Of a DNA stretch of 64,000 nucleotides, positions 1 through 64,000 are shown piece after piece (the stretch's first letter is position 1; each line of letters begins with the position of its first letter). Below the pieces are notes generated by a model, which was not told the DNA's origin, searched no databases, and saw only the letters and a program-made list of their open reading frames with translations. The position numbers and the translations under genes are program-made. The stretch is from Emiliania huxleyi CCMP1516. Taxonomy: Eukaryota. The DNA lies in contig NW_005201613.1 of the NCBI RefSeq assembly GCF_000372725.1, forward strand, positions 216,290-280,289. Direction: 5' to 3'.

Positions 1-556
1 GCGCGGCGAGTGCGGCGAAGTCGAGCTGCCCCGACGTTTCGTGGAACATGCCGCCGCGGAGCCGGAGCACCAGCTGGAGCGTCGACTCCTTCTGGACGTT
101 GTAGTCGACGAGCGTGCCGTCGTCCTCCAGCTGCATGCCGGCGAATGAGATGCGCTGCTGATCCGGCGGGATGCCCTCCTTGCCCTGGATCTGCTCCTTG
201 ACCTCCGCGATGGTGTGGTTCGGGTGCAGCGCCAGCACGAGAATCTTGCCGGTCAGCGTCCTGCAGAAGATCTGCATGCGATGCGGGTCGTGCCGTGGGT
301 CGTTGGCCGCCGCGTCCGCCAACAACAGCACTCGCGGGAGCACCAGGTGCAGCGTCGACTCCCTCTGGATGTTGTAGTCGGAGAGGGTGCGGCCGTCCTC
401 CAGCCGCCTGCCGGCGAAGATGAGGCGCTGCTGGTCGGGCGGGATGCCCTCCTTGTCCTGGAGCGTCGCCTTGACGGCCTCAATCGAGTCGGAGGGCTCC
501 ACCTCCAGCGTGACCGTCTTGCCCGGCAGGAACTTGACGAAGAGCTGGATGCGCAT
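1..556 (-). CDS. Protein with two tandem divergent ubiquitin-like domains; runs off the left edge; frame also open upstream to ~816
   Basis: Minus-strand translation [74 protein letters not shown], then [11 protein letters not shown]...[19 protein letters not shown]...[20 protein letters not shown] (second domain 277-50). Absent from the ORF track because there is no stop in the window. Confidence 0.9.
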
Positions 557-941
557 GCCGCCAGGTCCGCGCTCAGAACCGGGGCGGCCAGACGCCTTCG
601 GCAGCTGCTGCGGTGGTGCGAGCCGCGCTGCCTGATCCGGGACACGCCACGCCTGCTCCGGGACACGCAGGTCGAGCAGCTCGATGCATCGGCCGACCCG
701 GTTCAGCAGCTCGTCCAGCTCGCTCAGCCGCCTCACGCTGCTGCCCGCGTCGTCGACGCGCACGCTCGTGGAGCGGCCGAAGTACTTCACGAGCAGCGCC
801 TGCTTCTCGACTGGCACGCCGTAACAGGATATCTTCTGGTTTAAGAAATATTCAGGTGTTTTAGAAATTCGTTGCTCGGCGGCAAAACTGTGCCAAAAAC
901 CGGCGGCCGGTGTGCTAGTCGCAGCGCGGCGGCTACCGGCC

Positions 942-1421
942 ATGGCGTCGGACGCGCAATACGAAGCCCTTTTCGCGCTCGACTTCGAGGAGGAGGCTCA
1001 AGGTGTGGAGGAGACGCCCTCTGAGACGTCCTCTCAGGAGGTGACGATGAAGGAGCTGTGGCGAGCGGCGGATGCGGACTCGCCGAGCCCCGAGGCAGAG
1101 GCTGCTGCTGGCGACGAGGCGCGCGAGTCCGCTCCCGCTGCACCGGGCGTCGAGCCTGCCGCCAAGCCGCTACCGGCCTGCGCGTCGGATACGTCGGCAC
1201 CGGCCACGCCCCCAGCTGCGCCTGCGGCCACGCGGAGCCTCGAGCCAACCGCCGCAGAGGCTGCTGCTGGCGGCGAGGCGAACGATAAGGGCAGTGGCGA
1301 GGCGAGCGAGGCGAGCGAGGCGAGCGGCGAGATGACTGCAGCCAATTTCGAGAAGGCATACGCGTCGATGCCTGAGCCGTTTTGCAACCAGCTCGCGACC
1401 TCGGCCTTCCAGCCACGGTGA
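942..1421 (+). CDS. Hypothetical acidic Ala/Glu-rich protein (possibly a first exon)
   Basis: ATG at 942 ([18 protein letters not shown]...), protein-like composition, divergent from the ubiquitin-like gene; no recognisable domain. Confidence 0.4.
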
Positions 1422-3118
1422 AGTGTTGGCAAAACAAGACACAGAGCTCACACAGAATCACAGCGGGAGGAAAGCGGCGAGTCGCAATTCCTGGGGTCCT
1501 TGTGGCGGGCCACCCTGTCCAGAGAGGCATGGATGCCAATCTGGGGTCTTTCGACCGAGTCTATGAGCCCTGGCCGCTCCCTTGATCGCAGTTTCTTCGG
1601 AAAAACTGTTATCTCGACATTCACTAAGCTGTCAGTGGAGAGACCACTTCACAGCTGTATGCCTTGCTCCTTTAGGTGCTCTGTGCATCTCTGACTCTTC
1701 CGCATGAGACCGCCTGAGTAACATCAAAGAGATATATTCCCGTTTCGTGCACAAAGAGCACAAAGGTGGCACCCTCGGCCAGCTGAAGCTCTCGACTCGT
1801 CCACCTTGCTCTGGACTATGCCGACCTCAAACCACCAGCGCCAGCAACGACGTGCCGCGGCTCGCCACGCATCTGTTGCGACCGACGACGTGCCCGACGC
1901 CGTCCCGCGGCCGCCAGGAAGAGGCCCGCGCAACCACTTCTGGGACCCGCGGCCGCCGGGCGTGTGGCGGCACAACGAGTCGAACGAACCGAACCAGCGC
2001 AGAGCGGCGCGTCTCACGAGCGCCCGCGGCCGCCACGCCGCCGCCGTCCGCGGCCGACGGTGGTCGCGAATCAACGCGGCGCGGTGCACCGCTGCGCCTG
2101 TCCTTCCGCGCCGCTGGACGTCGGCCGAGAAGACCGCTTCCCTCTGGGGACCCGACTCCGCGAAGATCGCGCGCGCGTCGTGAGTGGCGGCGCGCGCGCG
2201 ATCTCTGTTCCCGGGCACGCCGGTCGCAGTGGCATGGGATCCCAGGCTCAAAAGCGCTCAACAGCGAGCTGCTCCTCCTCCTGCCGCCGCTCCGCTCACC
2301 GAGACAACTCGGTGCCGCCGTTCTCGCCGCCGCCGCCGCCGCCGCCGCCTCGCGCCTTGCCTCCGTCACCGCCGCCCTCCATCTCGCAGCGGCGCGTCCC
2401 TCTGATGGCGCGGGCTCCTCGCTCGTTGGCGCCTCGCCGCCGCCCCCCCTCTCGCCGCCGCTCCGCTCGTGGCCGCCCCATCCCCTGTCAATCCCGCCGC
2501 CTCCCCTGTCGATCCCCCCCACCGCCGCCACCGCCTCGCGCGTTTAGCGGGCCTTTAAGCTTAGGAATCCTAACTAGAGGTAGGGTGCCCACAGGACCCA
2601 AAAGAAAATAGCTTTCCGCCTCAAAAAGGGACGCACGAGGCAAATCTGATGTTGGAGTGTTCCAATAGGAGCGAGGCCTCTTCCGTTGGGGGACAGCCTA
2701 TAAAGAAAAGAAACGCAATGTCGAAGGTGCCACCTTATCAACCACAAAAATAGGCCCGCGCGTGCTGCGCGGGCCCGGCGAGCGACTAGCGAGCCAACCT
2801 GCTAGTCTGATATAAGAGGGCTCCCGCGCCGGCGATCAACACCGCAACTCCTTTTCTAAATTTCACCACTCTTCTTACGCGCGACGACGCTACAGCCTCC
2901 ACCAAACCTCACACTTTTACTCACCCTCGGACATGCTTGCACCGTCATCCTGCGCGTCTGATGCGTCGCGCATCTGCTCGTCAGGTAAGGTAAGGTAAGG
3001 TAAACTTCTCCACACACACGAGGTGGTGGGGCAAGGGGGGGCAACCCTCGCGTCTCCACGTCTGACGACAGGAGCCCCACGGCATTCAAAGTGCAAGGCC
3101 CGGTGCGCGTGGGTGAGC

Positions 3119-3120
<2 letters not shown>

Positions 3121-3196
<76 letters not shown>
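3121..3196. repeat. (TG)n microsatellite
   Basis: Pure TG run. Confidence 0.97.
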
Positions 3197-3198
<2 letters not shown>

Positions 3199-5224
3199 AC
3201 GTCACTGCATCCTCCGCCGGTTCCTCCCGTCGCCTCTTCTTTGTTCGAATGTTTTTCAATCCATCCTTCACGAAGCCCTCCCATGTAGCTAGCGTTCTTG
3301 GCGAATGTCTCGAAATGGCCAGCAGGCGCTGTCTGCTCGCGGTCTGTGCGGGCCGCTCGTCCTCCTCGCCCTTCTTTCGTCCTCCCGTCCCTCCCCTCCA
3401 CCATGGCCTTCTCGGCACTTCTTTCTCCATCCGCCTCGCCCTGCCTTTTCGCATCGTGCCGTTCGCCCTCCATTCGGTGACCTCCATGGCTGTCCGCCCC
3501 TTTTTGGGTGGCGCTCTCGATACGGTTGCGTCAACCTCGACGTCGCTGTCGCCCTCCCCGTCCCCGCCGGCGTCCGTGCCTCGGTTCGCGTCATCGGTAG
3601 CGTCTCCGTTGTTCCCTCGTGCCCCGCCGTCGCCCTCTCTGCTCGGGCCGTTAGCGATTTCGCTCCTCCTGCGTGTCGCCCCTCCGTCCCCTCCCCTTTC
3701 TTCGTCGTCATCGTCGCTGTCGCGAAAGCCCTCCGGTCCCTCGATTCCCTCGCCTATCCCCTCCGCTGCGTCGTCCCAGTTTATATCCTCATCCTCTGCG
3801 CACGTCGCGTTGGCTTCCTCTCTCCCCCTTTCCTCCCTGCCCCTCTCGCTGTCTGGTGTTAATGGACCCCCTTCCTCTCCCCCGCCACCGTCACCGTCTC
3901 CATCCCCGTCGCTACCGCCCTCCATGCCCGCCGCCCTTTGTTTCACACTCGTCTCTGCCATGTCCGCCGTCGCCGCCGTCCTGTCTGCTGCGCTCCGTGC
4001 TCCGTGGTACAGTCGCTTATTGTTGTTCAGGATTAGCTCACGCACCAGGACAGCCTCCTGCTCGTTATTTTGGCTTGCCGATATGCATCCAAAGTTCCAC
4101 GCTAGCTCCTCCTTCGTCACGTCTATCTTTTTGCAGTATCTCGCGAATGCCGTCCGCGCTTGCTGGGGTGTTATTGCGTTCGGATCCGCCCTGGTCCCCG
4201 CCCTGTATCCCATCTCCTTGCGGTGGCTCCTGTATGAGTCCCCATATGACCATGTGATTTCTTGGCCTTCCTTGACTCCCCTCTCTGCAAACAGGACCAT
4301 CACCTGCGCAGCTGCCTTGCCTAATTGTATCTCCTCGTAGCGTACGAAGTGCGTCGCCCTCGTGCCTCGTTTCGGCTCATTCGATGCTGCAGGCCAGTCG
4401 AAGTTACACCGCGCCGCGACGCTGTCAAAGTCGTCCCCGCTCTCGTCGTCACTTCCATCCAGCTGCGTCCCCCCTGCTGCCGTGTGTCGTGATAGTTCGT
4501 CTGGTACTGTCTCTGGTGGCTGCGCCGTTCCTGTCCGGAAGATCTCCCCAGTGTAGATGCTACACACCTCAAATTTCTCTAGCCTCCTCGTCGCCAGTAG
4601 GCCGAGTTCCCCTTCCGCTATGCTAGAGGGGCCTACCTTCGCCCCTTCCACCGTGCCGCCCGTCGTTAGCATGGCCGTCGTTACTTTCGCCGCCGCCTCT
4701 GCTGCTTGTCGGCGGAGCGCCTCGCGCCTTCCCTCGTCTCCATGCTCCTGGTCTTGTTCTTTTTGTTTTCCTGCGCTTCCTGTCGCTGGTCCGGCGACGT
4801 ATCTTGCCGTCTGCCTTCGCTTCCTGGCGGGCCGCGTTTCCTTCCCCTCGTCCCGTCTGTTTTCTCCTGCGTGGTCGCCCTCGCGTGCGCCGCTCGCCGT
4901 CTGTTCTCCTCTCTGCTCGCCGTCCTCGTCCCCTCGCTGTCGTCGCTTCCCTCCGGCGCTCGCCGCATCGTCGTTCCTATCACCGCGTTTCCTGCGCTGG
5001 CCTTCGCCTTCGAGCTCGCAGTGGGTCGTTTTGAGTGTCATCCCCATCGCTCTCGTCGTTCTGCTCGTCACCCTCTCCGTCACTCGCGTCGGCGGGCGAC
5101 CGGGCTGTGGGTGCGGCCTGCTTCTTTCTTGCGCTCGCAGCGCCGGCGCCACGGCGCCGTTTGCGTCCGTCCTTTGCGCTTCGCTTGGCAAGCTCGCCCG
5201 CAAAGTACGCCGCGCGCGCGGCAT
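3197..5224 (-). CDS. SET-domain protein (domain ~4645-4230) with low-complexity charged flanks; true start possibly ATG at 5047
   Basis: VGPSSIAEGELGLLATRRLEKFEVCSIYTGE ... AARCNFDW ... VMVLFAERGVKEGQEITWSYGDSY matches SET motifs (G.GL.A..., ARxxNH, E[IL]txxY). Confidence 0.75.
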
Positions 5225-5748
5225 CCCAGACGCCCTCCCCGTCGGCGTAGCCCGCCTCCCAGATGGCGAGCACGGGGTTGTGCTTGAGCTTGCGCAAGTG
5301 GGCGCTCTCTTTCTTCGGGTCGAAGCCCACCACGTAGACTAGCTGCGGCTGCCCGGCGCACGGTCTTGGCGACCGCCGGCGCTGCGCGCCGGTCGTGCTG
5401 CTCACGCTGCCGGCGGCGCTGGTCGCGCGCCTGCCGATCGCGCGTGTTCGCGGCGGCTGCATCTCCTGCTCGTTTCGCTCGCACCCGAGCGGCTGTCGCC
5501 AGGCGCTTCAGGTCGGCGGTGCTGCGCGCGCGGCCGTCGGCCAGGCACAGCCACATGTCCTCCTCCTCGGCAGGCTCGCACGGCTTGCCGTCGAACTGCG
5601 GCTGGCGCCCGCGACGATGCTTCGCCCAGGCCGGGCACGATGGTGCCGCGACGAGCGGCGTCGAGGCGACGGCCATCGATGGGTCCAGAAGACTTGGAGA
5701 CACTTCTCGACCAAAAAATCAAAAAAATCGAGCACAATTGCGTTACAT

Positions 5749-7110
5749 GGCCCGTTCTTGTCAAAGAAAGATTCCAAATTTATCAGCTAAATCGCGGCTG
5801 CGAGAGACGAGAGGAACGTTTGTGAAGCCCTCCGATGCGAAATAAACCAACGTCGAAGCCGGCGGGCAGAAAACGCGGGCCGGGGTTTTTGCTCTCATCT
5901 GTTGAAACGAGTCGAGTAGCAGGTCGGCGCGGAGCGGCGAGGCCCCGTCGCCTCGGATGAAGCCGTCGAGGCGCAAGTCCTCCAGCGCGCGAGTCGGGAA
6001 ATCGAGGTCGACTGGGAGCGCCGGGTTGGTGCCCACCGGGCCGACCGGCGGCGCCCCGTGCGGCGGCCATGGGGCGCCTGATGGCGGCCGCGAGATGTCG
6101 ATCCGGACGGTGACCACCTCAAACGGCTTCGGGCCAAACCCGTGCGTGAGGGGCGCGCGGTGCTCCCAGCGCGAGTAGTGCAGGAGCAGGCGCTCGAATG
6201 GCAAGCACTGAGACACGTCGACCTCGAAGGAGAAGGCGCAGATAATGTCGAGCACGTCCTGCGGCAGCTCGATGAAGGGGTTGCGGCCGGCGGGGTAGTC
6301 CTCGTCCCCGGGCCCCATGATCATCACCAGGCGCGGGGACTCGAGAAAGGGGCCCACGTCGGCAGGGCACCGGGCAAACTCGCGCCAACGCGGGTGCGGG
6401 TCCGTGCTGTTGAACATCTTGTCCGCGGGGATGGCAGAGATGTCCCAGGTAGTCTTGCACAGGCCCTGCAGCGTCCTGCGAGAGCAAAGGAGGGTCGGTT
6501 TCCGCGGTAGCGGCGGGCCGCTGCACAGGCGTGGGGCGCACACCGCCGCCGGTAGACGACCTCGCTGCGCTGGGCTTTGAGGTTGTAGTCCTCGAGCGCG
6601 CTGAGCGACGCCACGATGATCTGCCGGCCGCTACGAGCGTCGGTGTCCTGCTGCTTCAGCAGCTTGCACGTGGACACGGGCGCCGGGCCGCCGTACCACG
6701 GTTCGAGCGCGCCGAGACTGTAGTTGTCGGTGCACCAGGCGACCTTCTCGCCGGGAAAGAGCTGCTCCTCCTTCTCTACAGTGACGACGGGGAGGCGGCC
6801 GGCGCGGTTGCACTCGCGCGTGTACTTGACCAAGCTCTTGCACTGGCGGAGCGTCGGGGCGGCGTGTTTCGCCCACTGAGCGTTGCCAACATCTTCGCCT
6901 TCCCACACGAACCGCTTTGACCCCTCGAAGTCCTGCGGGCTGTCGTACGGCAGCGTCATGCTCGCGGCCGCAGCGCGTAAATTTTGTGTCACGCTCAAAA
7001 TTTTCACGCGCAGCAACTTCTTGACAAGACCCACACGTATATAGTGTGGAAGATGTTGGAGCGCTGCTTAGTCAAATGCTTCTGCGTTGTTTTTTTGACA
7101 AGAACGGGCC
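5749..7110. mobile_element. 1362-bp TIR DNA element nested in the Helitron2-like copy, non-autonomous, carrying a gene
   Basis: Perfect 17-bp TIR GGCCCGTTCTTGTCAAA (5749-5765) / TTTGACAAGAACGGGCC (7094-7110), flanked by AT (or CATG) on both sides. The segment is absent from the homologous site at ~58290-58305. Confidence 0.85.
5761..6959 (-). CDS. Two-exon hypothetical protein with an internal F-box-like motif, inside the TIR element
   Basis: ORF 6324-7034 joins ORF 5761-6543 in frame through a GT-AG intron at 6543-6476 (...EVVYRR-R-TLQGLCK...). NPFIELPQDVLDIICAF resembles an F-box start. Confidence 0.55.
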
Positions 7111-7211
7111 ATGGCCGGGGTTTCTGCACCGAACGATCTTACTTTCGGTCTATCGAAAGTGTTGATCGATAAAGATCTGGGCCTTCCGCTCCTAGACGGT
7201 GGGTTCCCCCC

Positions 7212-8996
7212 ATGCTCGCGCTGCTCCTGCCGGCCTATTCCGCCCAGATCTTCGCCAGCGCGGCCAAGGACCCCGGCCTCAAGGACGTCTTCGCTTTTAA
7301 GGGCGAGGGCTTTGGCCCAAAGCGACTGCGGCTCGGCAATACGTCGATCAAGAACGCCAAATACAAGAAGAACGACGGCGAAGTCCCGACCTGGATCGCC
7401 GGCGTGCCATTGTCACGGACCGCTGCTCCGCCGCATCGAGGATCGGACAGCGCAGCTCTCACTCTCTATAGGCAAGCCTCCGATCGAGACGCTGATGCAA
7501 GTCTCGGCCGACTGGGCTCTGGCGGACCAGACCCGAACCTTCTGCCTCCTCGTGCTGGACATGGAGAATGACTACCTCCCGTGCGCAGCCCGCACTGACG
7601 CCCGCGCCTTCGCTCGTCTCACTCGCTCTACCCTCTGCGGAGCCTCGCACACAGCCGCGCAGCGCCGCTGCCAGCGCACACAGCCGCAACGCACACAGCC
7701 GCGCAGCGCCGCTGCCAGCTCCCGCGCCCTCCGCCTGCCCCGCAGGTATACATGACTTTTATGATGCCGAACGCCGAGGCGGTGCTCGCCGCCTTCCGCA
7801 AGGCGCAGCAGCCGGTCGTGTGGACCAACTGGTACCGGCAGGAGGACGACGGCGCGTACGGTGCGTGTGCTCGGCACACCGCCTCCGTGGGTCCGAGGGC
7901 GCGTCCACGACGCGTCCCTGACGCGTCCACGACGCGCCCGCAGGAGCCATCGACCGCTTCTGGGGCCCTCGCGGCCTGTACCCGCCGGGAGGCACCGTCA
8001 AAGGGCACGCCGAGAACCCGTTTGGATCGACACGAGGTACAGCAAGAACGCGACCGACACGGCGGGCTGCGCGGCGGTGGCTGGTCCGCACACGGCACGA
8101 GAGCAGCGCGGCCGGAGCCGAGGGCTGGCGTGTTAGGTGCCAGCGATGGGACCGATCACGGAGGACGAGAAGTCGCTCGTCAGCAAGTCGATGTGAGATG
8201 AGCCGAGATCAGCCGAGATGAGCCGAGACCGGTCCATTTGGCGCAGACCCGACCGCTGGCATGTTGCGACTCACGCAGCGGACGCCACTCTCCACGAAGG
8301 TGTCTGCGAAAGGAGGTCGGCCGTCCCTCCTTCCCTCCGACCATGCCGCCCTCCCCGCCGCAGGCACCTCTCCAAGATGGCCGACAAGGACGAGCACGGA
8401 GACGACATCCTCTACCCGATGCTGCAGGCGTGGGGCGTCGACACCATCGTTATCGTCGGCGCGTGGACCGAAGACTGCGTCATCGCGACCTGCTACGAGG
8501 CGGCAGACCGCTATGGTCTCGACGTCGTCCTCGTCACCGACGCCATCGCAACGGGCTCGCCGGTGCACCAAAAGGCGATGGACACGATGCAGGCGGGGAG
8601 GCCGCCGAGATGGAGCCGTCGCCCATTTTTTGCAGCCGATGGCAGCGCCGAGTTGCGGCAGCCGTGCCCCTCCTCACCAGTGCCTCCCTCCCTGCCCAGG
8701 CCGCCTGCGGCAAGACGCTGATGGCGGAGGAGCTGGTGCAATACTTCGCGAGCCACCGGCACAAGCTCGGCCCCGCGCAAGCCGAGCTCAACTATGGCGC
8801 CGTTCAGCTGCGCCGCCGCGCCGCCCTGCTGAGCGCCGCGCAGGCCGAGGCGCGCGGTGGCGAGGGCATCTCGGTGGCGGTCGCCGCGGTGATCGCGCTG
8901 ACGGCGGCCGCGGTCGGCGCAGCGATCGCCGTCCGCGTCTTCGTTCGTCACCCGCTCTCCCACAGCTACGAGAACAGCCCCGTGCCACTCACCTAA
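7212..8996 (+). CDS. Isochorismatase-family cysteine hydrolase, multi-exon, with a C-terminal hydrophobic anchor
   Basis: Exonic motifs CLLVLDMENDY, AVLAAFRKAQQPVVWT, LQAWGVDTIVIVGAWTEDCVIATCYEAADRYGLDVVLVTDAIAT; C-terminal VAVAAVIALTAAAVGAAIAV. Confidence 0.8.
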
Positions 8997-9389
8997 CTAA
9001 AGGTTAACGCAAGTGCTCGCACTGGCGGGAATTTTGATGGGAGCGCTCGTAGGACATGCGCATGTCCTTTAAAATCCCATCTCGTGATCTAGTCTCAGAG
9101 TTTTACCGTTTTCATTCTTTTACCCGCTAACGGCATGGTGCATGGTGCGCAGACATCTCTCATGTATATCGTCTCTCCGCATCTGACAAATTGATACAGG
9201 AAAAGATAAAAGAACGGGCGGCGCACCGCCGGCGTGTAGGCAGCGGCGGCCTAGAGCGAGAGGCGGCGCAGTCGCGCCAGTCGGCCGCCGCGCAGGAGCA
9301 CGGGCGCTTCGCCTCACCCGCCTTTGCTCCCGTCCCCTCGCTGCCGCCCCTCGCCACCGCTGCCCCTCCCCTCCCCGGCCGCTCCTCCA

Positions 9390-11690
9390 TCAAGCAATGC
9401 TACCGTCAGTACTACACAGCGGGGCGACCGCCCTCTCCAGGTAGGCTTGCCGCTCATTGGCAATCAAGCCGTACCATTCGTAGAATGGAACGCTGATCAC
9501 CCTCCAGCCAGCTGCCGTGAGGAGGCGCCGCTTGAGCAGCGTTGGCCCATTGGGTCTGCGCACGCCCCGGCCGTCGGGCAGCAAGAAGTGAGACGGGCCG
9601 TCCACCTCAACGCCGACGCGTGTCGAGGGCAGCGCCAGGTCGAGAGAGTAGCCGGTGCGCGGCTCGAGATGCTCCTCCTCGAAGCCGTGCTGGACGGCGG
9701 CGAGGGCAGCCGCGACGGAGCGCTGTAAGCGCGAGATCGTAACTTCAGTGCCTTGCATGGCGTCGCAGCAGAGCTTGCGCTGGGACGCGGAGAGGAGGTG
9801 CTGCTGCCCGTCTGCTCCTCGCTCAAGGGAGAGCCAGAGCTGCCACTGGTGCAGCTGACGGCGGTCCTCCTCGCTCCATATCGAGGGATCCCGCGCGAGC
9901 GAGTCGCTGATCACGCGCGAGCAGTCGGCAAGCAGCGCCTGGTGATAACAGTCTGCCGTCGCATACGCCCAGACCGTGTTGGACAGCTCCTGCGGCTTGA
10001 AGCCAGCCAGCCCGCTGCGCACCGCCGCCTCCGCCACCGCCGCGTACAGCGCGTCCGCTGCCACGCCCGCCGTCGCATACGCCCACACCGTGTTGGCCAG
10101 GGCCTGAGGGCTGAAGCCAGTCAGCCCGCCGCGCACCACTGCCTCCGCCACCGCCGCGTACAGCGCGTCCGCTGCCACGCCCGCCGTCGCATACGCCCAG
10201 ACCGTGTTGGACAGCGCCTGTGGAGTGAAGCCAGCCAGCCCGCCGCGCACCGCCGCCTCCACCACCGCCGCGTACAGCGCGTCCGCTGCCACGCCCGCCG
10301 TCGCATACGCCCACACCGTGTTGGCAAGGTTCTGAGCGTTGAAGCCAGTCAGCCCGCCACGCACCGCCGCCTCCGCCACGGCCGCGTACAGCGCGTCCGC
10401 AGCCACGCCCGCCGTCGCATACGCCCATACCGTGTTGGACAGGGCCTGAGGGTTGAAGCCAGTCAGCCCGCCGCGCACCACTGCCTCCGCCACCGCCGCG
10501 TACAGCGCGTCCGCTGCCATGCCCGCCGTCGCATACGCCCACACCGCGTTGGACAGCGCCTGTGGAGTGAAGCCATCCAGCCCGCCGCGAACCGACGCCT
10601 CCGCCACCGCCGCGTACAGCGCGTCCGCAGCCACGCCCGCCGTCGCATACGCCCACACCGTGTTGGCCAGATCCTGAGGGTTGAAGCCAGCCAGCCCGCT
10701 CCGCACCGCCGCCTCCGCCACCGCCGCGTACAGCGCGTCCGCAGCCACGCCCGCCGTCGCATACGCCCACACCGTGTTGGCCAGCTCCTGCGGCTTGAAG
10801 CCAGCCAGCCCGCTCCGCACCGCCGCCTCCGCCACCGCAGCGTACAGCGCGTCCGCAGCCATGCCCGCCGTCGCATACGCCCACACCGTGTTGGCCAGGT
10901 TCTGAGGGGTGAAGCCAGCCAGCCTGCTGCGCACCGCCGCCTCAGCCACCGCCGCGAACAGCGAGCGCACCACCCTTGCTTGCAGGCCGCACTTTGCAAC
11001 GCCGTGAGACACGTTAGCCAGCTCGCGTGCTCGGCACGAAGAAACCAGGTCGAGCGTGCGCTGCACCAGCTGCTCAAGCCGCTCCTCGTGCCGCCGCTCG
11101 ATGCGCTGCTTGCCCAGTTTGTTCCACAGGTTCGCAGCGTGGATGTGGTTCAAGCTCGTGCTGTGGGCAGCAAAGAGCGCGAGCAGTGCGTCAGCGCTGC
11201 CAGCCTGGGAGATGGATGCGGTCAATTTGAGAGGGTCGACCTGGCCACTACCGTCAGCACAGCGGCTAGACGAGGGTCGCTCATTGCGCATTAGTGCGTC
11301 GTGGCTCTGCCGCTCGTCATTGAGGATCGGCAGACCCATCCGGCGATTGCTGTGCTGATGAGGCTGCCACTGGTGCTGGTACTGGTCGCGCCGGCCATGG
11401 TCGAGCCTGGGATCGTGGTGCCAGTCATCATGCCGATTGCAATAGTCGCGCTCGCCTCTGCACCGACAATCGTCGTAGCCGCGCCGATCGTCCTGCCGCC
11501 CGTCACTATGCGGCCATTGTTCGCCTCGCCAATGCTTGTTGTGCCATCGCTCAGCGGGCCAACGCTCATCGCGCCATCTCAGCTCGCCCCGCCATTGCTG
11601 CTCGCCGCGTCTGCACACGTCGCGCCGTTGCTCTTCACGCCAGCGACGCTGCGGCTCGTCACGCCAGCGGAGCTCCTCGCTTCGGAACAT
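9390..11690 (-). CDS. Octatricopeptide (OPR)-type helical repeat protein with a C-terminal RAP domain (FASTK/OPR-RAP-like), intronless
   Basis: Nine 38-aa repeats FxPQxL[AS]NTVWAYATAG[MV]AADALYAAVAEAAVRxGLxG, then GYSLDLAL...VEVDGPSHF...TLLKRRLL..AGWRVISVPFYEW (RAP signature). First ATG at 11690; ORF open to 11762. Confidence 0.88.
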   Translation of the reverse strand: MFRSEELRWRDEPQRRWREEQRRDVCRRGEQQWRGELRWRDERWPAERWHNKHWRGEQWPHSDGRQDDRRGYDDCRCRGERDYCNRHDDWHHDPRLDHGRRDQYQHQWQPHQHSNRRMGLPILNDERQSHDALMRNERPSSSRCADGSGQVDPLKLTASISQAGSADALLALFAAHSTSLNHIHAANLWNKLGKQRIERRHEERLEQLVQRTLDLVSSCRARELANVSHGVAKCGLQARVVRSLFAAVAEAAVRSRLAGFTPQNLANTVWAYATAGMAADALYAAVAEAAVRSGLAGFKPQELANTVWAYATAGVAADALYAAVAEAAVRSGLAGFNPQDLANTVWAYATAGVAADALYAAVAEASVRGGLDGFTPQALSNAVWAYATAGMAADALYAAVAEAVVRGGLTGFNPQALSNTVWAYATAGVAADALYAAVAEAAVRGGLTGFNAQNLANTVWAYATAGVAADALYAAVVEAAVRGGLAGFTPQALSNTVWAYATAGVAADALYAAVAEAVVRGGLTGFSPQALANTVWAYATAGVAADALYAAVAEAAVRSGLAGFKPQELSNTVWAYATADCYHQALLADCSRVISDSLARDPSIWSEEDRRQLHQWQLWLSLERGADGQQHLLSASQRKLCCDAMQGTEVTISRLQRSVAAALAAVQHGFEEEHLEPRTGYSLDLALPSTRVGVEVDGPSHFLLPDGRGVRRPNGPTLLKRRLLTAAGWRVISVPFYEWYGLIANERQAYLERAVAPLCSTDGSIA
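9957..10925 (-). repeat. 114-bp coding tandem repeat (~8.5 units)
   Basis: TTGAAGCCAG recurs at 10681 and 10795 (114-bp period); units nearly identical at DNA level. Confidence 0.95.
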
Positions 11691-11726
11691 GCGCGGGAGG
11701 TCTTGTCCGAACGTAAAAGGAAAGGA

Positions 11727-11812
11727 AGAATTTAAACAAGACAACTCTCTCTCACAGCACACAGGCTCGACACAGGTGCGAACTGGCGCGTGCTAGTACT
11801 ATCACCGGCACA
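11727..11812 (+). repeat. Dispersed ~80-bp repeat; second copy at 34550-34637, related copies at 22783-22912 and 24058-24146
   Basis: ACAACTCTCTCTCACAGCA(C/G)ACAGGCTCGACACAGGTGCG(A/G)ACTGGC...GTGCTAG(T/C)ACTATCAC shared between 11741 and 34566. Confidence 0.8.
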
Positions 11813-12055
11813 CCACCGGAGCCGAAAAAGAAAAAGGCGGCGAAACGATTGGACCATGTGTGAAAGGACAGAAAACGTTCGGATCGCTCCTCATCGCAAA
11901 CCCTGTCAAGGATGATTTCCCCCTCGAAAATGCTGCGAAATGAGGCGTAAAATCAAGGGCCCGGAGGGTCTGACCACGAGTCTCTGGGGGGGTCCTCGGC
12001 CACGACCCCCCCCCTAGCATGTGGTGAAGGTGCTGGGGGGGGCGGGACCCCCCCC

Positions 12056-12643
12056 CTAGCATGTGGTGAAGCCTCTGGGGGGGTCGGACCCCTCCCCTAG
12101 CATGTGGTGTGAGCAGAAGCACGCCCCCCTCCCTGGAAGCGATGTGCGCCTGCTCTCGGGCTCAGAAGGGCTGGCGCCGCGCCCGCCCCGAGTCACCATC
12201 TCGACGCAAGGGGGGAGAGTCTGCGGGTCATTTGGAAGCGCAACCACTGACACGAGCTTGTACCCCCGCTTGGCCATCTCTGACGCAATCTCCTTCGTGT
12301 GCACCGCGTAGACGACGTCATTCGGGCCCTGAAAAAATTTCGTGCGGTCCCATGGCGGCCGTTCTTGAATGATCGGGCGCTTGTTGGCGCCGCCGCCCGT
12401 GTCCACCTCGACCATCAGACCGGCGCACTCCATATGCTGACTCCACGCAATTCGCGCGTTCTCGGCCTTGAAGTCCTCGATACGTTCGGGAATGAAAGTC
12501 GCAGTCATCACGCCGAACCGCTGCAGCAGTGCCACGATGCCCGCATCCTCGCCGAGCGGCGCCATGCTCTCCGGCACCTCACTCTGAATCTGAGCGTCGC
12601 GAGCAAACCTCGCGTCGGTCGGCGTGGCAGGCTCCTCCTCCAT
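12056..12643 (-). CDS. Hypothetical protein
   Basis: Protein-like part of ORF 12056-12865 from MEEEPATPTDARF...; no family recognised. Confidence 0.35.
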   Translation of the reverse strand: MEEEPATPTDARFARDAQIQSEVPESMAPLGEDAGIVALLQRFGVMTATFIPERIEDFKAENARIAWSQHMECAGLMVEVDTGGGANKRPIIQERPPWDRTKFFQGPNDVVYAVHTKEIASEMAKRGYKLVSVVALPNDPQTLPPCVEMVTRGGRGASPSEPESRRTSLPGRGACFCSHHMLGEGSDPPRGFTTC

Positions 12644-13634
12644 CGGTATGCGCCTCCCGTGATGCCGCCGTTTCCTCACTGGTGGTGACTGAGACGCGGG
12701 CGGGCTCCCGCCCTCGCCTCCCGGTCGCTGACGGCGGACCGCGGCCCCCCCACCAAAGCCTGATTGCAGCAACTGAGCTGCATCGACCCGCTCGGGTGAG
12801 GGGAGCAGCCCCGCGCCGCTCCCCCGGCCGCCGGTGGCCCTCCCCTGCCTCCTCTCCCCCCGCATGCCCTCGTATAACCGTACGCCAGACGGACGGACCG
12901 TACTTCCCCAGCCGGTGGTTCTGGCACGGGCCTGTTGGTTGTAGTACTATCTATTAGTAAACCCGGCGGTTTAGGTGTGTTTCTTGTTTTGCGTCGGGTT
13001 TCTTTTTTCGCCTCTAACGTTTGGAAGGAATAACAGGAATATTTTTTTCGCGTCAAATCCGCCATGGCCCATGTGGCGCCCGCCGACGCTCCGTTTGCGT
13101 TTTGGTGGCGTCCGCGGCGAGCCACGCCAGCAGGCGGCCGCGGCCACGCACGCGTCTGACCGCGCAAAGGTCCGCACGGCGAAGTTGAGGAGACTCTCTT
13201 GCACGCCTCGCAGCCGCCCGTCACAGCAAGGCCGACGCCACCTCCGCCATCTGACGCGATGTCCCAAAACGTCAGATCTGGCTCACCCAGGGCTGGACCT
13301 AGTCTCACGTCGGCCGGGGCACCACCCACTACGCACTAGCTGCATGATCACCTGAATAAGTAAGTCCGAGAACAAGTAACACCTGAATAAGTACGTACTC
13401 GTAACGTCCAAAACAAGGCCGCGACTGCCGTCCCCCGGGCCCCTACCCCGGCACCGCCGGGCTCGCCCGCCGGGCACGGGGAAGTTGCGAAGGGCAAGTG
13501 GAGTGCGGGAGGTACGACTGGGCCGGCGAGCGGGGGCGCGTGGCGCCCTTCATAGAACCTGTCCTTTTAGCTAGGACAAAACTCTTTTTAAAAGGACACA
13601 TGGGGCTATCCGACTGGCGCGCCGACTCACATAG

Positions 13635-15596
13635 TCACGGGTCGGATGATCTAGAAACACAGTCCAGAAGCGCATGCAGCCGGGAGCGGACCTCGACGAA
13701 TGAGAGCGTGCCCTTGACGAGAACAAGATCGACTTCGGCCATCGAGGCCAGCCGGGAGGAGTTCGCGAGCGACTCGCCCGACAAGATGCAGATGCGCCCG
13801 CGGTAGCCGCGCTGACGTAGCTGCACAGCGATCTCCGAGCCGCGGAACGTCTGCATGGGGCTTAAGTGCAAGTTTTCGTCCAAGATGATCAGGGCGACGT
13901 CTACGTCGCCGTCCGTCGCGACTGCAAGCAGCCGGTCGACGCTGGCCGCCCCATCCTCACCCAGAACCGCCGAGTCGGGATGGACGTCGAGGGCCTCCAG
14001 CACTGCGGCCAAATAGGCGCGCATGAAGGCGTCGTCGTCCAAGGCGAGGCAGCGGTGAGACGAGAGCGCGGCTGCTGCCGCGGATGCGGAGTCATCCGTC
14101 GAACGAGGAGGGCTCACGCCGGAGTCCGCACGAGGCGCCTGCGCACCTTCTAACACCGCTGCCTCTGCCTTGCACAAGGACGCAGGGACCACCATGTGTA
14201 GCCGAGTATGGTTGCGCGCCTCCGCGTCCGTGAAGGAGGAGAGTCGGGCGCTGCCGCCGACCGCATTGCACGCGCGCAAGATCGTGTCCAGCCCCAGGCC
14301 ATCAGACAAGAGCCGTCTCTGCCCATTGCTCCCGTCCGTCGCGACCCGCTTGGAGCCGCGGCCCATCAGGGACGTGCACTCGTCCGGAGAGAGGCAGCAC
14401 GTGCCCGGGCGGTCGAGCGAGTCCACGTACACGTGGAGCATGCGCGGCGCGGTGGCGGCGTTGGCGGCCGCCGAGGAGGCGGCGGGCGCATAGGGGCTGT
14501 CATCGAGTAGGTAGAGGCGGATGCGCGTAGGCTCGGACGGCTCGCTGTACTTGGCGATATTCGAGAAGGCCTCCTCCAAGCAGAGCATCAGAATGGACGG
14601 GTCGATCAGCAGCTCGGCGGGGCAGCTCGGGCTACGCGTGAGCTCAATGGCGCGGACCGCGGTGCCCTCCCGGGTCGGCCTGCCCGCGACGCGCGTGATG
14701 AGCTCGTCGAGGCTCGTCGGCACCGCCGCACTCACGTACAAACCGCTCTGCAGCTGCACGAAGAGCTCGCGCAGGTGGCACCACTCGGAGCACTGGTAGA
14801 GGATCGACGAGACCGTACGCAGCTGCGCCAGGATCTCGTCGGACTGGGCCGCAAACGGTGGCGCTTCGCCGGTGCGTTTTCGCAGCGTGTCTTCTAGCGT
14901 GTCTTCTATGCGCTTGGTGATGAAGGTGGCGGCACAGGCCTTGTTCTTGATGACGTGGTTGAGGCGCGAGTCGCCCACGCGCTCGGCCTCCGCGCGCTGG
15001 CGGAAGTGGAAGGAGTTGCGGCACTGACGCTCGAGCGCGGAGCCGAGGGTGATGGAGGCCGTCATGGTGATCAAGAGGCAGGTGAACTCTTGGACCTCCG
15101 AGGGCGTCGTGAAGGAGGGCATCAGGACGTTGACGCTGAGAGTGATCGCGTGGATGGCGTGCAGCCGCGCCGGCGTGAGGTAGATGGTGTGCAGCCATAG
15201 GAAAAACTCGGAGAAGAGCAGCCAGTAGTAGGAGCCGAGGGAGGGAATCGCCAGGAGGTGCTCTCGATACAACGAGGCGACGACGTTCGCGATTGATGGC
15301 GTGGTCGCGGCCACCCAGAAGGCGAAGTTGGCGCCGAGTTGGTGCGCCCGGTCGCGGTCCGCCATGAGCGATAGGTGGCGCCAGAAGATGCCGAGGGAAG
15401 CGGTGGAGCAGAGCGGGACGAGCATAAGCCAGACGGCTACGGGGCAACAGGCGATGACAAACACGGAGGAGACCGCCACTTGGCAGTGAATGGATTGCGC
15501 CAGTGCGTAGGACTCGTGGAAGGCGTACGCCCGGAACTCTACCCCCTCCTCGCCGCCAGTGTCGAAGAAATGCAGCAGCAGGCGCTCATATGACAT
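13635..15596 (-). CDS. Membrane-bound hybrid sensor histidine kinase / response regulator, intronless
   Basis: N-terminal hydrophobic segments; H-box RLNHVIKN; N-box EEAFSNIAKY; G2 SDGLGL; receiver LALDDD...LIILDENL...ILSG...K. Confidence 0.85.
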   Translation of the reverse strand: MSYERLLLHFFDTGGEEGVEFRAYAFHESYALAQSIHCQVAVSSVFVIACCPVAVWLMLVPLCSTASLGIFWRHLSLMADRDRAHQLGANFAFWVAATTPSIANVVASLYREHLLAIPSLGSYYWLLFSEFFLWLHTIYLTPARLHAIHAITLSVNVLMPSFTTPSEVQEFTCLLITMTASITLGSALERQCRNSFHFRQRAEAERVGDSRLNHVIKNKACAATFITKRIEDTLEDTLRKRTGEAPPFAAQSDEILAQLRTVSSILYQCSEWCHLRELFVQLQSGLYVSAAVPTSLDELITRVAGRPTREGTAVRAIELTRSPSCPAELLIDPSILMLCLEEAFSNIAKYSEPSEPTRIRLYLLDDSPYAPAASSAAANAATAPRMLHVYVDSLDRPGTCCLSPDECTSLMGRGSKRVATDGSNGQRRLLSDGLGLDTILRACNAVGGSARLSSFTDAEARNHTRLHMVVPASLCKAEAAVLEGAQAPRADSGVSPPRSTDDSASAAAAALSSHRCLALDDDAFMRAYLAAVLEALDVHPDSAVLGEDGAASVDRLLAVATDGDVDVALIILDENLHLSPMQTFRGSEIAVQLRQRGYRGRICILSGESLANSSRLASMAEVDLVLVKGTLSFVEVRSRLHALLDCVSRSSDP

Positions 15597-15673
15597 GACT
15601 GTTTATCTGGTAGTTTCCTTGATCTGTCGGGGATAATCACGGTTTATCTCTCATGAGGTTGGATATCAGCGTT

Positions 15674-15675
<2 letters not shown>

Positions 15676-15746
<71 letters not shown>
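15676..15746. repeat. (TC)n(TG)n compound microsatellite
   Basis: Direct reading. Confidence 0.95.
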
Positions 15747-15750
<4 letters not shown>

Positions 15751-16251
15751 AATAGATAGCTCCGCCGTTCATGGAGGCAACCGATGCGAACCAAAAACTT
15801 GCGAGTCGACTGGTGTGTGTCGTCGTGGTTTCGAGAGAGAGAGATTTTTAGCAATACCAAACAACTCTAACACTCACACGTAATTTGGGGCCTGGAGCCC
15901 TTATCAAGAATGAATACTTCCTAACGTAACATAACATCGGACGCTTCACCCTCAAGGCGTCGACCGCGCTCAACCACGTCGCCCGTGGCTGCGAGCCCTC
16001 GGTCACACGAGAGCCGCTCGAGGACGCACCACACAAGGGGCTGGGTGCGTGTCTAGAAGGCCACTGTGTCTAGAAGGCTGTGGTCGTCCCCTTGCCGACA
16101 CATAGAGCCGTAGCGACGACGCGCTGGCCAGCAAAGGCCTCGACCTTCGTCTTCTTGGGCAGCAGCTAGTCGAAGCTAGGTCTGCCGTCGCGGGCCGTGG
16201 CCCAGCTTGCCATCGTCACCATAGCCCCAGCTCCAGACACCGCCATCGGCT

Positions 16252-18239
16252 GTGGAGGGTGAGACTGTGCGAGCATCCAGCCGACACAGCGTGACCCGTG
16301 AGCGACGACACTCGACACAGGCAGCCCCGTGGCAGCAACAAGACGAGAAAAAGAAATCGCGTACCCTCTACAAGGGCGGCGAGGGCGGAGGCGGCGAGGG
16401 CGGAGGCGGCGAGAGTCGCCAGCGAGAGCGCGCGGCGTGGATCAGCAGCGAGTTGCCTTCATCCGCCATGGCCTGCCCGTGCCTCTCGTACCCGCGCACG
16501 CTGCGCGGCGTGCTGTCGCCCTCCGACCGGCGCCACCTGAGCCGCCTCTACCTCGAGCGCGTCCGCCCGACCGGCTCGCCGCTCATCTACTACCATCTTC
16601 TGACCCACCTCGCGAGGCACAAGGATGCGCGCGCCTGGGCCATCCTCGAGCGCGTCCGCCGGGTGGTTCGGCGCAGGTTTGGTGCCTCGTTCGTCGTGGT
16701 CAACGACTTCTTCTCGTACCGCGCCCGCGGCGTCGCCCTCTTCCAGGGGTGGCACCAGGACGGCGAGTTCTGGCTGACTGCCGACGGTTCGTCGGCGGCA
16801 TGCTCCGGCCTGAACCTCTGGATCCTGCTCGACCACCGAGGGATGAACCGCTCCCTTCCCTAGAAGCGGAAGACGTATTCTGGTAGTCCGACTAGCGCTC
16901 GAGAGGACACGCATTCGACCGTACATTCGGCCGTACTCGGCCGTACTCGCACCCCTCGTCTTCACGCGATGCTCTGAACACGCTGCACAAGACCGCACCC
17001 CTCATTTCGGCGTCTGCCCCACCATGTAGGCTCCTTTGACGTCCTCGACTCAACCACCGCCCGCCCTCTCTACTCGACGCTCTACGCGGCGGCGCGAAGG
17101 GGAAGCAACCTCCGGCGCGTCAACCGCTCCGCAGCCGCCGGCATCGCCGCCGCCGCCGCCGCCGGCGACGGCGTTCTCAACAGCGTCGAGTCGCTCTTTG
17201 GCTCCTCCGCCCCGGAGACAAACAAGCGCCTCCTCCGGCCGGCCGTCTTTGAGCGGCTCTCGCGCGTCTCCGGCACCGGGCGGCGGCCGTGGGTCAACGT
17301 GCCGCTCGAACCGGGCGACGCGCTCGTGCTGCGCCAGGCGCGCCGGACCCTCTCCAGCCGCTCCGACCCTCTCCAGCCGCTCCAGCCGCTCCAGAGGACG
17401 CCGCGCGCCTCTCCCCACCGTGCGCCTCTCCCCTCCGCACACGCCGTTGGTGCACACCTCGCGTGGCGCCAGCACCTCCTCCCCCAGGCCACCGCCGCGT
17501 CGCGCGAGCGGAGCCGCGACTCGAACTCGGATCTCCCCATATCTCCCCGTATCTCCCCAGATCTCGCAGCCGCGACTCAAACTCGACCTTGCAGCGCGAG
17601 CATCAGAGCGCACCCACCACGCTGCTGCTCGCTTTGCACCTCATCTGACTCACGGCGCTACGCCCTCCTGGCGTCCGTACCTGAGTCTCGCCTGTATCTC
17701 GGCCACGTCTCACCCTGCCCCCGCGGAAGGTGGAGCTGCACCGGACAGACGTCGAGGAGCCACCACCGGGCGACTGGAGGCTGGCAATCGGCTTCAAGGT
17801 GACGAGTCCCCTACCCCCACGGTACCCGAACCCAGCCACACGCCGGGTCGGCGAGATCTCGGCTATACCTCGGCGGTGCCTCGGCCTCCTCTCGGCCACA
17901 TGTCGGCGATCGGCCTGCAAGGTGATGCGCCGCCGCGCCATCCGCCGCCGGCACGACCAGTCCTCGCCCTTTGGGCACGACCTGTCCGTCATCGACGCTA
18001 TCACTCCGGAGCTGCTGCCCCGCTTCCGCGTCGGCGGCCCGCTCCCGCTGGTGTACAACCGGAGCTACGTCGACGCGTACGACGCGGCCAGGGTACGCGA
18101 CCTCTCCCTGCTCGTCCTGCTGGGCAGCGCCGCCGGCCGAGCGCCGCTGCTCTTCATCTTGCCGCTGTTTGCCGCCGTCCTTTGCTGGGCGGTGCTCCGC
18201 GAGCGGAGGGCGAGGGGCCCGCAGGGGCTGTCGGGGTAG
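16252..18239 (+). CDS. PhyH-like 2OG-Fe(II) dioxygenase, multi-exon, C-terminal hydrophobic segment; start uncertain
   Basis: GWHQDG...LNLWILLD; VPLEPGDALVLRQ; ELHRT...WRLAIGFKV in successive exons, i.e. the HxD...H...R pattern. Confidence 0.7.
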
Positions 18240-18657
18240 AGGGCATTGCCCCTTTTATTAGTAATTTAGAATTATTAAAGGAGAAACAGAACAAGATTTT
18301 AACGTGTTCCTTTGCTTTACCCAGCTCCCAGTCCCAGCTCCCAGGTCCCACAAGCCACATCTCCTAGTAGAGGTGTCCGTTTTCATTTACTTATGTAGAA
18401 CAAGATTTTTCACAATCGTGAGCCGACAGCTCCGTCATGGCCTGAGATGTCTGGGCTGTGCGTCAATTCAAAAAAAGAGCGCCACATCCGCCCGCTCGAG
18501 AGCTTGCGAGAGGCTCTACCGTTCACTACCGAACAGATATACTCGTACACGCACACCGACCATACCCAAGGCCAATATGGCGCGCATATCCGCTCATGAC
18601 GAAGTTGCATTCTTGCATGTAATGACCCGACCGGCTGCATGCACCTTCGTCCGCAGC

Positions 18658-21600
18658 TCACCACAGCTCCCAGTGAGCGGGCAGCGAGCCGTCGGACACG
18701 TTCTCGAACTTCGGAGCAAACGCCTTCTCCGTGGAGACCCAAACCGGGTCGGCGACCCCCGCCGCAAATTCGCGGTCGCAAAAGCGGCGGAGAGTGAGGC
18801 CGCTCTTACTCTCGCCGACGCGCTGGCGCTGCTTGTGGATGACGCAGTCGTCACGGGTCGGGTCGCACTCCTCTGCTGCGTCCCCCGGCTTCTTGCGGCA
18901 CGTCCACAGCTCGGTGCGATTGGCGAGCTCCTCGTCGTCGGGGTACTGGTCGCGGCAGCAGCACTCGCCGATGAAGGACTCCCAATCCGTGGCGTTGACG
19001 TGTTCAGTGAGGAACTCGTATTCCCGGATGCGCGCCTTGGTGATATCCTCCGCTAGCTCTTCTCCGAGGCCGTCGGCTCGGTAGTCGTCGAACAGCTTTG
19101 CGCCGAGTCCCTCGGGGGTGCTCCGCACCACGAGACCGGTGGCGGAGGCGTGGACGGCGCCGACGATGACGAGGAAGACGGCGACGAACGCGCAGAAGGC
19201 GGAGAGCATGAAGGCGGAGGCGAAGAGCGAGAGCGTCGACCTGTTGAGCGACTGGTCCACCTTCTTGCGCGTCGAGGTCAGCTCGACGAGCTGCGAGGGC
19301 GGCAACGCCCCCTCCAGCTCCTCCGCGATGGCGAGGTGCTTGGATCGGTGGCGGTAGGCGAGCACGAGCCCGACGGGGAGGCAGACGAGAGGCAGCAGAT
19401 AGTTGAAGGAGACGAGGATCCAGACAATCGCCTCCTCGCCCAATCCGCCGAGGGCGTCGTAGCGGGCGAGCAGGATCAAGATGGTCGAGACGAGGCACCC
19501 GAGCGAAGCGGCCACATTGATCGCGTTCGACGCCGGGTCAAAGTAGGGGCGCTGCCACACGGCGACGACCATCCAAGCGGCGTAGATGACAAGCATCAGG
19601 ATCGCCGCAACCAGGCAATAGGGCGGCTTGGAGAGGAACGTGGCGACGATGACGAGCGCCAGCTTCTGCACGATGTTGATGGCGCGGTAGTAGCGCCACT
19701 TGTGAGAGAAGACGGAGTAGATCTTGCGCGCACGGTTGCGCGAGCGGAGGATGCGGTACTCCCACGCCACGCTCGCCTCCGCCGCCTTGACGCGCTCCAC
19801 GTGGAGAAAGTCAGCGATCCGCTCGGTCGGGATCCAGCCTGACAGCCCGCGCGACAGCCCGCGCGACAGCCCGCGCGACAGCCCGCGCGACAGCCCGCGG
19901 GAGGGGCCCCGGACGGTGCCGCCCTCACCGGCGACCGCGCCGTCCTCGACGTCGGTCGCGGTGCCGCCCTCGCGAGAGAAGGTGCGGGAGAGACCTCGGT
20001 TGAGCGCCGCCGCCGAGCCTCCGATCATGCCTCGCGTGAGCGTGAGCGGGCCCGTCTGCGTTCGCGGGTTGGAGCACGAAAGCATTCCGCACACGCTCCA
20101 CTTCTTAGCCGCCTCGCGCTCGGCCACCTCCGCCAGTGCGGCGGGGTCGATGGGGACGCGCTCGAGCTCGCGCTCGTGGTGCGAGACGACGCGCGCGAAC
20201 AACACGATCAACATGCCCGTGAAGCCGATGAACATCAGGATCGACGCGGGAAAGTAGAAAGGGGCGACGGAGTCGTAAAAGTCGAGCGCGCGCTCGGCGT
20301 TGAGCACGGTGCGTTCCTCACCCGGGCACGCGACGAAGCCGACGGAGTCGAAGGCAGGACACGTTGTCGAAGGCGTGTACCTGATGCTGTACCCGTCCGC
20401 CGTTGTGTTGATGCTGTACCCGTCCGCCGGGCCGTAGTTGATGAATTGACACTGCTGGCAGGCCGTCGCATTTGTCTCATCGCTGATCCCCAGCTCAAAA
20501 GGTTCCAATTGGCCATCTGCTGTCCGGATGTAGAGCGACGGCGCCCCGAAGAGGGATGGCGCTGTCGGGTACCACTCCCCAGCGTCGCAGACCTCGTCAT
20601 CGGCCACAAAGGCGGTGAAGACGAATCGCGCGATGGGCACGTAGAGGAATGACGCGCAAAACAGCAGCCCCGACATGGCGAGCTGGTTGGTCAGTGTGGC
20701 GGCGTCCTCGAGCCGCTTGCGGCCCGTCTCAAAGAGGCAGAGGGCGAAGAAAACAAAGCAGATGGCCGAGAGCGAGAAGGCGATCACCTGCACCGCCACT
20801 GAGTAGAGCGGGTTGGCATCCTCCACGACCAGAGAACCGGGGCTGCTATTCGATCCGTCCTGCGCCGGCGGCGCCCTCCGCGTGGCGTCGATGTACCGCC
20901 CAACGCCGATCAAGAAGAACCCGGCGCCGAGGATCGCCGTGCGGATCAGGTCCATCGGCGGGCGCGGCGCGCCGTAGCGGCTCCTCGCGGCGACGGCGGC
21001 GAGCGAGCGGGCGATGGAGGCGGTGTCCTTGCGCTTGTACCGCTCGGCTGTCAGCCTCAGCTTGAACTTGGCCTTGACCAAGGTGACGCGCAGCTGAAAC
21101 CATCCGGCGGCCGCACGGACGAAGAGTGCGCCGCCAACCATCACCAGGCCGATCGTGTACGCCCAGGTGAAGACCTCGGGGGAGAGGTTGGGGTTTAGGA
21201 GAAGCAGGTCCTCGATCGGCACAGAGTAGGCGAGGAGGAAGCCGACGAGGGTGGTCCCCACGCCCGCGGTGATGGCGAAGAGCCAGAGCACATCGAAGGT
21301 GCTCTTGAAGAGCAGCAGCACGAGGAAGGATATGCAGAGCGGCGTGATGCACGCGAACACAAGGTAGAACCACGACCAGGGCAGGTCGGAGACCGTCTCG
21401 GCGAGATCCTCGAAGCCGAAAGACTCGGAAACCTCCGCAAGGCGAAGCGAGTTGAGCGTTTCCGTCCACCCGAGCACCGAGCCCCACGCGTCGCGGGCCG
21501 GCTTCGGAACCTCCGAGCTGAAGCACTTGAAGACGGCAACGTTGAGGCCGGTAAACTGCATCTGAGAGAAGAGGATCTCGAGAATAGAGCTCGAGAAAAG

Positions 21601-22712
21601 CATGCTCAGCGCGAAGGAGGAAGACGACATCCCCCCTCTGCCCCCGTCCCCTAGCCCCGCGCCCATCGCGCCGCTTCCGCTCGTGGCGGCGACAGCGCCA
21701 CCGTCGCTCCCCCCCGCGTCCTCGTCGCTGGAGCTCCCACACGAGTCCTCGGACCCCGTCTCGTCGTCGGAATCGCCTCCCTCCTTCTCCTCCGCCGCCG
21801 CCTCCTCCGCCTCCTGCTTCTCCACCCCCTCCGCTGCCTCGTCCGCCCCCCCATTCTCATCCGAAGCCTCCGCCTCGCCCTTCCCACCTTGCTCCTCCTC
21901 GCCCTGCTCCTCCTCGCCCTGCTCCTCCTCGCCCTGCTCCTCCTCGGCGCAAGCCAGGGCGCTGGCGGATCCTGTGACCCGCCCTAGCGTGGAGTGCTCC
22001 TCAGCCTCGGAGTCGGGCGAAGAGGCGAGCAGCCTCGCCGCCTCACTCGCCGCAGGGTGGTCGTCCTGCGCTGCCACGCTCTTGAGCAGCGCGTACAGCG
22101 CGCCGACAGAGCTGAGAGCCGGCTTGAGGACAGGGGGCGCAGGCGCCGGCGGCTCGCGTTCCTCCGGCTCCGCATCGAGCTCCGCAACACGCGCCTCTGC
22201 GGGCGGCGGGCACTCGTTGAGGAACGAGACGGAGCGCTTCTGCATCAGCCGCTGCACGCGCCTCCGCTCCTCCTCGCGATCAGCCGCCCGGTCTGAGGCT
22301 CCGCGGTTCAGACCCAACGCCCCGGTGCTGGCCCCGCTTGACTGGCGCTGGTTCTGGCGCCTCGTCTCGCGCTTCGCTTCCCGTGCCAGCCGCCTGCGCT
22401 TGATCCGCAGCTGCGCCGCCATCCACTCATCGTACGAGATGAGGCCGTCGCTGTCCACGTCGAGGTCATCGAAGGTCTTGCGCACCGCCTCAAAGGAGAC
22501 GGGCTTCCCTGCCCGCTTGCCCGTGGCCTCCATCGATGCCTGGAACTCGCTCAGGTCGACAAAGCCATCGCCGTTGCGGTCCAGCTCCTCGCTGCGGGGC
22601 AGGTCGTGACGAGCTCAGCGGGGGAGCATGTGACGAGTGCAAGCTTGAGCGGGCCAACTCACAATGCCCTCGAGTGGAGGTTCACCTCGTCCACCGTGAG
22701 CTCGTCCGCCAT
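18658..22712 (-). CDS. Large multi-pass membrane protein with an N-terminal EF-hand pair
   Basis: ELDRNGDGFVDLSEF (just upstream of the ORF-track start) and DLDVDSDGLISYDEW are EF-hands; acidic linker; many hydrophobic segments; Cys-rich loop and C-terminus. Probable short first exon from ATG 22712. Confidence 0.8.
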
Positions 22713-23573
22713 TGTGAGCAGCCGGCGTCTCTCGGCTGGCAAGGGATATCACGTCCGCAAAAGAATTTTACGACGCGCGCAAAAGAATTTTACAACGAAA
22801 CTCCCTCGCACAACACTGGGCACGGGACTGGCGCGCACTGGCACTAGCACAGGTACACAAAAGAATTTTACTACCTCACAACACTAGGCACGGTACTGGT
22901 GCGCACTGGCACTAAAACGCAAACATTACGCTAAAACAAACCCTAATGGCTGTCCAGAGCACTATTGACTGCGGCTTGACACCCCACGTGAAAGCGGCCG
23001 GACATAGGTGAACCCACCGAAGGCCGCAGGGCACAGCGCAGGGAAGCAGAAACTGTCGCATATGCGACGGTCGTAGAGGGCATTGAGCACTGTGCTCATC
23101 CGGCCCCCAGAGGCACGTGCCGTATTGTTGCTCACGGCATCTCCTCTCCGGTACAGCCAGTCTCCTAGCCCCTAATGCGAGGCGTAATGCCAAGCACATC
23201 ACAGCTTGCTGTGCCATAGCTCCGTTGCTGGGTTCCTTTCGTAAGGGACGACCAGCACCGTGTTCGCAAGTTATTTTCGTAGAGCTCGCCATGCACGGCC
23301 GGGGCACTGCGAGCTGTACCAACAAACGGCAGTCGCTGGCCAGACTGTCGCCAGAGAGAGCCGCACAGAGGCCGCCTGGCTTCTGTGCGACCGGCAAAGG
23401 GCACCGACTGCGGGCCAAGAGGCACCGCCTCGGCCCCACGAAGGTCAGCCCAAGCTCAGAACCTCCGCGCCGCACTGGCACCTGCGCGCCGGGCGGGGCA
23501 CGGCGCACGCGCCTGATGTATCTCTCCATATCATTGGACCACCGCCGTAGTAAATCCGATTGCGATTGGACAG

Positions 23574-23897
23574 GCCTAGTCTGGCCGATTTTTTTGCGGT
23601 ATCTTGATGTATCTCTCCATATCTGACCGTATCCCGCCATATCCCGCCATATCCCGCCATATCCCGCCATATCCCGCCATATCCCGCCCGCCTCACGCCG
23701 TCGCAAGGGCCGCCTAAGCGCCTAAGCACCCTAAGCACCCCCCGCTTAGGCCGCTTAGGCGCTTAGGCGAGCGACGGCCGGTCATATCCGCGTGTATCTC
23801 CCGGTATCCCGCCATATCCCACCATATCCCGCCATATCCCGCCATATCCCGCCATATCCCGCCGCGGATACCGCGAAAAAAATCGGCCAGCCTAGGC
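23574..23897. mobile_element. MITE-like element with ~29-bp imperfect TIRs and internal (ATCCCGCCAT)n
   Basis: GCCTAGTCTGGCCGATTTTTTTGCGGTATC at left vs GATACCGCGAAAAAAATCGGCCAGCCTAGGC at right; central inverted CCTAAGCG/CGCTTAGG repeats. Confidence 0.6.
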
Positions 23898-24197
23898 ATT
23901 TGGACGCCGTTGAGGATGAGGGAGATCACACTCCCTCGACTGTGATCTGAACTTTATTCCCCCCATTCCCACAGTCACCGGTGCTCAACACTTGGGTGTC
24001 AAGCTGCAATTGCTCAGTCGAATTGCTTAGGATAGGCGTGGTAGGTGCGTGTGTGTAAAGAATTTTACAACAACTCCCTCGCACGACACTGGGCACGGGG
24101 ACACCGGCGCGCACTGGCAGCACTGGCACTAACACAGGAAGAATTTGGGGGCAGATTTAATGACATTTGAGGTGAGGTTCACAAGAGACACACACAG

Positions 24198-24926
24198 CTA
24201 GCCAATCATGGTCGGCATCTCGACCCAGCGGTAGGCATTTGCCGCGTCGATCTCGCTCTCCCTCCTCTCCCGCCGCGCCTCCTGGAGCGCGTTCCGAATC
24301 TCCCTCCTCGCGCGCCGCGAGGTTGGCCGAACCCGCCTCATCACGCTGCTGGAGAACTTGTTCCGATCGCGGCGCTGCGCTCCAAAGCTATCGGTGCCGA
24401 TCCGCACGCGCCGCACATAGCTCAGCTTGGGGAAATTCTGCTCGAGGTACATGGCGCCCTCGGCAAGAATGCGCGCCTGCTGCGGCGCCTCGCCATACCC
24501 TGCAAAGATTCGATCGACAACGGTCATGCCGTCACCGACGACGACGCCAAAGGGGGCGAAGCCCATGCCGTCGAGCTTGACGTTGCGATTTAGATTAACG
24601 AAGAGCTGGGTGTTCCTGCTGCGCAGGCCCGACGAGGCGAAGGAGACAAGCCCGCGATCATTGCTCTTGAGCACAGGGTCGTCCGGGATGGTGCGGTTCG
24701 TCCACCGGGCGGAGATGTCCGGCCTCGGGTGGATCCCAAATTGCACAATAAAGTTTTTGACCACGCGGAAGAAACTCGTACCTGTGTAGAAGTCAGCCTC
24801 GAGGAGCTCCTTGAAGCGGGCCGCACCGTTCGGCGCCCAGTCTGGATGCACCTCAACCTCGAAGGAGGCGGACTGGCCCCTCGGAAGAGAGCAGTAGAAG
24901 GTCACAACATATGTGTCGGAGGGCAT
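24198..24926 (-). CDS. Cyclophilin-type peptidyl-prolyl cis-trans isomerase
   Basis: VHPDWAPNGAARFKELL...FYTGTSFFRVVKNFIVQFGI...SNDRGLVSFA...RNTQLFVNL...LDGMGFAPFGVV. Confidence 0.92.
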   Translation of the reverse strand: MPSDTYVVTFYCSLPRGQSASFEVEVHPDWAPNGAARFKELLEADFYTGTSFFRVVKNFIVQFGIHPRPDISARWTNRTIPDDPVLKSNDRGLVSFASSGLRSRNTQLFVNLNRNVKLDGMGFAPFGVVVGDGMTVVDRIFAGYGEAPQQARILAEGAMYLEQNFPKLSYVRRVRIGTDSFGAQRRDRNKFSSSVMRRVRPTSRRARREIRNALQEARRERRESEIDAANAYRWVEMPTMIG

Positions 24927-25334
24927 GTGGTGGATCGTCGGTAGCTTAGGGACAGCGGGAGGGGAAGGCTGCGATTGCGTTTACATGCTGTGTTTAAAGT
25001 TGTGGCGGGTTGTTGGGCTTGAGCGCTTGACCCACCAAGAGCAAAGGCTGGGAAGGGTACGTTTTGGGTACGGGTCTTCGAGGGTCTGGGATATTTTAGC
25101 AGACTGTTGGCAGAGCGGTGTTTGCGTATTTTTTGCTACGAACGAGTGCGAGAGGTGTCCAGTGATCTTCTTCACTCAGATACATACGTACGTACGTACG
25201 ATCGATCGATCGTCGGTCGGCGTCGCCCGCCGCCGCCCGCCTTGCTGCGGGCAGTGTGCACCATCTCCGTCCGCCGGCCACGCGATCCCGGCATCCCGCA
25301 AAGCGCCGCGCCCGGCCCTCGCCCAGCCGCTCGA

Positions 25335-25726
25335 AAGGCGAGCTCGCAGATGTCGTGGTTGAAGCCGAGCAGCTTGAGCACGTCGGCGGTGAAGAGGTAC
25401 TGGATCAGCATGAAGGGCAGGTAGCTCGTCGTGAGGAAGAAGACGGAGAGCTGCAGCCACGTGCCGGCCATCTTCTTGTTGTCCGAGCCGAGCGCCTGCC
25501 CGACCAGCGCGTTGAGCACCTGGTTGAAGGCGAGCGGAGGCACGATCAGGATGTTGACCACCATGTCGGAGAGCGACGCCGCGGCGAGGTACTCCTCCCC
25601 GGAGTACGGGCGGTCAAAGAAGACGCCGGTCGTCGCGTTGGTGAGGTGGCCGACAAAGGCGGTGTCTGTGGAGGCCATGCCGATCCGGCACACGAAGCCC
25701 ACCATGGGCCAGCCGAGCATGAACAT
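25335..25726 (-). pseudogene. MATE-family transporter N-terminal fragment, apparently truncated
   Basis: LGWPMV...TDTAFVGHL...YLAAASL...LVGQALGSDNKKMAGTWLQLS...LKLLGF; no room for the remainder before the cyclophilin gene. Confidence 0.65.
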
Positions 25727-25891
25727 AGTACTGTGAGAGAGGCCTCCTAGAAATCGTCATAAACAAAGGACCAAAGGCACAGCATACAGCCGTCACCGCG
25801 ACACGAGTCACGACCCACAGCTGTCGCGCCCCGGCGTGGGCTTACTTTAGTCTAAGATAGCAGCGCGGCGGCCACGAACCGAGGACCAGCG

Positions 25892-26812
25892 CTACCGAAA
25901 GAGCCGTTCAATTTCGCTCGCTCGCGGTCGCTTTCGGCCCGCCACCTTGAAGGGAAGGTCCGCTATTCCGAGCTCGAGCCTCGCATCGTTGACTCGCTCC
26001 CGCAAGCCGTCCGGCACGTGCTTGGCCGACTTGAGCTTTGCTGCCGCGAGCTGGAAGAGCGTGGGGCGCTCAGGAACTGCTCCGCCGGCATAGGCAATCG
26101 TCCACCGGCGCGCCTCACGCATGTACTTGTCGCGCTCGTACAGGAACGCGTGGCCGGCGTCTGAGCGAATGACGTTGATGACATCAGCGCACGGAGTGCG
26201 CATCAAGGAAACGATGCACATGACGGTCGTGGCAACCGTGAGTGCGGGGCTCCAGCCGGAAGAGAGGAAGTTTCCCTCGAACCGGACACCAACGCGAAAG
26301 TTGGCCCCAACGCCATAGATGGATATAGCCCCGACGCCGTCGAAGCCGCGGCGGAGGGACTGCACGACATTCGGGTGGAAAATCCGTGTGACGAACGCCA
26401 CTGCCGGCGGCTTCCACGGATATTGGTTGGGGATCTTGATGTCCAGATGAAAGGTGCCGCCCTGGTACGGCGAGCCAGGCGGGCCAGCCAACGTTGCTTG
26501 CCAATGCATGATGTCCTCGCCAATCGGGCCGATCGAGAGAATGGGGCCGGCGCTCGAAACGTCGGGATTGGCCGGCAAATCCCGCAGCTCTTTCTCTACA
26601 CGGCGAGTAGTCCCATGCCACAGAGAGGCCGCCGGTCGCTCCGCCATCGTGATGTTGGCGTCGCGCCAGGCGCCGAGGTGCCGAGCAGCGAATAAAGAAT
26701 TCGGGTCCACTGCGGGACGCGGCCACGAAAGGTGTGCAGACCCCAGTTCCGGCGGACGCAGCGAGCGTCGGGACTCCGTCCCAGCAGACGAAGTCTTCCT
26801 CGTGGGCTCCAC
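25892..26812 (-). CDS. Ubiquitin-conjugating (E2/UBC)-fold protein with Ser at the apparent catalytic Cys position; C-terminal BC-box-like motif and NLS
   Basis: RRVEKEL...HWQATLAGPPGSPYQGGTFHLDIKIPNQYPWKPPAVAFVTRIFHPNV...GAISI...WSPALTV...AREWT-like ARRWTIAYA; tail PTLFQLAAAKL...VPDGLRERV; RKRPR. Confidence 0.85.
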   Translation of the reverse strand: MEPTRKTSSAGTESRRSLRPPELGSAHLSWPRPAVDPNSLFAARHLGAWRDANITMAERPAASLWHGTTRRVEKELRDLPANPDVSSAGPILSIGPIGEDIMHWQATLAGPPGSPYQGGTFHLDIKIPNQYPWKPPAVAFVTRIFHPNVVQSLRRGFDGVGAISIYGVGANFRVGVRFEGNFLSSGWSPALTVATTVMCIVSLMRTPCADVINVIRSDAGHAFLYERDKYMREARRWTIAYAGGAVPERPTLFQLAAAKLKSAKHVPDGLRERVNDARLELGIADLPFKVAGRKRPRASEIERLFR

Positions 26813-27539
26813 GGCCCGGATCGCGAGCTCGATCGATACGCGACGCGCTCGGCCTCCGCTGGCGGCTGCCGCAAGAGCGGCTGGCTCACGGCAGCGTCTC
26901 GCCGGTTGCCGGATAGGAGAGTACAGAACGTCTGGAGTGTAACTGTGTACGTGAGATCGGTTTTGATAACAAGCACGGTCGATCCGTCAAAGCGATACAC
27001 TCGTTCCTATCTCGCTGGAGGGCTGGCACGGAGCCGTTTGTGCCGACATGGTTGCAAGGCCATCAACCTGCCCTTCTGGTGAAGACCGACTCGGACTGGA
27101 CCCGGGCTCAGCACCCGGATCCAGCAAGCTAGTACTAGCCGCGACGGCGCGGAAGTAGCTAGTCGTGAGGTCTTGGCGTGCATGTGCGAGTTTCATCCTC
27201 AAAAGGTGTCTTGAATCTGATTTCAAACGTGTGCTTTACTTCCTTCCCCTCCCCCGCGCCGCCGAGGCCCGCCCCCGCGCCTTCCGCCTCCCCTCCCCGG
27301 CTCGTCCCTCGCTAGAGGACCCCGCCTTCCTCATCTTGGGTCCTGGCAGCAACCGCCGGCTCGACCCTGCTGCGGTACGAGCGGCAGTATCAAAGACCCG
27401 GGACAAACTGCCCTCTGTGATCACGGAGGAAGATGCAAAGGAGTGGGATGACTGGGCAGAGCATACACCAACGTCGCTGCGTGGACACTCTCCCGGCCGA
27501 CAAGCGTGCTAAGATGAGAATGCCAATGAAGCATACTGC

Positions 27540-28200
27540 TCAGGCCGTACCATCCCAGGCCGAAGAGCGTAAGCAGGTTGAGTTCACCTTCGCGTCCAGA
27601 TTGACGCAGGTTGTGCACTTCTGGAAGTTGAGAATCGCCCGGGCGCGTTTGATATGCGTCAAACCGTCACTGTTGCGGACCACCTTGCAAAACGTCTCGT
27701 AGGAGACGGCGTCGTCCCCGAGGTCTGCCTTGTATTCGTCCCACTCCTCTTTGCGAGTGCGACGAGGCACAATCAGCTTGCCTGTGTCGGGCATGTAATC
27801 CCCGCAGGTGGAAGCATACTTGTCGTACCAACCAACCACAGAAGCTGACCTCGCCCCGCGTGTGCAGTCCTCCGCTGCAGGAAGCAGCTCGCCAGGGTTG
27901 CGCTTGGGGTGGGCCGTGGTGTAGCCGTGTTCGAGACGATTTTGAAGCATGGTCAGTGTCGACCCCGCCTGTCTGCAGCGATCGTCTTGTACTGGAGCGT
28001 GGTAAGGCTGGCGTCACTCGACCGCGTGCCGAGGATTGAGAACTTTGCGACGTGAGCAGCTCGCAGGTTGGCACTGTCCTTGGTGAGGTAGCGAGTTGGG
28101 GAGGCAAGATGCAGGCCGTACAGACGAAGCTCGCTTCCACCGTGGAAGTGTGACCGAGACGCCCGCCACGAGGCCTCATTGCGGCCAGCTGATGCTCTGG
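27540..28200 (-). pseudogene. Degenerate DNA-transposase-like fragment (Sola/DUF7869-like, tentative)
   Basis: CGDYMPD...EYKAD...VSYETFCKV...HIKR...NFQKCTTC resembles the GDxMP...S.stF...F.kCxxC region that precedes such transposase cores; interrupted by stops and frameshifts. Confidence 0.35.
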
Positions 28201-28624
28201 CTGGGAGCGCTGTGGCTGACGACTGCCGCAAATTTGGCTGAGATCTGGGGCGCTGCTGCGCGTTCTCTGCGGAGCAGCAAGCCCTCGCACGCGCGCGCTG
28301 GCGCTGGACGGCACGCGTCGCCGCCGCCAGAGCCATGCCATGGGCTGCAAACTCTTTCTTCAGCTTGCGGAGCTGCCCGTCGCTGCTTCATCTAGCTGCT
28401 CCTTCAGATTGCCGCTCCGCGCTGGCGCATCGGGGGTGGAGAGGATGGAGAGAGAAGGGGCAGGAGGGAGGATCGAATTCGACTGCGCCGCCTGCGCCGC
28501 CTGCGCCGCCGCCTGCGCCGCCGCCTGCGCCGCCTCCGCCTCCGCCTCCGCGGCCGCAAGCCTCTTGCCCGCGGCGACCACCTATGAGCAAGTCTACCGC
28601 CTTCAGACACAACCCCAAGTGTGC

Positions 28625-29266
28625 TCACAACAACGAGCTCACCGATCTCAGCGGCTTGAGGCCGGCGAAGCTGCTGCCATTCGTACCGAAGAGGTCTGCG
28701 ATAATGGCGCATCCCTCCTTGTTCAGCTCCCACGCCTTTGGCGTCTTCTCTGAGCACGCGCCGACCACCTGAATGTCGCTCGGGTCTGGCATTGGGAGCA
28801 TGGCAACGTGAGCGCCTCCCGCCGTGACCACGAGGTTCCAGCCGACCCGCAGGCTCTCGCAACCCGCATCCTTGAAGAGGTCCAGGTCGTTCTCCTCGGC
28901 ATCCCAAACGTAGGCAAAGATGAAGCAAATTGCCCGCAGCTTCACCGGGGGCCCGCCGCGTACGGTGAATGCATCGCAGACAACAAAGTTGTTGGCCTCG
29001 TATGAGGCGGAGTGGTCGTCAGCGCGATCGGCAGGCCGGAGCGTAATGGCCCCAAACATCCGCGCGCGAGTGGAAAAGCGCGGGATGGGAAGGTTCGGCG
29101 ACGCCTCGCCTTTGGGCGTCCACTTGTTCATCTCATTTCGAACATACTCGCGAGTGTCATCAGGCGCCGCAGGATAGACAGGCGCCTTGCCGGCCGGGAG
29201 ATAAAGGTCCTCTTTCTTTATCTCGACATATGGAGCCTCCGGAGAGCCTGAGGGTGAGGAGGGCAT
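28625..29266 (-). CDS. Hypothetical protein (213 aa)
   Basis: Normal-complexity ORF with ATG start; no family recognised. Confidence 0.4.
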   Translation of the reverse strand: MPSSPSGSPEAPYVEIKKEDLYLPAGKAPVYPAAPDDTREYVRNEMNKWTPKGEASPNLPIPRFSTRARMFGAITLRPADRADDHSASYEANNFVVCDAFTVRGGPPVKLRAICFIFAYVWDAEENDLDLFKDAGCESLRVGWNLVVTAGGAHVAMLPMPDPSDIQVVGACSEKTPKAWELNKEGCAIIADLFGTNGSSFAGLKPLRSVSSLL

Positions 29267-29683
29267 GAGGCACGATCCACGAGAGGGTGGCAGGCGGGCA
29301 CGTTTCGCGATCTCGGTTTTCTTGGTATCTTACGTGGTGCGCGGCCGTGGTGGCCCGACTTTTGCTTCCTTCTAGAAAAGCGCAAACGACCATGCGGTTT
29401 TTATTAGCTAGTCTGGTGTTGAAATCGATGTGGCGAGTCGACCGCCAGTCCGCACGATGGCACTGCGACCGCGGCGGCTGCCGGCGAGGGCAGCAGCGGC
29501 GCGCGCGAGGCGGCAGCGTAATCGGGTCCGAAGTCCGGACCCGATTTGGGGTCTACACACCTTTTCCCCGAGTGGGACTGCACTCCAAGTGCTCCAAGTG
29601 CACAGCGCGCAATAGGGTGACATCGCTAAAAAGCCCTTGCGAGACACCGGATCCAACCGTAACACCCACGCCGTGGTAGAGAC

Positions 29684-30439
29684 TCACTCACCGTCCGCAT
29701 CCATCGTGTACACCATCAGCTGGGAAAGCAGCCCGCCGGCTTCCGACTCGCCGCCCTCTTTGCGGAACCCGAGCCGCTCGTAGAACGGCACCGCGTTGGC
29801 GCTGCTGTTGGCCGTCACACGCCTGACGCTCTCCTCCTCGAAGCGGAAGTGGAGCTCTCCCCACAGGCGTTTGCCAATGCCGGCCCCGGAACGTTCGACA
29901 TACATGTGGCGCACGTGGCTCAGTGGGGCGCCAGCCTCGGCGCCAAGCGGCCTCTTTCGCGCCGCGAAGCCGACAATCGCGCCGTCCATCACGCACACGA
30001 ACGCCTCAACCGCCCCGCCCTGCAGCTCGCCTAGGATGGCCGCTTCGCCAAGGATGTCCTCAAAGAGCGTGGAGCGCCCCACCGGAGTGAAGCCGGAGGT
30101 GTCAATCTGGGCGGAAGCGACACGCACGCACATCGCGCTGATGGTGGCGGCGTCCGAGATGGCGGCGGGCCGGATGCTGCAGCCCGGGCCACCCGGCGCG
30201 GCGGCGGCTGAGGTGGCTGCCCTTCCGTGGTCGCCCTCGCGCGGGGGAGGCTCCAGCCCGAGTGCGCGGCCGCGCTCGATGAGCTCCTGCGGGATCGAGC
30301 CTTGCAGCATGGACAGCGGCACACCGCGCTCGAACGCCTCGCCCACGGTGACAGAGCCGACACGCGAATCGTGCGCCGCGAGCGCTTCCGGGCTGAGCGC
30401 GCCGATGCTGATCACCGTGTCGGTCGCTGCCTCCGCCAT
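29684..30439 (-). CDS. GNAT-family acetyltransferase
   Basis: SIRPAAISDAATI...FVCVMDGAIVGFA...HMYVERSGAGIGKRL...NSSANAVPFYERLGF; ATG at 30439. Confidence 0.85.
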   Translation of the reverse strand: MAEAATDTVISIGALSPEALAAHDSRVGSVTVGEAFERGVPLSMLQGSIPQELIERGRALGLEPPPREGDHGRAATSAAAAPGGPGCSIRPAAISDAATISAMCVRVASAQIDTSGFTPVGRSTLFEDILGEAAILGELQGGAVEAFVCVMDGAIVGFAARKRPLGAEAGAPLSHVRHMYVERSGAGIGKRLWGELHFRFEEESVRRVTANSSANAVPFYERLGFRKEGGESEAGGLLSQLMVYTMDADGE

Positions 30440-31550
30440 CGTGAATCGCCAGCGTGGTCTCGCGCCAACGAGCTGGTTCGAGCGCTGCGGCGGCACCGCT
30501 ATGCCTCGGAGGAAGCCGTGAAGGCAGGACGCTGTGGGGTGGGTCAGGCCATCATCCTGTACGTGCCATGCCCACCAGCCGCCGCGCCCGCGGCGACGCG
30601 CGGTGGGAAGAAGCACTGAGCACTGAGCACTGAGTCTCTAAGCCGCGGCACTAAGCACTGAGTCTCTGCTTCCGGGTTGTGTGCTGGGTCTAGATCCGCG
30701 ACTGTCTAGAGGTCGAGGGAGCGATGCACCCATCCCAGCACCACACTCCCATATCCTCGTTGTCCTTCGTATTGCTATTGGTCACGATTGGGTATAGGGC
30801 GGCTGTTCACAAACAGGCTCTCCGTCGCGCTCCGCGGCTTTTCACAGCCAGATCGGGCGTTGGCGTGTTTAACAAAGTGCGAGAAGCTCCGCTGCAGGCG
30901 CCCGTCTCTTTTTTGAAATTCACAGAGGAGGAATTGTATTGTGCTTTCATTCACAGACCCTGTTTCACAGACCTTGTTATTGACAAGAAAATACGTCCTA
31001 TGGCGCTTTGCGCTGGTCTGTGAGAGGTTGAGGTGCGGCCCTGGAGGCCCTTCGCTCGAGCTCTCCGAGGCCGCGTTCTGACCTCGTGCCGCGGCTGTCG
31101 TCGCTGCAGCAGCGACGAGGGCCGCGGCAAGGGGTGCAGCGGCGACGGGCGGGGCGGAGAGGCGCGGCCAGCTACCGGGCTGTTGCCCCCGCCTACCGCG
31201 TCGGGCCCCTGCACCCGGAGGCGGCTTGCGGCAGCCTTCCCGTGTCTCCGTGCGACCCGATGGGGTAGCCGGCCAAAACGCGCGCGTCTGTGAGATTTCC
31301 GGACTTTGAGTGTGCACCGCGGGAAATATCAAAGTGAGAGTGTACCAAAGTTAGTAGGTCATTTTGAAGGGTTGGTATAGGCCTTTCACTGGTGGGTAGC
31401 CCGGGCGTCGCGCGGTACGCGCCGGGCCGTCAGCGCCTTTCGAAAACAGCGACACTATCCACCTACTAGGGTTAAATATCCGTTTTAGATAGACGGCTCG
31501 CAGTAAAATTCTTCCCGCGCCCTTCCCGAGCCGGTTCAGCCGTTGGCCTA

Positions 31551-32229
31551 CATGGACTTCCTCGACGACCTCCCTCAAGACATGCTGGCGGTACTCGCTC
31601 AAGGCCTCGACGTGGTGTCGCTGGTGCGATTCTCCGCGCTGAACCACGCCTCCCGAGCCGCCTCCTCCACAGGGCTCCGCGCGGCCAGGGACGCCTTCGA
31701 GGCGCTCGTCGGTCTCTTCGGCGGCGACGCGGCGGCGCGCACGGCGGCGCAGAATTTGACAAGGGTCGCGCCGCACCTCTTCATCGTCGCTCGGCCTGCG
31801 GCCGTCTTCGCGGCTCGCCTCTCCGGTCTCGCCGACATCTTTGGCAGCGACGCGTCGGCGCGCACGGCCGCTGTGGCATACCCGAGGCTGCTCGCCGTCG
31901 CCTCGCCGACGGCCGTCTTCGGTGAGCGCCTCTCCGCGTTGGAAGACGTCCTTGGCGGCGACGCGGCGCGCTCGGCCGTCGGCTCGTGCCCGCGGTTGCT
32001 CACCATCCCATACGCGGTCTTTGCGGGCCGCCTCGCCGCGCTCGCCGACATCTTCGGCGACGACGCGGCCGCGCGCACGGCCGTGGCCAACTGCCCGAGG
32101 CTGCTCACCATCGACTCGCATGCGGCCGTCTTTGCTGCGCTGGCAGATAGCATCGGCGGCAACATCGCCTCTGCACGCAAGATCGTCCATCTTTCCCCAA
32201 GCGTGCTCCTGCGGGCCTACTTGCGATGA
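31551..32229 (+). CDS. F-box protein with ~4 mTERF-like helical repeats
   Basis: MDFLDDLPQDMLAVLAQGLDVVSLVRFSALNHASR (F-box), followed by repeats of the form DIFG.DA.ARTAV...PRLL....AVF..RL.AL. Confidence 0.75.
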
Positions 32230-32420
32230 TCCTCCCCGAGGAGGGCGGCGACGAGACGTGGCGATGCTGCCCCTCCTCGGCCGACGCTACCTCGACACAT
32301 CCTACCACGACGCGCGATTTTTGCTTTTTTTTGTGATGCCGCCGCTGAGTGACCCGTCTGCCGTCTCGGACTCGGTCGGCACAGTCTGTCTTTTTGGTGT
32401 CTTTATACATAACCAAAGAA

Positions 32421-34168
32421 TCAATCCCACTCCTGGTACTCCTCCCCCCACACCTCCTCCGCCACCCACACCTCGCGGTCAAAGAAGTCGTAGCCCTCGA
32501 CGACCGGCTTGTGGTTGCAGAGGACGATCGACATGCGGAAGCCCTTGCCCGAGCTCACGGCGTGCAGCAGCGCCTGTGGGGGAGGGCACAAACAGGTGAG
32601 AGGGCCGTGGGCTCACGCAGTCTGCACAGCGGGAGCCGCGCCTCAAAGTCGCCAATCACCAGCGACCAGCCGGGGCATGGCAGCTCCAGCGACAGCGTGA
32701 CGTAGCGCTGGTCAAAGCCCTGAAAGTCGCCGAAGATGAGCACGGCGCCAAAGCCGCGGTTGTGCTGGTCACGGTGGACGTAGAGCCCGCTGTGCCCCTC
32801 ACCGCTGCGCAGGTGCGTCCAGCGCTTCTTCAGGTGGTCGAACCGACTCTTTGGGAGGTTTTCAGGATCGACATCGGCGTCCCAAAAGATGTTGAGCGAG
32901 GCGTAGGAGAACCTGAGGCCGAGCGGCAGCTTGTCGCGCAGGATGGCGAGGACCTGCGGCGTGACACTGGCGGGCGCATTCAGCAGCACGTGCTGCGCCA
33001 TCTTGGACAGCGGAAGCACAATCCTCTTGAAGGCTGCCTTGGCGGGGCACTTCTCCGCGGACCGGACGAGCCTGACGGCGCCCGGGTCGATCACCTCTCC
33101 CTCCGCATTCCGCTTTTTGCAGCGTGCCTCGGGGAAGTTGTGGATTTGGCTGCAGGCTGGCGCACACTGCAGAGCCCAGCGCAGGTGGATGCAGCCGTGG
33201 AACCAGGCGGCCCTTACGTCTGCAAGCTTGGCAATGGCCTGTTGGATCGTGAAGCTCGGGTTGAGCTGGAAGGCCAAAATGGAAGCCTTGCCGAGGTCGC
33301 AGCTGCGCCGCAGCTTGGTGATGCACCAAGCCTCCTCTTGGGACAGCGCCCCCCACACGCCAGCAATGTCGAAGAGAGAGGGGAAGTAGACGAGGGCGGG
33401 CTGGACCCAGCCGTCCATGCAGCCAGTTGCGACGAGAGGCAGGCGAGGGTCGTGCCGGTACGCATGTGCGAGAACCGGGCATTTTTCTGGCGTGAGCGGC
33501 TTTGCTGAGTGCCCTTTACCCTGGCCAATGAACGGCTCGAAGATACCCGCCGAGGACGGGTCGGACGGATGGTGCAGAAGCACCGCCTCACCCAATCCCC
33601 AGAGGCGCAGAGGCCGGCGCATTGCCTCCTGAAAGGCCAGCTGCGTGCCCGCCTCCAAGGCGCCCGGGCCGCCGACACGCACCACTCCCGATCCCGGTGG
33701 CGGCTCGGCTGTGTGGTCGAATGGAAGCACCACATCGAGGACGCGCAACGGCGTGCGGTGCGCCACCCCCTCGGCCGGCTGCCGGGAGGCGGTGGCGGTG
33801 AGGACCGGCACATACCTCATCGACTCGAACTGCTGCTGTGCCGCGGGAGGGTAGACGGCGATGTCCGCAATGGGCAAGGGCTTTGAGGGTGGCCGGCATG
33901 CTTTAGCCTGATTCTTCTTGTGCCACTCGGACCACTTTGCTGCACCCGCGAGCCGCAGATACACGGGTGCCCTGCCATGCGGCAACAACCAGACGCCAAA
34001 GTCCGACCGCGCCCGGCCCAGTGCTGCAGCCGCTAGCAGGTCCGCAAGACAGGCGCGCTCGGCATTCACGCCATTCGTCGCCGTGAAGCGCTTGTTGTAG
34101 GACCCCACCAACGAGCCCTTTCCGCCTTCGAGTCCGAGCATCTCGGCGGTGAACGGAACCCTGACCAT
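32421..34168 (-). CDS. TET/JBP-like 2OG-Fe(II) dioxygenase, two exons
   Basis: FSYASLN...LYVHRDQHNRGFGAVLIFGDFQG...LVIGDFE, then a GC-AG intron at 32641-32574, then ALLHAVSSGKGFRMSIVLC...EYQEWD* (TGA 32423-32421). HxDxxN...H...RxSxV is the TET/JBP pattern. Confidence 0.72.
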
Positions 34169-34397
34169 CGTGCGGGGTTATCTTTGGGAAGCCCGGGGCG
34201 CGCCGCAGACGGTTGGATCGATCCCGTCCCCGCCCGTCTGAAGGGGTATCTGCTGCTCGTATGAGCGTTGCAGCGGAGCGCGGAAGGAGAGACTAGTGGG
34301 CCCACTTTGCTTGCGATACAATTGTAGCCCCTCGGACGGGCGCATTTGCAAGAAAAAGCTTACACACAGCATGCACAAGAAATAAAGAAAGGAGATC

Positions 34398-34513
<116 letters not shown>

Positions 34514-34679
34514 GTGCTCTACGTTATTTTGCGTTGTGGCACACTTAAAAAGAAATTCAAAGAACACAACTCTCTCTCACAGCAGACAGGCTCGACACAG
34601 GTGCGGACTGGCCGTGCTAGCACTATCACAGGCACACGAAAGAAAGAAAAGAAAAGCGCGCGCGGCACACTTGCGTCGG

Positions 34680-37600
34680 AGTGCCACGCCGCAATGCACC
34701 TACTCTCGTCTCCCTCTCGAGCTCCTGGCCACCTTCGCCGCCGCACGCTCTCCGCCGGCTGCCACTGCCGCACCTTCGACTCGCGCGCGGACGGGCACGT
34801 GCGTGGCGAGGCGTGCTGCGCCGCGACGCTGCGCGTCAGCAGCTTTGCCACGCACGACACACTGCGACTGGTCGGCTGCTGCGTGCGGCCGGACGGCAAG
34901 AGGGCGAGCCTGACGGCGCTCAACGGCCAAACGCAGCGGGCGCTGCTGTGGGCCGCGCCGACGCCGCGATGCTGAGCGACGCGGCTCACTGCACGGGCAT
35001 GGCGCTGGGCGACCCGATTTGAGGCGCGCTCTCTCGCCTCTCGCTCCACACGGGGCGGCAGGACGACGAGGCGCTCGCTGGTCGGAGTAGGCGCATCCGC
35101 TAGCGCAAGGGGTGGACGCGGCGGCGCCGACCGGGCTCGTTCGCTAGTGAAAATCTCCGGCAGCCGGCGCACTGCGCAGCTTGGTGGCGGACCACATCGG
35201 GCTATGTCGTCTTCCCTGGCGACGGCTGCCTCGAGGGCGACCGACGCGGCGACCGACGCGGCGACCGACGCGGCGAGCGGCTTGCTGCGGCGCGTCTTCT
35301 TCCTGCTGCCCCTCTTGCTCGACGGCGATGTGGCACAGTTGCGCGTGGTGTGCGAGCTCAACGCGGCGGAGGAGCGCTTTGAGGTGCGAAGCGAGCTCAC
35401 CGAGGAAGGGGCAAGCACCGCCCATTGCGGCGGCTCGACGGATGCGGCGCCGCCGGGCGACGAGCGGCGGCGCCCGCAGCCGGCCGCGGTGCGCGGGAGC
35501 TGCGGGGCGGCGAGCGCCGCGGACCTGTACTCCGCGTTCCGGGGGATGGGCCTCGAGTACGGCCCTGCGTACCGCACGCTCGCGGGCATGTGGGCGTCGC
35601 CAGCTGCTGCGGTGGGGCAGCGCGCCGCACGTGGCCACTTGTGCCCGGTGGCGGAGCGGCAATCGGCACGACTCGCCTCGCTCTAGTGAGTCAGAGCCGA
35701 CGCGGCGGAGGCGGCGCGCACTTGTCGGGCTTCGAGACGCGAGCCCTCAAGGCCGGCTGCGCCGAAGAGGCACCTGCGATGGCGACACTGAACGTGACGG
35801 CGTGGACAGCGCGCGCGCTGTCTGCCGACGCCGGCCCCGAGGCGGCGGCGGCATCATCGCTGGTCCTCTCCGGAGCGGTGTCGAGCGCCGCGTCCGGCGC
35901 GGGCGCCACTCGTGCGACGGCGGCGGCGGCTGGCGGGCCTCGTTCTGTCGCGTTTGCCGCGGGGGTCGGCGGCGCCCGCGCCGAGCGCGATTCGCTCGCC
36001 GTGCTGGCGGCCGCCTTTGACATCGTGCGGGCCCACACCGCCAAGGTCGCGCTGCCGGTGTGGCTGCTGACGAGCCGCGCGCTCGGCGCCCGGCCATCGG
36101 GCGGGTCTGGCGCGTCCGCGCATGCGGGCATGATGGGTGGGTTTGGCCCGCCAAGTGCGGTCCGAGGCGCCGACGTGCCGTTTGCCAGTCATTGACCTCG
36201 ACGCCGCTGCGGCAGTGGCGGGCTCGGCGGCGGCCGCCGCGAAGCTTGGGCTCGGGTACTCGGGCTTGCCTGAGCCCGAGGTCGCTTTCGACGCCGGCCG
36301 GCCGCGCGTGCCGCGGCTCAACCAGCGGGCCTGTTCGGATGCACTTCGACGCGCGCGGCGCGGTGTCGAACCTCCGGCTCGTGCCTCAGGCCGAGGAGAG
36401 CTCCCCGCCCGCGGACGGCGAGGTCGAGTTGCGCGTGCGAGCGGTCGGTCTCAACTTCCGCGACGTGCTCAACGTCCTCGGCGTGTACCCCGGCGACCCC
36501 GGTCCTCCCGGCAGCGACTGCGCTGCAGACGTGGCTCGCTGCGGCGGCGGCGCGCCGCACCTGCGCGTGGGCGACGCTGTGCTCGGCCATGGCCTGGCGG
36601 CGCTGGCATCGTTTCGCGGAGCGACTCGCGGCTGATGGCGGCGATCGACGACTCGCTGACGGTCGAGCAGGCGTGCACCCTGCCGACGACGTGGTGCACG
36701 GTTCACATGTCGCTCCTCGCGTCGCGGCCTCGCGCGGGCCACCACGCGCTGCTGCAAGCGGGCGCCGGTGGCGTTGGCCTCGCAGCGGGCGAGTACACAC
36801 ATTGGGTCGGCACGCGCGCAAGCGTGACGGTCGGCCGGCCGTACAAGCATTGGTATTTGCATGGCACGGGTCTGCGCGGCGAGACGCTCAGCTCGCGGGA
36901 CGGCGGCGCGTTCCTCGCCGGCGCGGCGGCGCTCGTCCGCGCGTCGCGGCTGCGCTTCGTAACAGCTAGTCCGCCGACTTCATCGCTGGCTCGTTTGCGC
37001 CGCTGGGCGAGGGCGGCTGCTTGTGCGAGATCGGCAAGCGCGCGGTGTGGAGTGCGGAGCGGCTGCGGAGCGCGTCGCTTGCGCGCTACGTGGCGATCGC
37101 GCTCGACAGCACGATCGAGCAGACGCCGGTGTGGATGCGGGGCACACTCCAGCGGTTGTCTGCGCACGCGGCGGCGCGCGTGCTGCACGGGCTGCCACTG
37201 CAGAGCTTCGGGCTGGAGCGCAGCCTGCTCTCCGCGTTCCGCAGCCTGCAGGCCGGCACAAACACCGGCAAGGTGGTCATCCTTATCCCCGCCACCGCCC
37301 CCGCGCCGCCGCGCGACACGCATCTGCTCTCGGGCGGCACCGGCGGGCTCGACCTGCTGACAGGCCAGTGGCTGGCGGCGGGCGGGGCTTCCACGGCTGT
37401 GCTTGCGGCGTGCGGCGGCGCGGTGTCGGAGGCGGACGGCCCGCGGCTGCGGAAGGCGCGGCCGCAATGCTCCGTGTGCGTGGCGCGCGCCGATGCGGCG
37501 GAGCTGGCCGACATCCGGCGGCTGTGGGTTTAGCGGGGCGCGTTGCGGCGAGGCGGGTCGGCTCGCGGTCGTGTGGCACGTGGCCGGCGTCCTATCCGAC

Positions 37601-38310
37601 GGGTTGCTGCGCGCCCAGACGGCGAGCACGCTCCGCCGGGTGTACGCTCCGAAGGTACACGGCGCCTGGGGCTTGCAGCTTGCGTGCGCCGCGGCGCCGC
37701 TCGATGCGTGCGTCCGCTTCTCGTCCATCGCCGTCGCTGATCGGCGGCGGCGGGCAGTCCAACTATGGCGCGGCGAACGGTTGCCTCGATTCGCTCGGCG
37801 TGTGTCGGCGGCAGGGCGGCCAGGCGGCGTCGAGCGTGCAGTGCGGGCCGTGGGCGGAGTGGGCATGGCCGCGAGCAGCTCGGTCAACGCGCGGATCAAG
37901 GCGGCGTCGGGCATGGGCCTGATCGGGCTGGAGCAGGGCGCGACGGCGTTCCGTGGAGCGCTGCTGCCGGGCGTGCCGGCCGTGATGAGTTTGGCCGTCC
38001 TTTCGTGGGGCAAGTTCCTCGGTCTGATGCCGACGGTGCCGCCGCTGCTAGAAGGGCACGCCTCCCGCAAGGCGGCGACCGGCTGGGCATCTGAGAGCCG
38101 CGTCGTGACGCTCGAGATGATCATGAAATCGCTCGAGTCGACCACCGGCACGGGCGTGGATGCGGACGCGCCGGTGAAGGAGGCCGGCCTCGACTCGCTT
38201 GGAGCGGTGCGGGCTCGGCAAGCCGCCGCGCAGCAGGCGTCGGGGCAGACGCTGCCGTCGACGCTCATCTTTGACTACCCGACGGCGCGGCAGCTCGCGG
38301 CGTACTTCGA
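34680..38310 (+). pseudogene. Decayed type I polyketide synthase module (partial KS-DH-ER-KR-ACP)
   Basis: KS: CRTFDSRADGHVRGEAC, DGKRASLTALNG, HCTGMALGDPI*. DH: LYSAFRGMGLEYGPAYR. ER: VRAVGLNFRDVLNVLGVYPGDPG, AGAGGVGLAA. KR: SGGTGGL, HVAGVLSDG, PKVHGAW, GQSNYGAAN. ACP: AGLDSLGA...LIFDYPT. Motifs lie in several frames with in-frame stops. Confidence 0.85.
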
Positions 38311-38793
38311 GAGCTCCTCCATCCACTTCTGCCGGCGGCAGCCAAGCTGCGGAAGTGGCCGCCGCCGGGCGAGACGCGCTGGCAAGGTGTGCGGCGCGCG
38401 CGTCTTCTTGTGTAGTGTCTACGTGTATGGCTCCGTGTGTCCGACGAGGCGCCAAACATGTGTATTATTGTGGTGGTGGGTCCGCACGTGTTAGGCAAGG
38501 AGGAAAGGGTTGGTTGGGAACTTTTGTCCGCGGTGGCGCACAAGAAAGGGCAAAACAAACGAATCCACGTCATTCTTTCTGCCTTTTTCTTTTGCATGGC
38601 GCGACCGGAAGGCGATGCCGGTGGGAACCACACGGCACCGAGCCGCAGCCTGACCCGACGACGTCGCCCCACGGCTGCTGCAAGCCACGTCGGCGCACGG
38701 CTGCTGCCAGCCGCGCTCCAGTAGGAGCCGCCGCCGCCGTCGCCGCCGCCGCCGCCGCCGCCGCCGCTCCTCGTCGCGGAGCTCCGTAGAGAC

Positions 38794-41700
38794 ATGGGAG
38801 GTGGCCAAGGTTGCGAGTACATGAAGGCGGCGGCCGTCCCTTATACGATCGAACCACGCGATGTCCTGATCGTCGACTGCTCGACGGTCTCGCATGACCT
38901 GCTGATCGTGGGGCCCTGGGCGCTCACACGCTGCCTTGCTTGGCACGCCGGCGATCGGGCCCCGCTCATCAACGCCTTTGTCGACGAGATGCGTAGTCTG
39001 GCCAGGCACGGCGCCGCCGTCTTCCTGCTCTTCGAGGGCGTGGACACCAGCGGAGATGCGGCTCCGCAGGAGCCGACTCGAGAGCGGCTCCGCCGCGATG
39101 CGGCGCAGCGCGAGGCGATCCGTGTGGTCGCGAGCTACGGTGGCGACCACGCCGCCTTGCGCCGCGATGCCGAGGCCACGACAGACGGCGCGAACCGAGT
39201 CCGGGCCGCGGTGCTCGGCTCGGTGCACGGCAGCGAGTTGAAACAGCTCCTGCTGGCCGAGCTGCTCAAGGAGAAGCAGCAGCCCACCTCCGGCCTCGAC
39301 AACATCGTGCCTCTCGTCTCGCCCCGCGGAACCGAGAACGACCACATGGCGGTGGCCCTCCACCGGCTGCTCCTCGCGGGCGGCGTGCCGAGCATGCTCG
39401 TCTTCAACGACGGCGACATGCTCGTGCACGGCGTTCCCGTGCTCATCGCCGAGAGAGTGCGCCGCTCCAGCAGACCCCGACGCGCCGCCGCCTAGTAATA
39501 GTGTGACGGCCTCCCCCCCCCCCCCTCCCCCCCCCCCCGCCGCCTAGTAATAGGGCGACGCGTGGATGGTCAGGGGCCAGCTGCAGCTCTTCGACCCCAA
39601 CGCCCACGACGTCATCGCCCAGCAGCTGCAGGGTAGCCCTCGCCGCCAGGCGCTGTTCGCGCTGGCCCGCGAGCACGGCTCAGGCATCTGGGGCGACGCT
39701 GCCGCAATCGTGGGGAGGACGGACGCATCGCAGGATGCCGGCTATCGCGGCCTCGGCACGTTCGAGCGGCTGCTGGAGGTGCTCGGCGAGGTGGCCACGC
39801 GCGACCCCGTCGCCTTTGCCTCCCTCGACGCACCGTACCGCGTCGACGTGATTGCCTCCATGATTGCGTCGGGTGGCGTCAGCGGCGGGGTGAACCGCGG
39901 CGGGCAGAGCGATGACGAAGCCACCGCAGATGTCGCGCGGGCGCTCGGCGGGCTGTACCTCCAGCGCGCAGGCGGGGACAAGACGGTCAAAGAGCTGGGC
40001 TTCTCGCCCTCGGCCTCGCCCGGCGTCTCTGCTGCCTCGCCCGACGCAAGCGGAGATGGGACGGCGGGCGGGGGCGAGGGCAGCGGGACGGCGACTGGCA
40101 GCAACGATGATCGGGCCGACTGCGGCGGCGGGGACGGCAGCCGCGGAGGCGGTGACGAGGGGCGCGGCGCGGCTAGCGCGAGTGGCGGCGGAGGGCGGCC
40201 GAGGCTCGTCGAGAGCGGAGGCTTTGGCAGCGGCGGTCGAGCAGGAGGAGTCGGCGAGGGCATCGATGCAGAGGCAGCGTCGACGGGCGCCGAGGCTGCG
40301 ATGGCCGTGGCGCAGCACGGGGCGGTCGTGGCGCGCCGCAAAGCGGAGGACGACGGCCGGTTCCGATCTCTCGAGGGCGTCCGGGACTTCGTGTATTCCG
40401 AAGCCTTTGGCTGCGACGACGAGGATACGCGCAAGGCGTTCATGGAGTGGGCGGAGTTCGAGTTTGGGTTTGAGGAGCTGGCCAAGCGCTTTGCGCAGCA
40501 CGGCGCAATCATCCCGTGGATCGGGCCAGACGCGAGGCAAGCCGGGGTCGTCATGCTGTTGCACTATGCCGGCGAGAGCCACACCCACCACTGGCCGTTC
40601 CTCGATGGCGTCGCCACGTCCGTCTCCTTCGATGTGCTCGTCCGCCGCGTGCCAGAGCTTCTTGGCCACGCCTCGGCCGATGCCATGCTCGCCTCGGTCA
40701 TCGTCGACTCGACGCTCGTGGTACTTCCGCGGCCGCTGCGCACGGACGGCGGCGGGTGCGTCGACGACTATGCGGAGCAGTGCCTGCTCGAGACCATGAG
40801 CCATGACGAACTCGAGACGCACCGCGACAAGCGCACGCGGTTCCTCAGCTGCCTGCTCAAGTGGCTGGCGCAGGACGCCGCACCGCGGTCGCCGTCGAGC
40901 CTATCGTCGCCGAGCCCGCCGTCGCCGAGCCAGCCGCCGCCGAGCCAGCCGCCGCCGCCCCGCCCTCCCTCGAGCCAGCCTCCGCCGAGCCGCACGCCGC
41001 CGAGCCGGGACAGCCGAGGCGGATCGCCGCCGCGCCGGCGGCGGAAGCTACATCCGACGTCACCCCATCAGTCGCCGCGGCAGCCCTTGGGAGAGCTCCA
41101 GCAGCGCCTTCCGGGGAGCGGCAGCGGCGGCAGCAGCACCGCGGATGCCGCTTCGGCTGGCGGCAGCAGCGGCGGCGCCGCGGGCGGCGGCTGTCAGGCG
41201 CAGAGTGGGTGGGCGGTGGAGCTGCCGCGCCTCCAGGGCGGCAGCGTCGTGCGCGATTTGATCGTCGACACGCCGGCGTTGCTGCGGCTCCTGCCCTCGC
41301 CGACGGCAGGCGTGGGCCTCGACGAAGCGGTGGGTGCGAGGGCCGTCCTCGTCGTGTGCGGCCGGGCGGCGGCCAAGTGCGTCACGCCGCAGCTGGTGGC
41401 TGATGCGGCTGAGGCGGGCGCGTGCTGCATCTCCACGCACCACCCCGAGTACGTGAGCGCAAAATACTTCCCGTGGCACGCTCGCGAGGAGAGCTGCCGC
41501 ACGCTGCTCGTCATGGGCCTGCCCAGCCTCCGCGCCGCCTCTGCGTCGCTCGCCGACGCCAAGGCGAAGGTGGCGGGTGCGATCGCCGACGGGTGGCGGG
41601 TGAGGCTGCACGACTACCTGGCTCACAGGCGGAGCGTGCTGGGCACTGCGACAGCGCCGTCGCCGTCCTCGCGGGGCACGGCGTGGGCCTCGAGCATCGT

Positions 41701-43705
41701 CGAAGACCGGATCGAGGTGTCTCTGCTCGACGGCATCGGGCGCAGGCACATGCTGACGTCGGTGCTGCCCGCCCTCGCCCCCTCGCACGCCCAGCTGGTG
41801 CCGTGGTTGGAGAGCGCGATGGACTCTGACGGCTCGACCGGAGTGGCGGTGCTCGAAGAGTTGATGCTGGCCGTCACCGCGCACGACCTCGAGGCGGCCG
41901 TGCCGGGGGGCGGGTGGAGGGACATCGTCGCCGCTGACGACTTTGACGCACCCAGATGGTTCCCTGAGGAGCTCGAGCGGCTGGTCGTCCCCGTCGACAC
42001 CATCGCGGGCTGGCACGCCGAGCACCGAGAACCGCAGGTGAGGGCGATGGTCGAGCTGGCCGGCGCCGATGCGCCAGGCCTCCGTGCGCTGCTGCAGGCG
42101 GGCAAGCGGCTGCGCCAGCCGGCTCGGCAGCTGTGCGAGTGGCGGGACGACCTGGCGGCGGCACTCGGCGGCGGCCCCGAGGCGAAGGCGGCGACGCGCG
42201 AGGCGGTGCGGCAGGCGCCGAGCTTCCTCACGGCGCCCCGGCCCGTCGCCGTGATCAAGGCCGTCGTCCAGCTCCTCGGCGGCGGCGAGGAGGCGATGGC
42301 GGCGACGCGCGAGGCGGTGCGGCAGGCGCCGACCTTCCTCACGGCGCCCCGGCCCGTCGCCGTGATCGAGGCCGTCGTCGAGCTCCTCGGCGGCGGCGAG
42401 GAGGCGAAGGCGGCGACGCGCGAGGCGGTGCGGCAGGCGCCGACCTTCCTCACGGCGCCCCGGCCCGTCGCCGTGATCGAGGCCGTCGTCCAGTGCCTCG
42501 GCGGCGACGAGGAGGCGATGGCGGCGACGCGCGAGGCGGTGCGGCAGGCGCCGACCTTCCTCAGGGCGCCCCAGCCCGCCGCCCTGATCAAGGCCGTCGT
42601 CGAGCTCCTCGGCGGCGACGAGGAGGCGAAGGCGGCGACGCGCGTGGCGGTGCGGCAGGCGCCGACCTTCCTCATGGCGCCCCAGCCCGTCGCCGTGATC
42701 GAGGCCGTCGTCCAGTGCCTCGGCGGCGGCGAGGAGGCGAAGGCGGCGACGCGCGTGGCGGTGCGGCAGGCGGCGAGCTTCCTCAAGGCGCCCCAGCCCG
42801 TCGCCGCCATCGAGGCCGTCGTCCAGTGCCTCGGCGGCGGCGAGGAGGCGAAGGCCGCGACGCGCGTGGCGGTGCGGCAGGCGCCGACCTTCCTCAGGGC
42901 GCCCCGGCCCGTCGCCGTGATCGAGGCCGTCGTCGAGCTCCTCGGCGGCGACGAGGAGGCGAAGGCGGCGACGCGCGTGGCGGTGCGGCAGGCGCCGAGC
43001 TTCCTCCGGGCGGCCCAGCCCGTCGCCGTGATCGAGGCCGTCGTCCAGTGCCTCGGCGGCGGCCCCGAGGCAAAGGCGGCGACGCGCGTGGCGGTCCGGC
43101 AGGCGCCGACCTTCCTCATGGCGCCCCAGCCCGTCGCCGTGATCGAGGCCGTCGTCCAGTGCCTCGGCGGCGGCGAGGAGGCGAAGGCGGCGACGCGCGT
43201 GGCGGTGCGGCAGGCGGCGAGCTTCCTCAAGGCGCCCCAGCCCGTCGCCGCCATCGAGGCCGTCGTCCAGTGCCTCGGCGGCGGCGAGGAGGCGAAGGCC
43301 GCGACGCGCGTGGCGGTGCGGCAGGCGCCGAGCTTCCTCCGGGCGGCCCAGCCTGTCGCCGTGATCGAGGCCGTCGTCCAGTGCCTCGGCGGCGGCGAGG
43401 AGGCGAAGGCGGCGACGCGCGTGGCGGTGCGGCAGGCGCCGAGCTTCCTCATGGCGGCTCGCCCTAAAGAAGTCATCGCTAAAATGGTCGCTGTGGCGGA
43501 ACAGCGATTGCCTCGTGATGAGGCCTTGCGCCTCGTGCGCTCCATGGTGAGCGAGACTCCGAGCCTGCTTGACGGCCGCTCGAATCACGTTGAGAAAGTC
43601 CGCCGCCGTTCCGAGGGGGAGGCGGGGCCCCGCAAGCGGAAGCGTGCCGATAACGCAAGCATCGCCGCCGCCTTTGCTGGCGCTTTCGCCGGCCAATCAC
43701 TGTGA
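38794..43705 (+). CDS. Predicted ~1600-aa fusion: FEN1/XPG-like 5' nuclease + H3TH, putative UDG-superfamily domain, 37-aa mTERF-like repeat array, NLS
   Basis: Exon 1 (38794-39456): MG..G, LIVDCS, FLLFEG, TENDH, FNDGDMLVHG. A phase-0 GT-AG intron at 39457-39553 joins it in frame to ORF 39566-43705, which has IVGRTD...GYRGLG (H3TH), VLVVCGRAA...STHHPEY (UDG-like), 12 repeats and PRKRKR. Confidence 0.75.
42163..43462 (+). repeat. 111-bp (37-aa) coding tandem repeat, 11 full units + 1 partial
   Basis: GTGATC recurs at 42251 and 42362; unit LGGGEEAKAATRVAVRQAP[ST]FLxAP[RQ]PVAVIEAVVQC. Confidence 0.97.
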
Positions 43706-44079
43706 TAGAGTATGTATACGTATACTCACATCGGTCACGTGAAATTGCGGCGGCGGAGACGGGCAGGGGCGGCGGTGCAGGAGTCGGCGGCGTGGGCGGC
43801 GGCGAGGGAAGCAGGAGCAGTGGCGGCGACGCGGCGGCGCGAGTGTTGAAGGAGTAGAATAGAATGCGGAGACGGCGACGGCGAAGGTGTAGAAGGTAGA
43901 AGCGGCAAGGGCGGCAGCGGCGAGGGGATGGCGGCGGCAACGGCGGCGATGGCGGCGGCGACGGCGATGGCGGCGGCGACGGCGGGGGCGGAGACGGCGG
44001 GGGCGGAGATGGTGGAGGCAGATCTCGGCGGAGGCAGCAAGGGCGGTGGGTGGGTGGGGATGAGTCTAGGGGTGGTTGT

Positions 44080-44112
<33 letters not shown>

Positions 44113-45685
44113 GGCGGCGGCAGCGTGGGCGGGATGGGTGCCGTGCGGCGGCGACGCAACGGAGGACGCAGCGACGAAGGACGCAGCGAAGAGGCGGCCG
44201 TGGGCTTGGTAGCGGAGGCGAGGGTAGCGGAGGCGACAGCGGGGAGCGTCGACGGCGCCAGTCGCGGAGAAGTAGGCGGCGACGAGACGGTAGGAGAGAG
44301 ACAGGGTAGGCAGTGACAGGGGTGGAAGCGATGGCAGTGGTGGCGCTGTAGTTGGCGGTGAGGGGCTGCGGCGAGGGGCTGCGGAGGGCCGCTCCACAAC
44401 TAGTCACCCTGACCGCCGCCACATCCTCATCCACAGCACCTTCGCCCTTCCAGGTCGCGGGTGTCGTACGCGATAAATTAACCAGTGAATCCAACGCTAC
44501 GACCGACGCAGTGCACATCAGGCTTGGAAAAACGAGGTCGCAGGGGAGGGATTCCAATCCCTGCCGTCGGAGGTAACAAGAACTTAATTCAACGCTGCGC
44601 TTGTCCGCCTCTTCAAGGTCTGGGGCTGTTTCGGGTGTAGGGGGTGGGGCGGGAGGCGAGCATGAGCGCGCCTCTTTCGTAGCAACTGCACGCAAGGTTG
44701 GCTGCTCGTGCCAGGGTGGCTCTGATCGGTCCTAAGCACGGCAACGTCTGCAGCACCGACGCCGTGCTCGCACAAACAGGCGGAGTGACGGCCCCGCCGG
44801 CGTGCCCACTTGACGACGTGCACCGGACAGAGTGGAGCTCCATCGCTGCATGTTAGTGGCACAGGCACAGCAGCACGAGAGCGGCCGCCTCGACGGCCAC
44901 ATCGAGGCGGCCGCCGAACCTATACCCCGTTGGAGGTAGGCCGCTCGTCTAGCCAATCAGCCTTAAGCGAGCGGCCTGGCCGTTGGAATGGCCGGGTGGA
45001 GAGAGGGGCGGAGTCGGCTCGGAAGCGCGACTGCAGCCACGGGGACTGCCCGCCCACTCTCGTCGGGTTGAGGGGAGGACGACTGTCTCTGACGGCGAAC
45101 CTCAGTTACGAGCCGCCCTCCCCTCGAGACGCGAGGCCAGCGCACTTGGGGCCGAGGCAGCCCCAGCGTACACCGCCCCACACGCCTCACGCGGCCTCTG
45201 GCTGGAGCGGGATCGCAAGCGAGTCCCCCGGGCCGGCGCGCGTCTTCCGAGAGAGGAGCAGGAGCGAGGGACATTCTTAGTAAGCCGGCATGCAGTGCAT
45301 GCACGGCCGTTCAGAAACTCTCCAGCCGTTGGAGTGGCTGCGCTCCCGCCCCTCACGCCGGGTGGACAAGCGGGGGGAGGTCAATGACCTGCCTATTCGC
45401 CCGACATGCCAGGCATGCCGACCTTTCGGAGCCCCCCCTCGTAGACGTGTGCCGCTGGGATCATTCCAGTACGCCCGAGGGCGACGGTCCCCCGGTAGTA
45501 GACGTTGGCGCCGAAGAGGGAGGAGTCGCCGAAGGACGGGTAGTCGTCGGTCATGCGGGGGGAGGAGGAGTCGGCGAGTAGCGGGGACGAGAACAGAAAT
45601 GCCTGAGAGGGTGGGGAGGGAGGCGTGAGGCGCAGGGCGTGGGGCGGGAGGGCGCGGGGCGCTCGTGTGAGGGCAGGGTGTGTTT

Positions 45686-45714
45686 TGTGTGTGTGTGTGT
45701 ATGTGTGTGTGTGT

Positions 45715-45785
<71 letters not shown>

Positions 45786-45797
45786 TTTGTTTGTTTG
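45686..45797. repeat. (TG)n / (TTTG)n microsatellite
   Basis: Direct reading. Confidence 0.95.
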
Positions 45798-45992
45798 TGC
45801 GAGGGCTGGGCGGGGCAGGGCAGGGCGGCGGCGAGCGGCGAGCGGCGTCGGCGAGATCGGCGACGAAGAGAGGCGATGGTGACGTACACGGCGGCAGTGT
45901 TCACGGCAGCAGCGCCGGTGGCGGCCCCGCGCAGCGGCGGCGGCGCCCTGAGTGAGGCAGACTGCCCTGCACAGGGGTTATGTGTGTGAGCA

Positions 45993-47214
45993 CTTGAGCA
46001 CTTGATAGGGTCGATTCCGCATGGTACGGGACCCCTCCGATCGTCTCGCCCACCCTCACTGGTGTGTTCATTGGGGGGGGGGGGGGTCATAACAAACACG
46101 GTACAGGATCGAGGTGCACGCTGCAGGGAAGCAGTGTCGTGGTCCCCCCTCTCCCCGACGGCGATGGCGGTGTGACCGATCGAGCTACAAGAGGAGCTTG
46201 TTCAGCAGGATCCGGGTTGGTCTGGCGCACTACCTCACTGGGCCTGAGCCACCGCACGACGCTTCCCGTCACCGTCGCGGGTTTGTGTGGGATCGAACCA
46301 CTCCGGGATGGGCAAGCCCATCGTTCTGAGTTGTGCCTTTCCCTCACCTGCAGGGTGTAGCAAGAGGGTATGTGCTCCGCGTTGTCCGGACAGGAGGGTG
46401 TGGGGGGGGGGGGGGGGGCTCTTCCCGCGCCGGCCATCCAAAGGAAAAGAAATAACGAGTTCGCCTCCGGTATGTTCGGTCTAATTAAAATGAATGTTCG
46501 TAAGAGCTTTAAGTACACTAAAAAGAAGAAAATGACCAACAGCCTCAGGGAAAAAGAATTACATACGCCCTCTCAGTGTGAGGTGACAAACTGCACTCCA
46601 AGTGCTCCCACAGAGTCTCCAACAAGAGAGTGATCCTCGCTCGCTTCGAGTCTTCGTTCACGGAGACCCGTTCGGATCCGCGGGAAAACAATTACTTACC
46701 GCGTACCAAAACGTACATCAAGCATGCTTGGTGGACTTGCGTTGATGGCCACGCCCCAGGCAGGCGCCGCCGGCAGGCAACAACTGACTGCGATCCACGC
46801 TATCTGGACGTGCGCGAGGATGTCTCAGACTAGGTCTCAGATGCATGCGGCCGCCTCTCACAGCAGTCCCCGGCACAACCGCGGCGTCAAAACAGGATCT
46901 GGGCCAGCGTCTCTCAGGGGTTCTGACATTCCCAGTTGCCCCGCTCCTTCCCTCTTCCTGTCTTGAAGTCTCCCTCCGAGCCACGGACGGACTTGACTCT
47001 TGAGCACTTGAGTCATCTTGAGCACTTGATAGGGTCGATTCCGCATGGTACGGGACCCCTCGATCGTCTCGCCCTCCCTCACTGGTGTGTTCATTGGGGG
47101 GGGGTCATAACAAACACGGTACAGGATCGAGGTGCACGCTGCCAAAGCAGTGTCGTCCCCCCTCTCCCCGACGGCGATGGCGGTGTGACCGATCGAGCTA
47201 CAAGAGGAACTTGT
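45993..47214. repeat. Pair of ~200-bp direct repeats (45993-46202 and 47017-47214)
   Basis: CTTGAGCACTTGATAGGGTCGATTCCGCATGGTACGGGACCCC...GACCGATCGAGCTACAAGAGGA.CTTGTT present twice with few indels. Confidence 0.9.
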
Positions 47215-47805
47215 TGGTTGTTCTGTGCAGGCCGAGGCAGGATCCAGAACTAATCAACACACACAGCACGTCCTGCCAAGCGCCAAGGAAGGCGACACTG
47301 CACTGAATAGAGGACAGCGATGACAGTGTTGGTTACAGCAGAAAGATTACTCAATTCTCTCCACTACAAAAAAAGTCCGATGGGGAACCGACATCATGGC
47401 CCCGAAAGCCGTACTCTCTAGGTAAGGTGCGGGAGCTCCACAAACCAGGTTCCCCATGCCGCTCAAGGTAGGGGCCTCCATGCCGCTCACGGCAGAGGCG
47501 TCGTCACACCACCGCGATTCGGTGGGGTGCGTGCTGTCTGCTTGCTTTGGACAGCAATGCCGGCCAGCATCGAGGAGAGCCACTCACTGCCCGAGTGGGA
47601 GCTTACACGTAGAGCGAGCATGTGTGCCTGGCGGTATGCGCTGGATGTCTTGCCATGCGACTTTGGCGGTGGAACGAGACCCGTACGTCACCAACCTCGT
47701 CCTCGAGCAGGCGTTTACCCTACTGAGCCTAAAGTCTTCACTCTGCTAAGTAAGGCTTCCCCCCCGCGTTGTGTACCCCCGATTGGAGCTCCACAGCTCC
47801 ACAAA

Positions 47806-48546
47806 CTACGCTCGGCCCTCCACGTAGAGCGACCGATCCGCTTGGTCAGCCTCTGAATGGCAGCCGCCAGGGCCCTCGAACGAGTACTCGCCACTCCGGC
47901 TGCGGTTGTAGGCGGATTCGTATGCGGTGCGGAAGCCAGCGCGATGAAAGTCTTTGATCATCGTCTCCGCGTCCCACGCATTTTGATGTGCCAGCCCTGT
48001 TCCTCCAAGCTGGTCTGGTTGGTGTGAGACGGAGAGAAAATCTGACCGCAGCAGTTCAAAAGGGGTCCAATTGTGCCCGCTATGCTGGATGCGACGCCGG
48101 CGTTGGAAGAGGCTGAAGTTGTTGTCGCCGGCGAGATAATGCTGCATCGTCACCCGCGGGTTGGGCGTGATGACCCGCAGAAAACCTCCAGGGAGCAGCA
48201 CGCGATGGAACTCCTTGAAAATACGAGGCGAAACGTGCATGGGCGTGTGCTCCATCGTGTGCGACGCATAGATCGCGCCAACAGAGTCATCAGGGAGGGG
48301 CAACCCTTTGAAGTTGGCGAAGTACACCACATAGTCTGCCCATTCCTTCACCATGTCAACCGTCTTCCATTTCCGATGGTCGACAGCTGTGCACCGTGCC
48401 CAATTTGGCCCAGGCCCGATTACAAGATTGATCGAGCGAGGCAGCATCGTCCCTCCCGCTCTACCCCTGAATGTTTGCTTCTGTCCCACGGGAGCGGCCT
48501 GCGTTGGGCCAAAGAAGAGCAACGACGAAAGGACGATGAGGCGCAT
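47806..48546 (-). CDS. Class I SAM-dependent methyltransferase (type 11-like) with a signal peptide
   Basis: MRLIVLSSLLFFGPTQA; NLVIGPG; GLPLPDDSVGAIYASHTMEH; EFHRVLLPGGFLRVITP. Confidence 0.85.
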   Translation of the reverse strand: MRLIVLSSLLFFGPTQAAPVGQKQTFRGRAGGTMLPRSINLVIGPGPNWARCTAVDHRKWKTVDMVKEWADYVVYFANFKGLPLPDDSVGAIYASHTMEHTPMHVSPRIFKEFHRVLLPGGFLRVITPNPRVTMQHYLAGDNNFSLFQRRRRIQHSGHNWTPFELLRSDFLSVSHQPDQLGGTGLAHQNAWDAETMIKDFHRAGFRTAYESAYNRSRSGEYSFEGPGGCHSEADQADRSLYVEGRA

Positions 48547-49098
48547 TAGCGGGGCAGGAGCGCGCAGCTAAAGTGAGTGCTAGGGGCTCCTCGATCCTGC
48601 CTCGAGCGATCCCCTTTGCTCACGATCAAAAAAGAACGCGGGCTGAGCGGTGGTGCCCTCGGCCGAGTCCTTCTGCTGCGCCTCGCCCATGATCGTGTCG
48701 GCCGTCTCCGTCTCGTGCACGATGGCGTCCGAGCGCAAAGCCGCGAGCGGCGTCGGCAGGAGGTTGGTCGCGAGGAGTCCAGCGCGGCGCCCGCGCCTAC
48801 TTGGCCTGTCCAAGGGTTTCCTCGCCCCTCTGTTTCCTTTCCGTGTTTCCTGCTAGTTTCCCTAGAGCCCCCTCTATTTCCCGGGCTCTGAGCCGAGTCT
48901 GAGGCTGGCGTTTGGGCGGCCCCAAAAGCCAAATCGGCAAAATCGGCAAAATACCGGGGTATTTTGCGGGTACCTGGAAAACCCCCGGGTATACCTAGAA
49001 AATACCCGGGTAGTTTGCCGATTTCCTAAATTTTGCCCCAGAAGTGCCAGATTTTGCCCCAGACCAGCTCTCAGTACTCAGACTCAGGGCTGAGGGAG

Positions 49099-49265
49099 GG
49101 TGTAGAGGATGTAGAGTGTAGAGCGCTGTAGAGCTGTAGAGATGTAGAGCGCTCTGGGGCGCTGTAGAGCTGTAGAGCTCTACATTCGGCGCGGGACAGA
49201 GCGATGCAGATGTAGAGCGATGTAGAGCGCGATTTTGCTGTAGAGTTTGTTGTAGAGGCTCTACA
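49099..49265. repeat. Degenerate (TGTAGAG)n minisatellite
   Basis: Many TGTAGAG units, with inverted CTCTACA copies. Confidence 0.85.
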
Positions 49266-49681
49266 GCCAAACCGCCGGGGCGGGGTGGGGTTGGGAGAGG
49301 AGACGGCAGTGAGCGGCGGCGATCGGTGGCCAGCGGGCACGCGGCGACCGAGCGCGACGCGCACCAGCTCAAGACGTCGCGCGAGGGTGTCGTCCCTGCG
49401 GTGGCACACGAGGGGATGAGCGGCGGCCGGTCTCGGCGCCGACAGCGCGTGCGAGGAGAGCGGAGGCGGCAGAGGGCGGGCGAAGAGGCAGAGGGCGTTA
49501 CCCTGTGTGGCGGGCGGCAGTCCAGAGTTCACCCGGAAGCTCCAGACTTCACCCACAGGGCCACACCTACCTGTGTCCTCCTTGCGTCGGTTTCAGACGA
49601 CTGTAAAAAAACTTCGATCAAGGCAAGGGTCCTGTGGCACTCGTTGACGACGCGAGGACTTAGCTCACGGCCTGCGGCGCT

Positions 49682-52210
49682 ATGCAGGCCGACGCCTCCG
49701 TGCCGTGGATTTCACACCTTTTCAGGACGGGCGAGGCGCTCGCGCTGCAGGCGCTCGCGAGCGACTACACCGTCTCGCTGCAGCACGACGCGTGCGGAAG
49801 CAGCGTCGAGCACTCTATCCGCGACGCCGAGGGCGAGAAGCTCGGGCCGTCGTTCCGGTACAAGGTGCTCGGGGTGTTCGGAGTCGAGGGCCGCTGCGTG
49901 GCGTTTGCGCCGCACCACACGCCCGGCACGCTTGTTCTCGCCTTTCGCGGCACACGCGTCGACAGCAACGCCGCCTCGAGGCCGGGCCGCGGGCAGGCGG
50001 CGCCGCCGTCCGAGGACATCAAGGCGCTGCTCAACTCGTCGATGGTGGGCGTCAAGTGGCTTCCGGACGCGGCGATGCGCGTGCACGCCGGCGTGCACCG
50101 CCACCACGCCGACTTGTGGGACGCTGAGCACTCGACGCGCGGCTCCTCCCTCCGGTTGGACCAGCTCGGCGAGGGCCTTGGCGGCTGGCTCGCCGGGCTG
50201 TGTGGCGCGGACGCGCCGCAGCAGATCGTCTTCGTCGGCCTGTCGCTGGGCGCGGCGCTGGCGCAGATGTCCGCCCTCCGCCTCGCGAGCGAGCAGCCGC
50301 AGCTCGCGGCGCGCACCAGCGTCCTCGGCCTGGGCAGCTTTCAGTTTGCCAACGCGGATGTCGGCCGGCTGTTTGAGTCGCTGTACGGGGAGCGGGCGGC
50401 GCAGCTGGTCACCGCTCGCCGCATGCCCGCCCGCCCTCCGCCGCAGGTTGGCTGGTGGGTCCAGGAGCCTAGAAGCGGAATGCGCGTTCCTGTCTCCCAG
50501 CCAGCACTCGAGAGGACACGTAGTCAACTGCACTCCGCTGTGTTCCACTGCCTTCACTGTCTTCTACCCCGGTGTATTCACGCGGTGCTCCGAATACGCC
50601 GCACAGCCGCCCTCCCGCCCTCATGTCGGCGTATCCACCACGCAGGTCCAGGAGCCGCCGCGCGATGACGAGGCCCAGGCGGAGGCGCTCGTCGCCGCCG
50701 CGGTTCGCCGAACCTAGAAGCCGGATCCGGAGTCTGGTCTCCCAACTAGCGCTCGAGAGCACGGACTCGGGCTTTCAAATTGCTGATTTCGACAACTCAT
50801 CCTTCTCCGCTGCCGTCGTCTGTACTCGTATCTCCCGCGTCTTCACGCGGCGCTCTGAAGACTCTGCACGACACCGTCCTCCCGCCCCGAGGTTGGGTGT
50901 GTTCCGTCACGCAGGTCGCCGACGCCTCCTCTGGCGCCGCGCCGCGCCGCCGGATGCGAGGGATGCGCCCCTCGGGCGCCGGCCGCGCCGCTGCGGCGGA
51001 GGAGCCGTCGGAGCACGAGGTGCGCTCCTCGCTCGGCTCGAGGACGAGGGCGGCGGAGGTGCTGGCGCGCGCCGAGCTCGCGCGCGGCTGGCTCGCCGTC
51101 CGTAGAAGCGGAAGACGGGCGTTCTACTGTCGTCCCACGGGAGCTCGGGAGGACAGTTCCGGGACACTTCCCACGGGCGCTCGGGAGGACACGTGTGGAG
51201 GACACGTATTCGACTGCACTCGCCCGTATTCAGCCGGACTCCTTGTACTCGTAGCCGTTGCACTCCGCTCGGCACGAGACCCATCTCTCCCCAGATCTCC
51301 CCAGATCTCCCCAGATCTCCCCAGATCTCGTGCACTCCCGTGGTACGCTGAATGCTCGGTACGAGACCTGTGCTCCCGCCTCGACAGCTCCTCACCACAC
51401 CCGGCTCAGCTCTGTCGAGGTACTCCCAGCCTGCTGTGGGAACAGCTGACGCAGCCTCGCCGAGGGCTCGCCCCAGCATGACTCGGCCAGCATGAAACCC
51501 CGAGAGGCGTGGAAGTATCTCGCCAGGCTCAGCTCTGTCTGTCGCCTCGCCAGCTCGTGCACACCAGATCACACACAGAAGAGTGGGGGCCGGGGGGCGG
51601 CGAATGCTCGGCACGAGACCCGTGCTCCCGCCGCAAGTGCCCCACACGCCCCGTCAGCGGCGCACACCCGCACGGTAGGCTTGCCGTCGACCCAATCACC
51701 GCCGCGTTTGGGGAGACCGTGCCCCTCCACGGCATCCTGTTTTTGCGCGCCGACGTCGCCGACGAGTGCGACGACGCCTCCGCGCACGAGGCGGCGGCGC
51801 AGCCGCTCCCTGCCCGCGCGGGCGGGCTGGTTGCTCCGCCGACGGCGCTCGCCGCGCTCATGGCTGGGCGGATGGCCAAGCAGCACGCTCTCCGCCTCGA
51901 CTACCTGGAGCTTCACCTCGCGCGCCACTACCGTGAGGACCACCCGAGATCACCCGAGATCACCCGAGATCACCCGAGATCACACGAGATCACCCGAGCT
52001 CACCCGAGCGTGTCCGCTAGAGTGCCCGAGAGACACTCGCGCGCCGCAATGCGAGACGACACTCACAAGACACCTTTTTTACGCCCCCCTCCCCGCCCCC
52101 CGGCAGTACTTCCCTTGGTATGGCCGAGATGGCTTCCTCGCGAACCTGCTCCCCTATGGCACCCCGGCCACTGGCGTTGGCCTCTTCGGCTCCATACGCT
52201 CTCCTATGAG
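49682..52210 (+). CDS. Class 3 lipase (alpha/beta hydrolase), multi-exon; ends approximate
   Basis: LVLAFRGT, RVHAGV, IVFVGLSLGAALAQM (GxSxG); a later exon has AVDPITA and LELHLARHY (candidate Asp and His). Confidence 0.75.
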
Positions 52211-52399
52211 TCCGTGGGTTCGCGCGATTTTCGCCTTCCGACCTCTTTCGTGTGGGACCGGCCATCCCAGCTTGGGATACCCCCGAAGTCTTCCCTCTGC
52301 TTTGGGGCGGCCTTCTTATGAACAAGCCCTTTTTCTGAGCCGGGTGTAATTCCAAATTCCTCCGATACCGCGGGGAGCCACCCAGGGGGGACTCCCCGC

Positions 52400-53090
52400 N
52401 NNNNNNNNNNNNNNNNNNNNNNNNNNNNNNNNNNNNNNNNNNNNNNNNNNNNNNNNNNNNNNNNNNNNNNNNNNNNNNNNNNNNNNNNNNNNNNNNNNNN
52501 NNNNNNNNNNNNNNNNNNNNNNNNNNNNNNNNNNNNNNNNNNNNNNNNNNNNNNNNNNNNNNNNNNNNNNNNNNNNNNNNNNNNNNNNNNNNNNNNNNNN
52601 NNNNNNNNNNNNNNNNNNNNNNNNNNNNNNNNNNNNNNNNNNNNNNNNNNNNNNNNNNNNNNNNNNNNNNNNNNNNNNNNNNNNNNNNNNNNNNNNNNNN
52701 NNNNNNNNNNNNNNNNNNNNNNNNNNNNNNNNNNNNNNNNNNNNNNNNNNNNNNNNNNNNNNNNNNNNNNNNNNNNNNNNNNNNNNNNNNNNNNNNNNNN
52801 NNNNNNNNNNNNNNNNNNNNNNNNNNNNNNNNNNNNNNNNNNNNNNNNNNNNNNNNNNNNNNNNNNNNNNNNNNNNNNNNNNNNNNNNNNNNNNNNNNNN
52901 NNNNNNNNNNNNNNNNNNNNNNNNNNNNNNNNNNNNNNNNNNNNNNNNNNNNNNNNNNNNNNNNNNNNNNNNNNNNNNNNNNNNNNNNNNNNNNNNNNNN
53001 NNNNNNNNNNNNNNNNNNNNNNNNNNNNNNNNNNNNNNNNNNNNNNNNNNNNNNNNNNNNNNNNNNNNNNNNNNNNNNNNNNNNNNNNNN
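52400..53090. other. Assembly gap (N run)
   Basis: Run of n characters. Confidence 1.
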
Positions 53091-56000
53091 CCACCCTTTT
53101 TGGGTCTGTTGGACGCGTCCTAGCGAGGACCTCTCGTTCTGGGGCTTCTGGCTCGACGGCAGGAGCGCACGGGTCGGGCGGGGTCGGATGCTTTCGCCGG
53201 GCGTTCGGCGGAAGCTCGCCGCCACAGGGGCGGGGCATGGGGCCGGGCTCGTATGCATGGGTGGGCATGTGCCAGTGCGGCGCTGCGTGGAATCACGCTC
53301 GAGTGGATTCAAGATCAGGGGGCAGTGGGCTGGCGGGTGGCGTTTCGTATCGGTGGCGGGGCGCGCACACTTCATCGTTCATGGGGGGTTGTGTGCTTGT
53401 GTGGGCATCACTCAGTCGTGCTCCCAGAGAAACCTGCATGCTGCATGTGAACGGCACAGTGTGTGTCGTGTGAGGGGCGTTTCCGGCGGGGCCCCGGCTG
53501 AGAAGAGGAGAGGTATATATACTCTCTCCAGTCCACAAAGCGTTACAGGTGCCCCGCGCCGGTGTGCAACGGGCGGGCGAATGTGTTGTGTATTCTACAT
53601 CAACAGATCGATTAAATTATCCCGAAAGACGTAATAATACACAGACGCTCAAGTCGTGCTCGACGCGGTCGAGGCTCGATGGATGCGCATGTGGCGCGCA
53701 ACTCGCTCGATCGGCGACACACTCGAGAGAACGCATACATCAGAAAAGAGGCATTTCTCCCGTCCCTGTCTCAGAAGATCTCGGTCACCTGGGCGTTGGA
53801 GATGAACGAGCTACACAGCCCCGCCTCTCCGAGCCCTTTGCCGTTGCTGCACCGGCGCGTTTTGCCTCAGCAGGCACAGTCAGGGAAGACCGGGCAGCAC
53901 CTAAACTCAGAGGCGCTGCGCCAGCCGTACTTGCTGATGGCACGCGTGACCACACACTTACAGGTCTTGCCCGGGCGGTAGGTGAATGACGCCATCTCCT
54001 TGTTGATGGCGTTCTCCACCTCAGTCACTTGTGCTGCGGCTTGTGTGAGCGACACTGCTCGGCGACTGCCGGCACACTGTGAGACCATGGGTGTGAGGTT
54101 AAACCACGCTCCACGCTACCAGCGCTTGGTCACATCGGCCCCGAGGTCATATCCTTCTCCTCTGTTGATGGTAACACTTGTCTACCGGCTGGAGCCGAGC
54201 AGGAGGGCTTGACGCACAACCCCTGTTCAACTCACCCTCCACGACACCCCGTACACGGCGCGGTCGTTGAGGAAGAAAAGAGCTCGATTTATTTTACTGT
54301 TATCCATGTACCAAGAAGAAAAAAAAACTGTTCAGTTTTACGAAAAAGGGAGCTACCTGCTCCGGCGACACTAGGGACTCGGGCCTGATCCCGCACAAAA
54401 CATCTCCACACACTCTCTCCTCTCTATGACACGACTCTCCGACCTTGGGCTAGATTCCCATATTTCACCACAAGCGCCAAACTGCTTCGCCGCGCGCTGC
54501 TTACAGCGTCAAGTGCGGCCCTTAGCTGAGTAGAACTCGAAGTGGGCGTCGAGGGGGCCTATAGTAGAGTGTGAGCCCGCGCGCTGCAAAGCTCGAGTGT
54601 GGGCGATGGCGCGAGCTGGGCCATGTACTAATTGCGTGCGACTGTTTCTGCCGTCTTTGAGGGGGCGTGGGCGTAGGAGTGGTGCTCTGCTACCCTTGCA
54701 GCCGAGCGCCTTCTCTCAGCTCCATTGCCTCTAGGGGTTGTGGCCGTGGATTTGGCCCCCTAGCCCCCCTCTCCGAGAGCAGGCCTGTCCAGTCTGTGTG
54801 GGTGGGGCGCCGTCGTGGCGTGAATCTTGCCTGCCCGTCGTGGCGTGAATCTTGCCTGCCGATGTTGGGGTGTTGCCGAGGTGGCGTGTCGGGGTGTCGC
54901 CGTACGCGGAGGGTAGGCAAGCGGTGGTGGGGACGGGTTCCGGGGCTTTGTCGAGCGTGGTAGTCGCCTCTGGTCTCGAGGTGTGAATGGAGCTGTGTGT
55001 CAGCTCTGACTATCTCGCGTGATATCGGCCGCGTTGGCGGTTTCAGCGTGCTTCAGGCGAGGGATTTGGTTGGTGAGGGCGCGGGTGGAACGCGTCCGAG
55101 GGATCGCGGGCGCGGGCGAGTGCCGAAGGCGGTGTGGCGCGCCTCAGACCGAGGTCTGTTTGCGCCTGTTTGCGCCTGGTCGCTTGCATAGGGTCGATCT
55201 CGGCGGTTGAGTTAGTGTTGGCACCCCGAGTGACTGGCTTGATTGTTGGGCTGAGTGCGAGCCCTAGGGCGCCTCATCCGGCAGGCTGTCACTCGGCGGG
55301 GGTGGGGAACGCGAGACGGGGTCCATTTGTGGTTGGGACCGTGCGTGCGGGGTTGGGCGACTCGCAGCCGTGGGTGGGCACTGGGACATTGTTGACGCGC
55401 CTGCGGGCGTGCCTGCGGGCGCGTTTGAAAGCGCTGATGCGCCTCCTGCGAGCTATCCGTGGCAGCAGGAGCGCGGTTTTTCGTGAGAGGGTGTGAATCA
55501 CCGTGTGTGCACCGGGCATTGGTGGATGGAGTGTAAGCGCGCAGTGAGAGGCGTGGTGAGAGGAGGGCGGCCATGCAGAGGCTGACTCGGGGATGCCTAC
55601 TGGGATGGCGGCCGCAGGCTGCGGTGTGAAGGGCAGTCGCCGAACCACGGAGTCAAGGAGAGCCATAGAGCCGAAGAGCCACAGCAGTGGCCCGGCTGCC
55701 ATCAGCAGCTGCTCTGCGAGATTGCATCTCGCTACTCTCGGTGAAGTAACTCTGGGTACAGGAATTGTATGCCCCTGCTGGCTGTGACCGGGATAGGCCC
55801 CCGTTGGCCCGGGGGAGCTGCGGCTCACGCCCAGCCCCCCGCGTGTCGTCGCCGCCATGAGTGCACGTGGAACCGCACAGAATGTGCGATTGGCACATGC
55901 TGGACCCGTTACCTCGCCTCGCGGCGAGGTCGGCGCGACAAACCGCAATCGAGCGGGCGCAGCCGCTACGATTGCGGCGGGCTGACCGGCGGTGAGCGCT

Positions 56001-56724
56001 GTCGCTGCCGCTCCGAGCTTCCCCAGAGTCAGCAGCACAGCAAGCAACCCGTGTACGGCCTCACGCACAGTGGAGGGTTGTCGGCACCTGTCGGCGCCAG
56101 TCGCCCTTCCAGCGCAGTGAAGCCGCGCCGTGTGCTGCTGCCGAGCCGCCGCAAGTCGGCTTTGAGGCCGACTTGTGGCTGGCAGTGGAGCCCTGAGCAT
56201 GCTCGAGGACTGTGCCAGAGTTGAGGTACTGCGGCGTACATTGCTCAACACTGCGAACGAATTTTGACATGAGACCAACGCGCATGCGTTGGTTTGCAGT
56301 GACCTCGCCTGCGTCGTGCGACGCGGCGCGGACCAGGTGAGGCGATCGTCCGCCCCGACGGCGGGCCGGACGGATGGGTACGTCGTCATAGGGTACGCGA
56401 CGATAAAAAAGATTTTTCCATGTACCAAGAAGAGAAGGAGGCTACGTCCTAACAAATAACGTGAAGACGCCAGGGAGGGATGGGTGGGACATGGACGCAT
56501 GCCGAATGCGCGAATTGTTTTTTCTTGTCGCCGGCCAAGAGCGGAATGCGTCGCGCCTATAACGCGAAGACTGCTGAAGGACGCGCCGCGAGCCGAAGTA
56601 TGCCCAACGCGGCACCACCGCCGGAGCCGCGCTCCTGGCCGACCGGCGATTGTGACGATCCCGACCCGCTCACGGCAGGTCCATTGCTGAAGCGTGGCGG
56701 CACCTGGCGGAGCTACGCGTACAA

Positions 56725-57299
56725 TGACGGAATACACGGCAATTTCAGCCGAAGCCGGCCAGCTGCTCATCTGCAAGAAGGGCGGGCGCGATGCGTCGCT
56801 TCGATGCGTGGATCCAGAGGTTCTGCTGGCCGAATGCGAGCGGCTTGGGCTGGTCGAGGAGCTCGTTCACGGCGGCGATGAGGCAAGAGTCGAGCATCAG
56901 CTCGTTGCCACCACCAGCGGGGTGCTGTTCGAGATAGAGTTCTCGGAGGGCGTTCGGTTTACGCCACGGCTAGTGCCGCCGGGTGTAGCCTTTGCAGTGC
57001 CGGGTCCGGACGGGCCTTCGCGCCAGCTCACGACGCAGGAGGGGGACGTCGAGCTGCTTATCGACGACCCGAGTGACGAGGGCAACTCTGTTAGCTTGCT
57101 GCTTCGCAAGGAGACGGCCGCGGAGCACAAGGCGACGCTCCAAGAGATGGCCGACGCCGCGAAGCGCATTGCTGGCGAGGAGGCCGCGGAGGAGGCCGCG
57201 AGAGAGAAGCGGCGCGTTGAGCGGCGCGAGCGGGAGGAGGCGCGGAAGGCGGCGGGCGTCAAGAAGCGCAAGCGGCGGAGGAAGCCAGACAAGTGGTGA
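56725..57299 (+). CDS. Hypothetical protein with a C-terminal coiled coil and basic NLS-like tail
   Basis: MTEYTAISAEAGQLLICKKG...KKRKRRRKPDKW; protein-like composition. Confidence 0.5.
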
Positions 57300-58237
57300 G
57301 ACGAGAGTAGCGCGAAGGACTGGAGATCAGCTGAGGCCGTTCGCGGTACATCGGTGATCACATGGGCGCGACGGTCGTGGCGAGATCAGCTGATTATCGG
57401 CGCCCTTGGCCACCCGAGACCCGTCCGCAGCGCTCCCCACTGAGAGAGCTCTTGCACGGCTGAGAGAGCTGTGCCTGTGGGTTAGGAGGCTGTGTGCGCG
57501 TCCGCGCGAGCCATCATCTAGCAAGGTGTTAAAAGGTAAAACAGTGACACTCGCCGTCCGCTCCGGCTCTTTTTTCGCGCACTGCCGTTGCCGATTGTTT
57601 TTTCTTGTCACACACTCGCGCAACGGGTCTTTAGCAGGCGGGCCCCAGACAGAGCTCCACGGTTCAGTTTTTGCGATATCGAGCGAGAAGAGCGCGCCAC
57701 TGCTCCGCTGCAGCTTCGCCCAGGTGACGTCAGAGCCCTAGAGGTGGCGTGGCTCTCCGGGCGGCTGCAGCTCGAGGGGCTCGGGCAGGTTGACCACCAC
57801 GCGCATGGACAGAGCGGTGCTGAAACGCAAGCGACTTTGAGAGGTGTCTCGGGAACGTCGAACTTCCTCGATGACAAAAATAAAAAACAACGCCGAGGCG
57901 CACTCGTCGACTTTGACTATTATCTGTCCTCGGGAGGGCGGCGGCGGCCGTGTAGGGGTGGCGGCGCGCTCCTGGTGACAAATAGTCGCCGCACAGTGCA
58001 ACACGGCTGCTCACACACCCAGCCGTCGTGCTCTGGTTCGCCTCTTAGATCGCCTCTGCCACCGAGATACCGAGGCCGAGGCGCACTCGTCGACTTGGGC
58101 TATTATCTGCCGCGGCGAGCTCCCGGTTGCAAATACGGGGCGGCTCGCGCCCCCATCCGCGCACCAGCGTGCCACTCTAGTCCCGCCTGCCGCCCAGATA
58201 CCGAGGGCGGGGCGCACTCTTCGACTTGGGCTATTAT

Positions 58238-59187
58238 CGATCAACACTTTCGATAGACCGAAAGTAAGATCGTTCGGTGCAGAAACCCCGGCCATGCCCA
58301 TGTAACGCAATTGTGCTCGATTTTTTTGATTTTTTGGTCGAGAAGTGTCTCCAAGTCTTCTGGACCCATCGATGGCCGTCGCCTCGACGCCGCTCGTCGC
58401 GGCACCATCGTGCCCGGCCTGGGCGAAGCATCGTCGCGGGCGCCAGCCGCAGTTCGACGGCAAGCCGTGCGAGCCTGCCGAGGAGGAGGACATGTGGCTG
58501 TGCCTGGCCGACGGCCGCGCGCGCAGCACCGCCGACCTGAAGCGCCTGGCGACAGCCGCTCGGGTGCGAGCGAAACGAGCACGAGATGCAGCCGCCGCGA
58601 ACACGCGCGATCGGCAGGCGCGCGACCAGCGCCGCCGGCAGCGTGAGCAGCACGACCGGCGCGCAGCGCCGGCGGTCGCCAAGACCGTGCGCCCACAACG
58701 CGGCCAGTGCGGCTGCCCGGCGCACGCGGTGTGCGGCATGTGCGTCGACCAGGGCAAGCTCGCCGCGGCCGAGCAGGCGGCCATCGACCTGGAGACGCGC
58801 TTCCACGCCTCGACGAACGTCGTCATGGACCTGGAGCGGCTCGAGGACGAGACGGCGGCGCTGCTGCAGCGCTGCGTGCACGTCTCCGACGAGACGAAGC
58901 GGCGGCTGCTGGGCGAGTGGAGCGACGAGCGCATGGCGCACGCGCTGCCGCTGCACGCATGCGCCTCGTGCGGCGTGCGGGACCCGTCGCTGACGTACAC
59001 GCGGGTTGACGTGTCGGCGCTGCCGCGTACTGTGTCTGTGCGCGTAGCCGGCGGCGAAGACCAGACGCGGCACGTGTTTGAGCTCTCGCCCGAGCAGTGC
59101 GCTAAGTATCGAGGTCTTCAAAACAAAAAGGTGCGCCTTGCGTTTCCCAACGGAGGAGTTGCGGTGTTGATCGCCGCGGGAGCCCTC
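58238..59187 (+). mobile_element. Non-autonomous Helitron2/Helentron-like element, copy 2 (950 bp), with a truncated Cys-rich ORF
   Basis: Same termini as 2816-7168; TTAT on both sides (58234-58237, 59188-59191); 5' hairpin ACTTTCG-N6-CGAAAGT; internal ORF with CGCPAH..CGMC and HACASCGVRD. Confidence 0.75.
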
Positions 59188-59372
59188 TTATTTGCCACCG
59201 GGAGGGCGGCGGCGGCGGTGTAGGGGCGGCGGCGAGCTCCCGGTTGCAAATACTCACCTCACAGTCCAAGATGACGACTCGCGCCCCCGTCCGCGCTCTG
59301 GTGTGTTGCTTGGGTCGCCTCTGCTGCTGTGTCTCTGTCTTAGCCAGATATCGAGAGCGCGCGACGACAACC

Positions 59373-59565
59373 AACCCTAACCCTAACCCTAACCCTAACC
59401 CTAACCCTAACCCAGACCCTAGCCCGAAGAACCCAAAGCATTCACCGAGAGCTCGTGTCGACGGACCGCTGATTCCTCCATTTGGTTTCGGCCCAAACCG
59501 GGCCATTCTCTTAGGAGCTGCACAACGGCTTGAACTCTCTGACCCTAACCCTAGCCCTAACCCTA
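59373..59565. repeat. Interstitial telomere-like (CCCTAA)n tracts
   Basis: About six AACCCT units at 59373-59413 and a short degenerate tract at ~59542-59565. Confidence 0.9.
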
Positions 59566-59925
59566 GGGCTACAGTACCCCATCGCAGCAGCGTCGCCGCC
59601 GCTGCAGCGTCGCCAGTGCAGCGTCGCCAGTGCACAAAGCGCAATGGACCACAGGTCTGCACTCATGGCACAAGCTCACTGGTGTGAGGATTCATTGCCA
59701 CTGTACAAGGTGCTGTGCAGCACCTGAGGGCTACCTGAGTACTGCCATGTTTGCTACATCAACAGGGGCGCAACTGAGCTGCAACTGAGCTAGAACTTGA
59801 GAGGCTGCAACTGAGGGATGAAAGCACTGCCAGCGAAGTTTGATTGCTGCTGCAACCCTGAGTTTCTAACTCTGTGACTCCAATGGGTCTACCTGGTACG
59901 TCTCTGCTGTGTTAGGATCATCAGA

Positions 59926-60140
59926 GGTGTCGAGCGGTGTCGAGCGGTGTGTCGAGCGGTGTCGAGCGGTGTCGAGCGGTGTCGAGGGGTGTCGAGGTGT
60001 CGAGTTTGGCACCTTGACCGGCGAGCGTGGTACCAGCCGAGATGGTGTCGAGGGGTGTCGAGGGGTGTCGAGGGGTGTCGAGTTGGCACGGGGTGTCGAG
60101 GTGTCGAGTTGGTGTCGAGGTTTGGTGTCGAGGTGTCGAG
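59926..60140. repeat. (GGTGTCGAG)n-type minisatellite
   Basis: Repeated GGTGTCGAG(C/G) units. Confidence 0.9.
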
Positions 60141-60467
60141 GCCAGGGCTGGCCAGGGCTCAGCTTTGTACCCGGTCGCGCAGCGCCGCACATGCGCTGCG
60201 CGCGTCGCGTGCCCCCACTGCAACATCAGGCTCGGCCCGATGTAGTGTTTTTTTCACTCTACACTTTTCGTTGCTACACCGTCTCTCAAATCGAGACTCA
60301 CGAGAGATGGGCAGTCTCCGATAAAGCCTACCCGCTCTAGCTGGCGCGCGCAAACTCGTCGAGAGAAGGACTCATGGAGTCGAGACGACTGGGACTGCCG
60401 TGCCGGGTCGCTGCCAACGCGCCAGGGGGCACAGAATATGACACACGTTCTACCCTCTGCCTCGGGC

Positions 60468-63395
60468 TCACGCCAGCGGGTCGTGCTTGAAGTGGACTCC
60501 CTTGAGCCGAGTGAAGGCCTTGAAGCCGTGCGCCGAGAGGCTGGCGCCCTTGCCCGACGCCTTTGCGCCGGTCCACGGCAGCAGCGGGTCGAGGTAGTCG
60601 CACCGGTTCATAAAGACGGTGCCCACGTCGACGCGCGCCGCAAAGGCCTCGGCGCGTTCGACGTCGGAGGTGAAGATGCAGGCGGTCAGGCCAAAGGGCG
60701 AGTCGTCCACCGCCTCGGCCGCCTCGGCATCGGAGGCGACCTTGCACACGCCGAGCACGGGCCCAAAGGACTCGTCGCGCATCAGCGCCATCGAGTGGTC
60801 GCAGCCGTCGAGTAGCGCCGGAGCGAAGAAGCGGCCGCGCCCCGTCGCGGGGCACGCCGTCTCGACGCCGCCGCACAACAGCCGCGCCCCCTTGGCCGTC
60901 GCGTCGAGCACCTGCCCGCGCAAAAAGGCGGGCGCGGAGGGGAGAGCGAGCGGGCCGAGGCTGGTGGCGCCGTCGCGCGGGTCGCCGAGCCGGTACGCCC
61001 TCACGAGCTCAAGCGCACGCGCCACAAACTCCTCGTGTACCGTCTCGTGCACAAAGACCCGCTCGATGGCGCAGCACGACTGCCCGGCGTTGTAAAAGGC
61101 GCCGTCGACGAGCGACGCGGCGGCGGCGGCGACGTCCGCGTCGGCAGCCACGTACGCGCCGTCCTTGCCACCCAGCTCGAGCGTCGTGTCGATGAAGCGG
61201 CGGCTCGCGGAGGCGTGGACCGCGTGGCCCGCCTTGACCGAGCCGGTGAAAGAGACGAGGCCAATCTGCGGCAGCTCGATGGCCGCGTGCACCGCCTCGT
61301 TGCTGCAGGGTAGCGCCTGTGGGGAGGGGTGGCGAGAGGGCGGTGAGGCTTGTGGTGGTGCGGTGAGGCTTGTGGCGGTGAGAGGGCTGAGGGCGCGACT
61401 AGAAAGGGCCCTCCAACGGGCTCGCCTGCACGAGGCCCGCCGGCGCGCCGGCGGCGGCGAAGGCGCGCTCAAAGGCGTCGGCGCACAGCGGCGTGCGCGG
61501 CGAGTGCTTGAGCTGCACGGCGTTGCCGGCGAGCACCGCAGGCACCACGCAGTTGACGGCGGTCAGCAGCGGGTAGTTCCACGGCGCAATGGCGAGCACG
61601 ACGCCGACAGGGACCTTCTCGATGCGCCGCGTGAAGCTTGGCTTCTCGGGGAGCTGCTCCGGCGCGAGGGACGCCGGCGCGAGCGCCATCATCGCCTCGG
61701 CGCGCTCGCGGACCCCGCGCACCTCGCCGCGGCTCGCCGCGAGCGGCTTGCCCATCTGTGCCGTGATGTCGGCCGCGACCCGATCCACGTCCGCCTCGAG
61801 CGCGTCGAGGAACCGGCCGCACAGCTCCACTCGCTCCGCGACCGTCGTCTCCGCAGCCCACTCGCGCTGCACCCGCGCCGCGGCGACCGCCTGCGGGTCA
61901 TAGGCTGAGGCTGCCGACTGCTCCTGCCGACGTGTGCGTGTGCGTGGGTCCTCTGAAGGCTGCCTGCGCGACCGCCTCCGACGCCCCGAGCAGCCGCACT
62001 CGCGCCGCCTCGGAGCCGTCGTACGGGTTGTCGACCACAACCTCTCCCGGCCTGGCTGCCGGCGCGCCCAGCGGCTTGCCCAACCGCCCCGCCGCGCCGA
62101 CGAGCTGCGAGCCGGCGAGGCCCGGCGGCGGGTAGCGTGCCTCCGCCCGCGGCCCGCGCACGTGGTCGAGGTCTCGCCGCCGCTGCGGCAGCACGAGGTG
62201 CTGAAGCCAGTTCGCTATCTCGCGGGCGCGGCGCGCGGGGTCGATGACATCGTCGCCGACGGCGAGCCGGCGCCGCAGCTCGAGATTGGACGGGTCGGCG
62301 GCGAGCGCCTCGAGGTCGCGCGAGTAGCGGAGCAGCTCCTCCTCGCTCGAGTACTGCGCGCGGCGGCAAGAGGCGCGGCGGTGAGAGACGGCGTGGCGAG
62401 GGGTGGCGGTGAGGGGCGGTGAGGGGCGGCGGCGGCGGGGAGGGGGGAGGGGGGGGGGGGGGGGCGCTGAGAAGGAGGTGCCGCCGCACCTCCCCCTGCT
62501 CGACCAGCAGGCTGCGCGACGCCGGCAGCCGCATCAGGCGGGCAATCTCGCCGAGGTCAAGCTCGGGGTGGTACTGGACCGACCAAAACTCGCCGCCGTC
62601 GATGCGGACGGCGAGCCCTTGCACCGGCGTGAAGTCGTTCGACGCGAGCACCTCCGCCTCGACGCCGGGCCTGCACACGGGCGCCGCGGCCCAGCTGGCC
62701 GCGACGTGGTCCGTGTGCGCGGCGCAGCCGTCAAAGGTCTGGAGGCAGCCGTCAAACATCGGGTGGCGCCGCCCCGACCGAGTGAGGGCGATGCCGCGCG
62801 CGATGCCGTGCTCGCGCCCCCGCGGGTTGGGCTCACACGGGATGCCCGCCGCGGCCGCCGAGATCTGGAGGCCCCAGCAAGAGCCGTACTGCGGCACGGC
62901 GGCCTGAAAGCAGCGGCGCGCGAGCTCGATCTGGCGCGTCACCTCGGGCTTGTCCTCGTGGATCGTGAGCGAAGACCCCGTCCCTGCGCCACCGAGCGTG
63001 CTCAGGCGAGCGAGCGAGCGGGCGGTGGGGCGGGCGCTGCGAGAGGTCGGAGGGCGGGCGCTGCACTCACATACGACGCCGTCAAAGCGCGAGAGTTCGC
63101 CAACTTCAGCGAGCTCTTGCACCGAGTCGGCCGGGTGGCAGTACGAGAGGCGCAGCTCGTGATCTTCGGGGCAGATGCGCGAAAGCAGCGCCGCAAACGT
63201 GTCTGACGCGGTTGTGCAGCCCGCAGAGGTGAGGCGCTCCCGGCCCGCGCGATCATCTGCCTCAACGATGAGCAGCCGGAGTGGTGTAGCGGGCGTTGAA
63301 GTGGCAGTGGTGGCGGCGGCGGCGGAGGACCTGGCGGAGAAGGCTCGCCGCGGCAGCCGAATCGAGAGCGGCGGCCGCCGAGCCCGCGGAAGCAT
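60468..63395 (-). CDS. Class I glutamine amidotransferase-like domain fused to aldehyde dehydrogenase, multi-exon, with an N-terminal transit-peptide-like sequence
   Basis: GAT1: GVV(W)TGSS, YGSCWGLQI, QYHPE. One exon (~62353-61948) reads without a stop from EIANWL into VVDNPYDG. ALDH: IAPWNYP, LKHS, SFTGS, LELGGKD, NAGQSCCA, ESFGPV, FGL, PWTGAKASG. Confidence 0.85.
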
Positions 63396-63645
63396 TGGCC
63401 ACGTCGGCAGATATCGAACGGAGAACAAGGGGGGTACGGAAGGGGGATATGGGGGGATGGACGTTGGAAATCTGGGCTGGGTCAGATTCCTGAACTAGAT
63501 TCTCGGATGCTGGAATCTCAGATTCTCGCTTTTCAGATCATCTACAGCGCCCCGCCCCCGCCCATGTTCATTGGCAAACGAAAACTTGTTCCCCCAGCCC
63601 GTACCCCCGCTGCATTTGGCGAGCGCCACCTCCTCCCTGGCGACG

Positions 63646-64000
63646 ATGAGGGCGCTGCGAGGTGTCAGCCGCCGTCTATCCACGCCGGCGCTCAAGCCAC
63701 CGTCCGCCCACGCGCTCGGCTGGCGCGTCACGCCGGTCGCCCACGCCCTGGGAGCCGAAATTGAGGGCGCCGACCTCTCTCACATCGGTGCCACCGAGTT
63801 TGCGGCGGTCCGCGAGGCGCTCCTTCAGTACGAGGTGATCTTCTTCCGCGATCAGGCGTCCTTCGATCCGGCAGCGCACCGCGCGCTCGCCCAGCTCTTT
63901 GGAGGCGTGCAGACGCACCCCGCATACGCCACCGTCGAGGGCTTCCCAGAGATCACGATCCTGGAGAATGACCGCGAGCGGCCGTCGCTGATCGAAAAGT
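63646..64000 (+). CDS. TauD/TfdA-family 2OG-Fe(II) dioxygenase, 5' part (runs off the right edge)
   Basis: MRALRGVSRRLS...RVTPVAHALGAEIEGADLS...AVREALLQYEVIFFRDQ...HRALAQLFG...HPAY...FPEITILEND. Confidence 0.88.
   Translation, partial: MRALRGVSRRLSTPALKPPSAHALGWRVTPVAHALGAEIEGADLSHIGATEFAAVREALLQYEVIFFRDQASFDPAAHRALAQLFGGVQTHPAYATVEGFPEITILENDRERPSLIEK

Follow-up and report, generated by a model that had tools for sequence, protein, structure and literature searches.

A uniform array of twelve 37-residue repeats with one four-state position, a possible mTERF-type targeting module of a nuclear 5' nuclease

Organisation of the locus

The window, i.e. the whole stretch of 64,000 nucleotides analysed here, is GC-rich, carries microsatellites and contains an OPR-RAP gene as well as a gene for a ubiquitin-conjugating enzyme. 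Two neighbouring reading frames on its forward strand are the subject of this study, together with a related gene upstream:

31555..32229, + strand: small paralogue-like gene, F-box-like at its start (by eye), with some five degenerate related repeats of 34-37 aa (BLASTP, profile)
38794..39495, + strand: P0002, 233-aa ORF, resembling the N-terminal half of an XPG/FEN1/poxvirus-G5-like 5' nuclease, probable first exon (atlas, Foldseek, motif alignment)
39457..39553, + strand: candidate GT..AG intron of 97 bp, one of 37 GT candidates, joining both ORFs in frame (1604 aa)
39566..43705, + strand: P0001, 1379-aa ORF with the repeat array near its C-terminus
39713..39757, + strand: H3TH-like motif, residues 50-64 of the repeat ORF (by eye)
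41027-41047: second basic cluster, P0001 residue 488 (by eye)
42158..43489, + strand: array of 12 x 37-aa (111-bp) predicted three-helix repeats (TRF, unit spacing, structure model)
43631..43645, + strand: basic cluster RKRKR, nuclear-localisation-like, P0001 residue 1356 (by eye)

The array units are spaced exactly 37 aa apart inside the ORF 39566-43705 (+), the last of the twelve being degenerate beyond codon 26. TRF reports the array at 42164-43456 with a period of 111, 11.6 copies and 92% matches, and the 12 repeat cores of the original prediction, from PSFLT to PSFLM, were recovered exactly as listed there. The locus is carried by sequencing runs from one organism and by marine metagenomes, which together with the atlas clusters suggests a haptophyte-like alga. 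Since the array was found in four out of four sequencing runs aligned to one unit, and since the summed read depth over it far exceeds that of the unique part (in run X2 a peak of 386 compared to about 50), it is no assembly artefact. The C-terminal part of P0001 is also present in the public protein P0021 (100% identity across the matched 36 aa). Close homologues of the array were found neither in word-indexed protein searches nor in metagenome contigs (by protein), viral contigs or plasmids, and PDB sequence searches returned nothing at E <= 0.001. The lone match of a DNA pattern of the array in metagenome contigs was a chance match to an unrelated bacterial contig. Just after the last repeat the sequence differs between runs, by a divergent allele or an assembly error.

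FEN1/XPG-type nucleases are a structure-specific family. P0002 resembles the superfamily of XPG, FEN1 and poxvirus G5 in two ways: in the atlas it matched an XPG_I/XPG_N cluster at 0.92 (commonest phylum Haptophyta; recognition 2701) and a Pox_G5 cluster at 0.91, and the acidic motifs are kept, at residues 27-28, 80-81, 180-183 and 205-208. Its structural model is poor (pLDDT 37), and the top four Foldseek rows were FEN1 with non-significant E values. Aligned to a Pol I 5'-nuclease profile built from 25 genomes, its E-x-D and D-x-D motifs fall in register, and the score of 21.7 lies above 25 out of 25 shuffles (maximum 17.9). It differs from XPG and FEN1 in lying below Pfam detection (no match) and in what comes after it, namely some 730 aa of unassigned and low-complexity sequence with the repeat array beyond. 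P0002 thus looks like a PIN-type core of the XPG/FEN1 type with conserved acidic residues. It lacks the H3TH part that the second half of such a nuclease should contain; on its own, the H3TH-like motif at 39713..39757 (by eye) scored at the shuffle level against the Pol I profile.

The 97-bp candidate intron would join both ORFs to a product that keeps all acidic motifs. Metatranscriptome contigs cover parts of both ORFs (at least six pieces in X11 and at least three in X12; DNA carry-over is possible), and none of the 15 RNA joints listed spans the candidate intron, part of the stretch having been skipped as repeat. From the sequence, the nuclease-like ORF and the array probably belong to the same protein. 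Inside the candidate intron, at 39487-39553, two copies of a 15-base stretch holding three in-frame stop codons lie on either side of a poly-C run. Directly upstream of P0002, fragments of a polyketide synthase (ADH_N, KR, PP-binding) lie in several frames at 36060-38494 (+), a stretch with high summed depth in the aligned runs.

By eye, no leader precedes the nuclease-like start, a provisional 5' end, which together with the two basic clusters would fit a nuclear location of the protein. Pfam and domain searches of the gene gave no NTPase domain. The segment 41204-41665 (+), with G-x-x-A and T-H-H-P motifs, we took by eye to resemble the C-terminal half of the uracil-DNA-glycosylase fold; a split domain of this kind (residues 255-440 and 547-700) found no support, as only the His-Pro motif aligned and the score against a bacterial UDG profile was at the shuffle level. 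At 40507-40597, some 20 substitutions relative to the window, along with a 1-base insertion compensated by a 1-base deletion, are common to runs X2 and X9, again a divergent allele or an assembly error.

Variation and recombination among the repeat units

Three features lie within the array:

42230..43453, at 42230 + 111 x k (k = 0..11), + strand: hypervariable codon 25 (Pro+4; T/R/M/K), one per unit (column counts, simulations)
42653..42887, + strand: 235-bp exact tract, copy 1 (from the middle of unit 5 to that of unit 7)
43097..43331, + strand: 235-bp exact tract, copy 2 (from the middle of unit 9 to that of unit 11)

The residue after FL had been predicted to take four states (T/R/M/K), and this residue, position 25 of the unit, indeed forms the most variable column with an amino-acid entropy of 1.96 bits, followed by column 32 (V/L/A, 1.10 bits) and the S/T column (1.0 bits). 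All remaining positions had been described as invariant or two-state, which fits the other variable columns but not column 32 with its three states. The idea that the P/A-S/T pair forms part of the code found no support: these are ordinary two-state columns and no more variable than several others, so that a single outlier residue is left and no di-residue. Codon 25 reads ACG in three units, AGG in two, CGG in two, ATG in three and AAG in two. At the nucleotide level 24 out of 111 columns are variable (degenerate ends masked), 23 of them with two states, none with three and one with four. The sole four-state column is the middle base of codon 25; T, R, M and K simply mirror which of the four bases stands there.

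Recombination or conversion among the units is well supported, by the 235-bp tract which is repeated exactly at a four-unit shift and shared by units 5-7 and 9-11, and by the four-gamete test, failed by 49 of 153 informative column pairs. The duplicate exceeds the longest tract in 200 out of 200 shuffles of the unit order. The recurrence of PTFLM-ASFLK, which had been attributed to unit shuffling, goes back to this one exact duplicate, in line with that attribution. The 12 near-identical units are thus mosaic, with one tract duplication and one four-state position.

Such variation might be free of function if position 25 were simply the exposed site that tolerates most change in a repeat homogenised not long ago, with neutral states spread by conversion and duplication. 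In favour of this, every state of position 25 is reached by one change at a single base (ANG codons), and two of the twelve units are copies. Furthermore, forward neutral simulations with tract conversion under six settings gave a four-state column in 4%, 11%, 34%, 78%, 41% and 88% of the samples, from 4% at a uniform rate up to 88% under strong rate variation. However, settings which favour a four-state column also yield 2-10 three-state columns, and models making it likely predict 5-10 of them, where none is seen. A four-state column without any three-state column occurred in 0.01-0.9% of samples in six out of six neutral models, a statistic that was picked after the data had been seen. General CpG decay also fails to explain codon 25, since a TpG/CpA variant was found at only 3 of 21 consensus CpGs (the base in codon 25 is unscored, as its consensus is not CpG). 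The dN/dS comparison suggested along with the original prediction gave no selection signal specific to codon 25 (pN/pS among units 1.77 with and 1.76 without it) nor a purifying signal across the array, as the neutral explanation would have it; with a GC3 of 98%, pN/pS is unusable as a test of selection here. We regard neutral tolerance as an unlikely explanation, also in view of the bacterial arrays described below.

Fold and relatives of the array

The single-sequence AlphaFold2 model of the array (pLDDT 77) has three helices per unit. The modelled unit consists of a long helix, a proline, a 5-residue helix and another long helix; the proline, conserved in 10 of the 12 units, ends the first long helix, and the variable residue 25 is predicted to end the short helix after it. 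The mterf motif is described as three helices with a proline capping the central helix (available part of PMC4705650), and the predicted structure of the array agrees with this description in both its three helices and its proline cap. Classical mTERF proteins have degenerate motifs of about 31-33 aa and are almost all organelle-targeted, as far as the accessible parts of PMC4705650 and PMC4005652 state; the array differs by units that are 92% identical at the DNA level and, by eye, in that no leader is seen before the nuclease-like start and that nuclear-type basic signals are present.

A direct match to Pfam PF02536 was not obtained at E <= 1, nor at E <= 10 with pieces of the array; the array connects to Pfam mTERF only via relatives. 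The paralogue-like gene at 31555-32229, an orthologue of which is P0040, is 32% identical to the array in BLASTP (pairwise E 5e-13). In profile comparisons the array scored 33.0 against this paralogue plus P0040 (reached by none of 30 shuffles, their maximum being 18.6) and 37.5 against P0029 plus P0049 (again 0 of 30 shuffles), while the paralogue scored 53.8 against the latter two, which had themselves been selected as search matches. P0029, a relative of the array, lies above the Pfam mTERF cut-off with 27.9 compared to 23.1 bits. We infer from this chain an mTERF kinship of the array. Three out of ten atlas rows carried PF02536, at 0.79-0.80, a lead only. The third PDB row for P0029 (E 1.5) was the mitoribosomal mS93, an mTERF-like protein. 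With the whole-array single-sequence model as query, the best Foldseek rows were generic solenoids and PUF (rmsd about 10 Å), and PUF, a three-helix 36-aa solenoid with a base-reading triad, tops the fold search. An MTERF chain appeared neither among the 50 best rows of each of two fold searches nor in the Foldseek rows, by which the family is not excluded.

By sequence, TPRs outscore mTERF, with 42 of 55 scanned matches and an alignment of 59 columns at probability 96, and the likeness of one array helix to TPR in profile comparison is real, if partial. This leads to an alternative, in which the array is a TPR-derived 37-aa protein-binding sensor comparable to fungal and brown-algal immune receptors, and a protein ligand, for example a viral one, would switch on the attached nuclease. 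The spacing of helix B (G-A-x-A-P) fits the TPR signature in the numbering that we assume. Moreover, the STAND-type bacterial proteins P0011 and P0013, with uniform 34-aa repeats, match with a score of 22.5, above 40 out of 40 shuffles. Fungal NLRs (PMC4986451) and the NB-ARC-TPR proteins of Ectocarpus (PMC3341825), according to the available parts of these papers, likewise show repeats of more than 85% identity which are reshuffled and vary at few hypervariable, positively selected positions. However, the period of 37 and the third helix do not suit a TPR, glutamate or lysine stands where, in the signature assumed here, a small residue is needed, and Pfam TPR_2 reached only E 0.81, on a four-unit piece. 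By the 37-aa period, the three predicted helices and this E value, the array does not conform to the 34-aa two-helix repeat of canonical TPRs. In addition, neither the paralogue in the window nor P0029/P0049 shows any TPR likeness (scores 6-11), and in contrast to the fungal and Ectocarpus receptors the array gene has mTERF-like relatives and no NTPase domain that could be found. A TPR-derived sensor therefore appears improbable to us. One of P0011 and P0013 carries an nSTAND NTPase domain, and variation in their repeats clusters in three residues after a short helix; possibly these are variable sensor repeats.

HPR is a 37/38-aa bihelical repeat related to OPR (PMC12691811, in its accessible part). 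Membership of the array in HPR/OPR was rejected: against the OPR array of the window it scored 10.4 with one aligned column, and three helices are predicted.

Position 25 and possible nucleic acid recognition

The motifs of MTERF1 each form a three-helix triangle, the central helix of which is capped by a conserved proline, and these prolines line the major groove; in the C-segment W383 takes the place of the proline, and R387 bonds a guanine (available text of PMC4705650). R387 is four residues past W383, the same offset as that of array position 25 from its proline. The array thus resembles MTERF1 in its three predicted helices per motif, its capping proline and in having its variable residue at the Pro+4 equivalent of a base-reading arginine.

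pTERFs are prokaryotic mTERF-like tandem-repeat DNA binders, which were proposed in 2024 to be reprogrammable, as the repeat arrangement changes the bound motif; the part of the text available assigns a code to no position (PMC11417379). For comparison, bacterial Pfam-mTERF genes were collected. They occur in 1 of 399 scored genomes across one class and in 38 of 401 in one order, and 30 loci were retrieved. From 14 ORFs, a set of seven 35-aa arrays from five loci was obtained (mean unit identity above 0.6), which after dropping cap-like first units comprises 31 units. Only units that the anchor pattern recognised are counted, and the arrays are kin. The five most variable columns in this pTERF-type set are Pro+1, -1, +4, -2 and +5. 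A 32-aa array, L148 (G723:C16:27910-31398), forms part of a bacterial 883-aa frame with 25 near-identical Pfam-mTERF repeats, from which 22 units were used after removing the first, the last and one short unit; here +5 (six states) and +1 (four states) are the most variable. The variation in L148 is mainly at two positions (N/S/T/D and L/Q/R/K/Y/C), which makes it a candidate for a cleaner code than in most pTERFs.

The top column of our array, Pro+4, falls within this bacterial variable patch from Pro-2 to Pro+5 (5/37 = 0.14 by chance), an agreement that speaks against neutral tolerance of position 25. A basic residue is invariant at Pro-3, arginine in the array and lysine in both bacterial types, and in P0029 Pro+4 is R or T in six of eight units. 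The register of proline on proline between algal-type and bacterial repeats is taken from Pfam membership and a non-significant alignment. With this register, position 25 likely sits on a DNA-facing helix, towards the groove. Apart from the variable patch, the array shares with pTERFs the uniform tandem three-helix repeats (predicted here). It differs in the 37-aa units, in one dominant variable site, in the probable fusion to a 5' nuclease and in its eukaryotic host, the OPR-RAP gene, the ubiquitin-conjugating enzyme and the microsatellites of the window not agreeing with the prokaryotic host of pTERFs. Profile similarity to pTERFs was not detectable, with scores of 5.5 and 6.2 against two bacterial mTERF-type repeat profiles being at the shuffle level, in a comparison that barely links the bacterial types to each other (10.6).

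The original prediction that position 25 could specify bases is supported indirectly, provided the fold is mTERF-like, by its place in the bacterial patch and at the offset of R387, but not in the form of one repeat for one base. MTERF1 covers 22 bp with eight motifs, and five direct-readout arginines are listed (PMC4705650, part of the text), so a one-to-one relation of repeats to bases is not to be expected, even of a residue that does read DNA. A strict code as in TALEs or PUF proteins, in which T, R, M and K would stand for the four bases of DNA or, if PUF-like, of single-stranded RNA, could draw on exactly four states on a uniform scaffold, on PUF domains as the top fold matches and on two pTERFs with different repeat arrangements which bind different motifs (PMC11417379, in part). 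Such a one-repeat-one-base code is the less likely form of recognition, and we hold it to be very unlikely. To TALEs the array is similar in its uniform scaffold, few variable residues and repeat shuffling, and to engineered TALENs in the inferred layout of a nuclease plus an array. TALEs, however, have 34-aa repeats with two variable residues, whereas the array has a 37-aa three-helix unit with one, located after the proline, and the gene has no match to the TAL family in Pfam.

The reading we favour, at somewhat less than even chances, is that of a tunable nucleic-acid-reading array of mTERF type, which probably forms the C-terminal part of a nuclear 5' nuclease of the FEN1/XPG type and serves to target it. 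The solenoid would wrap DNA so that its proline face lies in the groove; the backbone would be held by the invariant arginine at Pro-3, and the residue at Pro+4 would tune local contacts and hence sequence preference, R and K contacting bases or phosphate, T and M making smaller or non-polar contacts. With the geometry of MTERF1, about 2.7 bp would fall on each repeat and about 30 bp on 12 repeats, so that Pro+4 would act as a partial, context-dependent reader and not as a one-base cipher. Unequal recombination or conversion could reshuffle the contact residue and at the same time maintain a uniform scaffold, giving alleles that differ in their preferred sites, and the attached FEN1-type domain would cut structured DNA near these. 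In its most far-reaching form, which we think quite unlikely, this would be a natural TALEN-like enzyme of a eukaryotic nucleus, a FEN1/XPG-type nuclease steered by a recombining mTERF-like array whose preference for DNA sequences is set modularly and predictably by a single residue of each repeat, possibly retargeted against viral or mobile DNA. If true, it would offer the cleanest scaffold yet for an mTERF recognition code.

Uniform mTERF-like arrays as such are already known from the bacterial pTERFs; new here appear to be the uniformity in a eukaryote and the inferred nuclease fusion. We found no report of a near-identical mTERF array in a eukaryote or of an mTERF-nuclease fusion in the literature searched, with subscription journals lying outside the search. 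The array bears on the question of a modular recognition code in repeats of the mTERF fold, for which it resembles a natural experiment, with a uniform 37-aa scaffold and a single four-state residue at a predicted groove-facing position. If the fusion is real, the nucleus and not an organelle would house a structure-specific 5' nuclease joined to a repeat reader that shuffles, an architecture we did not meet in that literature.

The OPR-RAP gene of the window, at 9390-11762 (-), contains nine near-identical 38-aa repeats. Over its eight full units four states are found at each of two positions, 3 (T/K/N/S) and 6 (N/E/D/A), so that the array described above is not the only uniform one in this genome to have code-like columns.
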